Below, piece after piece: positions 1 through 64,000 of a stretch of DNA of 64,000 nucleotides. This DNA comes from a virus. The stretch's first letter is position 1, and each line of letters opens with the position of its first letter. The notes under the pieces were generated by a model. The model searched no databases. It was not told where the DNA came from and saw only the letters and a program-made list of their open reading frames with translations. The position numbers and the translations under genes were made by a program. Where the stretch lies: positions 39,830 through 103,829 of the IMG/VR virus record IMGVR_UViG_3300017774_003070; one strand, written 5' to 3'.

Positions 1-370
1 TCGTGGCTGGAAAGTGCAGGAAGATTGGAAAACTGCTAAAGTACAGATTGGTGAGTTCTCAGTAATTCATGGATTGTACTGTGGTCAGAATCCAGCTAAG
101 AAGCATGTAACCAACATGAACGAATCTGTGATCTTCAACCACACACACTGCATTGATCATTACTACGAAAATAAGTTCTCTGGTCACAATCTAGGTTGGG
201 GAGGAAACAGTAAGCTACGAGCTTTCAATTATGTTGCAGACAGTCAGAAAGCACAGTGGAGAAACGGATTTGGTGTAATCTACTTGGACAATGGTACTGC
301 TCACTTTCAACAAATAGAATTCAAGAATGGTAAATTCTTCTTCAATGGTAAGTTATACAGCGTCAAGTGA
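1..370 (+). CDS. C-terminal part of a calcineurin-like metallophosphoesterase (5'-truncated by window edge)
   Basis: IHG...NHTH motifs then WRNGFGV, typical of the C-terminal half of phage metallophosphoesterases; frame appears open upstream of the track start at 14. Confidence 0.55.
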   Translation, partial: RGWKVQEDWKTAKVQIGEFSVIHGLYCGQNPAKKHVTNMNESVIFNHTHCIDHYYENKFSGHNLGWGGNSKLRAFNYVADSQKAQWRNGFGVIYLDNGTAHFQQIEFKNGKFFFNGKLYSVK

Positions 371-1148
371 TATGTTTAAACAGCTTGACAGATTCAGAGA
401 CATTAAGTTCATTGAGGAAACACATGAGTATTACCATCAGGTTCCTAATACTGACTACGTTGTTGCTCCTATAAAGCAGTACAAGTTCAAGTCTGTAACT
501 CAATGGGTTAAGAAGATCGTTCCTGAGTTCAATGAGGAGTACTGGTTGAAGTACAAGACACTACAAGAGATGGGTTTGAAAGTACAAAAGCTTCCAGACA
601 ATCATCTTAGAGTTAATGGTGAAGTACAGCACTACACTGAGATTAAGATTGATACTTCTAAGTTGAAAAGTGACTGGTCGAATAAATCTAAGACTGCACT
701 TAATAAAGGTACAAGTATTCACAGAGACTTTGAATTAGGCTTTCAAGGTAAGTACACTTCTGATTTAGTTTGGAACTATGTACAGAGTCGTAAAGAGCTT
801 ATTCCAATTAGATCTGAATACATTGTAGCTGATTACGAAAATAAGATTGCAGGACAGATGGATGGTCTGTTCCTTAACACTGATACAGGACTATTAGAAA
901 TACATGACTACAAGACAGATAAAGAGATCAAGTACAGCAACAGGTACGAATCATTCTTACCCCCACTTGATTTCATGTCTAACTGTAACTTTAATAAGTA
1001 CACTATTCAACTGAACATGTACAAGCATTGTATTGAGAAGTATACTGATTTAAAGATTGATAAGATGTATGTGCAACATGTACTTGATAAAGTTGAGTCA
1101 ATTGAAATTCCTGATTGTCCTGATATTATAAAAATGCTACTACGATGA
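327..1148 (+). CDS. PD-(D/E)xK nuclease, crAss-like conserved
   Basis: GTSIH...IAGQMD...IHDYKT...YTIQLNMYK motifs; start may be M16 (372). Confidence 0.8.
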   Translation: MVNSSSMVSYTASSDMFKQLDRFRDIKFIEETHEYYHQVPNTDYVVAPIKQYKFKSVTQWVKKIVPEFNEEYWLKYKTLQEMGLKVQKLPDNHLRVNGEVQHYTEIKIDTSKLKSDWSNKSKTALNKGTSIHRDFELGFQGKYTSDLVWNYVQSRKELIPIRSEYIVADYENKIAGQMDGLFLNTDTGLLEIHDYKTDKEIKYSNRYESFLPPLDFMSNCNFNKYTIQLNMYKHCIEKYTDLKIDKMYVQHVLDKVESIEIPDCPDIIKMLLR

Positions 1149-1753
1149 AAATAGGGGAGTTGATCAGTACACTACGACAACTGATTAAAGAGGTACAAGA
1201 TGATTCTAAGTACACTGATTCATTCTTGTGGTCTATCATTAATACTTGTCGTAAAGAAAGAATAAACCAGCACAATAAGACTAGATTCTGTATTGAACTA
1301 GAACGTGTAAAGCACCATGACTGTTCATGTGTAGCTGTAGGTTGCGATGTGCTGAAAACTAAGAGTAAGATTCCTGTACCAGTTAAGATGACTATCTACG
1401 ACTTAGGTGGTTCAACAGTAGGACACAGTTCTGATCAAGAATTGAAGTTTAGTGTGTATGATCCTATCAAGTCAAAGTCCATTAGATACAATACTCACAA
1501 TCAATACCTCTACTTGTATGGTACACTCGATCGTAAGTATGTACAGCTAGAAGGTATCTGGGAGAATATTGTAGACTGGATTGACATACAGTACTGTGGA
1601 TCAGATGTAGAGTGTATAGACATTTACGGACTAGAATCTGGAATCTCAGTACTTGATAGCAAAGATGTATACACAGAATGTCTTCGTCTTCTTCAAATCT
1701 CTTTAACTAGACCTGATGACCACAACCCAGACAGAAACTCAGAAAGCCGTTAG
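1145..1753 (+). CDS. Putative virion structural (neck/ring) protein
   Basis: Position in crAss-like tail block; ATGA overlap; Cys cluster CxC...GC. Confidence 0.5.
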   Translation: MKIGELISTLRQLIKEVQDDSKYTDSFLWSIINTCRKERINQHNKTRFCIELERVKHHDCSCVAVGCDVLKTKSKIPVPVKMTIYDLGGSTVGHSSDQELKFSVYDPIKSKSIRYNTHNQYLYLYGTLDRKYVQLEGIWENIVDWIDIQYCGSDVECIDIYGLESGISVLDSKDVYTECLRLLQISLTRPDDHNPDRNSESR

Positions 1754-2282
1754 TCTTGAAGAAGTTAATGCTGCTCAGTATCCTTCTACTAAGAAATGGT
1801 TTGATCAGAAGATTGGAGTCAGCAATAAAGAGTTCTACAAGTTTTATCTTGAGCGTTCTGAGTACAAGATGACTAAGCAAGAGTGGATGCAGTTTATGAA
1901 AAGCTTCTCCACTAACTTCTTCAACTATCTCTGCTCTGGTGTTAATCATGTACTTCCATACAACATGGGAGAAATGAGAATGACTAAGATCAAAGTAAAT
2001 GGTAAGCAGATCAACTGGAATGCGTCTAAGTTAAAGTTTGCTGAGTTACACGGTAGACCTTGGATTAAAGGTGATCCATTGAAAGATTGCTACGTTTATC
2101 ATCCAGGAGCTACTAAAAAAGAAACCTTTCACCTTGATTGGGATGATCGTGTAGGTAAAGTAGCATACAAAAGGTATTGGAAGTTTCACATTTCCAGCAG
2201 ATACCAATGGAAGCGAATACTTAAGATGTTTACTGAATATCCCTCAATGCTAAATAAACTACGAGATGCTACCTATAGATAA
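1716..2282 (+). CDS. IHF/HU-like basic DNA-binding protein (crAss tail block)
   Basis: Basic; LPYNMGEMRMTK...INW resembles crAss IHF-like proteins; syntenic position. Confidence 0.5.
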   Translation: MTTTQTETQKAVSLEEVNAAQYPSTKKWFDQKIGVSNKEFYKFYLERSEYKMTKQEWMQFMKSFSTNFFNYLCSGVNHVLPYNMGEMRMTKIKVNGKQINWNASKLKFAELHGRPWIKGDPLKDCYVYHPGATKKETFHLDWDDRVGKVAYKRYWKFHISSRYQWKRILKMFTEYPSMLNKLRDATYR

Positions 2283-3339
2283 TGTACTGAACTATATAAA
2301 CAGAGCTGTCATTCGAGAGTTTGGTGACAATGATCAACTGAAGTCCTGGGCTATTCAAGCTTATAAGAAGTTGCACATTCCTGGTACTCAGACTGTCAAG
2401 GACTCAGAAGTGATGCAGGTGAGTAACCACAAGATTCAGCTACCAAGTAATGTGAAAGCAATCACTAAGCTTAAGTTGTACAAACAACCACTTACGGATC
2501 TTGCTTACTACCTTACTCGTGCTGATTACTTCTCAGGAGATAACTTGTTACAGAAAGAGCAGACTACCAATTACGTTACATACTATAATCAGATAGGTGA
2601 TAGTCTTCTCTGGACTGAAGGTATTCTTGATCCTACTACTATCCTTCTGTTTACCAATGGGAACTACGACGAAGAGTATACTGTCAATGGTAACTATATT
2701 ACTGTAACCAATCACGTTGATGGTAATAACTATGTAGTTGTCAATACAGCAATAGTCTATACCAATCCAACAAATGACACTAGAGCTTATCAAGCTGCGG
2801 TAGTTGGAGTGAATAACTTACTTACTGACATTCCTGAAACACACGAAATTAGATTGATCAATGGCAAGACTTCAAGGAATGCACTGTGTGAAACTTGTCC
2901 TCCTGCTGCTGTACGTAATGGTAATACATTAGAGTTCAGCTTTGAATCAGGTAGCGTCTTTATTGAATACACTATTCCATTTGAATCTGTAGACGGTGAC
3001 ATTCTTATTCCTGAAGAACCTCAAATACTGTGGGAGTACATGGCTAAGTATGCGGAAGAACAGTACTTGAATGAGCTGGCTATGGAAAGTCCTATGGGAC
3101 AAGAAGGTTATTACAAGCAACGTATGCTGGTTCAAAAAGCAATGGACACTAAGATGACTAGAGTAGCACTGTATCAAGCTGCTAGAGATCAGACAACTCA
3201 CATGAGTATTGATCTTGGTACTCACTACGAACTACAGTTTAGTAGAGCTAGAATAATGAAAGCTGCTGGTTATCTGCACAGAACTTGGTCACACAGGTAC
3301 GACAACTCTGATTACTTTAATAGGACTAGAAATCACTAA
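2266..3339 (+). CDS. Tail tubular/ring protein (P22 gp4-like) with inserted beta-rich domain
   Basis: NHKIQLP...FSFESGSVFIEY...DGDILIP pattern; immediately upstream of muzzle gene. Confidence 0.6.
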   Translation: MLPIDNVLNYINRAVIREFGDNDQLKSWAIQAYKKLHIPGTQTVKDSEVMQVSNHKIQLPSNVKAITKLKLYKQPLTDLAYYLTRADYFSGDNLLQKEQTTNYVTYYNQIGDSLLWTEGILDPTTILLFTNGNYDEEYTVNGNYITVTNHVDGNNYVVVNTAIVYTNPTNDTRAYQAAVVGVNNLLTDIPETHEIRLINGKTSRNALCETCPPAAVRNGNTLEFSFESGSVFIEYTIPFESVDGDILIPEEPQILWEYMAKYAEEQYLNELAMESPMGQEGYYKQRMLVQKAMDTKMTRVALYQAARDQTTHMSIDLGTHYELQFSRARIMKAAGYLHRTWSHRYDNSDYFNRTRNH

Positions 3340-3342
3340 CCG

Positions 3343-6300
3343 ATGAAACCAATTAAACTAGTTCTTGACCCTTATCATACTGACGCTGAGAATGTAGCAA
3401 CCTTTGTACTCAATGGTCAACTTGAGAACTTGACTGGGCAGCAGATGCATTACCAGAACGAAGTAGGAACTACATACCTAGATAAAGTTACAGGTAAGAT
3501 ATGGGGAACTGTAAATATGGAACGTGGAGAGATATGTGTCTTTTCAGGTGATGGTGAGATTGGTGTACTGACTAATGATGTCTATAAGAAGTTGTACGAT
3601 AATTCCGAACTAACGTTTAATTCGTACATCAGAGGAGAATACAGACTGCTAAATGGTTGTGACAGAATAATTTACTGGAACGATGGAACTAATCCTGATC
3701 GAGTAATTAACCTTGACAAGATTAGTCTCATACAGAGTATTGATGAATTACGTCAACAGTCACTTGTTCAACAACCAGTAGTATCTAATCTACAGTTAGT
3801 CAACTCTGGTGGCATTCTCAAGTTAGGCGCATACTCATTTGCAGTACAACTACTGGACGAGAACTTGAATGTAGTATCGACCAGTGAAGTCAGTACTCAG
3901 ATCAATACAGATGAACCAGGGTTTAATCTAGCTACTTTCATTGAAGGTTACTCAGCAGAAGAAGGTGGTAAGAATCCACTAGCTAAATCTATTCGAGTAA
4001 CTATTGAGAATGTAGATACCAACTATCCATACCTGAGATTGTTTGCTATTGCTTCTGTAGAAACTGTAGGAACTTCTGTGTATGAAGTAAGTAACTTGAT
4101 ACCTACTCAAAGCACTGTCAACTTCACTTTCACTGGAATCAATGGAACTACTCGTACAGACATAGAGAAGCTGCTGGTTGATCCAGTTATTTACGAGACC
4201 AGTCAAGCTATGCAAATTGTAGATAAACGTCTTGTAAAGGCTAATCTTACTTCTAAGTTCTACGACTACTCTCCCCTACAACGATATGTCAATGACAATG
4301 TTACACTTAATTGGGCAGCGGAGGAAGTGACAGAAACTACTAGATCATTTCAGTCTGATGAAATCTATGCTTTTGGTATTCAATTTCAATATGCTGACTT
4401 TGCATGGAGTCCTGTCTTCCACATTCCCAATAGAGAACCTGACGCTGTAGATCTATTCCAGAGAACTTACACAATTGATGAAGTAGGTACAGGTAATAGT
4501 CTTACTCAACCATCGTGGAAGATGTACAGTACTGCAAGGAACTTGACTTCTTCTACTGGACTCTTTGGTTACTATCAAACTGATCAAGTCTATCCAAGTA
4601 TCAAGGATTGCAATGATGAGCTAGTTTACGGTGATCTTGCTGGAAAGAATGTACGTTATCATAGATTCCCTTCTAAGGCACTTCTCAGTCCCTCTACACG
4701 TCTTGGAGTAAAGGTTAATGTAGGTACTCTTCCTACAGGTGCTATCGGCTACAGGCTTGTATTCACTCCTAGAGATGATTTCAATAGGACAGTAAACGAG
4801 TCTGGTGTAGCATTTACCAGAGATAGAATTAATGATGGAAATTATGAATACAATACTTACAGTAACAATCTTGTATCTAGTCCTTACCTAGCCTGCCTTA
4901 CTCCAAAAGAATTATCTGGAGAAGGTGTTAGAGCTGACTATATAAGTAGAGTAAAAGGCATAAGTCTGGGTACTCCAGAAGTTACTTCTAAAGTGTATGA
5001 CATTAAAGACAGCAACAGATATGATTTAAAAGTGCAAGTCAATGACTATCCTATTAATTACGTTAATGTTGCTGAACGATACTTTAATGTAGAAGAGTCT
5101 TTTTACATAGATAGTAAAACAACTTTTGAGAATAACTTTAACAAGTCTGTCAACACTGATTCTCTTAATATTCTCAAGTGTAATTATCAATCTACTGTAG
5201 GCAAGTTTAACTACATCCTTAAGAAGCAAAGAGTTAATCCTTATCAAGACCTCTTCAGCTTACGCTATAAGCTACTTAACTCTCTGGTACAATACAGTCA
5301 GTCAGCTACTTACTTTGAAGGTGATGTGTACAGCACAAGATTCAATCTTTTTAATTGCGAAGAAGTAACTGTAGGATCTACAGGAGGAAACAATAGTGAT
5401 CTTGACATTCTCTTTAATCATCATTACTTTGACTTTTGGATAGAGTCAGAGATTAACTATAGTTTAAGAGTAAGTGGATTAGATCAAAGAGCTGTATATC
5501 AGTATGGTGAACTTGTAGATTATTGTACAGATAGAATTACAAACATTGAAGGTGGAGAAGCTGTATGGGAAGCACAAAGTACTGCAATAGGATTCTCTCC
5601 TTTCACTGCTTTTGTAATTGCATTTGTTCCTTTACTTGTACTTGAAGATGCAACATCAATTAAAAGAACTAGAGAACAAGCAAAAGACATAAGCATTCCT
5701 GATTACTACAACTTTAATGTGGACTATCAGTTAACGTACTTGAGTAAGTGGTTTACAGCACTACCTATCACTTACAACTATTGTAACCGATGTGGTAATA
5801 AGTTTCCCAATAGAATCATCTGGTCTAATGTATCTTTCACAGAAGAATTAAGTGACAACTGGAGAGTGTACTTGAGTGAGAACTTTACATCTGTAGGTAC
5901 AAGCCCCATTACTGCACTACACTATGACAGAAACAGATTGATTGTAAGAAGCACTAAGACACTTCACTCTCTTACTCCTAATCCACAGCAAGTTAATTCT
6001 GATGCAGGTACAATCTATCTTGGTACTGGTGACTTCCTCAGTATCCCTCCTAGTCAAATGATTAATGTAGACTATGGCTTTGGTGGAGGTTCTGGTAGAA
6101 TGGATCATGTAAAGACTGAATATGGGTGGTGTACTGTAGATCAGCAGACTGGCCAAGTATTCCTCTTCTCAGATGGGTTCAAAGAGTTGACTGATTTAGA
6201 TGTACAACAGTGGTTTAAAACGCGGCTACCCCTTGGCGCTTTAGGTGAGATACATTGTGGGTATGATCCAAGGTTTAAACGACTGATGATCTGGAAGAAA

Positions 6301-7008
6301 GACTATGAAAAGATTACTGATACAAGCTCTACAGATGTCGCAAATAAAGACAATTTTCGCGACAAAAGCTTTCTAATATCTTACTCGTTACAGTACCAGA
6401 ATTGGATCAGTCTACACTCATGGAAGCCTACTACATTCTTTGCAGACTACAATGGACTTTACAGCACTGACAATAATAAAATATACAGGCATGACTCTAA
6501 TCAATATGGTAATTTCTATGGCACTATTCATCAGTGGGTTATTGAGTTTAAGGCATTCAGCTACGATAATAAAGACTTGGAAGTAATTGAGTACTACGCT
6601 AACTCTTACAAAGACAATGTATTACTCGATTACCCAACATTTAGTAAGTTCTGGGTGTACACTAATCAGCAGTCTACAGGTATCCAAAACTTGATTCCTA
6701 AACCACTTTACCCAAGTACTTGGGACAGTTCAACTAAGACTGTAGTGAAGTACAATAACTTGTACAGGATAGCTGCAATACGTGATTTAAGTACAAGTAA
6801 TAACGTATTCTCAGAAGAATGGGGTATAGTTAAGAATGACTATTACACAGATAAGTTGCCAGTTAATATCAATTATAAACTTAGTCAGTATGATCAAATT
6901 CCAATCAACGATACATACTTTTACGTCAGATTGTTTTTCAATAACTCTGATAATGTAAAGCTGATATTCGATCTGTACGAGACTATCACTAGAACCAAAA
7001 ATAGGTGA
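3343..7008 (+). CDS. Tail stabilization / muzzle protein (P22 gp10-like)
   Basis: 1221 aa, beta-rich; IYWNDG.NP.R.IN, SFQSDEIYAFGI, RYHRFP, NRIIWS, GYDPRFKR, WISLHSW motifs typical of crAss muzzle proteins. Confidence 0.8.
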   Translation: MKPIKLVLDPYHTDAENVATFVLNGQLENLTGQQMHYQNEVGTTYLDKVTGKIWGTVNMERGEICVFSGDGEIGVLTNDVYKKLYDNSELTFNSYIRGEYRLLNGCDRIIYWNDGTNPDRVINLDKISLIQSIDELRQQSLVQQPVVSNLQLVNSGGILKLGAYSFAVQLLDENLNVVSTSEVSTQINTDEPGFNLATFIEGYSAEEGGKNPLAKSIRVTIENVDTNYPYLRLFAIASVETVGTSVYEVSNLIPTQSTVNFTFTGINGTTRTDIEKLLVDPVIYETSQAMQIVDKRLVKANLTSKFYDYSPLQRYVNDNVTLNWAAEEVTETTRSFQSDEIYAFGIQFQYADFAWSPVFHIPNREPDAVDLFQRTYTIDEVGTGNSLTQPSWKMYSTARNLTSSTGLFGYYQTDQVYPSIKDCNDELVYGDLAGKNVRYHRFPSKALLSPSTRLGVKVNVGTLPTGAIGYRLVFTPRDDFNRTVNESGVAFTRDRINDGNYEYNTYSNNLVSSPYLACLTPKELSGEGVRADYISRVKGISLGTPEVTSKVYDIKDSNRYDLKVQVNDYPINYVNVAERYFNVEESFYIDSKTTFENNFNKSVNTDSLNILKCNYQSTVGKFNYILKKQRVNPYQDLFSLRYKLLNSLVQYSQSATYFEGDVYSTRFNLFNCEEVTVGSTGGNNSDLDILFNHHYFDFWIESEINYSLRVSGLDQRAVYQYGELVDYCTDRITNIEGGEAVWEAQSTAIGFSPFTAFVIAFVPLLVLEDATSIKRTREQAKDISIPDYYNFNVDYQLTYLSKWFTALPITYNYCNRCGNKFPNRIIWSNVSFTEELSDNWRVYLSENFTSVGTSPITALHYDRNRLIVRSTKTLHSLTPNPQQVNSDAGTIYLGTGDFLSIPPSQMINVDYGFGGGSGRMDHVKTEYGWCTVDQQTGQVFLFSDGFKELTDLDVQQWFKTRLPLGALGEIHCGYDPRFKRLMIWKKDYEKITDTSSTDVANKDNFRDKSFLISYSLQYQNWISLHSWKPTTFFADYNGLYSTDNNKIYRHDSNQYGNFYGTIHQWVIEFKAFSYDNKDLEVIEYYANSYKDNVLLDYPTFSKFWVYTNQQSTGIQNLIPKPLYPSTWDSSTKTVVKYNNLYRIAAIRDLSTSNNVFSEEWGIVKNDYYTDKLPVNINYKLSQYDQIPINDTYFYVRLFFNNSDNVKLIFDLYETITRTKNR

Positions 7009-9329
7009 TGAAGAAAAAGTATAACTTAGGGGGAGAGATTAGTAGTCTACTCCCTCTTTTAGATTTAGCTATACCAGGATTAGGAACTTCCTTATCTGCT
7101 GTAGTTGGTATGATTCCAGGTAAGCAACCTACTAAGAAGTTAGAGACTCCTACTAATCCATTTAGGACGTTTCGTAAAGGTGGTAAACTTGATCCAGGAA
7201 ATCCAAAAACAGTAAAGGTTGGTAATATTGAGTTTGACAAATCTAAGATGAAGCCTTCTAAGAATGGTTATGATGATCATTTTGTAGTAACAGACATAAA
7301 AACAGGTAAAGATTTTGGAGTAGTACTAGAGGATAACAAGTTTAGATTTAGGAATGATTATGAAGTAGGGGAGATAGAGCCTAATACAAAAGAAGAAGAT
7401 TTGAAATTAATCTCAGACAATACTGCCAAGTATTACAAAGAACTTTACAACTCTCCTTTCTACAAGAGGAATCAGCCATCGTCTGTCATAGCTGAGAAAA
7501 AGAAGGAAGTCAATAAGTATGATAAAGGTGAAATGTTTAATTTAGGATTATCGCCTTCAGGTAGTTATACTTCTTTACCAAAGAAAGGAGAAGGTAGACC
7601 AGCAGTAGTCATAGACCCCAAAGACATTTATAAATATCCTGGCAGTACTTTGCGTGGTGTAATGACACATGAGTTTGCACATACATTACCCGACAATCCT
7701 AATGATACTAAACTCATTAAGAGTAAGTTGAATAAGAAAAATGTAGAGAATTACCATGACGAATTTCCATTTGAAATGCAAGCAGATATAAATGCTTTAC
7801 GTAGATCAATGAAGGATAATGGAGTATGGGACATGAAAAGCAATTTCAATCAGAAGCATCTTGATGATTACAGAAAAGTAAAGTCAGATAATTTCTTTCA
7901 CAATAGAGTTAAAAAACTTACTAACTCTGATGACAATATGTTACAGCTTTTAAACTCTGTTTCATATGTAGATAGTAAACCAGAATTACCTATAGTTAGA
8001 AAAGGAGGTATGCTTCCACAACTTAAGTTTGGAGGTAAAGTTAAGTCTTATGATCTTCCTACTCACGAGCAAGGTGGGGGTATGGTTGACAAGATGGGTA
8101 ATCCTGCAAGTACAGGTGTAGCTGAAATAGAAAAGAAAGAAGTTGTGTATACAGATAAACGAGGTACTAATCCTTATGTCTTTTCAGATACGTTGACAGA
8201 CTCTGACGGTAAAACATTTGCAATGAAAGCTAAAGAGTATCAGAAGTTTGATAAGAAAGATCAAGTAAGTCAAGCTACTTACAAGAAGCTGATGAGTGAG
8301 TTGCAGATGAAGAATGATCTTGCACGTGAATCAGAGGAGCAAGTTGTTAATCCTACACAGATGCCTAACGGTGGATATATCATTCAAACTCAATATGATT
8401 CAAAAGGTAGAAAGATTCGTGATACAGCAGTTCCTCAGCAAACTACTGCAATTGATAAAACAATTAGCAATGTCACGGGAGTTAATGCTTACAAAGACTT
8501 ACTTGGTAATCTTCAATCAGGAGCATTTCCTAGAATAGGACGAGTAGAAGCTGTAGTTCCTGGTTCAATGAATATACTAGACAACGCAAGAGGAGGTATA
8601 CAATCTCAAACTCCAATAGATACAAGCTTACCTAGTGTACCTACTAGCTCAACTACATCTCAAGCAACTCCTAATCCTCTTGGCTCACTTGACTTAGGTA
8701 AGGTTGGTGGTATAATGAAAGGAGCTGCGTTAGTTGGTTCTGCTATTGATGCATTCCAGAAACCTGAGCAAGAACAGCTTCGTGTACCTGATTTCAGTAA
8801 AGGAGATAAAGCTTACACTGGACTTGGTGGCTCATTTGATCCTATTCGTAACGACATTGTACAGCAAGCTAAGTCTGGTGAGAATCAGATCATGCAAAGT
8901 GCTGGTAACTTCGGACAAGTAATGTCACGTCTTAACTCACTACAATCAGGTGTAGGACGTAACCTTGCTCAAGTTGGTCTACAAGAGAAGCAGTACAACG
9001 ATCAGATTGGTATGGCTAAAGGTCAACGTGAAGATCAGAAAGCAGGCATTAAAGCTAACGAACAGATACGTAAACAAACAGCAGATAGTCAGAATAAAGC
9101 AATGGGTCAAGACTTAGTTGCAAACTTACTCCAGAACGTAAACAATTATGGTACTGAGTTTATGAAGCAAGATGTAATGACTAAAGAGCTTGCTAATCTG
9201 GACAAAGAGAAGCAACGTGCATTCCTGACTCAGCTTAGTTTGATGAACATAAAGAATCCTAACTTCCAGATAAATAAGGACTTGATCAATTCTGACAATC
9301 CCTTATCAGCACTAACTTTCAAGCAATGA
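7005..9329 (+). CDS. Virion cargo protein with internal zincin-like (HExxH) module
   Basis: THEFAH...E motif; repeated xxGG motifs; Gln-rich helical C-terminus. Confidence 0.6.
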   Translation: MMKKKYNLGGEISSLLPLLDLAIPGLGTSLSAVVGMIPGKQPTKKLETPTNPFRTFRKGGKLDPGNPKTVKVGNIEFDKSKMKPSKNGYDDHFVVTDIKTGKDFGVVLEDNKFRFRNDYEVGEIEPNTKEEDLKLISDNTAKYYKELYNSPFYKRNQPSSVIAEKKKEVNKYDKGEMFNLGLSPSGSYTSLPKKGEGRPAVVIDPKDIYKYPGSTLRGVMTHEFAHTLPDNPNDTKLIKSKLNKKNVENYHDEFPFEMQADINALRRSMKDNGVWDMKSNFNQKHLDDYRKVKSDNFFHNRVKKLTNSDDNMLQLLNSVSYVDSKPELPIVRKGGMLPQLKFGGKVKSYDLPTHEQGGGMVDKMGNPASTGVAEIEKKEVVYTDKRGTNPYVFSDTLTDSDGKTFAMKAKEYQKFDKKDQVSQATYKKLMSELQMKNDLARESEEQVVNPTQMPNGGYIIQTQYDSKGRKIRDTAVPQQTTAIDKTISNVTGVNAYKDLLGNLQSGAFPRIGRVEAVVPGSMNILDNARGGIQSQTPIDTSLPSVPTSSTTSQATPNPLGSLDLGKVGGIMKGAALVGSAIDAFQKPEQEQLRVPDFSKGDKAYTGLGGSFDPIRNDIVQQAKSGENQIMQSAGNFGQVMSRLNSLQSGVGRNLAQVGLQEKQYNDQIGMAKGQREDQKAGIKANEQIRKQTADSQNKAMGQDLVANLLQNVNNYGTEFMKQDVMTKELANLDKEKQRAFLTQLSLMNIKNPNFQINKDLINSDNPLSALTFKQ

Positions 9330-11113
9330 GCGTCAATAGATTTAGAAGAATAGCACCAGTACTTGATCCTACAATGCACATGTATCGTAAGGAAACAGTA
9401 CTTCCTGATCTCAGTCAGATTGGAGCCTTAGCATCTGGTCTACAAGCTTCATACGATACCAAGATACCACGCCCTCAACATATTCAAGGTGATGCTCCGT
9501 TGGTTGATCAGATGTTTGTAAAGCCTGTAGAAGACATGAAAGGTAGAGCTGTAGAAGCATTCAAGAAAGGGGATACTTCTCAAGGAGTTAATTACATGAA
9601 ACAGATGGAGCAATTCATCTACAACTCTAAACAGCCTGGAGGAGCTTACAATGCGTTTGAAGATACATACAGTAAAGCATCTGCATACAGAAAGTCAATC
9701 GTTGATAATAAAGACATTGCAAAAGATACCAAAGACTTTAGTGTTAATAAGTCTCTATCTACTTTTACTACTTTTGATCCTGAAGGTAATCGTAATGAGT
9801 TCTCCGGTTATACTCCTGCCAAGGATGTCGATCTGAATGATTACTTTACTAAGTTGACTAAAGATTGGGCTGAAACTGAATGGGTTAAAGGCTACTCGAA
9901 GACGTTAGGTGGTCAATACTTTGATCAACGTACTGGTAAGAAAGTCAGTAAAGCTGAGATAGTTAATAGTCTTCGTGACTCTTGGATGAATAATCCTGAC
10001 ATTAGACCTTACGTTCAGCAATTGACTGAGATGTATGGGGAAGAAGAAGCTTTAAAGAGAGTAACTAGTTCAATCAACTTAGCTGCTGAGAAAGAAGCAT
10101 TTGAATCAGAGTCAAGTAAGTTGGTTGGTAATAAAGAGTATGACATTTCTGGACAAATACGTGTAGCTAGAGAGAAAAAGAATATGGAAAAAGAAGGACA
10201 GACAACTACAATTGATCTTGCTCCTTTCCAATACAACCCTATTCCTAAAGGAAAGATTACAGTTAAGGATGGGGATATAATCAGAACCAATGATTCTTAC
10301 TTAGCAGGTACAGATATAGGTACTAGTGCAGTTGAGATTAGGGAGAAAAGAGGATTCAATCAACTTCTTACTGATCCTAAGTACAAGAGTTACTTTAATG
10401 AACGTCCTGGTCTTGAGACTATTGTAAAGATGACTCCTTCTACTGGTATGAATCAGAAAGATTACAATACCAAAGTTGCTAAGATGTATGAGTCACTTGT
10501 AAAGAATGGTGGTAATACACTTCAGTTAGAAACTGTTACTCCTTCTGATCAGAAACAACTTAAGTCTGTAATGCTAGGTGACGGTAAAGAAGGAGTAGGA
10601 GCAATCATTAATAATACAGTTTGGGCATTGTCCAAAGATGCACCTCCACACAGATTAACACTTAGTGAGATTGAAGCTGCCAAAGACAACATTAGCTTCT
10701 ACGGTAAATCTAAAGGTGGTAATGGATACTATCCAGGTTCTTTATTTGGAACTTACAAGGATAAGAAAGGTAAGATTTATTCTCTTGCTGTAGAACCTAT
10801 TAATAGAGAGTCAGCTATTCACTACGAAGGTCTTAAGACTCTTATGCAACCAGCTAGTACTCACATAGAAACTGGTTGGAGAAAAGTTCTTATTCCAGGT
10901 CAAGGATATAAGACTATAAAAGTAAAACCAAATCTTATCTTTGACGAGAAAGGTAACTACATTGACACTCAGTTAGATTTCTACAACTCAGAAGATGGAG
11001 GTAAAACTGGTGAGAAACTTAACTGGACTAAGGAAACACTTCACAATTACTTTGATCAATCGGCTTCACAGTTAGGGATTGACCAGATAAGAACTGCATC
11101 TGCTATAAAGTAG
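9326..11113 (+). CDS. Putative virion cargo/ejection protein
   Basis: 595 aa, between cargo gene and RNAP as in crAss-like phages; no recognisable motif. Confidence 0.5.
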   Translation: MSVNRFRRIAPVLDPTMHMYRKETVLPDLSQIGALASGLQASYDTKIPRPQHIQGDAPLVDQMFVKPVEDMKGRAVEAFKKGDTSQGVNYMKQMEQFIYNSKQPGGAYNAFEDTYSKASAYRKSIVDNKDIAKDTKDFSVNKSLSTFTTFDPEGNRNEFSGYTPAKDVDLNDYFTKLTKDWAETEWVKGYSKTLGGQYFDQRTGKKVSKAEIVNSLRDSWMNNPDIRPYVQQLTEMYGEEEALKRVTSSINLAAEKEAFESESSKLVGNKEYDISGQIRVAREKKNMEKEGQTTTIDLAPFQYNPIPKGKITVKDGDIIRTNDSYLAGTDIGTSAVEIREKRGFNQLLTDPKYKSYFNERPGLETIVKMTPSTGMNQKDYNTKVAKMYESLVKNGGNTLQLETVTPSDQKQLKSVMLGDGKEGVGAIINNTVWALSKDAPPHRLTLSEIEAAKDNISFYGKSKGGNGYYPGSLFGTYKDKKGKIYSLAVEPINRESAIHYEGLKTLMQPASTHIETGWRKVLIPGQGYKTIKVKPNLIFDEKGNYIDTQLDFYNSEDGGKTGEKLNWTKETLHNYFDQSASQLGIDQIRTASAIK

Positions 11114-11175
11114 TAGATAATTAAAAGGACTATTTAGTAGTTCAAAGACATTGTTGTTCATTTAATAATAACCAA

Positions 11176-14100
11176 ATGGCTAAGTTTAAAAGCACTGACG
11201 ATTTAAATAATCTAATCCAATCTGCTCCTCAACCTATATATGGCACATCTGTACGCTCTGTAGCTAAACCAGGAATGGATCTAGGTAAGTATGATGAGGG
11301 GCTTACAATGTATGATACTCCTGAAAGTAGACGTGAATTAAATTATCAGAATCAGACAGGTTGGCAAGCATGGGGAAATGCTCTTGGTCAATCACTAGCT
11401 GAAGTAACTGCTGGAACTGCTGAAGGTTTTGGTTACTTACTTGATTTAGAACAACATGTCAAGGCACTAGCTGGTACTGAGAAAGAATTCGACAACGAGT
11501 TCTCTAAAGCCATGCGTCAATTCAAGGAATCAGTTAGAGAAGATATGCCTGTCTTCACTGATCCCAATAAACCTTTCGACCCACTCAATTCAAGATGGTG
11601 GGCTTCTAATCTCCCTTCAATTACATCTACTCTTACGTTAATGATTCCTACTGGTGCTGCTGTTGGTGTAGCGTCCAAAGTGGGTAGAGGTCTTGGTAAA
11701 CTTGCTGGTGCAGGTGCAAAAGCTGCTAGAGTAGAATCTGGATTAGCTAGAGGACTTTCTGCTGCTAGTGACTTTCTAAGTGCAGATACAAGAATGCTTG
11801 GAGGACTTACTTCCACTAGAGCTATTGGTTCTGGTGCAATCTCTCGTGTACTAGAAAGCACAATGGAAGCTGCTGGTAATGCAGATCAAGTTTACAAAGA
11901 ACTAATCAGTCAAGGTAAGTCTGAAGAAGAAGCTAGAACTGAAGCTGGTAAAGTAGCAAGTAATACGTACTACGCTAACTTACCTCTTATGCTCAGTGAC
12001 ATGTTTGAGTATTCAGTACTGTTTAGAAACAAGGGAGTAGACAATGCTGTAGATGCTCTGAACAAGCAAACTAAGAAATCACTACTCAAGAACTCACTAG
12101 CTGTAGCAGGATCGTTTGTATCTGAAGGTCTTGAAGAAGGTTATCAATATGGTGTAGGTCAGGAAGCTAAGAAGTCAAAGAATGCTGGAGAAACAATGTC
12201 GAATGTAGTCAATAACTTTGGTGAATACTTTGACGATCCTGAGTTCCTATCTTCTGTAGTTGTAGGTGGTATGTCTGGAGCTGGTTTTCAGGCTCTTGGT
12301 AACGTTATTGAGAGTAGATCAGCTAAGTTAGCTAATATATTTCCAGAGTTCGATGACACTGCTCTACAAGGGTTAGCTGCTAGTACTGGTAAATCTGCTA
12401 CTGCTCTCAAGACCTCTGCTCAAGCTGCATTTACTAAGTTCAAAGGTAATCTGTCTGAATCACTTGCTGACATTGAATCTACCATTGCTAATCTACCAGC
12501 AGATATAAAAGATACAACTAGAGAAGCTTATAGACTTGGACTACAGACCTTGAAGGAAGCAGGTAAGATTACTGATGAGTCATTGCAACAGATTCAACCA
12601 GAGACTTACTCAGACAAACTGTGGAAAGGAGCTAAGGAAAAGATCAATACTGCATTAACTAGAATCAAGAAGTGGTCGGGATTCAATGAGGAGATTCAAC
12701 AACTAGAAGCAACTGGTAAAGATGCAGAAGCTGAAATACTTAGAAAAGACAAGTTTGTAGAGCTGGTAGAAGTTAATACTCCTGATGTTGAGAAGTATAT
12801 GAATCAAGCTAAGGAATCTGGAATTGATATAACTGAATATGAAGACATACTTGATACTTACAAACAGGGACTCATTCAACATCAAGGTAATCCTGATGCT
12901 GCTAAAGTTGAAGTACAGGCTGAGATAAGAAGACAAGCCTACAAAAATCAATACGATACTATTGTAGAACTTGGTACTAAGTTTCAAGACTTTGACTTCA
13001 ATAGCTTACGTGAAGAGTATCTTAACAACTACAACAACCCATTAGCTAAGAATCTTAAGTCTGGTATTGAACCTGATAAGACTAAGAATAGAACGATTAG
13101 CAATGAACTGAAAAGAAAGGTTAAGAAGTTAGTTGACTTAGAAGTACAGCAACTAGAGCTAACCAAAGAAGCTGATAGATTAGATACGGCTACTGGTCAA
13201 GAAGAGTTAGCTGAGAAGAAACGTCAGAATAAGATTGAAGAATTAAAGCAGTCTAATGATCCTGAAGTACTATTCGATAAGTATGAAGATGAAGAGTTAG
13301 CTAAGATTGCTAAGACTCGTATTGACAAGTTAATCAAAGATGAGTTTCAGAACTTACCTGATCCTAATTTGTTCCCTGACTACAACGACTTTAAAGAATC
13401 AATTAGTTCTCCTGCTCTTGGTACAGTTAAGAATGATCCTGCTATTGACAAGGCACTCATTCAGTACTATAATGACAACACACTATCAGATGAGAAGCCT
13501 ACAATTGAGACGTTTGAAGATTCTGAGTTTGAGAAAGTAGCAAAACAAGTCAGTAAGTCAATTGAAGAAGGTGTAGAATCTATTCCTGAATTTGAATCTG
13601 AACTGTCTGACTATACCTCTTGGAACGAAAAGATACAAGAAGAGTTTGAGAATAAAGGTGACTTTATGCTTCACTCTCAGTTGTGGAGTATGAGTAGAGA
13701 TAAGACTGGTGATTGGTCTTTACGTAAGTTCAACAAGGTAACTCAAGATGATATTGATTCAGGTAAGTACCGTCAAGATCAGTTAGGAGACAATAAGTAC
13801 AACAGCACTAGTTATAATGACTGGGCTGATGATCCTTACGCTACTGAAGAACTGTTTAACAACTTTGGTGATCCTAGTCAATATGAAGTGTTTTTTGAGA
13901 CTACACCTAAAGAATGGGTTAATCGAAAGACTGGTAAGAAAGAAACTACTACGATAGATAATCACTGGATTAGATTGTTTGTAGTTAAAGATGGTAAGAA
14001 AGTTTACATTGGTCAATTACAAGACACGGTTGTTACTGCAACTAAAGAGAAGACAAATACTCCTGCTCTTGCTGCACTTAGACAAGTTGCTGACGATGCT

Positions 14101-17100
14101 CTTAAGACACTCAAACCAGGAGAAAGTAAAGTAATTGGTCAGACTCGAATTGTAAACTACAGCCCTGGTCTGTACAACAACTTAGCTAAACCAAGAGATG
14201 TACGTGCAGCTTTAACTGAAGAGGAACTAGAGAATGTAGGTGTTGGTGTGTACATGGGAGAGCATGATGAGCTTGGGCTGATGCGTACTAATAGGTATGA
14301 CATTAAAGACATTAAACCAGTCAATGCTAAACCTGGTTCTGTCTACATAGCTAAGAAAACTCCTACTGGTAACTATCAATGGTTTGCTTGTATTACTAAG
14401 TCTCTACGTGAGATGCCTGATCTTGTAGCTAAAGTTAAAGAGATACTTGCTCCACTTGAATCTACTGATCAGTTTGTAATTGAACGTTTGAAGAATGACA
14501 AAGAGCTTGTACGATCTATGCTTGCTCAACTACGTAGCATTGTCAGATACAAAGTGAATGGTAAACTAGAACCTGATTTTAATTCCAAGATTGTAAACGT
14601 CAAAGCATATCAGGTCGATGGAAGATTCAGTATTGATAAGTTTATAGAAGTACATGGGTTGCTAGATCGTAAAGTACAGATTGATCCTAAACAGTTGACT
14701 GATACTGAGTACGTACAAAGTATTCTTGACAGGTTGATTACTGACATTGATCGTATTCCTTTTGTCAATCCATTCATTACTGTAGCTGCACCTGATAGTA
14801 AGGTTCTCAGTACTCCTAAAGTGCAAGAAACTACTGAGCAACCTGTAAAGATTAAAGTAACTCAATCAAGAAAGAAGTTCTTACGTACAGATCAGAAACC
14901 CAATCTCTATAAAGGCCAGATTGACATTGAGAAAGCTGTTAAAGAACTAAAGAGAATAGTTCCTAATGGTTATACTGTCAATGTACTTAAAGGTCTAATC
15001 GAATCAGAAGGTATCAGTGCTTATGGTATGGTACATGATGCTGCTATTACGCTAAGTGAGAAAGCACCTTATGGAACTGAATACCATGAAGCTTGGCATG
15101 CTATTGAACAAGTACTTCCTAAGTTCCAGTACGACAGAATCAAGAACTACTTAACTGAAGAAGAACGAGCAGATCTTTTTGCTGAATATGAAATGACTAA
15201 TCAAGCTCCTAGTCTACTCAAACGTGTTTTTCAGTTAGTTAAAGCATTCTTACAAGACCTTATCAACTACCATCCAAGTCTTCTTGATCTGTTTGAGAGA
15301 GCTAATGCTGGTTATTATAAAGGTAAAAAGCTGAGTCGTTACGGTACATTCTACATGGTGGATGGAATGACTGAACGTAACAAGCAGGATTTTGTCAATG
15401 TCTACTTAGCCGAAGTAGGTGAGTTTTTTGATCTAAGTAAAAAAGAAACAGTAGAGAATTTAATTGATTCTGATCCTACTAAGAACAATTTGACACTTGC
15501 TAAATCGGATACTCTTGTAGATGAGAATGGAGAAGAGTACACAGATAACTCCCCACTGGTAAACTTCTTTAGTAAAGTAGAAAAGGTACAAGGATTAGAC
15601 GAAGCCAATAAACTACTTGCTTATGTTAGACCTGATCTTACAATAGGTGAGGATGGTGTGTTTGTATCAGACGGTAATCCTAGAATGGGGGCACTGTATC
15701 CTGAACTACTAAAAGCGTTAGGTAAGAGAGGATACAAGATTGTATTAGGTCGTCAGGAGTTAAATACTACACTGACAACTGAACGTGAGGTTGAAGAAGG
15801 AGATTCTATTGAAGAACCAGAAACTGACACACTAGAAGGTTGGCAAGAATCAGCTTCACTTAGATCACCTATTGAAAAGTTGAGTAAGAGAATGAAACAG
15901 TTGATCTATTCAGTTAGATCAGATAAGAAAGACTCTTTAGGACTTGGATTAGACCTTACTTACAATGGTTACGAAGCATATTCGAGATTAGCCGCGGTAA
16001 TTGTAGATTCGATTGACGTAGCTGACATGATGGAAAGACTATCTGAGAAGGCTGCTAGAAAAGATACCTTCTACGTCAACTTGCTTAAATACATTGACGA
16101 GAAGTTTGAATCACCTATTAACATCTACACTGAACTGTACAAAGCTCTTGGTGATAAAACTCAACCTGAATTCTGGGTTACACAAGAATACTATGATAAG
16201 ACTGGTGAACTAGACCTTCGTGTATTTGAAGCCAACAGAGCATCAATAAAGCAGCGAGTAAAAAATATACTTGGTGATTACACTGGAACTAGTCCTGAAG
16301 AGTTCAAGGCTCTACTTGACATGGAAGATGTGTTTATTGACTATGCTAAGTTGAAGACTGCTCTTGAACACCAAGATGAAAGTAAAAGGTTCTTAGCTGT
16401 GTGGGATGCAGTTGGTTCTAAAGTGTATTCCAAGTTTATTGCCAGTCACTTGAATGTAGAAGGTAAGAAACAGTATGAAATTATCAATGGTGGTTACTTC
16501 AGCAAGTTAACTCAAAGGTTACAACGACAGTTTAGTGACCTTAAAGCTGAGTTGTTTGATAAAGATCCATTTCTGAAGGAGTTACCAATCTTAAATCGTA
16601 ATCCTAAAGCTGGTGATTTTCAGTTTGTAGTCTATGCTGGATTCAAGGACAAGGATGGAAATGGATTAATGTACAATAACTACACTGAGAAGCATTTTGT
16701 GGAATCAACCTATCAGTTATGGTTATCTGCTAACATTCACATGATGCCCATCTTATCTGACTCACCTAACTTAATTGGTATCAAGTACAGAGTACCAAAG
16801 GAGTTAGACAAGGAAGCAGAGATTGCTAAGATTATTCAACTAGAACACAATAGAAGTAAGGATACTCACGGGATTAAGAACTACAATCCTGATGTAAAGA
16901 TCTTTGCTGAAATACCTTACAAAGAGAACATCAACGAGCAGATACTTGAAGTACAGAAATACTTTGAGAAAGCTGAGGAAGAGTTCAAAGCTTATGCCAA
17001 GGAAGTAAAGGCAAGAGTACAGTTGAAGTCTGGACAACGTGATAACTTAGTTCGTGAGTATTTACTTGAACATGCGCTTGTACATAGCCAGATGAGCATG

Positions 17101-20100
17101 ATCTCTGTAGGTCACTTAAGCTTTTACAAGAACCTTGAAGATTACTACAAGAGAGCTAAAGAGATATGGAGTCCTGTAATCAAAGGTAATGTTGATAACT
17201 GGTTCATGGACGGTGACACTAAGATTGAAGTGTTCAGTAAGAGGCAACGAATCAATGTACTTCCTACTGTAGAATCACCATCTAGTCAAGTAGAAGAATT
17301 GGAATCCATTGGTTTTACTGGATTTAGAAAAGTAGATAAGACTGATGCTCAGACAGAGATAGATTTGATTGCGTATCGTGATAGAATGATTACACTGAAT
17401 GACTGGACTGACAGACATCAACGTGCATTTGTACAGTTGGCTAAAGGTGAGATGCCTAGTGAAGATATTGTAGGATTATTTAACGTACTCAAACCATTTT
17501 ACTTTAATCAGCATGTAGTAACTACAGTAAATCCTGTAACTAAGGTTGAAAGCACTATTGTCAGTCCTGTACAGAAGAAAGACTCAGAGCTACTTATACT
17601 TCCTATTTACGGACTTGAGACAATCAACGGGCAGCCTAATAGACTGTACAATCCACTTTGGAAGTCTCATCTTGAGATGATGGGTTACAACTTTGACACC
17701 ATGTCTTATGATGAGCAAGGTAGAAAAGATGGTAAGTACTTTGACATTATTACCTACGACACTACAATGAAAGTAGGTAAGCGTAACGAGATGACTATTG
17801 ACTTAGCTAAGTGGGGTAAGCAGCAAGAAACGCCTGAACACCACTACATGTCTGATGCTATCTTTGGTACTCAGATAATGAAGTTGATCACTGGTAACTT
17901 AGAAGGTAACTATAATGTAGATGGTCAGACGATGTCTGCTAAGGAGTTGTGGAAAGAATACAATGACCTTATCTCAGAGTGGACTGTAGAACGATTTGAT
18001 GATGTAATTCGTGAGTATGGTTCTGAAGATAAGCTAAGACGAATGATTATTGAAGAGATGATTAATAAAGGTATGCGAGATGATTACATTAAGTCAATTC
18101 AGCAACTACCTCTTACTCATCCTATTCACTTCAATAAGGTTATTCAGATTATAAACTCGTTTGCCAAGAATAACATTACTGATCTTACTTTTGATAAAGG
18201 ATACACGTTTGCTAACGCTTCTTCTGAAGGTTTTAGTAACGAGCTGAAGATTAAGTGGGTGAACAACGATCCTGCTCAAGGTATAGATCATTTTGAAACT
18301 TATGCTCCTGTACATGATCCACGTATCAAGAATTACATGGTTGACGGGATAGTGGATATGGATGCTTTACGAGCTGATATTAAGTCAGGTAAGATTCCTG
18401 ATCTACTCACTGGACTTGTGTATCGTATTCCTACTGAAGGAAAGTATTCAATGTTCAAGATTAAAATTGTAGGATTCTTACCTATAGATAATGGTGTAAT
18501 CTTCATGCCTGACATGGTGACTAAGATTGCTGGTCTTGACTTTGATATTGACAAGGTTAGAGGATTCTTCTTTGGTGGTAACAAACTTCAGGATAGAATA
18601 CTACAGTTAATGACTGCTGTATTGTCTTCTCCTCAATCACTTAAGGAACAATTAACTCCTGGTGGCTTTGATAACTTGAAGAGTAACAACTTGCAGATTA
18701 GAGCTTACAAATCAGGTATCAATCCAGAAGGTAAGACAGACAAGGAACTTGAAGGGTTGTTAAAAGACAAGATGCCATTCTTTAGTCCTATAACGCTTAG
18801 TAAGATTGCTAAGAGGATGAATACTGGTAAGGCATTGATTGGTACTGCTGCCAATGTAAACGCTGTACACAGCCTTATGGAAGCTTACAGTACGTTTGGT
18901 GAATCTACTTACGATGATGGAGTTGAGATTATCTACAATGGGGAGTCATTGTCAGATATGTCAAGGAAGTTTGATACGGATGGTAATCTGATCTCTAGTA
19001 ACATAGCTGAATTGCTTGCTGCATTTGTAGACAATGGTAAAGATCCACAAGCTGAGTACTCAAACATCACTAGTGATACTATTGGAGTTGCATTGTACTT
19101 ACTCAAGAAAGGTGTACCTCTCAAAGCTGTACAGTTCTTTACTACTCAAATTACTGATGTTTACTACAGTTCAGAAAAGCTAGTCTTGAATAAGAGTATA
19201 CTCAACTTTGATGAATTTGTGAACGATTTAAAAGGTGTAGGAGACGATGAAAGGTACAATGCTTCATTTGAATACTTCAAATCTTATGCTCGTGCATTTG
19301 AAGCTTACGTTGCAGGTATTAAAGTAGCCAATGCAGGTGCTGGTGCTACAATGGTTGACAATTACTTGAAGATTAAGAAGTACAAAAAAGCTGTAGGTAT
19401 TAATCCTTCTGTAATTGATGATGCTGGTCTAACTAAGACTTTAACTCAGAAAGGTTTACTTGACTGGAATGACTTCTTGGTTAATACATTTAAGATTCCT
19501 GATGTAAACAAGGGAACTATTGTAACTGCACTTGATCTGATGACTGAACGTGTGCTTGAGTATGTAACTGATAAGAACGTTAAAGACTTGTACAACTCAT
19601 TCATCTCTTTCGTAGCTTCTGGTTACTTTAAGTGGAATCAATCTACAGTTAACTTACTTAATGATCCAAATAAGATTCTTGAATACAAACTAAAGTATCC
19701 TACTAATAAGTTTCTCAATAGACTTGAAGTACAAAAAGGTTACTTACAGTTCATAGGAGCTAATACAAATGACGAGTTAGAGATTCAATCTATTATTGAT
19801 AACTGGCAAGAGTTGCTTAACTCAGAAGATGAGAAGACCAAGAGGTTTGCTGAAGGTTTAGTTAATTACTCATTTTATCAGAAAGGATTTGACTTTGGTG
19901 TAGGTTCATTTGGGCATTTGATTCCTGTCTCTTACTTCATTAAGAATAAGGAGTTTACAAAGTACTACACGGATACAATGAGAGCTTTAGATCAGTCTAA
20001 TCAGGAAAAGGCTAATCTCTTTGTAGAACAGTTCATAGCTAACAACTATGTAGACATTAACATTCCTGTAGTCACTGGTGAGTTTGACGGTCAAGTACTT

Positions 20101-20676
20101 AAAGTGAAAATACCTCCTAGCATTGGAGATTACGACGCTAGATACGTTAAGTTTTTAGTACCAGGAGCTGAGACACCTCGGCCGTTTAAGTATGTAGGTG
20201 ATGGAGTGTACAAACAATTACCTGTGGAGGCTAAGTATGTAGGAACAACTAAGTACTTACAGAACTACAATTACAATGGTAAGGTGATAGAGTTTAATAA
20301 CGAGAAGAGTGAGAAGAAATATCAGGAACCTGTAGTTAAAGCTGTACCTTTGAATGAAGTTGTATTCACTCAACAGATGGCAGACCAGATTAACGAAACT
20401 TTAAAAGCAGCTAATGTCAATAAGGTCTACACAGTTGAAGAGTTGAATAATCTTCCACAAGAGAAGAAAGAAAGAGCAATCTATTGTTACACAACTGGTA
20501 AGATCGCACCTAAAGCTGAAGACGGTATGAAAACTTCAGTTGTGTTAGGTAAAGAATGGACTGTAGTTAAAGACTTAAAAGGATACAAGTCTCATAAAGA
20601 TGGAGGTGTAGATTTACAGATAGGTAATGGTAATGTCAACCTTATTGCTAAACATGGTTTAATAATCTTGAAATGA
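11176..20676 (+). CDS. Giant virion-associated single-chain RNA polymerase (phi14:2 gp66-like) fused to cargo domains
   Basis: YRIPT...IVGFLP...KIAGLDFDIDK catalytic signature; KTDAQ; FVDNGKDP; YHEAWH zincin-like motif; Gly/Ala-rich N-terminus. Confidence 0.9.
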   Translation: MAKFKSTDDLNNLIQSAPQPIYGTSVRSVAKPGMDLGKYDEGLTMYDTPESRRELNYQNQTGWQAWGNALGQSLAEVTAGTAEGFGYLLDLEQHVKALAGTEKEFDNEFSKAMRQFKESVREDMPVFTDPNKPFDPLNSRWWASNLPSITSTLTLMIPTGAAVGVASKVGRGLGKLAGAGAKAARVESGLARGLSAASDFLSADTRMLGGLTSTRAIGSGAISRVLESTMEAAGNADQVYKELISQGKSEEEARTEAGKVASNTYYANLPLMLSDMFEYSVLFRNKGVDNAVDALNKQTKKSLLKNSLAVAGSFVSEGLEEGYQYGVGQEAKKSKNAGETMSNVVNNFGEYFDDPEFLSSVVVGGMSGAGFQALGNVIESRSAKLANIFPEFDDTALQGLAASTGKSATALKTSAQAAFTKFKGNLSESLADIESTIANLPADIKDTTREAYRLGLQTLKEAGKITDESLQQIQPETYSDKLWKGAKEKINTALTRIKKWSGFNEEIQQLEATGKDAEAEILRKDKFVELVEVNTPDVEKYMNQAKESGIDITEYEDILDTYKQGLIQHQGNPDAAKVEVQAEIRRQAYKNQYDTIVELGTKFQDFDFNSLREEYLNNYNNPLAKNLKSGIEPDKTKNRTISNELKRKVKKLVDLEVQQLELTKEADRLDTATGQEELAEKKRQNKIEELKQSNDPEVLFDKYEDEELAKIAKTRIDKLIKDEFQNLPDPNLFPDYNDFKESISSPALGTVKNDPAIDKALIQYYNDNTLSDEKPTIETFEDSEFEKVAKQVSKSIEEGVESIPEFESELSDYTSWNEKIQEEFENKGDFMLHSQLWSMSRDKTGDWSLRKFNKVTQDDIDSGKYRQDQLGDNKYNSTSYNDWADDPYATEELFNNFGDPSQYEVFFETTPKEWVNRKTGKKETTTIDNHWIRLFVVKDGKKVYIGQLQDTVVTATKEKTNTPALAALRQVADDALKTLKPGESKVIGQTRIVNYSPGLYNNLAKPRDVRAALTEEELENVGVGVYMGEHDELGLMRTNRYDIKDIKPVNAKPGSVYIAKKTPTGNYQWFACITKSLREMPDLVAKVKEILAPLESTDQFVIERLKNDKELVRSMLAQLRSIVRYKVNGKLEPDFNSKIVNVKAYQVDGRFSIDKFIEVHGLLDRKVQIDPKQLTDTEYVQSILDRLITDIDRIPFVNPFITVAAPDSKVLSTPKVQETTEQPVKIKVTQSRKKFLRTDQKPNLYKGQIDIEKAVKELKRIVPNGYTVNVLKGLIESEGISAYGMVHDAAITLSEKAPYGTEYHEAWHAIEQVLPKFQYDRIKNYLTEEERADLFAEYEMTNQAPSLLKRVFQLVKAFLQDLINYHPSLLDLFERANAGYYKGKKLSRYGTFYMVDGMTERNKQDFVNVYLAEVGEFFDLSKKETVENLIDSDPTKNNLTLAKSDTLVDENGEEYTDNSPLVNFFSKVEKVQGLDEANKLLAYVRPDLTIGEDGVFVSDGNPRMGALYPELLKALGKRGYKIVLGRQELNTTLTTEREVEEGDSIEEPETDTLEGWQESASLRSPIEKLSKRMKQLIYSVRSDKKDSLGLGLDLTYNGYEAYSRLAAVIVDSIDVADMMERLSEKAARKDTFYVNLLKYIDEKFESPINIYTELYKALGDKTQPEFWVTQEYYDKTGELDLRVFEANRASIKQRVKNILGDYTGTSPEEFKALLDMEDVFIDYAKLKTALEHQDESKRFLAVWDAVGSKVYSKFIASHLNVEGKKQYEIINGGYFSKLTQRLQRQFSDLKAELFDKDPFLKELPILNRNPKAGDFQFVVYAGFKDKDGNGLMYNNYTEKHFVESTYQLWLSANIHMMPILSDSPNLIGIKYRVPKELDKEAEIAKIIQLEHNRSKDTHGIKNYNPDVKIFAEIPYKENINEQILEVQKYFEKAEEEFKAYAKEVKARVQLKSGQRDNLVREYLLEHALVHSQMSMISVGHLSFYKNLEDYYKRAKEIWSPVIKGNVDNWFMDGDTKIEVFSKRQRINVLPTVESPSSQVEELESIGFTGFRKVDKTDAQTEIDLIAYRDRMITLNDWTDRHQRAFVQLAKGEMPSEDIVGLFNVLKPFYFNQHVVTTVNPVTKVESTIVSPVQKKDSELLILPIYGLETINGQPNRLYNPLWKSHLEMMGYNFDTMSYDEQGRKDGKYFDIITYDTTMKVGKRNEMTIDLAKWGKQQETPEHHYMSDAIFGTQIMKLITGNLEGNYNVDGQTMSAKELWKEYNDLISEWTVERFDDVIREYGSEDKLRRMIIEEMINKGMRDDYIKSIQQLPLTHPIHFNKVIQIINSFAKNNITDLTFDKGYTFANASSEGFSNELKIKWVNNDPAQGIDHFETYAPVHDPRIKNYMVDGIVDMDALRADIKSGKIPDLLTGLVYRIPTEGKYSMFKIKIVGFLPIDNGVIFMPDMVTKIAGLDFDIDKVRGFFFGGNKLQDRILQLMTAVLSSPQSLKEQLTPGGFDNLKSNNLQIRAYKSGINPEGKTDKELEGLLKDKMPFFSPITLSKIAKRMNTGKALIGTAANVNAVHSLMEAYSTFGESTYDDGVEIIYNGESLSDMSRKFDTDGNLISSNIAELLAAFVDNGKDPQAEYSNITSDTIGVALYLLKKGVPLKAVQFFTTQITDVYYSSEKLVLNKSILNFDEFVNDLKGVGDDERYNASFEYFKSYARAFEAYVAGIKVANAGAGATMVDNYLKIKKYKKAVGINPSVIDDAGLTKTLTQKGLLDWNDFLVNTFKIPDVNKGTIVTALDLMTERVLEYVTDKNVKDLYNSFISFVASGYFKWNQSTVNLLNDPNKILEYKLKYPTNKFLNRLEVQKGYLQFIGANTNDELEIQSIIDNWQELLNSEDEKTKRFAEGLVNYSFYQKGFDFGVGSFGHLIPVSYFIKNKEFTKYYTDTMRALDQSNQEKANLFVEQFIANNYVDINIPVVTGEFDGQVLKVKIPPSIGDYDARYVKFLVPGAETPRPFKYVGDGVYKQLPVEAKYVGTTKYLQNYNYNGKVIEFNNEKSEKKYQEPVVKAVPLNEVVFTQQMADQINETLKAANVNKVYTVEELNNLPQEKKERAIYCYTTGKIAPKAEDGMKTSVVLGKEWTVVKDLKGYKSHKDGGVDLQIGNGNVNLIAKHGLIILK

Positions 20677-21674
20677 AAATAAATGCTGAAGGTGGAGAAC
20701 TTGTATTACAAGATGAACTAGGTAATACTGTAATCATTCCAAAAGATAAAAGGACTGAAGTACTAGATCTTATTGACAAGAAACAGTCAATTCAACATGT
20801 ACTTGAGAAGTTACCTTTGATGGAACAGTATGCTGAAGATGGTTCTATCATTCCTCCTGATAAGAAAGTTAAAATACAAGGAGCAGATGGTAGAGTAACT
20901 GAATACAGTACTAACTCTCCTGAGTATCGGGATCTGTATAAGAAAGGTGTAATTACAAGGTATGACAAAGCCAATGATACTTATGTAGGACAATCTCTTC
21001 CTGAGGTGTCTATAGGTACTTCTAAACCTAATTACATGAAGTATCAAGAAGAGTATGAAATCAATACACCTAAGTCAGATAAAGTAGCTAAATATCTTAA
21101 AAGTCCTTTAGCAGTATCGTTAGGTAATACACCAGAAAGGTATCCTAAACGATTAGACTTTGAATATGAGCAGGAGAAGAACAAGTACACAGCAGGTAAG
21201 ATAAAGGATGAAGCTTACAAGAAGACTATGCTACTGAATAAGCTAGAGACATCTGGTAATCTCAGTGCTCCTTCATTCACAAGTAAGGAAAAGGAATACT
21301 TGAAGAAGTACAATCCTGAAGCACTTAGGAAGGATGATTACTTAGCTACCAGACAGCAGACTTCGGTTGACAAACTCTATCCTACAGTTAACGATAAAGC
21401 ACAAGCATTTACTTCTTTCCTTAGTCTTGCACTACCAGCTACTAAACTTGGTCAACTTGCAGGAATAACTAATGTAGGACTTGAAGTAGCTAAACCAGAC
21501 AGGAATGCATCAGAGGCTATCCTTGGTCTACTTCCTTATGGTAAAACTTCAGTAAAAGGAGCTAAGACATTCTTTCACTATGCAGACAAAGCATTTGATG
21601 TAACTGATCTACTCCCTGAAGATGTCAAGAAAGAAATTCAAAAACAACAACAAATAGCTGATAAAAATGAATAA
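20673..21674 (+). CDS. Putative virion cargo protein
   Basis: ATGA overlap with RNAP; AEGGE, YAEDG and LPEV motifs. Confidence 0.5.
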   Translation: MKINAEGGELVLQDELGNTVIIPKDKRTEVLDLIDKKQSIQHVLEKLPLMEQYAEDGSIIPPDKKVKIQGADGRVTEYSTNSPEYRDLYKKGVITRYDKANDTYVGQSLPEVSIGTSKPNYMKYQEEYEINTPKSDKVAKYLKSPLAVSLGNTPERYPKRLDFEYEQEKNKYTAGKIKDEAYKKTMLLNKLETSGNLSAPSFTSKEKEYLKKYNPEALRKDDYLATRQQTSVDKLYPTVNDKAQAFTSFLSLALPATKLGQLAGITNVGLEVAKPDRNASEAILGLLPYGKTSVKGAKTFFHYADKAFDVTDLLPEDVKKEIQKQQQIADKNE

Positions 21675-22011
21675 CGTACAATTTATAAGCTTCCTCTTTG
21701 AACTAGAGATGAACCTACATATTGCTCACTTGCAAACTCAATCCTATGCTGAACATATGGCACTAGGTATTTGGGATGATGTAGCTGACTTTAGAGATTC
21801 CTTTACTGAACTTTTGCAGAAGGATAGTATTCTAACTGGATACACGTCTCCCACAGTTCGTGAAGTAAATGGAACAATCATAGTTAAGAATGCAATCAGT
21901 ATAGTTCAACGTTACAGAGCTACACTAAATGAAACTAACTTGCAGAATGAAGTAGACAACTTACTGACTACTTTAGAGGCAGCATTGTACAAACTTAAAT
22001 TCTTGAAATGA
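21667..22011 (+). CDS. Dps/ferritin-like four-helix protein (DUF5856-like)
   Basis: HIAHLQTQSYAEHMALG...D.F.E...YKLKFLK pattern. Confidence 0.7.
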   Translation: MNNVQFISFLFELEMNLHIAHLQTQSYAEHMALGIWDDVADFRDSFTELLQKDSILTGYTSPTVREVNGTIIVKNAISIVQRYRATLNETNLQNEVDNLLTTLEAALYKLKFLK

Positions 22012-25000
22012 ATAAGTGTGTCAATATAAACCATCCTGAATTTAAAGAGTTACTGAGTCAGTCAGCGATAGATCCAATCAGTCTAGCTGCCGACATTAGT
22101 ATCTGGCAGGATAAGAATGATACTGATCTATTTCCTACACTTGAACAGTTGGTTCCTCCAGTTGAGAAAGTAGAATACAGGTTTGCTGCTGTAGATAAGA
22201 TACTTGCGAAGTTACCTATCTTGAACAAGTGGTGGAAAGATAAAGGAATTAGTAAGGATACTTTCTGGAAGAAATTCAAGGAACTAGGTATTCCTCAAGA
22301 GCAAGTTGAGTTGTACAAGGAATCAGAAGGTGATACTTTTGAAGAAGTTGTCATTGATACTTTAGCAAAATATTCTTTCGATGTAAAGATTGTTAGAGGC
22401 AGAAGTTTTGGAGAAGAGGAGTTTGAGTATAGTGATGAGACAGGGCAACTTGTCAGACGTAACTTTACTAGAATTTTAAAAGACAGTAAAGATTATGAAA
22501 TGCTTACTGTATCAGGAGGAATTAACTATGAAGAGAATGAAATTAAAACTCCTCAGATAACTCCTAGTATTAAAGGTCATGCGTCTTTTTCTACGGATCA
22601 GGGAATTGGTTGGTTTCGTAGCGACACTTCTGATTCAGATAGTAAAGTTAGACGTGTTTTGGAAACACAATCTGACCTCTTTCAAAAAGGTAGAACTGAT
22701 GAGTTTCTTACCAATGTAGACGACTCAAAGATTGTTAGGTTTTCAACTGATTATGCAGATTACACAGTATATGCAGATCATGTTGTAATTAAACACGAAA
22801 ATGGATTTAGGGAAAGGCTATCTAATCGAGAATTAGTAGGGAGAGATGATGAGCAGTTAATTAGGGATAAGGTAGAAGAATATAAAAAGAGCACCAACTT
22901 TAATAAGAACGAAAGCAAATTCCTACAACTACTCAATAAAGATGGAAACTGGGTTAAGTTCTTTGTACAATCTATTGTAGCTGACTCAGTTAAACGTGGC
23001 TTTACTAATGTACTGTTTCCTGCTGGTGAGACTGCTGCTAAGATTGAGGGGCATACTTCTTTAGCAAATGATATAGAAACAGTAAATTCTGACATTCAGA
23101 ATAACAAGGAAGTTTATCAGGATTTCAAGGGAAAGTGGAGATTTAATTCAAAGGGTCAAAGTTGGGAAACTCAAGAAGAAGCAGAACTATATCACGATGT
23201 AGTCATTACAGAACTGGAAAAAAAGAAACAAGAACTCAAGTCTCAAGGCATTGAAAAACTAAAACCAATTGAAGCTTTCTATGAAGTTAGAGTACAAAAC
23301 ACACTTAAGAAACTATATCCTGACAATGTAGTTCGTATTACAGATGAGTTTGGTAACGATTGGTTTTCTATCAATCTTAAAGATGAACGTACTAGTCAAG
23401 TATTCTTCCAGAAAGATAAAGCTCATGACAATAGCATCTCCCCAGACAAGTTGAAGTCTCTCCTAGAACGCACAGGCTTCTCTTTAGTAACACTTTCAGA
23501 GTACGAGAAGGTAACTGGTAAGGCATTCGATGTTAATGCACTGGTAGACATGTCAGCTAGGTTAGTTGCTATGTCAGATGGTGCTTCTACTGATGCTTTA
23601 ACTGAAGAGATAGCTCACATGGCTGTAGCTCAAAGTCGTGGTACTAAAGAGTACAACTTTGCAATGGGACTGATTGAGCAGACTGAAGAGTTTGAACAGT
23701 ACTATGATGAATACATGCAAGTGTATGGAGATGACTTACACACTCGTGAAGAAATACTAGGTAAGATACTGAAGAAAGATCTGGAAGCTAAGTTGGGAAC
23801 TTCAATTGGAATGTGGTTACGAAGACTGTGGAATAAGTTCCTAAGTATGTTCAGGAATAAGGAGTTAAGTGATTATGTAGCTCATATTACTGATCAGTTT
23901 GTAGCTAATCCAGATGTTAAAGGTGATGGTATATTCTTCCAAATGGCTAACGAAGAGAAGACTTTACAGTATCAAGTCAATAAACTGAATCGTCGTTACA
24001 AAGACTTAGCTAAGAGAAAGAAAAGTAATCCTAGTCTACTTCCACAGATCAAAGCACTTGAGGAAGAACTAGAAGGAACTAAGAATGGTGTAGGTATCTA
24101 CAAGTTCTTACAACTACTCAATGAAGATACTAAGAATGCTACTGAGTTCTTAAAGACTTACTTTACTGTGACTGAAAGTAACGGTCACACTTATCTTGGC
24201 TCTAGGACTGACAAGGAGACTCCTGGTGACAACATGATCATGCAGTTGGCTCAATACATTGGTTATTACTTACCCTTCCTCAAAGAGCTTAATATGGTCT
24301 TAGATGAAGATGCTGTAATTGGTGATGGAAGGAAGAAGGTGCTAGACAAGATGATTAGAGGTCAGGTAGAGAACTTTGAAGTAATCAATAGAGCGTACAA
24401 TCAATTCCTACGAGAAACTAATAGAGAGAATACAACTACAGATCAGTTAGAGATTGCAGGTGAAGAGATCATACCTATGACTGAGTTACGTGAAGCTCCT
24501 AGAGATTCTAACTTTCTTGAGACTTGGTTTGGATTAGCGAGAAACAACTCTGATACACTTGTAAGGCTTGCTCACAGATTAATCTTTGATGTTAAGAATA
24601 AGATACGAAGAGCAGTATTGAATTGGTCTGATGACTTCCTTGCTGAATCCATTGACTACATTGGTAAAGACATGTCTTGGGTTGCTGAGAGAGTTACTGT
24701 AGATAAGGTAAACGAAAAGACTGGTGTAGTAACTAAGAAAATTCAGAAGTCAGGTAACTTTATCTCTGAAGTAATGCAAGGTCAATGGGACTTAGCTAGA
24801 GAGAAGTTTCACACTGATCTTCACGACAAGTATGGATTCAGTCAAGACTTTTCAGAACGATTGAAGGAGAAGAAGATTATCCAAGGCTACAACTCTAAGA
24901 CAAAGGATAAGTTTCAGTTACAAGAGATACAACGACTCAAGGATTACAACCAAGAGGTAGCCAAGTGGTATACTAAGAATACTATTCCTAATCCAAGAAG

Positions 25001-27053
25001 AGACGAAGTAATAGCTGAACGTAAGGCTTCACTTACACCAGAACAGTTTCAATTCTGGATGTTACGTAATATGGAAACCAATAAGGATGGATCAGTTAAG
25101 TACTATAAAGGTGAGTTGGTTGTACCATCAAGAGGTAAAATAAAGACATTAGAGTTTGGTGATACATTTGAGAGAGTACAAACTGTAGACTGGACTAACA
25201 AGGAGTACTTTAAGTTGAGTGAGAAGGATAGAACTTACTTAGACTTCTTGAAGATGCAGAAGAAGGAGATGGATAAGTCTATTCCCTTTGCTGATTCTAA
25301 CAGACTTCCACAGATGTATGAATCTACTCTTGACATTATGCGATTGAATGAACCAGAAGTATTCAAGAGATTGAAGAAGAACATTGCGTCAAGTGTAGTT
25401 AGAGAGGAAGATGATACACAGTTTGATGATACTCCTAAGCTAAATGACGGTACTATTCTTGATGACGTTCCAATTAGATTTACAAGTACTTTAGGTGAAC
25501 CTGATCGAATTACTACTGACATACTCTCATCTCTTATTGCTTACAAGCAGATGCAAGAGAACTATGTACAGATGTCAAGAGAGTTACCTAAGTTTGAGAA
25601 CATGCTACAAGGAAGCAAGAGAAGAACTGTGAAGTCAGGTAACAAGGTAATTGAGGGTAAAGATTCATGGTCTTTTGCTGCACTCAAACAGTTCCTTGAA
25701 GTTCATGTAACTGGTAAAGAGAAAGAAGACTTTAACGTTACAGTACTTGGAACTAAGATCAGTATTACCAAGACAGTTGAGAAGTTGAGTCAATGGGTTA
25801 GAATGAAGAACTTAGGTTTCAACTTTATAGCTATGACTTCTAACCTTATATCAGCTAAAGTCTTTGCTACACTTGAATCACTAGTTGGTAACTACACTAC
25901 AGTTAAGTCTTCTGCATTTGCTAACAAGGAGTTCCTTAGCATCTTACCTTCTGTCATTGGCAGCTTTAATGGTGTAAGAAGCACTGACAGAATAAGCAGC
26001 TTGATGTCCTACTTTGGTCTTGGTAGAGACATACGTGAGATGTTTGACGATCTTGACAAGCATGTACTAATGCGTAATCAGCCAGACAAGACTCTGATGT
26101 ATGGATTTGAGAAAGGTGATTACTTCTCTAAGTCAGTGGTTATGATTGCAATACTGGACAACTATAGAGTCCACGAGAATAAATGGTACACGTACAAGGA
26201 AGCAACAGCAGCAGGTCTTAACTTTGATGAGATGACTACTGCTTACAATATGCTTAAGGTTGATAAAGATGGTAAGGTTAATCACACTATTCCTGATTCT
26301 GTAATTGACAACCTTACTGCTAGGATGAAGACTATTGCAACTAGAGTAGATGGATCACTTAGTCCTGAAGACAAAGGTGCTATCTATCAGAGTGCAGTAT
26401 TTAGTATGGTAGGACTACACAGAGGATGGTTGTTTGAAGGTCTGAGCAGACGATTGAAGAGCAAGGGTTATGACTTTACGTTGAATCAGATTACTGAAGG
26501 TGAGTACAGAACTGTTACCAGTCTTATTGGTAAGTTCTTTATGTCTAAGGAGAAAGTACAGATCATTAAGAATCTACTTGCTAAGTACAATGAGCTGGAA
26601 GATTATCAGAAGGAGAACTTAAAACGTGTAATGCTTGAACTCTCCATGATTGGTGCGTTTACTGTAATAGCTTTGGTACTTAATTCAGGTGATGACGATG
26701 AGGAAGATTACTTCAGAGACTTGTTAGCTTATCAAGCCAATAGAGTATTGCTAGAAGTCTCATCCTTTTACAACCCTACTGAATTTGTATCTGCTATTAA
26801 AGACCCAATTGTACCAGCTAGAGATTTAGAGCTTGTAGTTAACTTTACTGACATGTTTAATACAAAGGAGATAGAGTCAGGTAAGTGGGAAGGGATGACT
26901 AAACAGCAGAAGTATTTCTTGCAGTTGGTTCCTGGGATAAAAGGTTACGTTAACATGCGTGACCCTGAGAGTCAGAATGAGTTTTTGAAAAGCCGCAATC
27001 TTAAGCCCGTATATTCCGCTTATGAATTTTTCGTTGGCGAAGAAGAAAAGTAA
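22008..27053 (+). CDS. Large polyvalent virion cargo protein
   Basis: 1681 aa; IGWFR...ETQSDLFQKG module, EEIAH zincin-like motif, long helical C-terminus with a hydrophobic segment. Confidence 0.65.
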   Translation: MNKCVNINHPEFKELLSQSAIDPISLAADISIWQDKNDTDLFPTLEQLVPPVEKVEYRFAAVDKILAKLPILNKWWKDKGISKDTFWKKFKELGIPQEQVELYKESEGDTFEEVVIDTLAKYSFDVKIVRGRSFGEEEFEYSDETGQLVRRNFTRILKDSKDYEMLTVSGGINYEENEIKTPQITPSIKGHASFSTDQGIGWFRSDTSDSDSKVRRVLETQSDLFQKGRTDEFLTNVDDSKIVRFSTDYADYTVYADHVVIKHENGFRERLSNRELVGRDDEQLIRDKVEEYKKSTNFNKNESKFLQLLNKDGNWVKFFVQSIVADSVKRGFTNVLFPAGETAAKIEGHTSLANDIETVNSDIQNNKEVYQDFKGKWRFNSKGQSWETQEEAELYHDVVITELEKKKQELKSQGIEKLKPIEAFYEVRVQNTLKKLYPDNVVRITDEFGNDWFSINLKDERTSQVFFQKDKAHDNSISPDKLKSLLERTGFSLVTLSEYEKVTGKAFDVNALVDMSARLVAMSDGASTDALTEEIAHMAVAQSRGTKEYNFAMGLIEQTEEFEQYYDEYMQVYGDDLHTREEILGKILKKDLEAKLGTSIGMWLRRLWNKFLSMFRNKELSDYVAHITDQFVANPDVKGDGIFFQMANEEKTLQYQVNKLNRRYKDLAKRKKSNPSLLPQIKALEEELEGTKNGVGIYKFLQLLNEDTKNATEFLKTYFTVTESNGHTYLGSRTDKETPGDNMIMQLAQYIGYYLPFLKELNMVLDEDAVIGDGRKKVLDKMIRGQVENFEVINRAYNQFLRETNRENTTTDQLEIAGEEIIPMTELREAPRDSNFLETWFGLARNNSDTLVRLAHRLIFDVKNKIRRAVLNWSDDFLAESIDYIGKDMSWVAERVTVDKVNEKTGVVTKKIQKSGNFISEVMQGQWDLAREKFHTDLHDKYGFSQDFSERLKEKKIIQGYNSKTKDKFQLQEIQRLKDYNQEVAKWYTKNTIPNPRRDEVIAERKASLTPEQFQFWMLRNMETNKDGSVKYYKGELVVPSRGKIKTLEFGDTFERVQTVDWTNKEYFKLSEKDRTYLDFLKMQKKEMDKSIPFADSNRLPQMYESTLDIMRLNEPEVFKRLKKNIASSVVREEDDTQFDDTPKLNDGTILDDVPIRFTSTLGEPDRITTDILSSLIAYKQMQENYVQMSRELPKFENMLQGSKRRTVKSGNKVIEGKDSWSFAALKQFLEVHVTGKEKEDFNVTVLGTKISITKTVEKLSQWVRMKNLGFNFIAMTSNLISAKVFATLESLVGNYTTVKSSAFANKEFLSILPSVIGSFNGVRSTDRISSLMSYFGLGRDIREMFDDLDKHVLMRNQPDKTLMYGFEKGDYFSKSVVMIAILDNYRVHENKWYTYKEATAAGLNFDEMTTAYNMLKVDKDGKVNHTIPDSVIDNLTARMKTIATRVDGSLSPEDKGAIYQSAVFSMVGLHRGWLFEGLSRRLKSKGYDFTLNQITEGEYRTVTSLIGKFFMSKEKVQIIKNLLAKYNELEDYQKENLKRVMLELSMIGAFTVIALVLNSGDDDEEDYFRDLLAYQANRVLLEVSSFYNPTEFVSAIKDPIVPARDLELVVNFTDMFNTKEIESGKWEGMTKQQKYFLQLVPGIKGYVNMRDPESQNEFLKSRNLKPVYSAYEFFVGEEEK

Positions 27054-27116
27054 AATATTAAAACGTCTCTTTTTTCTTTTTAAATCTCAATTAAGAATTT
27101 AGCTATTTTGTAGAAG

Positions 27117-27160
27117 TGCTGATTTTACTAGTGGTTTAGTAGGGTCAGCATTTTCATTTT
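27117..27160 (+). terminator. Intrinsic terminator ending the structural module
   Basis: 14-bp stem TGCTGATTTTACTA/TAGTAGGGTCAGCA (with G-U pairs) followed by TTTTCATTTT. Confidence 0.7.
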
Positions 27161-27281
27161 GGGACTATCTCAAGTTTTGTAAAGAGTTAGTACCAAATTT
27201 AGATTTTTTCGTAACTTACACTATGTACAAGTTATTTTAAAATTCGTATCTTGTGGCATTAAATAACGAAATAGCTAAATT

Positions 27282-27932
27282 ATGTTACCAGAAAAACCAA
27301 ATCCCTTTCTTGAGGAGATACAAGATCACGAGAAGATTAAGATACTTGTAAGGGAGAACAACTATTCTATGAAAGTCAATGACGGTTCTACAATGAACTT
27401 AGTCAGTAACATTGATTTTGAAGCAGACAGTAAGACTAACCTTTATGTAGACAATAAAAGGAAAGGAGTACTTAAAGGATTAAGTCCTAAAGCCACTAAG
27501 ATCTTCTTATTTGTAATGCTTAATCTTGAGCGTAATCAGGACTACATTTCTTTCTCAGCTAAACAGATAGAAGCTTTCACAGGCTTTTCTGAGAACACTT
27601 TCTATAAGTATCTGGATGAACTCTTTGTACAGGAGATACTTAGAAGAAAGCACAGAGATTGTTACTGGATAAACCCTCGTGTCTTATTTAAAGGAGATAG
27701 ACTTGCTTACTTTAAAAGAGTAGAATGTCAGTTTAAGACAATTAAAGTTCTTGATGAACCAGTGAATCTATCTGAAATTGAAGAAGGTAAACGAGTTAAA
27801 AAGAAGAACGAATTAATCAAGTACTTTGGTTTAACTAACTACTACCAGTTGAAAATGAAGATAGGCGATGAGCAAATTGAGAAAGTGATGTCAGGAGAAT
27901 TAAAATTGCAAAACGTAAAATTATTAAAGTAA
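27282..27932 (+). CDS. RepL-like winged-helix replication/maintenance protein
   Basis: LSPKATKIFLFV...SENTFYKYLDEL...YWINPRVLFKGDR. Confidence 0.7.
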   Translation: MLPEKPNPFLEEIQDHEKIKILVRENNYSMKVNDGSTMNLVSNIDFEADSKTNLYVDNKRKGVLKGLSPKATKIFLFVMLNLERNQDYISFSAKQIEAFTGFSENTFYKYLDELFVQEILRRKHRDCYWINPRVLFKGDRLAYFKRVECQFKTIKVLDEPVNLSEIEEGKRVKKKNELIKYFGLTNYYQLKMKIGDEQIEKVMSGELKLQNVKLLK

Positions 27933-28711
27933 TGACAACTACATATAATTCACTTTCACACGAAGAATTTGTTCAGAGAGTAAACGAGTTTAATCCTGAT
28001 CTTAAAATACTTAGTAGATATGATGGCATAAACAGGAAAGTATTAGTAGAAGATGAATATGGTTTACTTAATGTAGTTGCACACTCTTTGTTTGAATCTC
28101 CACCTACTATACAAGTAGCAATAGATAAAACTGAGTACTGGAAAAATAAATATAATGTTAAGGAGTTTCATAACTATAAATATGATTACTCTAAAACAGA
28201 GTACAAAGGTGCTCATACAAAAATGATTATAATTTGTCCAGAGCATGGTGAATTTCTACAAGACCCTTCTAACCACGCCAAAGGGCATGGTTGCTGGGAG
28301 TGCTGTAAATCAGAAATAAAGGGTGGTCATGGGGGCTTAAATCTTGTCACAGCAGAACGTAAGAAAGAAGAATGGGAAAACAAACCTGCGTACGTGTATC
28401 ATATCAGATTAGATTCTGAAAATGAAAGCTTTTACAAAGTAGGGATTACAACTCAAGACTTACAAAAAAGATTTGGTAATTTAACCCCTTACACTTACGA
28501 GGTTCTAAATTATGTAACTACGAATCTATATGAAGCAGTAAAGCTAGAAAGAAGCGTACTAGAATTGACAAAGGACTGTAAGTATTTACCCGCAGTTAGG
28601 TTTGATGGTTACACAGAGTGCTTTTCTAGTACTGTACCTGAAATTGACAACATACTACTAAGTTATTCTGATAATAGTTTACAACCTCAACCAATTTCCC
28701 TACCTTTGTAA
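27932..28711 (+). CDS. Homing-endonuclease-like protein (DUF723-type Zn repeat plus GIY-YIG-like domain)
   Basis: YDYSK.EY...IICPEHGEF...H..G.GC..C, then AYVYHI...FYKVGITT....RF...GYTECF. Confidence 0.7.
   Translation: MTTTYNSLSHEEFVQRVNEFNPDLKILSRYDGINRKVLVEDEYGLLNVVAHSLFESPPTIQVAIDKTEYWKNKYNVKEFHNYKYDYSKTEYKGAHTKMIIICPEHGEFLQDPSNHAKGHGCWECCKSEIKGGHGGLNLVTAERKKEEWENKPAYVYHIRLDSENESFYKVGITTQDLQKRFGNLTPYTYEVLNYVTTNLYEAVKLERSVLELTKDCKYLPAVRFDGYTECFSSTVPEIDNILLSYSDNSLQPQPISLPL
28678..28708 (+). promoter_or_regulatory. Bacteroidota-type primary sigma promoter
   Basis: TTTA-N19-TACCTTTG (consensus TTTG-N19-21-TAnnTTTG), 15 nt upstream of ATG 28724. Confidence 0.65.
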
Positions 28712-28723
28712 AAACAAACAAGC

Positions 28724-29038
28724 ATGACAAACAAACAGCGCAACTTGATCAAGAAGAAGATACTCATGTGTCTTACTGAGAACTTCAAGAATAACCAAGC
28801 TATCTTCTCCAAAGAAGGTTGGCAAGTGTTTCACGGCACTGATCTAACTATGGTCATGGATGCTGTGGTGAAAGGCCTACAGTTTGCTAAGTCAGAGATT
28901 GAACTACAAGAAATAGATTGTATGGAAGAAGGTGTAGCTAATATGCCTAAACTTACTGGTGTTAAGAAGAAAGTTAAACGAGGTACTACACTTGGTATCT
29001 TTGACGCAAACCCTTGTATACTATTACCTTACAAGTAA
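28724..29038 (+). CDS. Hypothetical protein
   Basis: ORF directly downstream of a promoter. Confidence 0.55.
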   Translation: MTNKQRNLIKKKILMCLTENFKNNQAIFSKEGWQVFHGTDLTMVMDAVVKGLQFAKSEIELQEIDCMEEGVANMPKLTGVKKKVKRGTTLGIFDANPCILLPYK

Positions 29039-29048
29039 ACAAACAAGC

Positions 29049-29390
29049 ATGAAAAATATTCTATTCTTATTACTCTTCCTTCCTGTACTCAGCTACAGCC
29101 AAACTTTCCACTACACTAAGATCGTAACTGGAAAAGATACAGTTGAGAAAAAAGGATTGTTCTTAATAAAAGAGTTTGGTAACTTAGAACATTATACTCT
29201 TTTTCCTGAACCTACTTTTGGAATTAATGAATTTGTCAATATAGAATTTCTAGTTTACTATCAAAGAGCTTATGTAAGAACCAGTGATTTGGTTTATTTC
29301 AAAGACTTCTTAGACGCAGACCATCTTTTTAACTTTGGTAGTAGAATAGTAATTAAAACCAAGTCCAAGGAAATTCAATTCCTGAAGTAA
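29049..29390 (+). CDS. Secreted hypothetical protein
   Basis: Probable start MKNILFLLLFLPVLSYS-Q: signal peptide with +1 Gln typical of Bacteroidota. Confidence 0.6.
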   Translation: MKNILFLLLFLPVLSYSQTFHYTKIVTGKDTVEKKGLFLIKEFGNLEHYTLFPEPTFGINEFVNIEFLVYYQRAYVRTSDLVYFKDFLDADHLFNFGSRIVIKTKSKEIQFLK

Positions 29391-29405
29391 AAAATAAGTT
29401 AGCAG
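29387..29405 (+). repeat. 19-bp direct repeat, copy 1 (GTAAAAAATAAGTTAGCAG)
   Basis: Identical to 30056-30074. Confidence 0.8.
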
Positions 29406-29406
29406 T

Positions 29407-29736
29407 ATGAACAATCTAATCCTAGCGGCTAGATCATCTGGTAAAGACCAAACTTTAAAACACTTTATTGAAAACCAATATAAACCAAATCAAATGGACA
29501 CTACTAGAATTGAGACAACGATCTCAAAATATCAAAAAGACGTAACCAATTACCACGCTGAAATCAAGAGTCACCAGAAGCGTATTCTTGACATTCAAGA
29601 CGATGTTAATAAGTTACGTGCTGAAATTGCAGAACATGAGGAAGCTATGAAAGAGTATGTTGACTTCATCAAAGTTACTCAGAATAAGATCTTTGGCGCG
29701 GAAGAAGCTGTTAAAGCGTTAACTGAACTAATCTAA
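29407..29736 (+). CDS. Coiled-coil protein
   Basis: Heptad-rich; true start may be internal M30. Confidence 0.55.
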   Translation: MNNLILAARSSGKDQTLKHFIENQYKPNQMDTTRIETTISKYQKDVTNYHAEIKSHQKRILDIQDDVNKLRAEIAEHEEAMKEYVDFIKVTQNKIFGAEEAVKALTELI

Positions 29737-29771
29737 GATATTAGTGGTTCTCTCATAGTAATTATGATTTG

Positions 29772-29804
29772 GTCTTGCCTCAGTGACAGGGGGCAGGACT
29801 TTTT
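29772..29804 (+). terminator. Intrinsic terminator at the convergent strand switch
   Basis: GTCTTGCCT/GGGCAGGAC stem followed by TTTTT. Confidence 0.7.
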
Positions 29805-30051
29805 AATTACACCCTTTGTCGTTATTACACTTAGCACAGCACGTTTTCAAGTTCTCCATTCTATTAGAACCTCCTTTAATCCTGGGAATTACATGATCTA
29901 CCGTAGCCATTCTAGGATGATTAGGTAAGTCTCTAACTCTTAAACCACAGATATAGCAAGTCCAATTGTCTCGTTTAAACACACGTAATCGTAGTGCTTC
30001 TTTTAATGATCTAGTACGCTTAGTACTTCTCTTTCTTATTCTCTTTTCCAT
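29803..30051 (-). CDS. HNH endonuclease
   Basis: RD..TCYICG...TVDHVIP...GG.N...NL...CAKCN..KG. Confidence 0.9.
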   Translation of the reverse strand: MEKRIRKRSTKRTRSLKEALRLRVFKRDNWTCYICGLRVRDLPNHPRMATVDHVIPRIKGGSNRMENLKTCCAKCNNDKGCN

Positions 30052-30055
30052 AGTT

Positions 30056-30074
30056 GTAAAAAATAAGTTAGCAG
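30056..30074 (+). repeat. 19-bp direct repeat, copy 2
   Basis: Identical to 29387-29405; forms one arm of a minus-strand terminator-like hairpin (GTTAG...CTAAC). Confidence 0.8.
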
Positions 30075-30085
30075 GGTTTCCCCCA

Positions 30086-30394
30086 CTAACCTATAATATA
30101 AGCTTGACCATCATCTCCACCAAATCTAACTTCCACATAATCATTCATTCTACCTTCAGTCCTTAACCACTCGGTAAATGTCTCTCGCATTACATCACAT
30201 TCTTGAGAGGTTTCCCAACCTTCTTTACTTCCGTCAGGAGCAATAAAGAAACTACACTGACCATTGATTACTCCTTTGACTAGCTCACTTACTAGTTGTT
30301 CATTGAATATTTCCTTGGCTTTATTGTGTATCTTCTCTAACTCCTCATCATCCCAAGAAGTTACTACTATTGCATTGTGTTTAATGTATCCCAT
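30086..30394 (-). CDS. Conserved phage hypothetical protein
   Basis: HNAIVVTS...FFIAPDGSKEGW motif. Confidence 0.55.
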   Translation of the reverse strand: MGYIKHNAIVVTSWDDEELEKIHNKAKEIFNEQLVSELVKGVINGQCSFFIAPDGSKEGWETSQECDVMRETFTEWLRTEGRMNDYVEVRFGGDDGQAYIIG

Positions 30395-30439
30395 ATTATT
30401 TAGTTAGCAGAGACAGTTGACTCCCATCTCTGCGTTGTA

Positions 30440-30805
30440 TTAATCCAGTATTATTTCACCAATTAATTTATTCTTAGCCTTTGCTCCCTTTGCAGTATAC
30501 AATGTTCCTCCTGTCTTACTACCTTTGAATATAGCTACACAGACATCACACAGTTCAACCATTACATCATTACGAACCAATGGTGCTCTATTGCCATACA
30601 TGTCGTAGTTAGGTCTGTATACACTTACAGGAATAAGTCTAGCCTTAGCCCATCTATCTGCAAACTGATCAGCTCCTTTAGCTCCACCGTGAATTACTTC
30701 TGTAATGTCCAAGTCTTTCCAAACTATAAGATCATTCAGAAAGTCATCAAACTGTTCATAGTCTGATTCAACACACTTTCTACTTCCCGTGATTAATAGT
30801 TTCAT
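30440..30805 (-). CDS. SLOG/YspA-like (DUF2493) nucleotide-binding protein
   Basis: ITGSR...IHGGAKGAD...AP..RN..M...GT. Confidence 0.85.
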   Translation of the reverse strand: MKLLITGSRKCVESDYEQFDDFLNDLIVWKDLDITEVIHGGAKGADQFADRWAKARLIPVSVYRPNYDMYGNRAPLVRNDVMVELCDVCVAIFKGSKTGGTLYTAKGAKAKNKLIGEIILD

Positions 30806-31236
30806 AGATTCAACATTCTTTTAGCCTCATCAAGATTTTGATAATAACTCCTGTGCTTAGAACACTCAGCTACTTGACCAGTTTCAATACAAGTAACTCT
30901 AGCTCCAGCATCTACCTCATTTACTTTCTGATCTTTTCCTCTGAATACTTCTACTGAGTAAGTCCAAGGTTCAAGATTGTGTCTGTAAGCATCAAACAGA
31001 TCCTCGAATACAATACCATCATCTTCAATACAAGTAATCAAGTAATGACTGAAATCGTAATCTTCTGACTTGATCTTACTGATGTACAGATTAGGTCTTA
31101 CACATTCAATTCTAATCTTACCTCGACCCTCTATTCGAGTAAGCTTGTAATAGTTGTTCTCTAACTTACAGTAGTAAGGGAAAGTGACATCTATAAACAC
31201 ATCAGTTATTTGTCTTGTCTTTAGTTTCATTTCCAA
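30802..31236 (-). CDS. Fusion of a phage hypothetical N-domain and a degenerate peptide-release-factor (RF-1/ArfB) domain
   Basis: C-terminus FRGKDQKVNEVDAGARVTCIETGQVAECSKHRSYYQNLDEA aligns by eye with RF domain 3. Confidence 0.6.
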   Translation of the reverse strand: MEMKLKTRQITDVFIDVTFPYYCKLENNYYKLTRIEGRGKIRIECVRPNLYISKIKSEDYDFSHYLITCIEDDGIVFEDLFDAYRHNLEPWTYSVEVFRGKDQKVNEVDAGARVTCIETGQVAECSKHRSYYQNLDEAKRMLNL

Positions 31237-31523
31237 TCATTTTCTCTTGTTGGTAAAAGTCTAGTTAACAACTCATCTAGTTGACCAAAAGGTTTGTACA
31301 TGTTCCAATCATATTTACCATACTGATCAATATCAATTCTGTAACCATCTTTATCAATTAGGTAATAACCAGCCAACTTCTTCTCTCTAATCTGAACTCG
31401 TACATCAAGAAACATAATGATGTTCCAGATACGGTCTACAAGATCACCATGAGCATCATACAAGTCATACCATTCAAGGTAGTTTCCTTTCTCGTCGTAA
31501 ATACAATCACGTATTTCTAACAT
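31227..31523 (-). CDS. Hypothetical protein
   Basis: Packed co-directional ORF. Confidence 0.5.
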   Translation of the reverse strand: MLEIRDCIYDEKGNYLEWYDLYDAHGDLVDRIWNIIMFLDVRVQIREKKLAGYYLIDKDGYRIDIDQYGKYDWNMYKPFGQLDELLTRLLPTRENDWK

Positions 31524-31782
31524 AGCTCTCTTTTAATTCTTCCAACTCACTAGCCAATTCATAACCCCAATCTCGTAGTGCAGAATTAGCAGATCTTAAC
31601 TCTTCTAACTCTTTCTCAATGTCACAGTATTTGTACGCTTCATCAAGGTTCTTTTGCAAATCATATGAATCCCAATCAGAATCAATACGATCCATTGCTT
31701 CTAGAATGTGATCTTTAGCTATTTTCAACCAGCTTATTAGTTGGTTAATGTCAGGACAAGTATAACCTACTGGTGCTTTCAT
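31507..31782 (-). CDS. Hypothetical helical protein
   Basis: TCPDI...ELEELRSANSALRDWG motif seen in phage proteins. Confidence 0.55.
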   Translation of the reverse strand: MKAPVGYTCPDINQLISWLKIAKDHILEAMDRIDSDWDSYDLQKNLDEAYKYCDIEKELEELRSANSALRDWGYELASELEELKESYVRNT

Positions 31783-32078
31783 TTCAAGTAATTGGCAAGT
31801 TTATCAAATTCAGTTACAAATTCTTGCTCAGTAATTTCATCGTAAAGCCCTCTGTAATGTCCGTAGTAAGCAGTAAACTGTTCAAGGGTCATAAGTGTCT
31901 TTGATACACAATTGTTACTCACAGAAGTCAACTGATACTTATGGAACTCTTCTCCCGCCATAGTCAAGTACCAATTACTTTCAATCTTGTGAAACCAATT
32001 GTCTAGTTTCCAAAAAAGAGGAAGCTGTACATCAACCTCCTCTTCTACTACTGTAGTCTTTTTAATTGTTAATCTCAC
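31779..32078 (-). CDS. Hypothetical protein, paralogue of the N-domain of 30802..31236
   Basis: Shared K....E..VDV.[LF]P..[WC]KL.N...K pattern. Confidence 0.55.
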   Translation of the reverse strand: MRLTIKKTTVVEEEVDVQLPLFWKLDNWFHKIESNWYLTMAGEEFHKYQLTSVSNNCVSKTLMTLEQFTAYYGHYRGLYDEITEQEFVTEFDKLANYLK

Positions 32079-32270
32079 TCCAATAGGTTTTAATTACTCT
32101 TCCATTCCTATCTAATAACCTTACTTGCTGCTTCATTTTGTACGGCTTCTTTGGTACTGAGTTCCAGTTGAGTAAAGTTAGGAATGGTAAGGAGAGTAGA
32201 ATGAATATTAGGAAACTCATCATTCATAGTTGTTGTGTCAGCTTAAACCTGACTGTAGTAATACAAAGCA

Positions 32271-32474
32271 TCATTTCTTCTTCTCAATTACTAGTACGAA
32301 ATCCTTATCTTCCACAATTCTCTTACCACTTCTTTCTAGTATTTGCCAGTCAAGTTCAGTAATAATCATTCCAGTTGCAGCCTCAATCTCTTCCTTGGTG
32401 TCAGCAGATGACGTGAAAGGCTTAGGAAAGATCTGTTTAGTGGTTACGGTGTACTTGTACTTCATTTTCCGCAC
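32271..32474 (-). CDS. Hypothetical protein
   Basis: Packed co-directional ORF. Confidence 0.45.
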   Translation of the reverse strand: MRKMKYKYTVTTKQIFPKPFTSSADTKEEIEAATGMIITELDWQILERSGKRIVEDKDFVLVIEKKK

Positions 32475-32785
32475 TTTTCAAATCTAGCAATAGCTTTTGG
32501 ATAAGGCACAAATCGAATCAGAGGCCACGGATCTGTAACATACAATGTATCCTTACGTCCTTTAGTAACCCTGTCATACACACAGCCAGTCTCATAAAAC
32601 ATGGTATCAATACCTTCAATCTTACGAATACAATAAAGTGTATCAGGTGTAGGGTTGCCGTAGATGTTAGTCATAAGTGCGTAGCCTATCTCAGCCTCAT
32701 CTGCCTTGTAATAATCATCTGGTGTGCAAGAAGTAAAGTGAAGAGCTATAATAGCTGCAATCCAAATATTAGTTTTCATGTTCAA
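32462..32785 (-). CDS. Putative lipoprotein
   Basis: MKTNIWIAAIIALHFTS-C lipobox followed by an acidic stretch. Confidence 0.65.
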   Translation of the reverse strand: MNMKTNIWIAAIIALHFTSCTPDDYYKADEAEIGYALMTNIYGNPTPDTLYCIRKIEGIDTMFYETGCVYDRVTKGRKDTLYVTDPWPLIRFVPYPKAIARFEKCGK

Positions 32786-32990
32786 TTAGTTTATAAGTGT
32801 AGTCGTGAGGAATGTAATTCTTAATCTTAGTCTCTGCTTCAACTTCTGTCTTAGCAGTTATACGTTTCGTGTAGATGTACTGATTCTTATTGTCATAGAC
32901 TTGGAATGAGTACGTTGTAGCAGGTCGTTTCAAGCATATCCATAGGAAGAAGATTGAAGCTGCTACTGCTAAAATAATTACTATTGTCAT
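32769..32990 (-). CDS. Small membrane-anchored protein
   Basis: N-terminal hydrophobic helix. Confidence 0.55.
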   Translation of the reverse strand: MTIVIILAVAASIFFLWICLKRPATTYSFQVYDNKNQYIYTKRITAKTEVEAETKIKNYIPHDYTYKLIEHEN

Positions 32991-33046
32991 TGATTTAAAT
33001 TAAAAAGGATTTTGTTGAATGTTCAACTCTTTCCATTGTGTTTTTA

Positions 33047-33082
33047 CAAAACAAAAAGGGAGTCAGCGTTAACCAACTCCCT
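33047..33082 (-). terminator. Intrinsic terminator downstream of the tRNA-like RNA
   Basis: AGGGAGT/ACTCCCT stem followed by a T-run on the minus strand. Confidence 0.7.
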
Positions 33083-33119
33083 ACACCATGAATTAAATAT
33101 CAACCGCGAAGTTGTATTA

Positions 33120-33218
33120 GAAGGCTTTTCAGGACTCGAACCTGAATCATTGTACTATAGTTCCCTATAGCCCGATTTGACTTTAACTTGTACAACTTAC
33201 CCTAGCCTTGGGAGCCTC
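33120..33218 (-). ncRNA. tRNA-like RNA with expanded anticodon loop
   Basis: Perfect T arm TCAGG-TTCGAGT-CCTGA; GAGGCT/AGCCTT acceptor-like stem; CCC/GGG D-like stem; TTGTAC/GTACAA stem enclosing about 34 nt with a GGAA-tetraloop hairpin. Confidence 0.65.
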
Positions 33219-33241
33219 AAACGACCAACCTTATTTTATTG

Positions 33242-33249
33242 CAAAACTA
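33242..33249 (-). promoter_or_regulatory. Bacteroidota -7 promoter element upstream of the tRNA-like RNA
   Basis: TAGTTTTG on the minus strand; no well-spaced -33 element. Confidence 0.45.
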
Positions 33250-33362
33250 AACTAAATTTATCAAGCTTCCTTATCTGGACTAAAAATAATCTTAAGAAAA
33301 GCTAGTAATACAAAAAGTGCTATTGCTGACCAAATCATTCTTTGATGTATTTAATACCTGAC

Positions 33363-33698
33363 TCAGATAACTGATTCAAGTACATTTTTGATTTGTGATT
33401 CAGTTGTAATTCTTTTACCTAATCGTTTAACTACTCCTTCTACATACTTCTGACGTTGAGGATTAGAAGAATAAAGATCTTCTGGTTCAACACTGAGCAA
33501 GTAGAATTCAAGTGAAGAGATGTTCAGAGCCATGCAGATTCTACAAATAGCATCAAACCTTGGAATAGCATTACCCTTCTCAAATTGACTAATGCTTACT
33601 GAAGATTTGAAGTTACTGAGAGTTGCAAGCTCTTGTTGAGTCATCTTTGCGTTATCGCGTAGATGCTTAATTGTTTTTGCAAAATTCATGTTGTGCAA
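33363..33698 (-). CDS. XRE-family helix-turn-helix regulator
   Basis: IKHLR....MTQQELA.....S..SISQFEKG...P......IC.AL. Confidence 0.9.
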   Translation of the reverse strand: MHNMNFAKTIKHLRDNAKMTQQELATLSNFKSSVSISQFEKGNAIPRFDAICRICMALNISSLEFYLLSVEPEDLYSSNPQRQKYVEGVVKRLGKRITTESQIKNVLESVI

Positions 33699-33713
33699 TT
33701 AGATAGAATGAAC

Positions 33714-33778
33714 TACCTTTGATGAATGAAAAAGTTAATAATCATTTTAGGAGTTGTCATTGTTGTAGGCTATCTTTG
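33714..33778 (+). promoter_or_regulatory. Two Bacteroidota -7 elements divergent from the XRE gene
   Basis: TACCTTTG (33714-33721) and TATCTTTG (33771-33778). Confidence 0.5.
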
Positions 33779-33841
33779 TTTCATTCTTCTCAAGAAGATG
33801 TTTATCACATTTACAAACATGGTCTTAGACGCAATCTGGAG

Positions 33842-34054
33842 ATGAAATATGTAACCTTAACTAATGACATGATAAAGCTTTCAAGACTTGCTAACGTACT
33901 TGCAGCTAATGGGTTTACTGTAGAACTACAATTCTCTAACCTAGCTATCACTGTACCATACCAATACAACTTGAATAGTTTCATTAATAGATTACCAATT
34001 ACTAACAGATTTGTAGTAAGAGATCGACAATTAAATATTGAATTGAATGGATAA
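33842..34054 (+). CDS. Hypothetical protein
   Basis: Probable start MKYVTLTND downstream of the promoter; overlaps next ORF. Confidence 0.5.
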   Translation: MKYVTLTNDMIKLSRLANVLAANGFTVELQFSNLAITVPYQYNLNSFINRLPITNRFVVRDRQLNIELNG

Positions 34055-34292
34055 TTTGACAGAGTTGATTGAACTCAATGAGGATAAGCTAAAAGAACAT
34101 GCAGACCTCATTAAAGAATGTAAGCAGGAACTCAAAGAGGTACGAATTAGAATTAGTAGGATAACAAGTGAGTTGAATGGAGAATTATCCGAAGAGAAAC
34201 AATTAGAGACTCGCCTGAATAGACTAAGCCTTCAAAAATCATTCCTCTCCGGTTTGGTAGAAGGTCTGGAGAAGAGGGTGGAGGGGATCTGA
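34047..34292 (+). CDS. Coiled-coil protein
   Basis: Heptad-rich; followed by a hairpin at about 34276-34310. Confidence 0.55.
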   Translation: MDNLTELIELNEDKLKEHADLIKECKQELKEVRIRISRITSELNGELSEEKQLETRLNRLSLQKSFLSGLVEGLEKRVEGI

Positions 34293-34454
34293 CCTCTCCT
34301 TCATCCTTCTAAATTAACTGCCCTACTTGTTTACCAGAATCTCTTGCCCAACTACATTTCAACTTTGTAGCTCTAGCAATTGCCTCAAACATAGTTGAAC
34401 ATTCTGAGATGATTAGTCCATCACTGGTATAGATTTTAAATGGAAATGAGTCTT

Positions 34455-34772
34455 TCATAAATCCTCTATTGTAATACCTTTAGGAAGTACAAATAAGCCC
34501 CAATCTTCGCTGTATTGATCAATTGAAGCTACACTCAACATACCTTTAAGACAGCTTTGATTAGATGCATACCTGAGATAAATTTGATTATTCTCGATTG
34601 CTAATAAGGTCATAGGTTCTTCGTATCCACGAAATTGTACTTCTTCAGTTCTCATTGAGATACCTAAATTCTCATTGTGAACTACTTTGTACACAGGTTT
34701 CAACCTAATAATCACATCTCCTGGTTTAAAGCAAAAGATAGATTGTCCTTCTTTTTCAAATAGTTCTTTCAT
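34455..34772 (-). CDS. Hypothetical protein
   Basis: ATGA overlap with upstream gene. Confidence 0.5.
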   Translation of the reverse strand: MKELFEKEGQSIFCFKPGDVIIRLKPVYKVVHNENLGISMRTEEVQFRGYEEPMTLLAIENNQIYLRYASNQSCLKGMLSVASIDQYSEDWGLFVLPKGITIEDL

Positions 34773-35872
34773 ACTACAGATAATTCATTATTGATTTCAT
34801 CAAGAACAGAATTGTAGTTAGTTTCAGCTAAGTTAGCTTCCTTCTGTGCATGTTTATTCAACTCTTTCAAGTCTTTAACTTCCCTAGCAAGAACAGGATA
34901 TATACGACCAGGATTGTCAGCATCAAATCCATACGTGTTAGCCTCAATAGTACGAATCCTCTTCTCATTAGTCTCAATCTTCCGCATAGCTTCTGAAATA
35001 CCCGCCTTTGCATTCTCCCACTCTTCTCTAAAAGTCAATGCTTCTGTAACTAGACTGCCTATTGATCTTTTGAATGTAGGATTCACTAAAAGTCTGTGGT
35101 GTAATCTCTGTCTATCTACTTGAAAGTTCTCCACTAAATAGTTCTCCACATCAACTTTTTCAGGATCGAATGTAACTGGTACTGGAAGAGTTGTAATCAA
35201 TCCAGAATCATTGTTGTCAGTGTCATCGTCAATGCCTGCGTCGTCATCTGTATCAGAGTCAGACGCTTGAGCTAAAGGGTCAGTCACACCTCCAGGATCA
35301 TCTTTCTTTTTACGTGTGCTCGCCGTCGCAAGGTAAAACACTACAATAACATGGATAAGAAATATCCAGCAAGTAATGTGAATCATTCCAGACTTAATCC
35401 TACCCAATTGAAAAGTAAAGAAGTATTCAACATCTCTAAATCCTTTCAGTGATGTAGCTATGTATGCCACGTTAGCAAACGCAGGAAGAATAGTCAAGGC
35501 TACTGACAGCACAGCATCTGCACATTCAGCAACTACATCCTCACCTAGTTCAATAGCCTTCTTAGCTTCTTTAATCTGATCTCCAATCTGAAACCCAGAG
35601 AATGCAGACACTAAGATCAATGCTACGTGACCAGTCAATCTAACTCCATAAGGAAGTGCAAATAGCTCTACGCTAATTGCAGCAGCCATCATTCCTTCAG
35701 ACAATCCTAATGCTCCTTGAGATATTTCAATACCCAGGAATCTCTTTTTCTTAAACGTTTCTATCAACGCTTTCCCATCTGACTTAGATCTCATAGCTAT
35801 CACAAGGATAATTATGAAACCAAAAAGTACAGACATGGGGATTATACTATTAAACAGTCCTTCTAATCCCAT
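34769..35872 (-). CDS. Multi-pass membrane protein with acidic linker and C-terminal coiled coil
   Basis: About 5 hydrophobic segments, Asp-rich linker, heptad C-terminus. Confidence 0.65.
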   Translation of the reverse strand: MGLEGLFNSIIPMSVLFGFIIILVIAMRSKSDGKALIETFKKKRFLGIEISQGALGLSEGMMAAAISVELFALPYGVRLTGHVALILVSAFSGFQIGDQIKEAKKAIELGEDVVAECADAVLSVALTILPAFANVAYIATSLKGFRDVEYFFTFQLGRIKSGMIHITCWIFLIHVIVVFYLATASTRKKKDDPGGVTDPLAQASDSDTDDDAGIDDDTDNNDSGLITTLPVPVTFDPEKVDVENYLVENFQVDRQRLHHRLLVNPTFKRSIGSLVTEALTFREEWENAKAGISEAMRKIETNEKRIRTIEANTYGFDADNPGRIYPVLAREVKDLKELNKHAQKEANLAETNYNSVLDEINNELSVV

Positions 35873-35881
35873 TTTCTAAAT

Positions 35882-36226
35882 TTATTCAACTGAATCAATC
35901 TTTTCTACATATCCATTACTGACAATGTATTTGTTACTGAGATACTTAGCAAACAGTGAGCTGTGGTCTTTGGCAAACTCAATCATCTCACTTGGTAAGA
36001 TTTCACGTAAGTCTTCTATGGCTGCCACAGAGTCTACGGGAATAGTGTCTATTCTATTAAAACTAGTAGCAATAGCAGTGTAGTCAAATGTAGAACTTAC
36101 AGGTTGAGGTTCATTACCACATCCTCTATTACATTGATACAGTAGAAACATTATAAAGGCTATTGGAGCTACAGTTTTAAGTGTCTTAGCTGTTAGCCAT
36201 CCTGTGAAGTAAGTTGTTATGTTCAT
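35882..36226 (-). CDS. Membrane-anchored protein
   Basis: N-terminal hydrophobic helix followed by QCNRGC. Confidence 0.55.
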   Translation of the reverse strand: MNITTYFTGWLTAKTLKTVAPIAFIMFLLYQCNRGCGNEPQPVSSTFDYTAIATSFNRIDTIPVDSVAAIEDLREILPSEMIEFAKDHSSLFAKYLSNKYIVSNGYVEKIDSVE

Positions 36227-36231
36227 CTTAT

Positions 36232-36585
36232 TTAGTTTATGAATTCTAGTTCTAAATTGTTTTGCTTGAACAGCTTAGTCAATTCCTCCTCTCGTGCTTT
36301 ATCACTATAGCTTGGATCATCATTGACTGCCATTGCCTTAATAGATAGACTTGTATCAAGAAAACCTTCAAAACTTCTTCTTACAAAACTACTATTGAGA
36401 TCAACATCTTGAGGAATTTCAATACTCAATAGTCTATCTTTACTAATTCCTTCTTGAAGTAAGCATTGACCTAGACAACACATAAAACCTTTAGGGTTCA
36501 ACAGGTACGTATATCCAAACTTATCATTAGATTCCTTTGAATCACCACCACGTCTCCAAGTCTGTCGATCTATTGTGTATTTCAT
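36232..36585 (-). CDS. Conserved phage hypothetical protein
   Basis: IDR.TWRRG...LLN..G.MCCLG motif. Confidence 0.55.
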   Translation of the reverse strand: MKYTIDRQTWRRGGDSKESNDKFGYTYLLNPKGFMCCLGQCLLQEGISKDRLLSIEIPQDVDLNSSFVRRSFEGFLDTSLSIKAMAVNDDPSYSDKAREEELTKLFKQNNLELEFIN

Positions 36586-36830
36586 TGTAGTATTTTACTT
36601 AGTTTAATAATGTCTTGTGGTGAACCTTCTATAATTGAACAATACAATTCATCCATTTCAAGGTCAACAGAATACACTTCAATATGATTGTTACTTTTAC
36701 TGTACTCTACTACATTCTTAACAGTGAATTCAATAGAGTACAGCTTAGTTTTAAACTCATCATTAATTATTTCATATTGCAGTTCACCAAAGAACATTTC
36801 AAAAATTGCTGTTAAAGTTTCTACTTTCAT
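36582..36830 (-). CDS. Hypothetical protein
   Basis: ATGA-coupled. Confidence 0.5.
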   Translation of the reverse strand: MKVETLTAIFEMFFGELQYEIINDEFKTKLYSIEFTVKNVVEYSKSNNHIEVYSVDLEMDELYCSIIEGSPQDIIKLSKILQ

Positions 36831-37105
36831 ATCACTACAGTTTTGCGAGTTGTAAGTATTTGTACAAGCCTGAACTTACGATTGTGCTCATCTCTTGATG
36901 CAGCTTTTTCTATTGCAAGTAAAGCTTTTCTAAGATCATAAGTTCCACTATTTCCAGTTTCTTGCCAGCATAGTTCTGCACCAGTGAAATAACGTTCATT
37001 TTCAGTGGAGAATACCCAATTACGTTCAATATCTTCTTTTCCGATCCAGAGGTGTTGAATAGCGTAGAAAGAGAACTCTCCATCTTGTCTTGGTATTGCC
37101 ATCAT
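36827..37105 (-). CDS. Hypothetical protein
   Basis: ATGA-coupled. Confidence 0.5.
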   Translation of the reverse strand: MMAIPRQDGEFSFYAIQHLWIGKEDIERNWVFSTENERYFTGAELCWQETGNSGTYDLRKALLAIEKAASRDEHNRKFRLVQILTTRKTVVI

Positions 37106-37116
37106 AGTTTTAAATT

Positions 37117-37521
37117 TTAAACGCCTCTCATTCTCTTGTAAGCGATAGAGAAGTCTTCAAAGATGTCAGCTTCCTGCACCTTACTAATCAACTCCATTGC
37201 AGAGATTGATCCAAACTTAGTGTACTCATCAATAAGATAGCCATTCTTAGCTTCCACTACAAACATTTCACTATAGACTTCAATTACAAGAAAACCACAC
37301 TCGACGTAATAAACATAATCGTCACCAACTTTCCACAACTCTTGAAACTTCACACCAACAAGATGGATGTTCTTATGACCTTCTGAAATAATGAGATGTC
37401 TTGATGAGGTGATACATTCGTGTAATCTATCCTGCATTATGCGAAGAGTCTCACTATCCATAGGTTCTTCTTTCAATATTTGCCGTGGGAGTCTGAATGG
37501 TTCAGAGGCAGTTGAAGTCAC
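37117..37521 (-). CDS. Hypothetical protein
   Basis: Co-directional ORF; start uncertain. Confidence 0.45.
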   Translation of the reverse strand: MTSTASEPFRLPRQILKEEPMDSETLRIMQDRLHECITSSRHLIISEGHKNIHLVGVKFQELWKVGDDYVYYVECGFLVIEVYSEMFVVEAKNGYLIDEYTKFGSISAMELISKVQEADIFEDFSIAYKRMRGV

Positions 37522-37697
37522 GATTGATGTTGTATCTAATCATACTTCCAATTCTCATGTCTGGATAAGACTCAAGTAAATTTAACCAAGAGTTGAACAT
37601 TTCAGTCAACGTTTTAGTTTCATCTACTTTTGATCTAGTATTGCTCCATACAGACATAGGATTTGTGTGAAAAGCTTCTGCTAGTTTATTGTATGCA

Positions 37698-38231
37698 TTA
37701 CTTGCTTTCATGTTGTCGTTGTTTAAATTCCAAAGGATCAATGATTGGATATTCAAAGAATTCCTCTTTCGGATCAATGTTACTATCCAACTCTTCCAAC
37801 AAGCTAGGGTCAACTCCATACTTCTTAGCGTCTTCTTGAACTAACTTCTCATGCTTTCTCAACACAAACCATTGTTTCTGATTCTTATTTGCTGCTACAA
37901 TGTCAAGTTCTTTAGCCGTGTACATTGAGCTGAACTTAGACATCAAGAACTTACGATAAACTTTCATTGGAGGACGTAACTGTACCATGTGGAACTCACC
38001 ATAAAGGGGATCGCCAACTAAGTATTCTGCTATAAAGTACGGACGACTCTTAGCATGATCTAGTATTTGAATTGAGTTGTCTATCTGTCTGAAATTGTAG
38101 CACAAGAATAAGCCTTCACGATCCTCGTGCATTGCTCCGTAAGTTACATTCTCAGTCAAGAACTTTCTCACATTGTCAGGTGTGTCCAGTAGTAAGAGTG
38201 ATCTTACTAAGTATTTCTGTGTCTTATTCAT
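37698..38231 (-). CDS. Hypothetical protein (crAss-like replication block)
   Basis: Probable start MNKTQKY by ATGA overlap; F..SKFS.MY motif. Confidence 0.55.
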   Translation of the reverse strand: MNKTQKYLVRSLLLLDTPDNVRKFLTENVTYGAMHEDREGLFLCYNFRQIDNSIQILDHAKSRPYFIAEYLVGDPLYGEFHMVQLRPPMKVYRKFLMSKFSSMYTAKELDIVAANKNQKQWFVLRKHEKLVQEDAKKYGVDPSLLEELDSNIDPKEEFFEYPIIDPLEFKQRQHESK

Positions 38232-38551
38232 AGAAGCTCTTCTTCCTTTACAACGTGATAAACAGTAATTGAATTGATAGAATGAACTCCATTTTCCCAA
38301 GAAGGAACACAATCTTGGAAGTAATTAAATGCGTCTGTATCTATAAAGTCAGGGTATAACTCTTCTAATGTAGGACTATCTGAATGATCACATTCCCAAT
38401 TGTATTCATTCTTACAGTTTTTAATTGCTTCAATAATTGGACGAAAACTATCCAGATCTTCTTTATCAATATCTGTAATCTCCGTTACGTAATCAGCATC
38501 ATTTGTATCTGCTTCAATTACGAGTTTGTATTTTATATTCGCCATCCCCAA
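38228..38551 (-). CDS. Conserved phage hypothetical protein
   Basis: IEADTNDADYV...GVHSI.SI pattern. Confidence 0.55.
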   Translation of the reverse strand: MGMANIKYKLVIEADTNDADYVTEITDIDKEDLDSFRPIIEAIKNCKNEYNWECDHSDSPTLEELYPDFIDTDAFNYFQDCVPSWENGVHSINSITVYHVVKEEELL

Positions 38552-39393
38552 TTAGTTTTAGTAAGGTTAATAATGTCATTGTCATACAACTCCTTAGCAT
38601 ACCACACATTATTGTCACGATGCCACTTGTACAGATTCACAAGATCAATCACTTTAGATTCAGCTTCAGTAATGTCCCACTTGAATAGTTTAGCAGGTTC
38701 AGGAGTAAGTACAGGAACTACATAGTATCCACCAAACTCAATGTTAGGATACACGGTTTTAATAGCCATATCATACCATACAGCCTGAACGTCATAGCCA
38801 AAATCATCAATAGACTTAGGCCAATCAAGCAAACTCTTAGTAGTACTCTTGATGTCAAACCACTGATAGTTCACTACATCCAGCAAAGCCTTACATTGCT
38901 CCCCCATGAATTCAAATTCAATCCACTCTTGAAACACTGCTCCTTCTGTGATGAATCTGTGGTCTACAGTTGACAACTTCTTACGTACAATGTCTACTGA
39001 CTTCTTATCAACTAGAGTCTTTCCAGAGTTACCAGTTAAGTCTTCATAGTATTGACGTAGCTTGAGTAGTTCTCCGTGACGTGAATCAACTGATCTATTC
39101 TCATGGAAGTCAACACAGTACTCTTTAATCTGCTCATCCGTCATTTCGTCTAAGCTAATACCATCTTCAACTAACTCCTTGATAATGTCAGCAGCTTTCC
39201 CCTTTGGAACTTTGCCAATCACAAACAGTTGGTCAAACAACTCTGGATAGCACATTTCCACCTCAAGTATGTTACCTAGTGTCATTCCATCATTGACATT
39301 CACTTTCTTAAAACCAGTTCTAATCTGATTAAGTTTAGATTGATTAAGGCTTTGTGATTGTCTGTATGCTTTTGTTTTCTCTATTACGTTCAT
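38533..39393 (-). CDS. RecE/exonuclease VIII-like PD-(D/E)xK nuclease
   Basis: CKALLD...FDIKST...YDVQAVWY; start set by ATGA overlap. Confidence 0.8.
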   Translation of the reverse strand: MNVIEKTKAYRQSQSLNQSKLNQIRTGFKKVNVNDGMTLGNILEVEMCYPELFDQLFVIGKVPKGKAADIIKELVEDGISLDEMTDEQIKEYCVDFHENRSVDSRHGELLKLRQYYEDLTGNSGKTLVDKKSVDIVRKKLSTVDHRFITEGAVFQEWIEFEFMGEQCKALLDVVNYQWFDIKSTTKSLLDWPKSIDDFGYDVQAVWYDMAIKTVYPNIEFGGYYVVPVLTPEPAKLFKWDITEAESKVIDLVNLYKWHRDNNVWYAKELYDNDIINLTKTNWGWRI

Positions 39394-39893
39394 TTGGTAT
39401 GGTATTCTTTCTGCGTCCATAAATACATAAAACAGTTACAAGCTAGATGGCTCAAATGTGACAGTTTCGATTCGTCATCCACTGGATTACCTTTCAAGTA
39501 CTCAATCAAGTGTCTCCACATAGATTGAATGTAACCTTCAAGTGGAAGACCAGGAGCTATTTTAAAATTATCCCTAGCATATTTTTCAGCACCAAAAGCT
39601 AATACTCTACAAACGTCTTGTAATGCGTTCCAGGGTAAATTAATGCTCATTGCTTTGTATGGTACATTAGTATCTTCAGTGAGAGCTAAAGAGTAGAATA
39701 GAACTTCGTGAATGTCTTTCCCAATAAGCATTGAAACCAACTTTCTTCGTTGATCATCTTTGTTGGTAATTACAGGATCAGTAAACTGTTCATTCAACCA
39801 CCAAAGTAACTCATTATCCCAAGGTAAGTAAGTCCAATCTACCTTACCTTCATTATATCGTACTGCGTGTTCTAAATTACTCATGTCCTGCAT
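39390..39893 (-). CDS. dATP/dGTP diphosphohydrolase-like (DUF5664) protein
   Basis: RYNEGK..W...VLAFGAEKYARDN...S.WRHL...DDESKLSHL.H.ACN. Confidence 0.8.
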   Translation of the reverse strand: MQDMSNLEHAVRYNEGKVDWTYLPWDNELLWWLNEQFTDPVITNKDDQRRKLVSMLIGKDIHEVLFYSLALTEDTNVPYKAMSINLPWNALQDVCRVLAFGAEKYARDNFKIAPGLPLEGYIQSMWRHLIEYLKGNPVDDESKLSHLSHLACNCFMYLWTQKEYHTK

Positions 39894-39894
39894 A

Positions 39895-40395
39895 TCATTT
39901 CATTTCAAACTCATTAGTAATCTCATCAATTGAAACTACAGATTCATTTAGGTAATTAATTTGCTTGTAAGCTTCCAAGAATACTTGAAAAGTATTCATC
40001 TCCATCGTAACCAAGTTACAAACCACAGACTCTTTCTTACTAACTAATCCTTTCTTAGTCAACTCTCGCTTGGTAACTTTAGTAAAGAGAAGATTAACTC
40101 CTTTATTTACTTTCATATCCAGTAAAGCCTTGATGTCAATAGTGTAAGTTGTCTTAGTCTGGATCAGAGTCTTCTTACATTGAATGTAGATGTTAGTCAT
40201 CCAAGAAGGTAATAAAGGGCTGAAATAAACATCAACCCCCTGACCATCTAGTGGCTTGCTCATTGCTTGTGCCGTGCTAATGTTAAACTCTGAGTGGTTC
40301 TTGTTATCAAAAGGTACAAGGTTGAATACTTTAGCAAAGAAGTTAATCACCTCGTAGTTCCATTTCGACCCTGCAATCTTATTCTTGTGTGCCAT
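39895..40395 (-). CDS. Holliday junction resolvase-like PD-(D/E)xK nuclease
   Basis: NK..G..W...LD.QGVD...IQCK. Confidence 0.7.
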   Translation of the reverse strand: MAHKNKIAGSKWNYEVINFFAKVFNLVPFDNKNHSEFNISTAQAMSKPLDGQGVDVYFSPLLPSWMTNIYIQCKKTLIQTKTTYTIDIKALLDMKVNKGVNLLFTKVTKRELTKKGLVSKKESVVCNLVTMEMNTFQVFLEAYKQINYLNESVVSIDEITNEFEMK

Positions 40396-40400
40396 TATAA

Positions 40401-41291
40401 TTAAAATGGATGATCTACATCAGCTAAAATAGGCTGTGTACTTCTGTGGTAATTGTAAACAATAGTAGCATGACGGGTTACATCTTGATAATTAATATCT
40501 TGATCTTCATCCACTAGTTGATTAATGCTTGTGATATAAGTACTTAACTCCTCTGCTAGTTCTGGAAAAATTGTAGATTCATCCATACCACTAACCTCTA
40601 TAAGAACGTCCAAAGCATCTCTGTATTGCTGCTCATCAGGTTCCTGGTTGACTACAGGTAGTTCAGTCATCATTTCTCTAACCTCTTCAGTTGTAATAAC
40701 TGACTCAACTACTGGATTGTGATAGCTGTGAATTATAGTAGCATAACGAATTACCTCTTGATTACTTAGCCGAGTGTGACTCATTGACCGCATCAAGTCT
40801 ATGTAGTCAGAAAAAGGTAGATGTATATTACGTAACTGAGAAGCTTCACCTAGATATGTAGATAATCTCATTTCTTCAATAGCAGTATCGTACTCAGCTT
40901 GAGTTGGTCTAACTGTAGATTGAGGAATAATAGTCTCTTGCTTAATCTTAGCAAACTCATTCAACTGTTCTACAGTAGGTAACTTAAACATTTCCCACAG
41001 GCATACAAATTCAATCTTGTACTCTATTCCTTTCGTATGTTTCAGTATCCATATCTGCTGCTTAATCACATCAGTAATAGAGTTAGCTGAAAAGTCAAAG
41101 TAAAAGGTATCATCAATGACAATACATTTCAATTGATGCTTGTCAACTAAACCATTGTAGTAATAAGCTTTACCGTTACCTATAGTACAGTTGTTCAAAC
41201 TACACCACTTGTCAGATAAGATACTAAAGTCTTTTGTACTACCACAATAAGGTCTGTCAATCCAAAAGTCCGTTATGTCGATAGTTTGCAT
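40401..41291 (-). CDS. Hypothetical protein with two internal repeats of about 65-70 aa, overlapping the ThiF gene
   Basis: P...[EQ]Y..A...Y[IL]......Q[ED]V.R[YH]ATI...YH occurs twice. Confidence 0.6.
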   Translation of the reverse strand: MQTIDITDFWIDRPYCGSTKDFSILSDKWCSLNNCTIGNGKAYYYNGLVDKHQLKCIVIDDTFYFDFSANSITDVIKQQIWILKHTKGIEYKIEFVCLWEMFKLPTVEQLNEFAKIKQETIIPQSTVRPTQAEYDTAIEEMRLSTYLGEASQLRNIHLPFSDYIDLMRSMSHTRLSNQEVIRYATIIHSYHNPVVESVITTEEVREMMTELPVVNQEPDEQQYRDALDVLIEVSGMDESTIFPELAEELSTYITSINQLVDEDQDINYQDVTRHATIVYNYHRSTQPILADVDHPF

Positions 41292-41877
41292 CTACTAGAG
41301 TTGGGTCGATGATGAATTTATTTACAATACTCACTACACGTCCGTGGATTGACTTAGCCATGTACATCGAACTCTTAGTTGTACAAGGAACTGATTCTGT
41401 ATCAGAACCTCCTAACCAATCACGTCCATCTCCTTTCATGTACACTTGAATACTGTACATATCCGCAAGCATTCCAGGAGAGATGAATAGATCACCATCG
41501 TCAATTCTCCAACGATTGTACATGTCTTCAAGTGTTTTCCAATCATCTGCTGCTGCTATTACAATCTTGTCCAGACCGTTAGCAGCTCCCCACTTCTTAC
41601 CATAGCAATTAATGTCAGAAGTATCACCTACAAATTCAGCCATCTGGAACTTGAACGCATCAGTCTTCTTCCAACCAATGAATTTAGATTGATAGCCCTG
41701 TACACCTACATTGACAGCCTCTACAACGTCTCCGTCCCAAACTGTAAGTGTATGGCCAGCAAGAGCTAAAGTCTCAGCCACACCACGTCCTACACCTCCT
41801 AAACCAACAACTGTTATGTCCATTGGTTTAAACCAAGCGCAGTCAGAGAATCGTTTAGTTATATCAGTGTTGAGCAT
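41257..41877 (-). CDS. ThiF/E1-like adenylyltransferase
   Basis: VVGLGGVG, WDGDVVE..N...Q, K, AAD; candidate catalytic Cys in SVPCT. Confidence 0.9.
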   Translation of the reverse strand: MLNTDITKRFSDCAWFKPMDITVVGLGGVGRGVAETLALAGHTLTVWDGDVVEAVNVGVQGYQSKFIGWKKTDAFKFQMAEFVGDTSDINCYGKKWGAANGLDKIVIAAADDWKTLEDMYNRWRIDDGDLFISPGMLADMYSIQVYMKGDGRDWLGGSDTESVPCTTKSSMYMAKSIHGRVVSIVNKFIIDPTLVDANYRHNGLLD

Positions 41878-42877
41878 GTTCAGTAATTTGAATTATCTGA
41901 TTAAAGAATGGAGTCTCTTGAAGATCATTCTCAATGACCCATTCAGCCAATTGATTGAAGAATACCTCTTCAGCTTTAGTACCATACTCAGCAATCTTCT
42001 CCAGAAAGTACTCTTTGTCAATCTTGTTCTTTTGCAAGTGCATTTCAGGTACACAATTCTTAGGTAGATTGAACAAGAAGATCAGCTCGTCTTCAAAACA
42101 GTAACCGTCACCATCGTTTTCTGTATAATCTGTATTGTGAAAGTTGAATTCAGTCTGTTGAGCAAGTGTCTTAGGAGCACCATTCATGTACCAGCCAATT
42201 TGCTTATCTCCCCAATTACCTTGTACAGGAGGAAGAACTTTAGGAGTAGGTTTAACTTCAGTAAGACGTTTAGTAAACCACTCAGGATTCTGCATGTCGA
42301 TAGCAACCTTGCAGTCTTGTACAATCTTCTCGTACCCTTCTGCTACCTCGTAGGAAAATGGACGGTACTTACCTTTCTCAAGCACCTGTACAGTCTTAGT
42401 AAATGGTGCAGTCTTAACCCAACGACAAGCACGAGCATACAGTTCCATCTTATTATTGACTACAATAGATACGTACAAGTCACGTCCTTGAGCGTTGTCT
42501 TCTAAATCTTGCTGATCTGATGTCTGACCTTGGGAGAAATACGAAGGCATTGAGTGGTGCGAATGCACTTTACACTGTAGAATTCGATAACCTTTATCAA
42601 AGATTAGTTTGTCCAGTTCAGGGTATGAGTCTACCAAAGTAGCTACATCAGCATTACCTTTGAAATCAGTTGCACCTGCTGTACCAATATCCATCAAGTA
42701 AACTCCATGAACGATGATCTGTTCATTGAATAGGTTACCTTTTTTCTCATGTAGACAATAAGCAGACCATTCGAGATTACTGTACTTCTGGCACAACGTT
42801 AGCATCTGAAACAGTGCTGATTGCGTCACTATAATGTTTAAAGAATTGAGCATAGTTAAAGTATTTTTTAAGATCAA
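41864..42877 (-). CDS. JAB/MPN+ metallo-isopeptidase
   Basis: LEWSA (catalytic Glu) and HSHHSM..YFS....D; probable start 42853. Confidence 0.85.
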   Translation of the reverse strand: MILKNTLTMLNSLNIIVTQSALFQMLTLCQKYSNLEWSAYCLHEKKGNLFNEQIIVHGVYLMDIGTAGATDFKGNADVATLVDSYPELDKLIFDKGYRILQCKVHSHHSMPSYFSQGQTSDQQDLEDNAQGRDLYVSIVVNNKMELYARACRWVKTAPFTKTVQVLEKGKYRPFSYEVAEGYEKIVQDCKVAIDMQNPEWFTKRLTEVKPTPKVLPPVQGNWGDKQIGWYMNGAPKTLAQQTEFNFHNTDYTENDGDGYCFEDELIFLFNLPKNCVPEMHLQKNKIDKEYFLEKIAEYGTKAEEVFFNQLAEWVIENDLQETPFFNQIIQITEHAQH

Positions 42878-43484
42878 TGTGTTCGATTCTTGAACCTTTT
42901 GAATATTGTGTGAATTGATTATTCTTCCAAAAGAAGGTCTTAGGGTTATTTAGTTCAGTGTTACTTATTACACTATTAATATCACCTTCAAACTCTACTT
43001 TACTAAGTACAGGACAGCCTTGAGTTATGTCCATGTAAAATGTAGGAGTGAGTTGTTTGTTTAGTGAATCTTCATCTACACTCAGTTTACCAGTGTCAGG
43101 TATTGCTGTATATCTACTTGGTTCATTGTACCGTGTGATGTACTTAGCATAATAGAGTAGATCTCTACATAAACTAACTCCTCGTACATAGTCACCAGTA
43201 CAATGATCTCCTGACTCACTAACATGAGGATGAGTGTAAGCCTTCTTAGTTCCATAAACATCAGTGCGGTAGAAACTTAGATTGTATCTTTTATCTCCTC
43301 CAAACTCAAACTTAAGCCACATATGATCTACATGGTCTACTACTTTTTTCTTAGTCTCTTCTACAATGTCAAAGTCCTCAAAGTGAAGGATCAAGTTACC
43401 CTCAAAGTCACACACGTAATCATACTCAAGCTCGTCCAGTACCATCTTTACATCTTCCCATGAATCTTTAGTCCAGTTTATCAT
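42777..43484 (-). CDS. Prokaryotic E2-like (ubiquitin-conjugating fold) protein
   Basis: YTHPHVSESGDHCTG matches the E2 HPNx...GxxC signature. Confidence 0.75.
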   Translation of the reverse strand: MINWTKDSWEDVKMVLDELEYDYVCDFEGNLILHFEDFDIVEETKKKVVDHVDHMWLKFEFGGDKRYNLSFYRTDVYGTKKAYTHPHVSESGDHCTGDYVRGVSLCRDLLYYAKYITRYNEPSRYTAIPDTGKLSVDEDSLNKQLTPTFYMDITQGCPVLSKVEFEGDINSVISNTELNNPKTFFWKNNQFTQYSKGSRIEHIDLKKYFNYAQFFKHYSDAISTVSDANVVPEVQ

Positions 43485-43492
43485 TTCAGTAA

Positions 43493-43528
43493 ATTAAAAT
43501 GCCCCAACCTATTGCTAAGTCAGGGCAT
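43493..43528 (-). terminator. Terminator/attenuator between the Ubl and E2 genes
   Basis: 13-bp stem ATGCCCTGACTTA-GCAA-TAGGTTGGGGCAT followed by TTTAAT. Confidence 0.65.
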
Positions 43529-43551
43529 CTAAACAGATAAATAATAGACAA

Positions 43552-44202
43552 TTACTTCAGATCGAAGTGCTGGTTGATAAAGTCAACGTCAGCTTTGATT
43601 GAAGCTACTTCAGCAGTAAGTTCCTCGTCTACTTCAAGTGATTCTACAATGTGTTGAATGCGATCAACTTTAGCCTCAATAGCCTCAATGCGAGTAATAA
43701 TAGCTTGGAAATCATCTGCACCAACTTCAACAACTTCAGGAGAAAGAAGTTTAACGGCTTCCTCAACTACATCTACAAGCAAAGAAACAGGATAGTGAGT
43801 GTAGTTACCAATAACTGCTTTTACTTCAGCAGATACTTGGCTCAATTCACGACAAGCAGTACGCAAGTCTTTGTAAACTTGACTAACCAATGCAGACTTA
43901 GCCGCAGCAATTACTTCAGCCAATTCCTCAGTAGAGTAAGCCCGAGCCTTAGTCTCTCTTGGCTGCTGTGTGATCATAACTACAGATGTAGGATCAAGGC
44001 TGAGAACTGTATCTTCAGTCAATTCACCGTAGTTACGGCCAGCACTGTGCTTATAACTGTAATTGATAATAGTAGAACTGTCTACAGTGAAATTCAAATC
44101 ACGATTAGATAATTCTCCTTGAAGAGCTTTCAATGTAAGCTCAGTATAATCAACAATAATGCGTTCTGCATCAGAGGCACCACCAATAAATTTAATAGTC
44201 AT
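43552..44202 (-). CDS. Putative ubiquitin-like (beta-grasp) N-domain plus helical/coiled-coil C-domain
   Basis: Beta-beta-alpha-beta pattern (TIKFI...TLKALQGEL...EDTVL...VVMIT) ending near RETKAR; first gene of the E2-JAB-ThiF cluster. Confidence 0.55.
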   Translation of the reverse strand: MTIKFIGGASDAERIIVDYTELTLKALQGELSNRDLNFTVDSSTIINYSYKHSAGRNYGELTEDTVLSLDPTSVVMITQQPRETKARAYSTEELAEVIAAAKSALVSQVYKDLRTACRELSQVSAEVKAVIGNYTHYPVSLLVDVVEEAVKLLSPEVVEVGADDFQAIITRIEAIEAKVDRIQHIVESLEVDEELTAEVASIKADVDFINQHFDLK

Positions 44203-44214
44203 GTTTGTATTTAT

Positions 44215-44475
44215 TTAGCAAGGCTTTACCAGCATTGCTCTGTTTGAATGAATGTCTTCTATGTGAAAGAATCCAGTTGGAATTCCTTCTGTGTAACTAC
44301 TGTAACCTTCTAGTCCTATGAATATCTTCTCATCTATCTTCACTATTCCTTGTAGAAAGCTTAAGTGACTCTTGTTGTTGTAAAGTAATCTACAAGCCAT
44401 TCTTTCACTGTAACCTCCATATCTAGTTTGTACCAGCTTCAAGAGTAGCTTGGAGTACTCTTCTTGATTCATCAT
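44215..44475 (-). CDS. Hypothetical protein
   Basis: Probable start MMNQEEY, overlapping the primase end. Confidence 0.4.
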   Translation of the reverse strand: MMNQEEYSKLLLKLVQTRYGGYSERMACRLLYNNKSHLSFLQGIVKIDEKIFIGLEGYSSYTEGIPTGFFHIEDIHSNRAMLVKPC

Positions 44476-45313
44476 ATCCAATCTCTTTAACACAATCAGA
44501 AATATCTTTAGGATAACCATCTGGTAATACAAATGCTTCACACCCAATAGAGTTGAGATAAGCCGCATAGTTCTTACCAGGAACGTCATTGTCTACAAGA
44601 TACTTACCAATTGGTGGATTCTTTACTGATTCTGAATGAATGTATCTACTACTGTATCCTAAATTACAAAGTACCATATAATCCTTAGCTGACTTGGTAA
44701 AGACTGGTTCGGACACTAACGCTGTCATCCCACCTATTTCATTACCTGTAAAGTCAGCCAAGAATCTAAATTCGTTAAAAGGTCTGTATATCTTAACTCT
44801 GTCTGCAACGTTAATTGCATAAGTCAAGTCTGCTGGATACACTTCTGTAGACCTATAAGAGTACTGATACACAGAGTCAATCTTTTCAGATTTTAACTGA
44901 GCTGTACTTATCCCGTACTGTTCCCAATAAACCTTGTCTACTGCTGTAAACTCTTTGGGAAAGTAGTTGAGCTTGAACGGCTCTTTAGTTGGATAAGTAA
45001 TAGGACTCTGTGTATCGTACTGTAATTTGGTTTCTTTCAGACTTGAAAAATCTGAATGACTTAAAAATTTACCAATTTTAAAGCCTGTATATTTAGCTAT
45101 CTTGAATACAGTCTTCCCATGAAACATAGGATGCCCATAGTCTTGTAGATATAACCATCCATTCCATTCATATATTCTACAACCCGGTCGCCTGTCTACC
45201 CTTAATGGATTACAAAACTTCTGACCAATCTCAAGTAGAGGCATGTTCAGTACATTTCTCCACAAGCTTAATTGGTCAGTACATTTAAAGTCTATTGAAG
45301 TTTGAGGTAGCAT
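44423..45313 (-). CDS. DNA primase (crAss-type, TOPRIM)
   Basis: NPLR.D..PGC, YW.QYGI, KIYRP, TKS.KD.M, DND.PG, KDISD. Confidence 0.8.
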   Translation of the reverse strand: MLPQTSIDFKCTDQLSLWRNVLNMPLLEIGQKFCNPLRVDRRPGCRIYEWNGWLYLQDYGHPMFHGKTVFKIAKYTGFKIGKFLSHSDFSSLKETKLQYDTQSPITYPTKEPFKLNYFPKEFTAVDKVYWEQYGISTAQLKSEKIDSVYQYSYRSTEVYPADLTYAINVADRVKIYRPFNEFRFLADFTGNEIGGMTALVSEPVFTKSAKDYMVLCNLGYSSRYIHSESVKNPPIGKYLVDNDVPGKNYAAYLNSIGCEAFVLPDGYPKDISDCVKEIGYDESRRVLQATLEAGTN

Positions 45314-45333
45314 TTGGCAGGATTTAGGTTATA

Positions 45334-46128
45334 CTAGAATGGAATGTCAGAAAAGTCCTGTGGATGAATGGTATAATGAACCTTACGAGTATTACCTTCA
45401 AAGTCACGCACAAATGGACGTTTAGCATCTTGCTTTTCCATGTAGGTAATACCTTGAGTATAACCAGTACGAAGGAATTTGTCAGCCAAGCTAGTTTGTG
45501 TGTACTTACCATCTTTCTCAGTAACAGTCAACAATACGTCAATAGTTGCTTCCCACTCAGACTCTGGTTGTAGAACGTCATTCCATTCATCACCAGTCTT
45601 TACTCCTTTGTACTCTCCAAGCTTTGCAAATACTATCATCAATGCAGGAATGTCCAATGTACCATTCAAGAGATCATTAAAGGAAGTTCCATCATTTGAC
45701 TCTGTAAACAGCTTCTCAATAGTGTAGTACTTCTTGCTTGAGATGAGTGTATGAAGAAACTCATAGTATTGACGCTCACCTTTACGCGCCTTACGAGGCA
45801 ACTTATCCTCTGTCATTCCCCAAATCTGACCATCTTCACCTTGACGAATAAGATTGTCTTCTTTAGCCCACATGGCTTCAAAGATTGTCTTTCTTTTGTC
45901 AGCAGGTTGCACAGTAGCAATCCATTCAAAGTTACCATTTGGAGTCTCTACAAGCTCATTAGAAAATGGAATCTTCAAGTAGCACGAGGTCTTCCCCGTC
46001 ACTTCCTCCAAGAGAATCGACAAGTTCTGATACTCCTGATTGATCTCCATTGATTTCACTCTCATTGTGTGGTAGCCCGTCCGCAGCTGTTTCGGTTGGT
46101 ACTGTGGTTGATTCGTTGGAATTGCCAT
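45334..46128 (-). CDS. Putative single-stranded DNA-binding protein
   Basis: Between ERF and primase; RKARKGE motif; acidic DFSDIPF tail. Confidence 0.55.
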   Translation of the reverse strand: MAIPTNQPQYQPKQLRTGYHTMRVKSMEINQEYQNLSILLEEVTGKTSCYLKIPFSNELVETPNGNFEWIATVQPADKRKTIFEAMWAKEDNLIRQGEDGQIWGMTEDKLPRKARKGERQYYEFLHTLISSKKYYTIEKLFTESNDGTSFNDLLNGTLDIPALMIVFAKLGEYKGVKTGDEWNDVLQPESEWEATIDVLLTVTEKDGKYTQTSLADKFLRTGYTQGITYMEKQDAKRPFVRDFEGNTRKVHYTIHPQDFSDIPF

Positions 46129-46549
46129 TGATAACTAATTTGAATGTTTTGATTAAAACGTTTGTTCCTGATTCTGTAGCTCTTTCTCCTTCTGCTACAA
46201 GCTCTAAAAGATACTCCCCATGAAATCCAGAAAGGTCTGTTTGAAAAGTCTCAATAACAGCTTTCGTAATTTCAAGACCTGTAGTTCCAATTCTAGTGTC
46301 GTACGTCTTATTTGGAGCACATTCAGCAGAGTATGGAGATGGGGTTGTAATGTACAAAGTCCCTTCTAATTCTCGGAATAAAATGTACGAGTTTTCACTT
46401 GCAATTAACTCTACTGTCTTGCTACTTAACTTAACTTTAGGTTTACGTGGGTTAGTACTTGGAATAATTTTCACCCAAGCAGACACTTCTTTAGTGGCTC
46501 TTTTGCTCTCTCGTGGAGGCAAGGCCATCAGTTGATCCAGTAATGACAT
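45959..46549 (-). CDS. Hypothetical protein with a long acidic tail overlapping the SSB-like gene
   Basis: ORF follows ERF gene; last 170 nt overlap the next gene. Confidence 0.55.
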   Translation of the reverse strand: MSLLDQLMALPPRESKRATKEVSAWVKIIPSTNPRKPKVKLSSKTVELIASENSYILFRELEGTLYITTPSPYSAECAPNKTYDTRIGTTGLEITKAVIETFQTDLSGFHGEYLLELVAEGERATESGTNVLIKTFKLVINGNSNESTTVPTETAADGLPHNESEINGDQSGVSELVDSLGGSDGEDLVLLEDSIF

Positions 46550-46556
46550 TTAGTAA

Positions 46557-47165
46557 TTATTTAAGGTTTGGCATAGTTGCCTTAATAGCTAATTTGACTT
46601 GATCGGAAACAGTGTACTTGTCAGTAATTTGTGACCATTGAGTAAGTTCACCTTTAGTATACTGTTGTTTCAATGCTTCTGCCTCTTTACTCCCACCTAC
46701 AAGATTAGGTTTTGTTGTAGCACTTACAGGACTAGCTTTAGGAGCTTCGTAAGTGGTAACGACTGATACTCCGCTAGTAGCATTCCCATCATCGTCCTCT
46801 GCTTGAAAGTTGAACAAGCTGTTGAACATGTAACGACGATAATAAGTGATTTGCGAACCAATCTGTTGGGCTGTTTGCCCAGTCAGATTAAGCTGACATG
46901 TAAACCTAATCCATTCTCCTGATTCTACATCTGTTACTTGCATGATCAATCCATCACCTGTAAGCATAAAACCTGTTACAAGTTTAACTTCATTGAGTAC
47001 TGGAATTACTACGCTAAGAATAGAATTGAGATCTGCATACTTACTAACTTTACCATTCTGCTTGAACGCAGCATTGGCAGCAGTTTTAACTACAGACAAT
47101 TCTTTCTCTTGTACTTTAAAAATCTTAGACCAAACGTTGTTAGTCTGTTCTGATGTTTCAATCAT
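46557..47165 (-). CDS. ERF-family ssDNA annealing protein
   Basis: SKYADL...ESGEW...QQIGSQITYYRRY...AEDDDGN. Confidence 0.9.
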   Translation of the reverse strand: MIETSEQTNNVWSKIFKVQEKELSVVKTAANAAFKQNGKVSKYADLNSILSVVIPVLNEVKLVTGFMLTGDGLIMQVTDVESGEWIRFTCQLNLTGQTAQQIGSQITYYRRYMFNSLFNFQAEDDDGNATSGVSVVTTYEAPKASPVSATTKPNLVGGSKEAEALKQQYTKGELTQWSQITDKYTVSDQVKLAIKATMPNLK

Positions 47166-47173
47166 ATTACAAT

Positions 47174-48316
47174 TTATTTACGAGCATCATAGCTCAGGGA
47201 CATGATTTTACTTGAATACTTACCATCCAAACTTCTAACTACAATTCCTTCAATCATATTGCTAGTAAAGTATTCTTCACAAGTCTTCAGAAGCTCTTCA
47301 CGGCTTTCAAATGTCTGATTGAATACAATAGTAGGATGTTGGAAACCAAGAGCCGCTACAAGTTCTATGTACTCCATATGAGACATTCTCTCAGCCTTAT
47401 CAAAGTACCAGTCAGCACCAAAGAAGTAAATAGTTGGTTCAATCCTAGCATGTGGATTATTCTTGTTTCCAGAACCATTGCTAGCTCCTTGACCGACTAA
47501 TTCACCACGAAGAGCTATGGATATGTTTCTTTCAGTGCAGTAGGCTACAAGCTTCTCCAAATAAGGCTTACCAACCTTGACAAACTCAGATTCAGATTCA
47601 ATCTCAGTGTAAGTAGCTCTGTCATAACCAAACAATGACCAGAACCATGCTTTCCAAGACTTATCAAATCCAGTCTTCTTAAAGTACTTCAGAGGCTTCT
47701 CAAGGTTACGGGAGCAGATTCCAGCTTTACCATCTTTAAAATACAGAGAAATTGAGCTGCCGTCACACTTGACCTGACCAATTAGTTGTATAGGAAAAGG
47801 AAGAGTAATCTTGTTAATGTTTGGTTCATCAGTTCGGTACAATCCTTCTGGAAACTCACGAGAAGCACCAGCTTGACCTGTATTACCTTTGGTTCGTTCA
47901 GGAGCTTCGTACTTGTAAAGACCAATTTGTTTGGCGGCTTCTTCTAAACTTCCCCACTTGCGTACTCGAAGTACTGACATAGCCTCATCATAAGGAAGTA
48001 GAATACCATTGGAGTAAACAGGTAAACCATCACCACGATGTAGATTAAATTTGATTGCTCTGATTCTATTATGAGAGCCTAACTTAGACTTTTTGGGGTC
48101 GCCAAAAGGTTTAGTATAGGATTCAAATAGAGGCACATCGTCTGGAAGATTGTAGTCTGGTTCAATGAATATGACTAGATCACCAACTTGGTATAGATCT
48201 TTCTGTGCTACTAACTGAAATCCAAACTCCTCAATTTCAATAAGTTCAATTGAATTCGCAGGTTCTTCACCCTTATACAATTGGATCTTGTCTTTAATTG
48301 TTACTATGTGAATCAT
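47174..48316 (-). CDS. ATP-dependent RNA ligase (Rnl2/DRB0094 family)
   Basis: KCDGSS (I), RGEL.G (III), EGIVVR (IV), KIMS (V); N-terminal OB-like domain. Confidence 0.85.
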   Translation of the reverse strand: MIHIVTIKDKIQLYKGEEPANSIELIEIEEFGFQLVAQKDLYQVGDLVIFIEPDYNLPDDVPLFESYTKPFGDPKKSKLGSHNRIRAIKFNLHRGDGLPVYSNGILLPYDEAMSVLRVRKWGSLEEAAKQIGLYKYEAPERTKGNTGQAGASREFPEGLYRTDEPNINKITLPFPIQLIGQVKCDGSSISLYFKDGKAGICSRNLEKPLKYFKKTGFDKSWKAWFWSLFGYDRATYTEIESESEFVKVGKPYLEKLVAYCTERNISIALRGELVGQGASNGSGNKNNPHARIEPTIYFFGADWYFDKAERMSHMEYIELVAALGFQHPTIVFNQTFESREELLKTCEEYFTSNMIEGIVVRSLDGKYSSKIMSLSYDARK

Positions 48317-48317
48317 T

Positions 48318-49391
48318 CTAAAAACGATTTAATTCATAAAATTGATTGACTGCACCATCAAACCCAACTACCAATTCTCTATCTTCCAGTACACCTTCTC
48401 GTGTCTTTAGAAAGCAAAGTGATCTAATGCGTTGTTTACGTTGTTCCACTTCATTAAGATTGATACCATTGTACACTCCTCCTGCAATGTGTTCTTTCCA
48501 CTTGTGAGGGTCAAATATCCCTATCACAAAAGTAGCGTCATCAGCAGAGTTTTTGTACAAAGCAAGACCATCAATAGAAGGTTTAACTTTCTCAATAAAC
48601 GTCTTAGGTTTAATGTTGGCTTCTATTTGATCTTTAGCTTTTACTTGCTGTTGAATCAAAAAGTTAATACAACCATACTTTAAACCAAGAATAACACGAG
48701 ATTGAGTGATGCAAAACTCTTGAAGAGTATCGTAAAGGGTAGTTCCTCTTCTCGGCCTGTAACAACCTATGTGATCAGATACTACAATTACAAATTGATT
48801 AGGGTCGTCATAGATAAATACTTCTTCTTTCTTCCCATCAATCTCCATCATTTGTAAACTACCATACTTACTCATTTCTGACACTACTAGATTAAAGAAC
48901 TTAGTAGCATCAGACTCAGTGACTAGAGTAAGATTAGGTTCTATCTCAATCTCATAAAAATCTGTAGCTTCCTTAACCAATTCTAATTGACGTGGTGTAA
49001 GTAGTGTTTCTGAGTAGCCAAGAAGCTGGTAATAAGATACATGCTCTTCAAACTCACTCAAGTATTCAATAAGATAATTAGACTTGAACTTCTCTTCAGC
49101 TTCTTCCAGAGTATTAAATATAATCGAAATCTTTAGCTTGGGTTTTATTCTCCTGAGATTAGTAAGTGTATTAAGGAGAAAGTGAGCAAGCTTTGATTTT
49201 CCGACTCCGGTTGATCCGCTGAGAATTCCGTGGTCGCCTTTAATGAATCCTGGAAATGAGTTTCGTAAAGAAGGGAATGCATAGTACAAAGGAAGAAAGT
49301 TTACATCTCCTTGCTTAATTGCTTCTTGGTTAGTAATGATTCGATCATATAAACCGCGAAAGGTCATACTTAGTATTCTTACGTGATGCAA
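48318..49391 (-). CDS. DnaB-like replicative helicase
   Basis: GSTGVGKS Walker A, TLEE, VSDHI, KTREG; probable start 49367. Confidence 0.8.
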   Translation of the reverse strand: MHHVRILSMTFRGLYDRIITNQEAIKQGDVNFLPLYYAFPSLRNSFPGFIKGDHGILSGSTGVGKSKLAHFLLNTLTNLRRIKPKLKISIIFNTLEEAEEKFKSNYLIEYLSEFEEHVSYYQLLGYSETLLTPRQLELVKEATDFYEIEIEPNLTLVTESDATKFFNLVVSEMSKYGSLQMMEIDGKKEEVFIYDDPNQFVIVVSDHIGCYRPRRGTTLYDTLQEFCITQSRVILGLKYGCINFLIQQQVKAKDQIEANIKPKTFIEKVKPSIDGLALYKNSADDATFVIGIFDPHKWKEHIAGGVYNGINLNEVEQRKQRIRSLCFLKTREGVLEDRELVVGFDGAVNQFYELNRF

Positions 49392-49914
49392 TCTCTTCTA
49401 CAAATGTTCGTAGTGTAGAACCATTCTGATCCTCAATGAAGTTATTAAAGTCCTTGATGAATCTACCATTCTCAGCACAACTCTCAATGTAAACCTTAGC
49501 TGCTTCCTCTGCTTGTTCTAACGTAATACCATTGTTTTCCATAAAAAGCTTCAACTTAGCAAGAGAAGTAATTGGATCACCAGCTTTACCTACTTGTCCT
49601 GAGAATGAACTTGTAAAGTAATCTCGTACTCTGCTTAGTTCACCTTCTACTTGATTTTGAATAAACAGTGGCTTTGTTAATACTAGTCTTGATCCTTCTT
49701 GCTTGTAGTTTGTCGTTAATAGTCCATTCTTATAGTCTTCAACAATCAGTTTTTCTATTACGTGGTCGTACTCTGCTTTCGTCACAACAACTCCAGACTC
49801 ATCAGTTAAGAGTTCTGAGATGTTTATTCCTTCCTCTATACAAAAGAGGACTAACTTTTTGATCTTACTTTCACTTTCGGTAAGACCTTCAATGTAACAC
49901 GGATTAATTAGCAT
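49345..49914 (-). CDS. Hypothetical replication-associated protein
   Basis: Overlaps helicase start; A.K.YI...FI motif. Confidence 0.5.
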   Translation of the reverse strand: MLINPCYIEGLTESESKIKKLVLFCIEEGINISELLTDESGVVVTKAEYDHVIEKLIVEDYKNGLLTTNYKQEGSRLVLTKPLFIQNQVEGELSRVRDYFTSSFSGQVGKAGDPITSLAKLKLFMENNGITLEQAEEAAKVYIESCAENGRFIKDFNNFIEDQNGSTLRTFVEEIASRKNTKYDLSRFI

Positions 49915-49947
49915 ATAATGTATTTAGAGGGGTTCAGAAATGCTTAA

Positions 49948-50190
49948 TTAGGATTCAATAATAACTAAACGCCTTTTAGTTAAAACATACTTGTCCCAAA
50001 ACTGTTCTCTATCAGATTCAGCTTTTTCAGGATCATTGGTATATTCTAACCATTCTTCTTCAATAGCTGCTCTTACTGATTCCTCTGAGTTGGCTTGATA
50101 CAAACCTCTTACACAATCCCATCCATCTTGAGTAGATGTCAAGATAAAGTAAAGAGGTTCCGTAGGTAACTCTCTGTCAAAGTAACTCAT
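49948..50190 (-). CDS. Hypothetical protein
   Basis: Co-directional ORF. Confidence 0.5.
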   Translation of the reverse strand: MSYFDRELPTEPLYFILTSTQDGWDCVRGLYQANSEESVRAAIEEEWLEYTNDPEKAESDREQFWDKYVLTKRRLVIIES

Positions 50191-50526
50191 AACTTACCAT
50201 TTTTATCAAGGTGATATACTACAGCTAGTGCCGTGTAACCAACAAGAAACGTTAGTAAAACTGCATTCCTGTGCCAATTATATTCTTGAGTGAAGAGGTT
50301 AAAAAGTAGGTACAAGAACAATACTCCGTGAACCATAGCTTGCCAATGTATTTGTTTCATAATTTGGTACTGAACAGTTTGTAAAATAAAGGAGTAATTA
50401 GAATACAGAGTACAAGTCTAATGACCATTCCTTTTATTGTATCTGGAATCCAATAACCAAATAACAGTTTGACTATAATAGTTTGCCCCATCAATGTTAT
50501 TAGAAAACACCACAGGTAATTGATTT

Positions 50527-51822
50527 TCATAATCTTAAATTTTCCTTAGTTATTAAATTACTCTCAACTTCAGCTACTACATTCAAGTTAACTTTCCTAG
50601 TCTTTCTACCTTTCGAGTCTTTCACCTTTTGCATCTCTACCAGCCACTTTTCCTCGTAAGTGTCACGAGCTACAATAATATACACTCTTCCTACCTTCCC
50701 TTCAACACGTCTGATGACTCTACCTATCGTTTGTATGAGTTGACCAGAACTTGATTGAAAAGTAACTAGAATGATATTTTGTAGACCTTTGAGAGTGACA
50801 CCTTGCTGTAGTGCTTTAGAAGTAGCTATTACATCAATCTCACCAGCATTGAACTGTGAAACTAGACGTACTGCATCTTTCTTGTCATCAACTACATTAG
50901 GAGTTAATTCCCACAGTAGTTCTTTCTCAACTGAGAAGAGAATTGTAGGAGTGTCGATGAGATCAAGAATCTGTTTAACTACAGGTACTTTGGACTTGAG
51001 CTTGTACAAGAACTTAGGCATATGCACTTTGATGATCTGACTAGCCTGATAGATTAATCCCTTTCTAGTCTTATCGGCAGGGTTGTCAATACTGAATCCT
51101 TGTGCAAATAACTTATTCGAGTAAGCTTTTCTCTTGTCCCACCAATCTTTCTCAGTGGTTGTCCAAGTAGCTGTAATAGCACAGTTCTTGTTAGTGTTAT
51201 CTAAGTTGTGGTAGATAATTACAGTCTCAAACGGAGAAAGTACTTCTAAGTCAATCAGCTCATCTTCTGTCTTGGTGTAGACTATAGGACAAAACATCTT
51301 CAGTAAGTCCCCCTTGGTCGTTTGAAATGTAATCTGCTTATTGTCTATTTGTTCTTGAGTCATGTGAAGCTTAGGAACTGCTTTATCTGGATAAACATAC
51401 AGATTCTCGTTGGGAGTACCAGTAAGTCCAAGTTTGTACTTTGCAATTGACTCACTTATCTGACTTAATCTGCTATTTGTAGCTGCGTCGTGGCATTCGT
51501 CATAGCATTCAAACACACCTGATTTATCAGAGTTAGCTTGATAGGTTGTGAATTCAATCTTGAAGTCCTTAACTGGATTCATTCCAAAGATAGATTCAAA
51601 CTTATCTGCTTCTGGTATTACAGTATTCTGCCATCTATTTGACCTTTCAGCTTTAAATACAACCAAGTCTTCACTAGTTAATAAACCTGCATCCTGAAGC
51701 CTGTAGAGACTCTTGAAGAAGCAGAAAGTCTTTCCAGCTCCTACACCCAAGTTGAGTGTTCCAACGTAGCCAGCTTTCTCCCAGGCATCTACAGCCTCAT
51801 TTTGTATCTGATCCTGTATCAT
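50527..51822 (-). CDS. Superfamily 2 (UvsW-like) helicase
   Basis: Q motif, GVGAGKT, DECH, LTGTP, QTIGRVIR. Confidence 0.85.
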   Translation of the reverse strand: MIQDQIQNEAVDAWEKAGYVGTLNLGVGAGKTFCFFKSLYRLQDAGLLTSEDLVVFKAERSNRWQNTVIPEADKFESIFGMNPVKDFKIEFTTYQANSDKSGVFECYDECHDAATNSRLSQISESIAKYKLGLTGTPNENLYVYPDKAVPKLHMTQEQIDNKQITFQTTKGDLLKMFCPIVYTKTEDELIDLEVLSPFETVIIYHNLDNTNKNCAITATWTTTEKDWWDKRKAYSNKLFAQGFSIDNPADKTRKGLIYQASQIIKVHMPKFLYKLKSKVPVVKQILDLIDTPTILFSVEKELLWELTPNVVDDKKDAVRLVSQFNAGEIDVIATSKALQQGVTLKGLQNIILVTFQSSSGQLIQTIGRVIRRVEGKVGRVYIIVARDTYEEKWLVEMQKVKDSKGRKTRKVNLNVVAEVESNLITKENLRL

Positions 51823-51997
51823 GTTTGACTAAGTTCTTTATCAGTAAAGTAATTAGAATTATGAATGAAACAGAGTTGGCAGAGAGATACAGAATCTCAT
51901 CCTTTGATAACTCGTCAAACTTTTGAAAGAGTCTTAGTGCAAAGCCTAGTGAAAACACACTTGCAAACCAAGTCACTATAAGTAATGTAGTTTTCAT
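51797..51997 (-). CDS. Small two-TM membrane protein
   Basis: Two hydrophobic helices. Confidence 0.5.
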   Translation of the reverse strand: MKTTLLIVTWFASVFSLGFALRLFQKFDELSKDEILYLSANSVSFIILITLLIKNLVKHDTGSDTK

Positions 51998-52009
51998 AAA
52001 TCAATATTT

Positions 52010-52285
52010 TCAGACCAGCTCATCTAAGTACATTTTTCGTAGTTCTAAATATTCACGAGCAATTGCAATAGCTTCTTTCTCATGTAAATACAGTTTCAAA
52101 CTATCTAAGCAATCTAAGTCCTCAGAAGATACATAAAACCAATTATCGCAGAGATAGTTGTCATCCCATTTAATCAGAGAGTATTCTTTCTTGTGATCTT
52201 CTCTTGATTTTACCATCTCATAAGTGGCTACATGACCATACTTGCTTAGGTAAAGATGTTTAGGCCAATTCACAGTGTTTTCCAT
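52010..52285 (-). CDS. Hypothetical protein
   Basis: Co-directional ORF. Confidence 0.5.
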   Translation of the reverse strand: MENTVNWPKHLYLSKYGHVATYEMVKSREDHKKEYSLIKWDDNYLCDNWFYVSSEDLDCLDSLKLYLHEKEAIAIAREYLELRKMYLDELV

Positions 52286-52441
52286 ATCCTTACATTTTTA
52301 GCTGACTTTGGTACTTTACTTCTTACAGAATCAATATTGTCAGCTTGAACTTTCTTGTTCTTCCAAACTTGTCTAATTGTGTATTCGATGATGTACCAGC
52401 TCATGCTAATTAGTTTTAGAAGTTTATAAACTTGTCTTCAT

Positions 52442-52705
52442 CTAAAATCCATCAAAGTAAACGTTCAGTTCCTCCTCGTAAGGTGTATTCAGTTCTTTTG
52501 TGAGATCAGCTATCCTACGAAATGAATGTTCTTCCCACATTCCAGTATCGGTAAGTACAATCTTGTAGAAGCCATCCACATCTCTAACAACACATCCATG
52601 GATCTGTCCATTGAACTTAATGTCATATACAGACGGATTACTTGTAGGAGATAAGAAAATGATATTCTTAGGACTACTGTTCACTTTGTCTGATTTCATG
52701 TTCAA
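52442..52705 (-). CDS. Hypothetical protein
   Basis: DVDGFY...W......IAD...ELN motif. Confidence 0.5.
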   Translation of the reverse strand: MNMKSDKVNSSPKNIIFLSPTSNPSVYDIKFNGQIHGCVVRDVDGFYKIVLTDTGMWEEHSFRRIADLTKELNTPYEEELNVYFDGF

Positions 52706-52913
52706 CTGCTTTCATACAGAAGTACTTAGAGCCAGTAGACAATCTTTCACTATCAGGTTGAATCATCTTGTAGAATACTTCCCACATATCACCAAATCTG
52801 TGCATGATAGTGTAATCTCCAAGTGTCATGTAGTAACTATGATCTATCCAATCAAATAATCTACCGTCATTGTAGATGGGAAAGTTCTCAGACTCAATTA
52901 GTTCTAATCCCAT
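52674..52913 (-). CDS. Hypothetical protein
   Basis: Co-directional ORF. Confidence 0.45.
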   Translation of the reverse strand: MGLELIESENFPIYNDGRLFDWIDHSYYMTLGDYTIMHRFGDMWEVFYKMIQPDSERLSTGSKYFCMKAVEHEIRQSEQ

Positions 52914-52915
52914 AA

Positions 52916-53410
52916 TTAGAATTGTTTACCATGTTTGTAAGCTCTCGTAAGATTGTAGTCTAACTTCCACATGATGTAGGATAGCAAATCAAACTTGTGA
53001 TGTACAGCATAACTATAAAGTCCTGTGAGTACACTAGAAAGTGCGATGTCTTTTTCTTCGTTTGCTAAAACCAAGTTAACTTCCTTGTTCAGCATGAGAA
53101 AGTTACAACCTTCATCAACTCCAAACATAAAGTTCACACTGTTCAAAACTGCAACTTGTAGATTATTACCACCAGCCCAATCGTAAACACGAATTGCTGC
53201 ATCAGCAATTTCTACTTCAAAAGAGTCTTTAACTGCTTGAGTATCATTCCAATCAGGCTTTACTCGAACTTTACGAAAAGCTTCAAGAGCTTCATAGATT
53301 TCAGAATTAATAAGTGCAAGTGACATAGATTCAGTAAGAGGTTGCTCCCAAAATCCCTTATCTACAGCTTGCTTGTGTGACCTTTCAATTAGTTGTTGGT
53401 GATTCATCAT
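52916..53410 (-). CDS. MazG-like NTP pyrophosphohydrolase
   Basis: KGFW...LALINSEI.EALEA.R...EIAD..IR..D...KL.YN.TR.YKHGK. Confidence 0.85.
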   Translation of the reverse strand: MMNHQQLIERSHKQAVDKGFWEQPLTESMSLALINSEIYEALEAFRKVRVKPDWNDTQAVKDSFEVEIADAAIRVYDWAGGNNLQVAVLNSVNFMFGVDEGCNFLMLNKEVNLVLANEEKDIALSSVLTGLYSYAVHHKFDLLSYIMWKLDYNLTRAYKHGKQF

Positions 53411-53600
53411 TTAGTATTATGTTGATTAGTTTAAATTCTTCAGCCCAAGTATGATCACAAGTCTTGCATACAACTTCTCTGTAAGCAGCAGTACCTATTG
53501 CATCAAACTCTGACCCTGAAATATCATCAGAACCACAGTAAGGACATTCACTAGGGTCTTTAAGATATTGTCCAAGTGTAATTTCAAGTGGTCTACTCAT
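53385..53600 (-). CDS. Zinc-ribbon protein
   Basis: CPYC...CKTC...W.E.F.L. Confidence 0.7.
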   Translation of the reverse strand: MSRPLEITLGQYLKDPSECPYCGSDDISGSEFDAIGTAAYREVVCKTCDHTWAEEFKLINIILNDESPTTN

Positions 53601-53832
53601 TTTAGCTTACTAGATATGTGATAAAAAACTTTGCAATTGCAAACAGACTAGCAAGGAAAATAAATCCAATTAGGACAAATAATCCTTTAGCAAATGGTGT
53701 TAATTGTGGTTTACTCATTTTTCAATCTATTTAATACGTTGACAAGAAATGTTGAGGGTCTTGATAATAAGTGTACTTTCTCTTACTTCAGAAACTACCC
53801 ATTTGACACCTTCATGTGTTATTCTATCTCCT

Positions 53833-54069
53833 TTACTCATTGACCTCAACAATTTTAACGTTAATAACTGATCCCATATTCTTAATCTTCTCTTCTTCAG
53901 GTGCAGTAGTAGTTTCAAACTCAATGATCATGTAAGTAGCACTATGATTGATTAGCACAGTATCATTAATTAAGCCTCTGTTAAGTAAACTAAAGAACTG
54001 ATGATACGCTTTAGGTCTACTAAACTCTACGGATACAGTCCATTTCATTTCAAGTAGCTTGCAACCCAA
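53833..54069 (-). CDS. Hypothetical protein
   Basis: Co-directional ORF. Confidence 0.45.
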   Translation of the reverse strand: MGCKLLEMKWTVSVEFSRPKAYHQFFSLLNRGLINDTVLINHSATYMIIEFETTTAPEEEKIKNMGSVINVKIVEVNE

Positions 54070-54728
54070 TTCTCAATTACATCAGCACACTCAATCTTAC
54101 TTTGTATGTCAGAAGGTTTAGCTTTGATAGCCGCTTCTACACGAGCGTTACTCATTCCTCTTCCTATACACAGTTTGTAAGCAGATTCAATGTCTTTCCA
54201 AGCTGGAATGTCTTCCCCCAATTTCATCTGGATAGCTGCTGCAAAGTCTTCCTTGTCATCCAACTTGGTTTCTTTAAGACTTTCCATCAACTCCTGATAT
54301 TGTGCATTAAGCGTACGTTCCATTCTACCAGACACATCGTAAGTAGGCTCTACTTGTTTCTTTGCTTCGTGAGTTTCAATTAACTTGAGAAGACTTTCAG
54401 CATTACTGTAGTACTTTCCTTCTTTAGTATCAGGAAGTGACTTGTAACGTCTGTAGTCAGACATAATCTTAGTCAATGAATCTTTAGTTGACCTTTGAGT
54501 TGGTTTAGATGGTACTGTACTTGCATCAATTCCTGCTAGTGAGAGCACTGCTTCTATGATACGAGAACGTTGAATGCCTGCATTTTCACTACTAATAGTA
54601 TTTCCATTCACTTTCTTTTCTAAATCGTTAAACCTTGAAGTCAGTAAAATAACTTCATTGCTAAAAGGTAAAGATTCAAGTGCTTCCTTGGTCTTACCTT
54701 GAGAAATAAGTTGTTGTATCTTGTTCAT
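54045..54728 (-). CDS. EAD11 (effector-associated domain 11) protein
   Basis: IQQLISQGKTKEAL...NEVILLTSRFNDL....GNTIS.E......SRI..A.L.L matches the EAD11 pattern; start set at M8. Confidence 0.7.
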   Translation of the reverse strand: MNKIQQLISQGKTKEALESLPFSNEVILLTSRFNDLEKKVNGNTISSENAGIQRSRIIEAVLSLAGIDASTVPSKPTQRSTKDSLTKIMSDYRRYKSLPDTKEGKYYSNAESLLKLIETHEAKKQVEPTYDVSGRMERTLNAQYQELMESLKETKLDDKEDFAAAIQMKLGEDIPAWKDIESAYKLCIGRGMSNARVEAAIKAKPSDIQSKIECADVIENWVASYLK

Positions 54729-54888
54729 TTTTATAATTTTTAGCTTCATCTTTAGCTAACTGAAGCGTATTGTACGAGTTAATGTAAATCTTGTTGTAAT
54801 ACAACTTAAAGAACCCGTGAATCTGTATAATTGTAAAGTCATTACAAGTCCATACTTGCTGATTATTATACGTCCATTCCATCTTCAA
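54694..54888 (-). CDS. Hypothetical protein
   Basis: Packed ORF. Confidence 0.45.
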   Translation of the reverse strand: MKMEWTYNNQQVWTCNDFTIIQIHGFFKLYYNKIYINSYNTLQLAKDEAKNYKNEQDTTTYFSR

Positions 54889-55057
54889 GTGTTATACCAG
54901 TTAATGTGTAATGTTCTAACCATTCTTTCTCACAATTATAGCACCTCACGTACTTTGTAAGTTTAGTATTCTTATTGATAGTTTCGTAGGCTGTTATGTG
55001 CTTAGACTCACAGTAAGGGCATTTGTCAGCAGACTCTAAGTATTCTTCTTCAGTCAT
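54866..55057 (-). CDS. Zinc-ribbon protein, paralogue of 53385..53600
   Basis: YL....KCPYC...CYNC...W.E.Y.L. Confidence 0.7.
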   Translation of the reverse strand: MTEEEYLESADKCPYCESKHITAYETINKNTKLTKYVRCYNCEKEWLEHYTLTGITLEDGMDV

Positions 55058-55320
55058 CGGTCTAACTGCTTTTGATATTCTTCTTCAGTAAGGCAATATG
55101 AGCCGTCCATAGCTATACCGTTAAGGCTTTGTCCTTTAAACATTTCCATTTTAGCATGTTTACCAAGATCAGTTATAATGATCTGATCAAGAATCTTCAC
55201 TGCTGAGTAGACATGCCCTTCTTCAAATACTCCAGCCAAGTCTCTACCCATTAGTACAGCGTTAAAACCATCTAATTTAGTTATTCGTGTTATCATTTTG
55301 GTTGTAAGATGTAACACCAA
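55054..55320 (-). CDS. Hypothetical protein
   Basis: ATGA-coupled to next gene. Confidence 0.5.
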   Translation of the reverse strand: MVLHLTTKMITRITKLDGFNAVLMGRDLAGVFEEGHVYSAVKILDQIIITDLGKHAKMEMFKGQSLNGIAMDGSYCLTEEEYQKQLDR

Positions 55321-55384
55321 GTGTCAGTGTCTTGTAAAATTGGATAGAGATCATGTGGAAAGTTATTTCCGTAGTTGTCTTTCA

Positions 55385-55588
55385 TTAGTTAATATATTTA
55401 GCTACTTCCTGATCTTCTGGATTGATGTTGAGATCAAGTTTCCAAGCCAGAATTTCAAAAGGAGATATGAATTCAGGATAGTAGCGACAAGAATCAGTTA
55501 ATGCCTGCATCAAATACTCTACTTTTTTGTAGTCATCTAATTGCTCCCACAAATCCTTAAAGTCTTTTAAAGAGATATTGTTTTCCAT
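55385..55588 (-). CDS. Hypothetical protein
   Basis: TAATG overlap. Confidence 0.5.
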   Translation of the reverse strand: MENNISLKDFKDLWEQLDDYKKVEYLMQALTDSCRYYPEFISPFEILAWKLDLNINPEDQEVAKYIN

Positions 55589-55788
55589 TAGTATTCTATT
55601 TGGTCAGTTACTTCAGTCAAATACTGTTCGTTCACAGGTATTCTCTCACCATCTTCCAATTCTACCATTAAAGGGTCTTCACAAGTAATTATACCTACAC
55701 AAGGTGTAGCCACATAGGGGTAACCTTCGTAGACATTGTGAATGCAAACTTGAGTTCCTATTTCCATAATGTTTATTATTATAAGCAA
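55588..55788 (-). CDS. Small hypothetical (SH3-like) protein
   Basis: IGTQV...GII...VELEDG......L. Confidence 0.45.
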   Translation of the reverse strand: MLIIINIMEIGTQVCIHNVYEGYPYVATPCVGIITCEDPLMVELEDGERIPVNEQYLTEVTDQIEY

Positions 55789-55803
55789 AATGCTGTAAAA
55801 TGA

Positions 55804-63225: not shown

Positions 63226-63762
63226 TTAAATTGACAGTGCAAAGATGAAGTCAGCAAGTTCTTTGGACTCTCTCAAGCCTTTACCAAACCGTTCTTTAAG
63301 CCATTTGACACCTTGTAGTTTATTACCATACTTGTAGTCGTCTATGAATTCTCCAGTGTCAATCATACTCAGTTCGTAATCAGAGAAAGCATGAACATTG
63401 TAGCTACCAGAGCTTTTGTATTTAGTAATCCAACTTGGTGTAGTAATTTCAGTTACAATCCAAGGCTCATCTGCATTGACGTATTCAAAATGCCCCATAT
63501 CTTTTTCACTCACTTCAATCTCAAATTTGCGAGTTTTCACAGGCTCGAAGAAGTCGGTGTTAGAGAATGGGATGAAGGCAATTACTCCATGTGCATTAGA
63601 TTCAAAGATTTCTCCTTTTTCGATGCTGGAAATTATTCCATTTTGAGAAGTTGAAAATTTAGCTTTGTATTTCATGGTTTTGAATTTTAGTAGTTGAGTA
63701 TCACAATTCACCTTTAGTTCTGAGTAGCGAGTAAGCTTGAGCAAATAATACTTTACTGTCAA
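63226..63762 (-). CDS. Hypothetical protein with C-terminal L7/L12-like motif
   Basis: NKLQGVKWLKERFGKGLRESKELAD resembles the ribosomal L7/L12 CTD pattern K..A.K..RE..GLGL.EAK..VD; probable start MKYKAK. Confidence 0.5.
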   Translation of the reverse strand: MTVKYYLLKLTRYSELKVNCDTQLLKFKTMKYKAKFSTSQNGIISSIEKGEIFESNAHGVIAFIPFSNTDFFEPVKTRKFEIEVSEKDMGHFEYVNADEPWIVTEITTPSWITKYKSSGSYNVHAFSDYELSMIDTGEFIDDYKYGNKLQGVKWLKERFGKGLRESKELADFIFALSI

Positions 63763-63955
63763 GAATTTCAGAATGAGTCTTTTGCTTACACCATTCTTTT
63801 TTCAAGTAAGTTATCTTATTATTTACGTAAGCTTTACCTTTTTCAGCTAACCATTCACAAGCAAGAGTATAATCAGCGTCTCGTATCAATTGATCTCTAA
63901 GCTTACTCTCCCTTGCTTGAACAGCTTCTTTTTCGGTATGGTACTTATCATACAT
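63701..63955 (-). CDS. Hypothetical protein
   Basis: Co-directional ORF. Confidence 0.4.
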   Translation of the reverse strand: MYDKYHTEKEAVQARESKLRDQLIRDADYTLACEWLAEKGKAYVNNKITYLKKEWCKQKTHSEILDSKVLFAQAYSLLRTKGEL

Positions 63956-64000
63956 GTAAAATGGTTCAGTCCAACCACGAGTCTTGTAGCAGTCACAGTC

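Follow-up and report, generated by a model that had tools for sequence, protein, structure and literature searches.

A tRNA-like unit that cannot decode, downstream of a repressor-like gene in a crAss-like phage from freshwater metagenomes

The locus described here raises the question of whether a 99-nt tRNA-like unit, located on the minus strand of a 372-bp gap between two phage genes, is a tRNA gene with an insert, an RNA gene that no longer decodes, or what is left of a tRNA gene. The window, i.e., the whole stretch of 64,000 nucleotides that was analysed, spans bases 39830–103829 of an IMG/VR record (IMGVR_UViG_3300017774_003070; 103.8 kb, 96% complete). The family-A DNA polymerase of the phage exhibits 26–30% identity to its counterparts in crAss-like phages, cultured as well as uncultured, and the sequencing runs in which the phage occurs are freshwater metagenomes; judged from its sequence, it is a freshwater crAss-like phage. 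The gap is flanked upstream by a gene encoding an XRE-type helix-turn-helix protein (33363–33698), assigned as repressor-like through PHROG repressor families, and downstream by a 73-codon ORF (32769–32990). On the minus strand, the gap contains no ORF of at least 40 aa, and the sole ORF overlapping the unit is a 31-aa ORF starting with TTG (33100–33195); the plus strand carries ORFs of 52 and 42 aa. None of these three ORFs was present in the protein collection searched. A preliminary description of this DNA had proposed a stand-alone RNA with its own promoter and terminator, in which a tRNA scaffold carries a small functional RNA and a hairpin with a GNRA loop takes the place of the anticodon.

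The minimum free energy (MFE) structure of the unit (33120–33218, minus strand) is a cloverleaf, i.e., a four-way junction, both for the 99 nt alone and within 201 nt of surrounding sequence. All the stems, loops and coordinates of the preliminary description were recovered on the minus strand, and the folding energy is ordinary (z = -1.3, versus z = -2.1 for the opposite strand). The ends of the unit form an acceptor-like stem of six pairs, GAGGCU/AGCCUU, one of them G.U, with the 5' strand at 33213–33218 and the 3' strand at 33121–33126. It is directly abutted by a D-like arm, CCC-AAGGCUA-GGG (33200–33212), which consists of a 3-bp stem and a 7-nt loop containing GG and which leaves no linker for positions 8–9. 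The T arm (33128–33146), identified by sequence, motif, fold and Rfam alignment, reads U(U)CAGG-UUCGAGU-CCUG(A)A. Its stem has 5–6 bp, and the 5-bp stem UCAGG/CCUGA with a loop of the UUCRANU type is that of a tRNA. The window contains two copies of the T-arm motif GGTTCRANTCC versus 0.09 expected, and the second copy sits in another tRNA-like gene. The T arm deserves the name of perfect that it had been given. The acceptor-like and T stems together provide 6+6 = 12 stacked pairs, with a bulged A before the T stem, and no CCA is encoded, as previously remarked. In the folding model, the GG of the D-like loop and the canonical T arm could make a tRNA-like elbow possible.

The anticodon arm is replaced by a long arm of 48 nt (33149–33196), predicted to fold into a 7-bp stem, GUUGUAC/GUACAAU, with a branched interior of about 34 nt. 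The inner part of this stem, UUGUAC/GUACAA, encloses 34 nt that include a hairpin read from the sequence, CUAUAG-GGAA-CUAUAG (33155–33170). The last G of CUAUAG doubles as the first G of GUACAA, and consequently both helices can never be complete together. The hairpin singled out in the preliminary description is therefore present, but it shares a base with the stem that encloses it, and its GGAA loop is lost in a diverged strain (see below).

Three further features of this region were recorded. An alternative pairing joins GGGCUAU of the long arm (33167–33173) with AAAGCCU (33122–33128) and stacks on the 5-bp T stem, generating a 53-nt minihelix of the 7/5 "top-half" type that competes with the full cloverleaf and is favoured by the Rfam tRNA model. 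A small spacer hairpin, CAAC-UUCGCG-GUUG (33101–33114, minus strand), can be read from the sequence beyond the 3' end of the unit and matches no Rfam family. In the whole genome, the palindrome TTGTACAA, considered as a possible regulatory DNA motif, occurs at 17 sites versus 3.4 expected, but mostly inside genes, and TGTACA at 82 versus 35 expected, whereas CTATAG is under-represented (16 versus 35); codon usage or restriction-site bias may be the cause of these skews.

The capacity of the unit to decode was assessed with gene finders, covariance models and a deletion scan. ARAGORN with default settings reports no tRNA in the whole window and, when introns are allowed, the only gene found lies at about 59085–59196. 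The unit matches no Rfam family at gathering scores. The Rfam tRNA model (RF00005) yields nothing at E ≤ 10 in 501 nt and reaches 15.1 bits, versus a cut-off of 29 bits, on a 131-nt stretch; this score is attained only by skipping the D and anticodon arms, with GGGCUAU (33173–33167) as the 5' strand. The Rfam/Infernal check suggested for the unit thus returned no family. The body of the unit departs from that of a tRNA, which has a 7-bp acceptor stem, a 2-nt linker and a D stem of 4 bp (3 bp in class II), and an anticodon arm with a 5-bp stem, a 7-nt loop and U33 is formed neither directly nor after one excision. In the deletion scan, every segment of 6–55 nt was removed from the middle of the unit and each variant was submitted to ARAGORN with default settings. 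A single one of the 1,425 excisions passed, as a tRNA-Phe(AAA) with two C.A mismatches in the acceptor stem and a nonsense anticodon. In the control, the insert-bearing tRNA-Leu-like gene of the same phage (about 59085–59196), 564 of the 2,375 excisions passed (24%). The result of the control indicates that the scan has power and that the body of the unit is not that of a working tRNA. These findings demonstrate that the unit cannot decode and is not a tRNA gene with an insert, in agreement with the earlier remark that it has no usable anticodon. Likewise, the cloverleaf-like unit of the preliminary description holds as a discrete, non-coding fold of tRNA-derived appearance, but its acceptor and D parts are poorly tRNA-like and neither ARAGORN nor Rfam calls it.

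The gene used as a control, located on the minus strand, is itself called as tRNA-Ser(AGA) with a 22-nt intron by ARAGORN when introns are allowed. Its passing excisions are spread over the anticodons UUG, CCU, CUG, AGA and others, so that the identity of this gene depends on the position at which the insert is cut.

The signals surrounding the unit differ in strength. Upstream lies TAGTTTTG (33242–33249, minus strand), by its sequence a candidate -7 box of the Bacteroidota type, followed by a putative 5' leader (33219–33241) that shows one change (33237) in the diverged strain X6. The general form of the box, TAnnTTTG, has 60 sites in the window, six of them in non-coding DNA versus about 6.5 expected from density, and its longer form does not recur in the phage. 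The promoter that had been attributed to the unit was therefore not borne out, as the single motif behind it is neither enriched in non-coding DNA nor recurrent. The X6 strain carries a second TAGTTTTGCA just upstream of the candidate box, read from a loose contig end behind 33257. Downstream of the unit, starting 38 nt from its end, lies an intrinsic terminator on the minus strand, with an 11-bp stem containing five G-C pairs (33082–33057) and the tail TTTTTGTTTTG, whose T tract extends to 33047. It is the sole terminator-like site on either strand within 31500–35000 (3.5 kb), a region for which shuffled sequences give 1.4, and no terminator was found between the repressor gene and the unit. 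Thus, the terminator part of the earlier claim is sustained by a strong signal.

Strain variation was followed over 32750–33700 in short DNA contigs from four freshwater runs of four different studies. In one strain (X4), the entire unit is present with two changes only: a U>C substitution at 33149, which converts the basal G.U pair of the long stem to G-C, and a change in the adjoining linker. A single diverged homologue (X6), more abundant and seen in part, shows 88% identity over 33165–33257 (93 nt) and beyond that stretch is diverged but recognisably homologous; the 3' strands of its T stem and acceptor-like stem lie outside the displayed part. In X6, the 3' strand of the long stem is GUGUGA instead of GUACAA (A>G, C>U and A>G). 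Judging by the two differences listed in 33185–33237, in a listing that omits differences within about 20 nt of the aligned end, the 5' strand UUGUAC would be unchanged. On this 5' strand, all six pairs would survive, as U-A, U.G, G.U, U.G, A-U and C-G. The changes pair only as G.U, and therefore the pairing would work only in RNA and only on the minus strand; a rough estimate of the chance of three pair-preserving changes out of three is p = 0.01–0.09. Moreover, the T arm of X6, GUUUGG-UUCAAGU, differs in its stem, and its loop UUCAAGU still follows the UUCRANU consensus. Taken together, the pair-preserving changes and the retained T loop provide weak evidence for selection on the RNA.

Other changes in X6 bear on the idea of a functional RNA carried on a tRNA scaffold. 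Such an arrangement would lead one to expect a conserved cargo and a tolerant scaffold, and X6 has the opposite pattern, with changes in both the enclosed loop and the GNRA loop and a near-identical 5' scaffold. The 5' half of X6 is 96% identical to that of the unit, with flanks that cannot be aligned, so conservation extends beyond the T arm and is highest in the 5' half; conservation confined to the T arm, which the preliminary description had named as a ground for its own refutation, is thus not what X6 shows. In the small hairpin, CUAUAG is kept on both sides and the loop is AAG instead of GGAA, so that the GNRA loop is not retained in this strain. Furthermore, the scaffold itself departs from tRNA geometry in its 6+6 stacked pairs, its bulged A, its 3-bp D stem and its lack of an 8–9 linker. 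In addition, a G>U change at 33215 breaks an acceptor-like pair in X6, barring compensation on the 3' strand outside the displayed part. The idea of cargo on a scaffold is accordingly left without support. The X6 contig carries unrelated DNA upstream of 33257, which indicates that the unit moves as a module together with a leader of about 40 nt.

In the run that yielded X6, an abundant strain is identical over 33259–33354 and then continues into the terminal part of an 89-codon ORF resembling the one in a related locus, L011 (1043–1310 in L011). In that strain, therefore, an additional gene separates the repressor from this region.

The distribution of the unit is narrow. The phage genome holds no paralogue. 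Three parts of the unit, used as exact patterns, had no match in IMG/VR, and two patterns had none in the species genomes. A 22-mer running from the T arm to the 3' strand was not recovered as an exact copy from 185,579 species genomes, IMG/VR or phage records, and blastn against phage and plasmid records gave no match to the unit. The proteins encoded by neighbouring genes, used as bait in IMG/VR, returned distant matches or none. For the repressor, 42 orthologue clusters with 62–94% identity were found, almost all of them in Logan/ENA assemblies. The metagenome scan yielded one relative, L011, whose repressor orthologue is 76% identical and which lacks the unit; its repressor gene is followed by the 89-codon ORF, a normal tRNA-Lys(UUU) and odd tRNA-like units. 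Through the DNA-polymerase alignment, 80 relatives were reached in IMG/VR, 40 of which were searched as whole records. A covariance model built from the unit and run against the phage, 40–43 related IMG/VR records, L011 and other local loci found only the unit itself in the phage and no homologue in the related records or local loci. The closest of the IMG/VR relatives searched (G004; 97,264 bp; loci L097–L102), whose DNA polymerase shows 67% identity, contains neither a tRNA nor a tmRNA gene according to ARAGORN with introns allowed, and shares only three of the 15 small genes around the site. The absence of the unit from 40 relatives, and of any tRNA gene from the closest of them, indicates that it is dispensable and young. 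The relatives lacking it, and the few neighbours shared, indicate that it is restricted to a clade and lies in a variable accessory region. The lack of tRNA genes in the closest relative makes the tRNA-like genes a recent acquisition of the lineage of the window phage.

Two observations concern the tRNA array of L011. A unit at 1574–1698, after the tRNA-Lys(UUU) at 1462–1534, has a perfect 7-bp acceptor stem (TCCGGGA/TCCCGGA) and a D arm, with about 85 nt between the D arm and a T-like arm, and is thus another expansion of the anticodon region. Within 1340–2180, most units of the array are preceded by the word (A)GTAGTCA or by a sequence close to it, about seven times in 850 nt. The word is not enriched in the window (four sites versus 5.8 expected), but the tRNA-Leu-like gene does start with GTAGTCA at 59196.

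Several known RNAs resemble the unit in part. tmRNA combines an acceptor stem and a T arm with the lack of an anticodon arm, and carries an alanine-type acceptor with CCA and a tag reading frame. The first of these properties is common to the unit, but G3.U70, CCA and a tag reading frame are all missing and the ARAGORN tmRNA search finds none, so that tmRNA was rejected. Bacterial Y RNAs such as YrlA, which lie beside the gene for Ro60 (rsr) and are bound through a stem of their 5' and 3' ends (Chen et al. 2014, PMC4201824; Rfam RF02553), are likewise non-decoding RNAs that keep T-arm and D-arm features, and are handled by tRNA enzymes. In contrast, the ends of the unit form an acceptor-like stem. 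Searches for TROVE (Ro60) and RtcB genes in the phage found neither and Rfam gives no match, and a Y RNA locus was discarded on these grounds. Theta (HDV-like) ribozymes adjoin the tRNAs of gut phages, within 5 nt downstream (PMC10879173), and resemble the unit as small structured RNAs linked to phage tRNA genes. The CPEB3/HDV-like model scores 20.7 bits (E = 0.0013 on 131 nt) at 33110–33176 on the minus strand, over the T arm, versus a cut-off of 35 bits. Since the score is below the cut-off, P1 has four pairs when drawn by hand and P2 lacks a partner, the hit was judged a chance match, and no HDV-like sequence was found downstream of the unit.

A different kind of likeness concerns CRISPR repeats. 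The tRNA-like body might serve as a processing and stability scaffold for an RNA anti-CRISPR, or decoy for a defence nuclease, whose 48-nt arm imitates a CRISPR repeat (VI-B or II-C) of a Bacteroidota host; we consider this highly improbable. Type VI-B (Cas13b) repeats have paired 5'-GUUG/CAAC-3' ends, and the long arm runs GUUG...CAAU (CAAC in X4); moreover, when 12 nt are left out, 24 of 36 positions are common to the long arm and the PspCas13b repeat (Prevotella). In a comparison with fixed ends, the likeness of the interior is at chance for two Flavobacterium repeats (p = 0.5–0.8) and marginal for the Psp repeat (p = 0.03–0.1), and the long arm is not among the best matches to Cas13b repeats in the genome. 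It also differs from a VI-B repeat in having no poly-U loop, and the 3' end of X6 is GUGAU. The likeness to a Cas13b repeat is limited to the ends.

These data can be set against four further explanations. The main rival among them is that the unit may be a decaying remnant of a tRNA gene, left from an ancestral array after the repressor gene, in which the anticodon arm and the acceptor geometry have disappeared and no function is left. The tRNA-Lys and tRNA-like units after the orthologous repressor of L011 fit such a history, as do the degenerate acceptor and D parts, the ordinary folding energy and the absence of the unit from 40 relatives in a variable accessory region. Decay does not readily explain why, in X6, the T loop still fits the consensus and all six pairs of the long stem survive in a stretch that has diverged by about 30%, why its 5' half is 96% identical between unalignable flanks, or why a strong dedicated terminator follows the unit; we regard a functionless remnant as somewhat unlikely, yet as an explanation to be taken seriously. 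The terminator enters differently into another account, in which the unit acts in cis at the 3' end of the repressor mRNA: the tRNA-like fold together with the terminator would define this end or shield it, or the fold would offer an RNase P cut site that separates the mRNA from the genes downstream. No terminator separates the repressor stop codon (33363) from the unit, no convincing promoter was seen in the interval from the terminator to the following ORF (32990), and the candidate -7 box is unsupported as a promoter, all of which suits a cis element. In X6, however, the unit stands behind different upstream DNA and is thus not tied to the repressor mRNA, which makes this account unlikely.

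Alternatively, the unit might be a tRNA gene with a small insert that is removed by proteins, the RNA being cut and then resealed by the Rnl2-type ligase of the phage. At a threshold of 80%, ARAGORN indeed reports Leu(UAA) i(37,23) at 33120–33217 with a 23-nt intron, but this loose setting yields 141 calls in 64 kb, which amounts to noise, and the Leu(UAA) model requires two C.A mismatches in the acceptor stem and a mismatched anticodon stem. The precedents are the well-formed tRNA-Leu-like gene of the same phage, with an insert of 22–24 nt, and the tRNA genes with "enigmatic" introns of Lak megaphages (Devoto et al. 2019, PMC6784885), which, like the unit, have tens of extra bases in the anticodon region, too short for self-splicing. 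These are good tRNAs once the insert is removed, whereas the unit is not, its acceptor and D parts being off-pattern. The sole passing excision, with anticodon AAA against a pass rate of 24% in the control, and the tRNA score of 15 bits obtained with the D and anticodon arms skipped, further make a spliced tRNA very unlikely. Lastly, the T arm and 3' strand might mark an attachment site, or might have been captured from the 3' part of a host tRNA gene. It is common for the attP site of a phage to include the T arm and 3' terminus of a tRNA of its host. Nevertheless, a search for tyrosine integrases (Pfam PF00589), which did not extend to serine recombinases, found none in the 96%-complete genome, the 22-mer lacks an exact match in the collections listed above, and the T stem differs between strains; an attachment site thus appears barely credible.

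The reading that we favour over these, namely an RNA gene that derives from a tRNA, is confined to one lineage and has ceased to decode, is put forward tentatively, as possible though short of probable. It is based on the MFE cloverleaf, the T-arm motif, the lack of a minus-strand ORF of at least 40 aa, the terminator, the failure to decode and the pair-preserving changes. Against it stand the ordinary folding energy, the unsupported promoter, the absence from 40 relatives, the G>U change at 33215 and the array of L011. In this reading, the half comprising the T arm and elbow would be kept under some selection, for which the evidence from strains is weak. The evidence as a whole is thin and consists of sequences from a single phage lineage.

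For a tRNA-derived RNA gene of this kind, the following mechanism can be proposed. The unit would be transcribed on the minus strand. Transcription would start at a weak promoter belonging to the unit or would reach it by read-through of the upstream XRE-type repressor gene, and would stop at the intrinsic terminator (33082–33047). The top half of the RNA may then be recognised by RNase P, RNase Z, TruB/TrmA or a CCA-adding enzyme, and the RNA would act as a stable tRNA look-alike. Its likeliest role would be to act as a decoy for a host factor with tRNA-binding or tRNA-cutting activity, as suggested by the shape of the unit and by the two other remodelled tRNA look-alikes of the phage. Alternatively, it might serve the repressor transcript as a 3'-terminal signal for processing and stability.

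If the unit is a remnant, it would be a record of the decay of tRNA arrays in phages, and a warning that a perfect T arm is not in itself proof of a functional tRNA mimic. Should it instead be a working RNA, it would represent a third design among the anticodon-remodelled tRNA look-alikes of this phage, and would support the notion that the tRNA shape is used beyond decoding in some freshwater crAss-like phages, for example in decoys against tRNA-targeting defences.

Follow-up and report, generated by a model that had tools for sequence, protein, structure and literature searches.

A freshwater crAss-like phage encodes an EAD11 adaptor domain joined to a conserved helical domain: a candidate modular counter-defense protein

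Introduction

EADs are small, non-enzymatic terminal domains that occur on the core component and on the effectors of bacterial NTP-dependent conflict systems, and homotypic recruitment of effectors has been proposed as their role (Kaur, Burroughs, Iyer and Aravind, eLife 2020, PMC7159879). The proposal was made from comparative genomics alone and regards these domains as plugs that join bacterial NTPase hubs to suicide enzymes. Ten EADs are treated in the main text of that paper, and the name EAD11 appears only in Pfam. For bacterial CARD-like adaptors, a link between sensors and proteases or other effectors in anti-phage defense was reportedly shown experimentally in a preprint (bioRxiv 10.1101/2023.05.28.542683). 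A literature search revealed neither a paper naming EAD11 in the adaptor-domain sense nor one describing a phage-encoded EAD, and no experimental test of the EAD-EAD homotypic model was found.

Animal viruses encode death-fold decoys, among them pyrin-only and CARD-only proteins. The vFLIPs of poxviruses and herpesviruses, e.g. MC159, are viral death-fold decoys as well (cited in PMC8195603).

Here, a gene of a freshwater crAss-like phage was analyzed, the product of which carries EAD11 at its N-terminus and a conserved, family-specific helical domain (CTD) at its C-terminus. As in the conflict systems described in PMC7159879, the phage domain is helical and terminal, and its bacterial relatives carry TIR, SIR2, CHAT and Roc-COR domains, as the EAD model predicts. 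In contrast to these systems, the protein is phage-encoded, a second EAD11, an NTPase or a VMAP core is absent both nearby and genome-wide, and the fused CTD is no recognized effector or signaling enzyme and was not found in bacteria. With the death-fold decoys the protein shares that it is a viral copy of a homotypic host adaptor without the host effector enzyme, for which the action of a dominant-negative cap would be expected, but it belongs to another domain superfamily and its host to another kingdom. Moreover, the death-fold decoys consist of one adaptor or of tandem adaptors and their binding and inhibition are proven, whereas the phage protein adds a large conserved domain and is a putative decoy. 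The CARD-like defense of the preprint represents the type of wiring that such a protein would target, although the adaptor family differs (CARD-like versus EAD11).

Sequence data and survey design

The window analyzed comprises 64,000 nucleotides at the right-hand end of an IMG/VR virus record, which is 103,829 bp long and rated 96% complete. The source is a crAss-like phage from freshwater; a crAss muzzle protein (PF25731) was matched at 123 bits, two giant virion ORFs of 3166 and 1681 aa are present, and a family-A DNA polymerase, a helicase, an RNA ligase and a primase are encoded in the window. The stretch is present in freshwater metagenomes from several studies, and no RNA runs were among the sequencing runs listed with it. 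No signs of lysogeny were seen in the window.

The protein family was defined by an exhaustive HMMER search of 1.84 billion cluster representatives, for which the C-terminal 153 residues alone were used as query. The distribution of EAD11 in bacteria was surveyed in 401 genomes spread across the Bacteroidota and then in 81 genomes of one family. All residue numbers given for the protein refer to the 227-aa form.

Gene structure and domain organization

The gene and its parts were assigned to the following positions of the window:

54045..54728, minus strand: whole gene, 227 aa plus stop, with the stop codon at 54045-54047 (ORF list and translation)
54534..54725, minus strand: EAD11 adaptor domain, residues 2-65, four helices (Pfam PF19964 and AlphaFold2 model)
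54486..54533, minus strand: variable linker with a high content of Ser, Thr and Asn, corresponding to residues 66-81 (pLDDT and alignment)
54048..54485, minus strand: C-terminal helical domain (CTD), conserved and family-specific, residues 82-227

When read from the first ATG, the ORF is longer (54045-54749, 234 aa) and contains seven additional in-frame residues upstream, and a second ATG at 54728 gives the 227-aa form. The likely translation start is 54728, because all 33 of the 33 full-length homologs align beginning at the methionine of this position.

The initial annotation had assigned the N-terminal ~64 aa to EAD11, followed by a linker and a helical region, and a HMMER comparison with the Pfam EAD11 profile had been set beforehand as the test. 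The match was significant (E = 1.4e-12, 47.9 bits at a cut-off of 26), with an alignment spanning profile positions 3-76 of 80, and the remainder of the predicted layout was borne out by an AlphaFold2 model of the whole protein (22 homologs, pLDDT 81.6). In this model four helices are located at the N-terminus (3-9, 13-19, 24-41 and 47-64), the pLDDT falls below 50 for linker residues 74-79, and everything C-terminal of the linker is all-helical. The phage EAD11 thereby fits the description of an EAD as a small, non-enzymatic, all-helical and terminal domain (PMC7159879). The linker is the least conserved segment, with 24-67% identity among close homologs, and its length varies between family members (16-79 aa).

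According to Pfam, TIR, SIR2, CHAT and NTPase domains are absent from the phage protein. No defense family of PADLOC-DB 2.0 was matched at E <= 0.001, no significant family was obtained from PHROGs, and fold searches with the whole model returned generic helical hairpins only (Foldseek best E = 0.72, VIA best Z = 8.0). In the whole record of 103,829 bp a single EAD11 match was found, namely the phage protein itself, and therefore any homotypic partner would have to be a second copy of this protein or a protein of the host.

The protein family and its phage loci

A word-based search yielded 33 full-length homologs with 45-82% identity, annotated with EAD11 only, some of which are located on contigs of 104-111 kb. 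The HMMER search resulted in 84 clusters at E <= 1e-3, nearly all of 216-263 aa. Since 73 of the 84 cluster representatives carry EAD11 (PF19964) at the N-terminus and the others are mostly short fragments, EAD11 plus CTD appears to be a stable architecture, in which the CTD essentially never occurs without EAD11. Two members of about 308 aa (P0034 and P0046) have a tandem of two EAD11 copies ahead of the CTD. All ten family members that were looked up are unnamed metagenomic proteins.

Besides the phage of the window, two further phage contigs with a family member were obtained. Locus L003 is a viral contig of 101.6 kb (CheckV 36% complete), which probably derives from a much larger phage that is not crAss-like and also encodes DnaB, a T4-type RNA ligase and an intein-bearing ribonucleotide reductase. 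L001 is a viral contig of 12 kb. In both (L003:8790-9716 and L001:4583-5287), the gene for EAD11-CTD is directly adjoined by an N6/N4 DNA methyltransferase, and in L003 the family gene lies between the RNA ligase and the methyltransferase; a DNA methyltransferase of the adjoining type was looked for in the phage of the window and none was found. The family is thus present in at least two phage types, each time among replication genes, where the genomic context covers 3 of about 84 clusters and an occurrence in phages only is presumed for the remaining ones. As a side observation, the large subunit of the ribonucleotide reductase in L003 (13668-16652, plus strand) is split by an intein that contains a LAGLIDADG homing endonuclease.

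Searches beyond these loci were negative. GenBank phages (INPHARED) gave no family match by tblastn, two metagenome scans and three viral scans with family queries gave no locus, and a profile search of genome contigs with the family alignment gave nothing. Longer proteins with an EAD11 like that of the phage were sought by word-based searches and none appeared, which is weak evidence.

The C-terminal domain

The CTD was modeled alone from 86 sequences with high confidence (pLDDT 97.2, pTM 0.79). The model begins with a short helix at the N-terminus, continues with a long hairpin formed by helices 21-45 and 54-89 (domain numbering) and ends in three further helices. A set of polar residues is nearly invariant in the family (R94, K124, D131, R135, E160, Y184, G189-R190-G191, D207 and E219). 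The domain is near neutral, with a mean pI of 6.4, and a DNA-binding signature is absent; with such a pI, the CTD would not stand out as a nucleic-acid binder, nor would it pass for an acidic mimic of DNA.

Despite its confident model, the CTD has no detectable relative of known structure. When the CTD-only model was compared with the PDB, the best Foldseek match had E = 0.83 and the best VIA match reached Z = 7.8 while covering the hairpin alone; against BFVD the best value was E = 0.85. A sequence profile search of the PDB for CTD relatives gave nothing below E = 0.1, Pfam, PHROGs and PADLOC contained no match to the domain, and the ESM Atlas no usable one. Searched for an effector or signaling domain fused to the EAD, the protein offers a CTD that matches no entry of Pfam, PADLOC, the PDB or BFVD and that has nevertheless kept its nearly invariant polar residues.

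In about 480 Bacteroidota genomes (401 phylum-wide and 81 of the EAD11-rich family described below) the CTD was not found. In the EAD11-rich family, neither the phage protein (P0001) nor its relative P0022 gave a credible CTD match, and a profile restricted to the CTD, for which three divergent phage sequences were used, returned a single 18-bit match at chance level. The whole-family profile reached bacterial genomes through its EAD11 part only. Judged by these searches, the CTD appears to be restricted to a phage-associated family, and it is a candidate for a new anti-defense module.

Evolution of the two halves

The two halves of the protein differ in their conservation. Within the close family, the mean identity is 49% for EAD11 versus 75% for the CTD, and EAD11 identity is only weakly correlated with CTD identity when all pairs are considered (Spearman 0.29). 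In one group of homologs (P0022-P0026) the CTD is about 80% identical to that of the phage protein and EAD11 about 25%; in another (P0029-P0033) the values are 52-61% for EAD11, 54% for the CTD and 20% for the segment between them. With its divergent EAD11, P0022 matches other bacterial EAD11 proteins than the phage protein P0001 does, at a modest identity of 30-34%. Domain exchange or lineage-specific acceleration could have produced these patterns; either way, the presumed docking half has changed while the CTD was conserved. Such a pattern fits a constant functional part combined with a docking part that may be retargeted.

Comparison with other freshwater sequencing runs provided a view at shorter distance. 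Pieces of the EAD11 gene are near identical there (0-1 letters different), and contigs of these runs cease to match at the gene borders 54050, 55057 and 53840 and then continue with unlike sequence. This suggests a mosaic of cassettes, in which related phages would carry a different gene at the EAD11 slot. In one X5 contig, the divergence sets in exactly where the EAD11 gene reaches its 3′ end.

EAD11 in Bacteroidota

EAD11 is rare across the phylum and greatly expanded in one lineage. Above the cut-off it was detected in 5 of the 401 genomes, as a rule with multiple copies per genome, which frequently lie in neighboring genes. Two of these five genomes (G076 and G356) belong to one Bacteroidota family, of which 81 genomes were surveyed; EAD11 occurs in 48 of these 81, and as many as 32 copies were counted in one genome (G424). 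The view that EAD11 is prominent in Bacteroidota consequently has to be narrowed: it holds for this one family and not for the phylum as a whole. Of the initial hint at an EAD11-rich, possibly Saprospiraceae-like host, the existence of EAD11-rich bacteria is borne out by this family, in which the nearest bacterial counterpart of the phage domain was also found.

Coupling of EAD11 to immune-type effectors in Bacteroidota was observed directly in the surveyed genomes. The fusions comprise TIR-EAD11, SIR2-EAD11, EAD11-CHAT (a caspase-like protease) and Roc-COR GTPase-EAD11; in addition, EAD11 is joined to uncharacterized partner domains and in one protein stands alone. Adjacent genes encode TIR-EAD11 with EAD11-X or EAD11-CHAT with SIR2-EAD11, and in the short flanks of the adjacent pairs no NTPase was found. 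In a PADLOC search, resemblance to known defense systems was seen for the TIR and SIR2 parts, namely to Thoeris ThsA/ThsB, Argonaute-associated TIR and PDC-S66. Some of the partner genes are small (214-222 aa) and consist of EAD11 and about 120 aa of uncharacterized sequence, a size plan like that of the phage protein. These small partners were considered as homologs of the phage protein and rejected, given that the EAD11 part alone aligns.

Overall, the phage EAD11 is moderately similar to the sampled bacterial EAD11 domains (18-53% identity). The nearest bacterial EAD11 belongs to a 281-aa EAD11-CHAT protein of the EAD11-rich family (BLASTP, 33 of 68 positions identical, 49%, E = 1e-12), the second nearest to a 249-aa EAD11-TIR protein of the same family (39%), and identities to EAD11 elsewhere in the phylum are 18-32%. 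In a tree of the EAD11 domains, phage and bacterial sequences are intermixed on long, poorly resolved branches, and the tree gives no direction of transfer. A DNA search with positions 44001-64000 of the window against the 81 genomes of the EAD11-rich family produced no match.

Proposed function and alternative explanations

On these data, we propose a modular counter-defense protein that would dock on host EAD11 modules and whose CTD would block or disable the bound effector or hub, a reading whose chances we regard as evenly balanced. The protein would be made from the replication-gene arm of the phage, and its N-terminal EAD11 would dock by homotypic EAD-EAD contact on host EAD11 modules, such as those on TIR, SIR2 and CHAT-protease effectors and on NTPase hubs. 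The flexible linker would keep the CTD beside the bound host protein, and the CTD would cap, sterically block or otherwise neutralize the assembly, such that the abortive-infection response would not be launched. Homotypic binding to host EAD11 is expected from the EAD model, itself a computational one (Kaur et al. 2020), and the inhibitory outcome and the role of the CTD in it are presumed.

Several observations argue for the counter-defense proposal. The phage protein carries no recognized effector domain; the methyltransferase that adjoins the gene in two of three loci is a common anti-restriction gene; and contigs that stop at the gene borders are as expected for an accessory cassette. On the other hand, a pure decoy would not need a 145-aa domain whose conservation exceeds that of the decoy part itself. 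As an adaptor homolog without a host effector domain, the protein matches the idea of a decoy put forward initially; the conserved CTD is left unexplained by a plain decoy. A bolder version of the proposal, which we consider speculative and would not expect to hold in full, is that a fast-switching EAD11 head targets the EAD11-tagged suicide enzymes of the local host and that a constant, possibly enzymatic CTD disables them.

Other explanations assign a different role to one or both halves. EAD11 might be a mere self-association module of a protein whose CTD works in DNA replication or gene regulation without an immune role. The gene indeed belongs to the replication arm, where DNA polymerase and helicase genes lie on either side of it, and has RNA ligase and methyltransferase neighbors in L003; furthermore, the CTD is the conserved half, and tandem EAD11 copies could simply raise valency. 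We nevertheless consider this explanation rather unlikely, as the near-neutral CTD lacks a DNA-binding signature, the bacterial partners of EAD11 are nearly all immune-type enzymes, and the absence from the INPHARED GenBank phages together with the sporadic occurrence in unrelated phage types points to an accessory rather than a core gene. Somewhat less probable still is a hijack, by which EAD11 would plug the CTD into host hubs or recruit EAD11-tagged host enzymes to a target bound by the CTD, with a benefit such as the exclusion of competing phages or the redirection of host NADases or proteases. In conservation the CTD surpasses EAD11, and its polar set hardly varies, which would be expected of an enzyme or of a specific binding module, and since bacterial EAD11 is normally found on effectors, a protein of EAD11 plus an unknown domain is effector-shaped. 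Against this, the CTD matches no enzyme or toxin family or fold, a partner hub is absent from the phage record, and recruiting TIR, SIR2 or CHAT enzymes during its own infection would be risky for the phage.

The similarity in size plan to the bacterial two-gene modules, in which an effector-EAD11 gene is paired with a small gene for 214-222 aa, opens another path: the phage gene could be a host-derived moron, i.e. the sensor or regulator half of a two-gene EAD11 module that acts with host effectors against other phages. This we judge to be very unlikely. No alignment exists between the phage CTD and the C-terminal parts of the bacterial partners, the CTD was not found in the roughly 480 bacterial genomes searched, and no signs of lysogeny, in the presence of which such morons usually occur, were seen in the window.

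If the counter-defense proposal in its two-part form were true, phages would for the first time be seen to possess an equivalent of the animal-virus death-fold decoys, and the protein would offer the first experimental handle on the homotypic-recruitment model of EADs in the apoptosis-like immunity of bacteria. A phage protein that has the plug but not the enzyme would be expected if the wiring is real and important during infection. It could also serve as a simple reagent for probing EAD11 wiring, and the concentration of EAD11 in a single Bacteroidota family indicates where the matching host systems may be studied.

Genomic neighborhood

The EAD11-CTD gene is part of a long co-directional array of replication genes and small uncharacterized genes and lies between the DNA polymerase (55804-57855) and the helicase (50527-51822). 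Its immediate neighbors are small ORFs without Pfam families. Of an EAD-coupled conflict system, only the single EAD11 was found in the record, and its neighbors are small zinc-ribbon or uncharacterized ORFs. A scan for promoters and terminators gave promoter-like sites at chance level and no terminator.

Several minor features were noted in this region. Two paralogous zinc-ribbon ORFs of about 65-70 aa (CPYC...C..C) flank the EAD11 gene at 53385-53600 and 54866-55057, both on the minus strand; their Pfam matches are below threshold, to FdhE_central and to the Lar restriction-alleviation family (17 bits versus a cut-off of 28.6). Farther away, the segment 41257-44202 (minus strand) contains a ThiF/E1-like ORF at 41257-41877 (Pfam, 40.2 bits); for the other three ORFs of the segment, Pfam yielded no family at E <= 0.01. 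Directly downstream of the EAD11 gene, a small ORF at 53833-54069 (minus strand), which overlaps the last 25 nt of that gene, is hypervariable between freshwater runs, with dozens of substitutions and paired insertions and deletions of 1 nt at 53890-54031.
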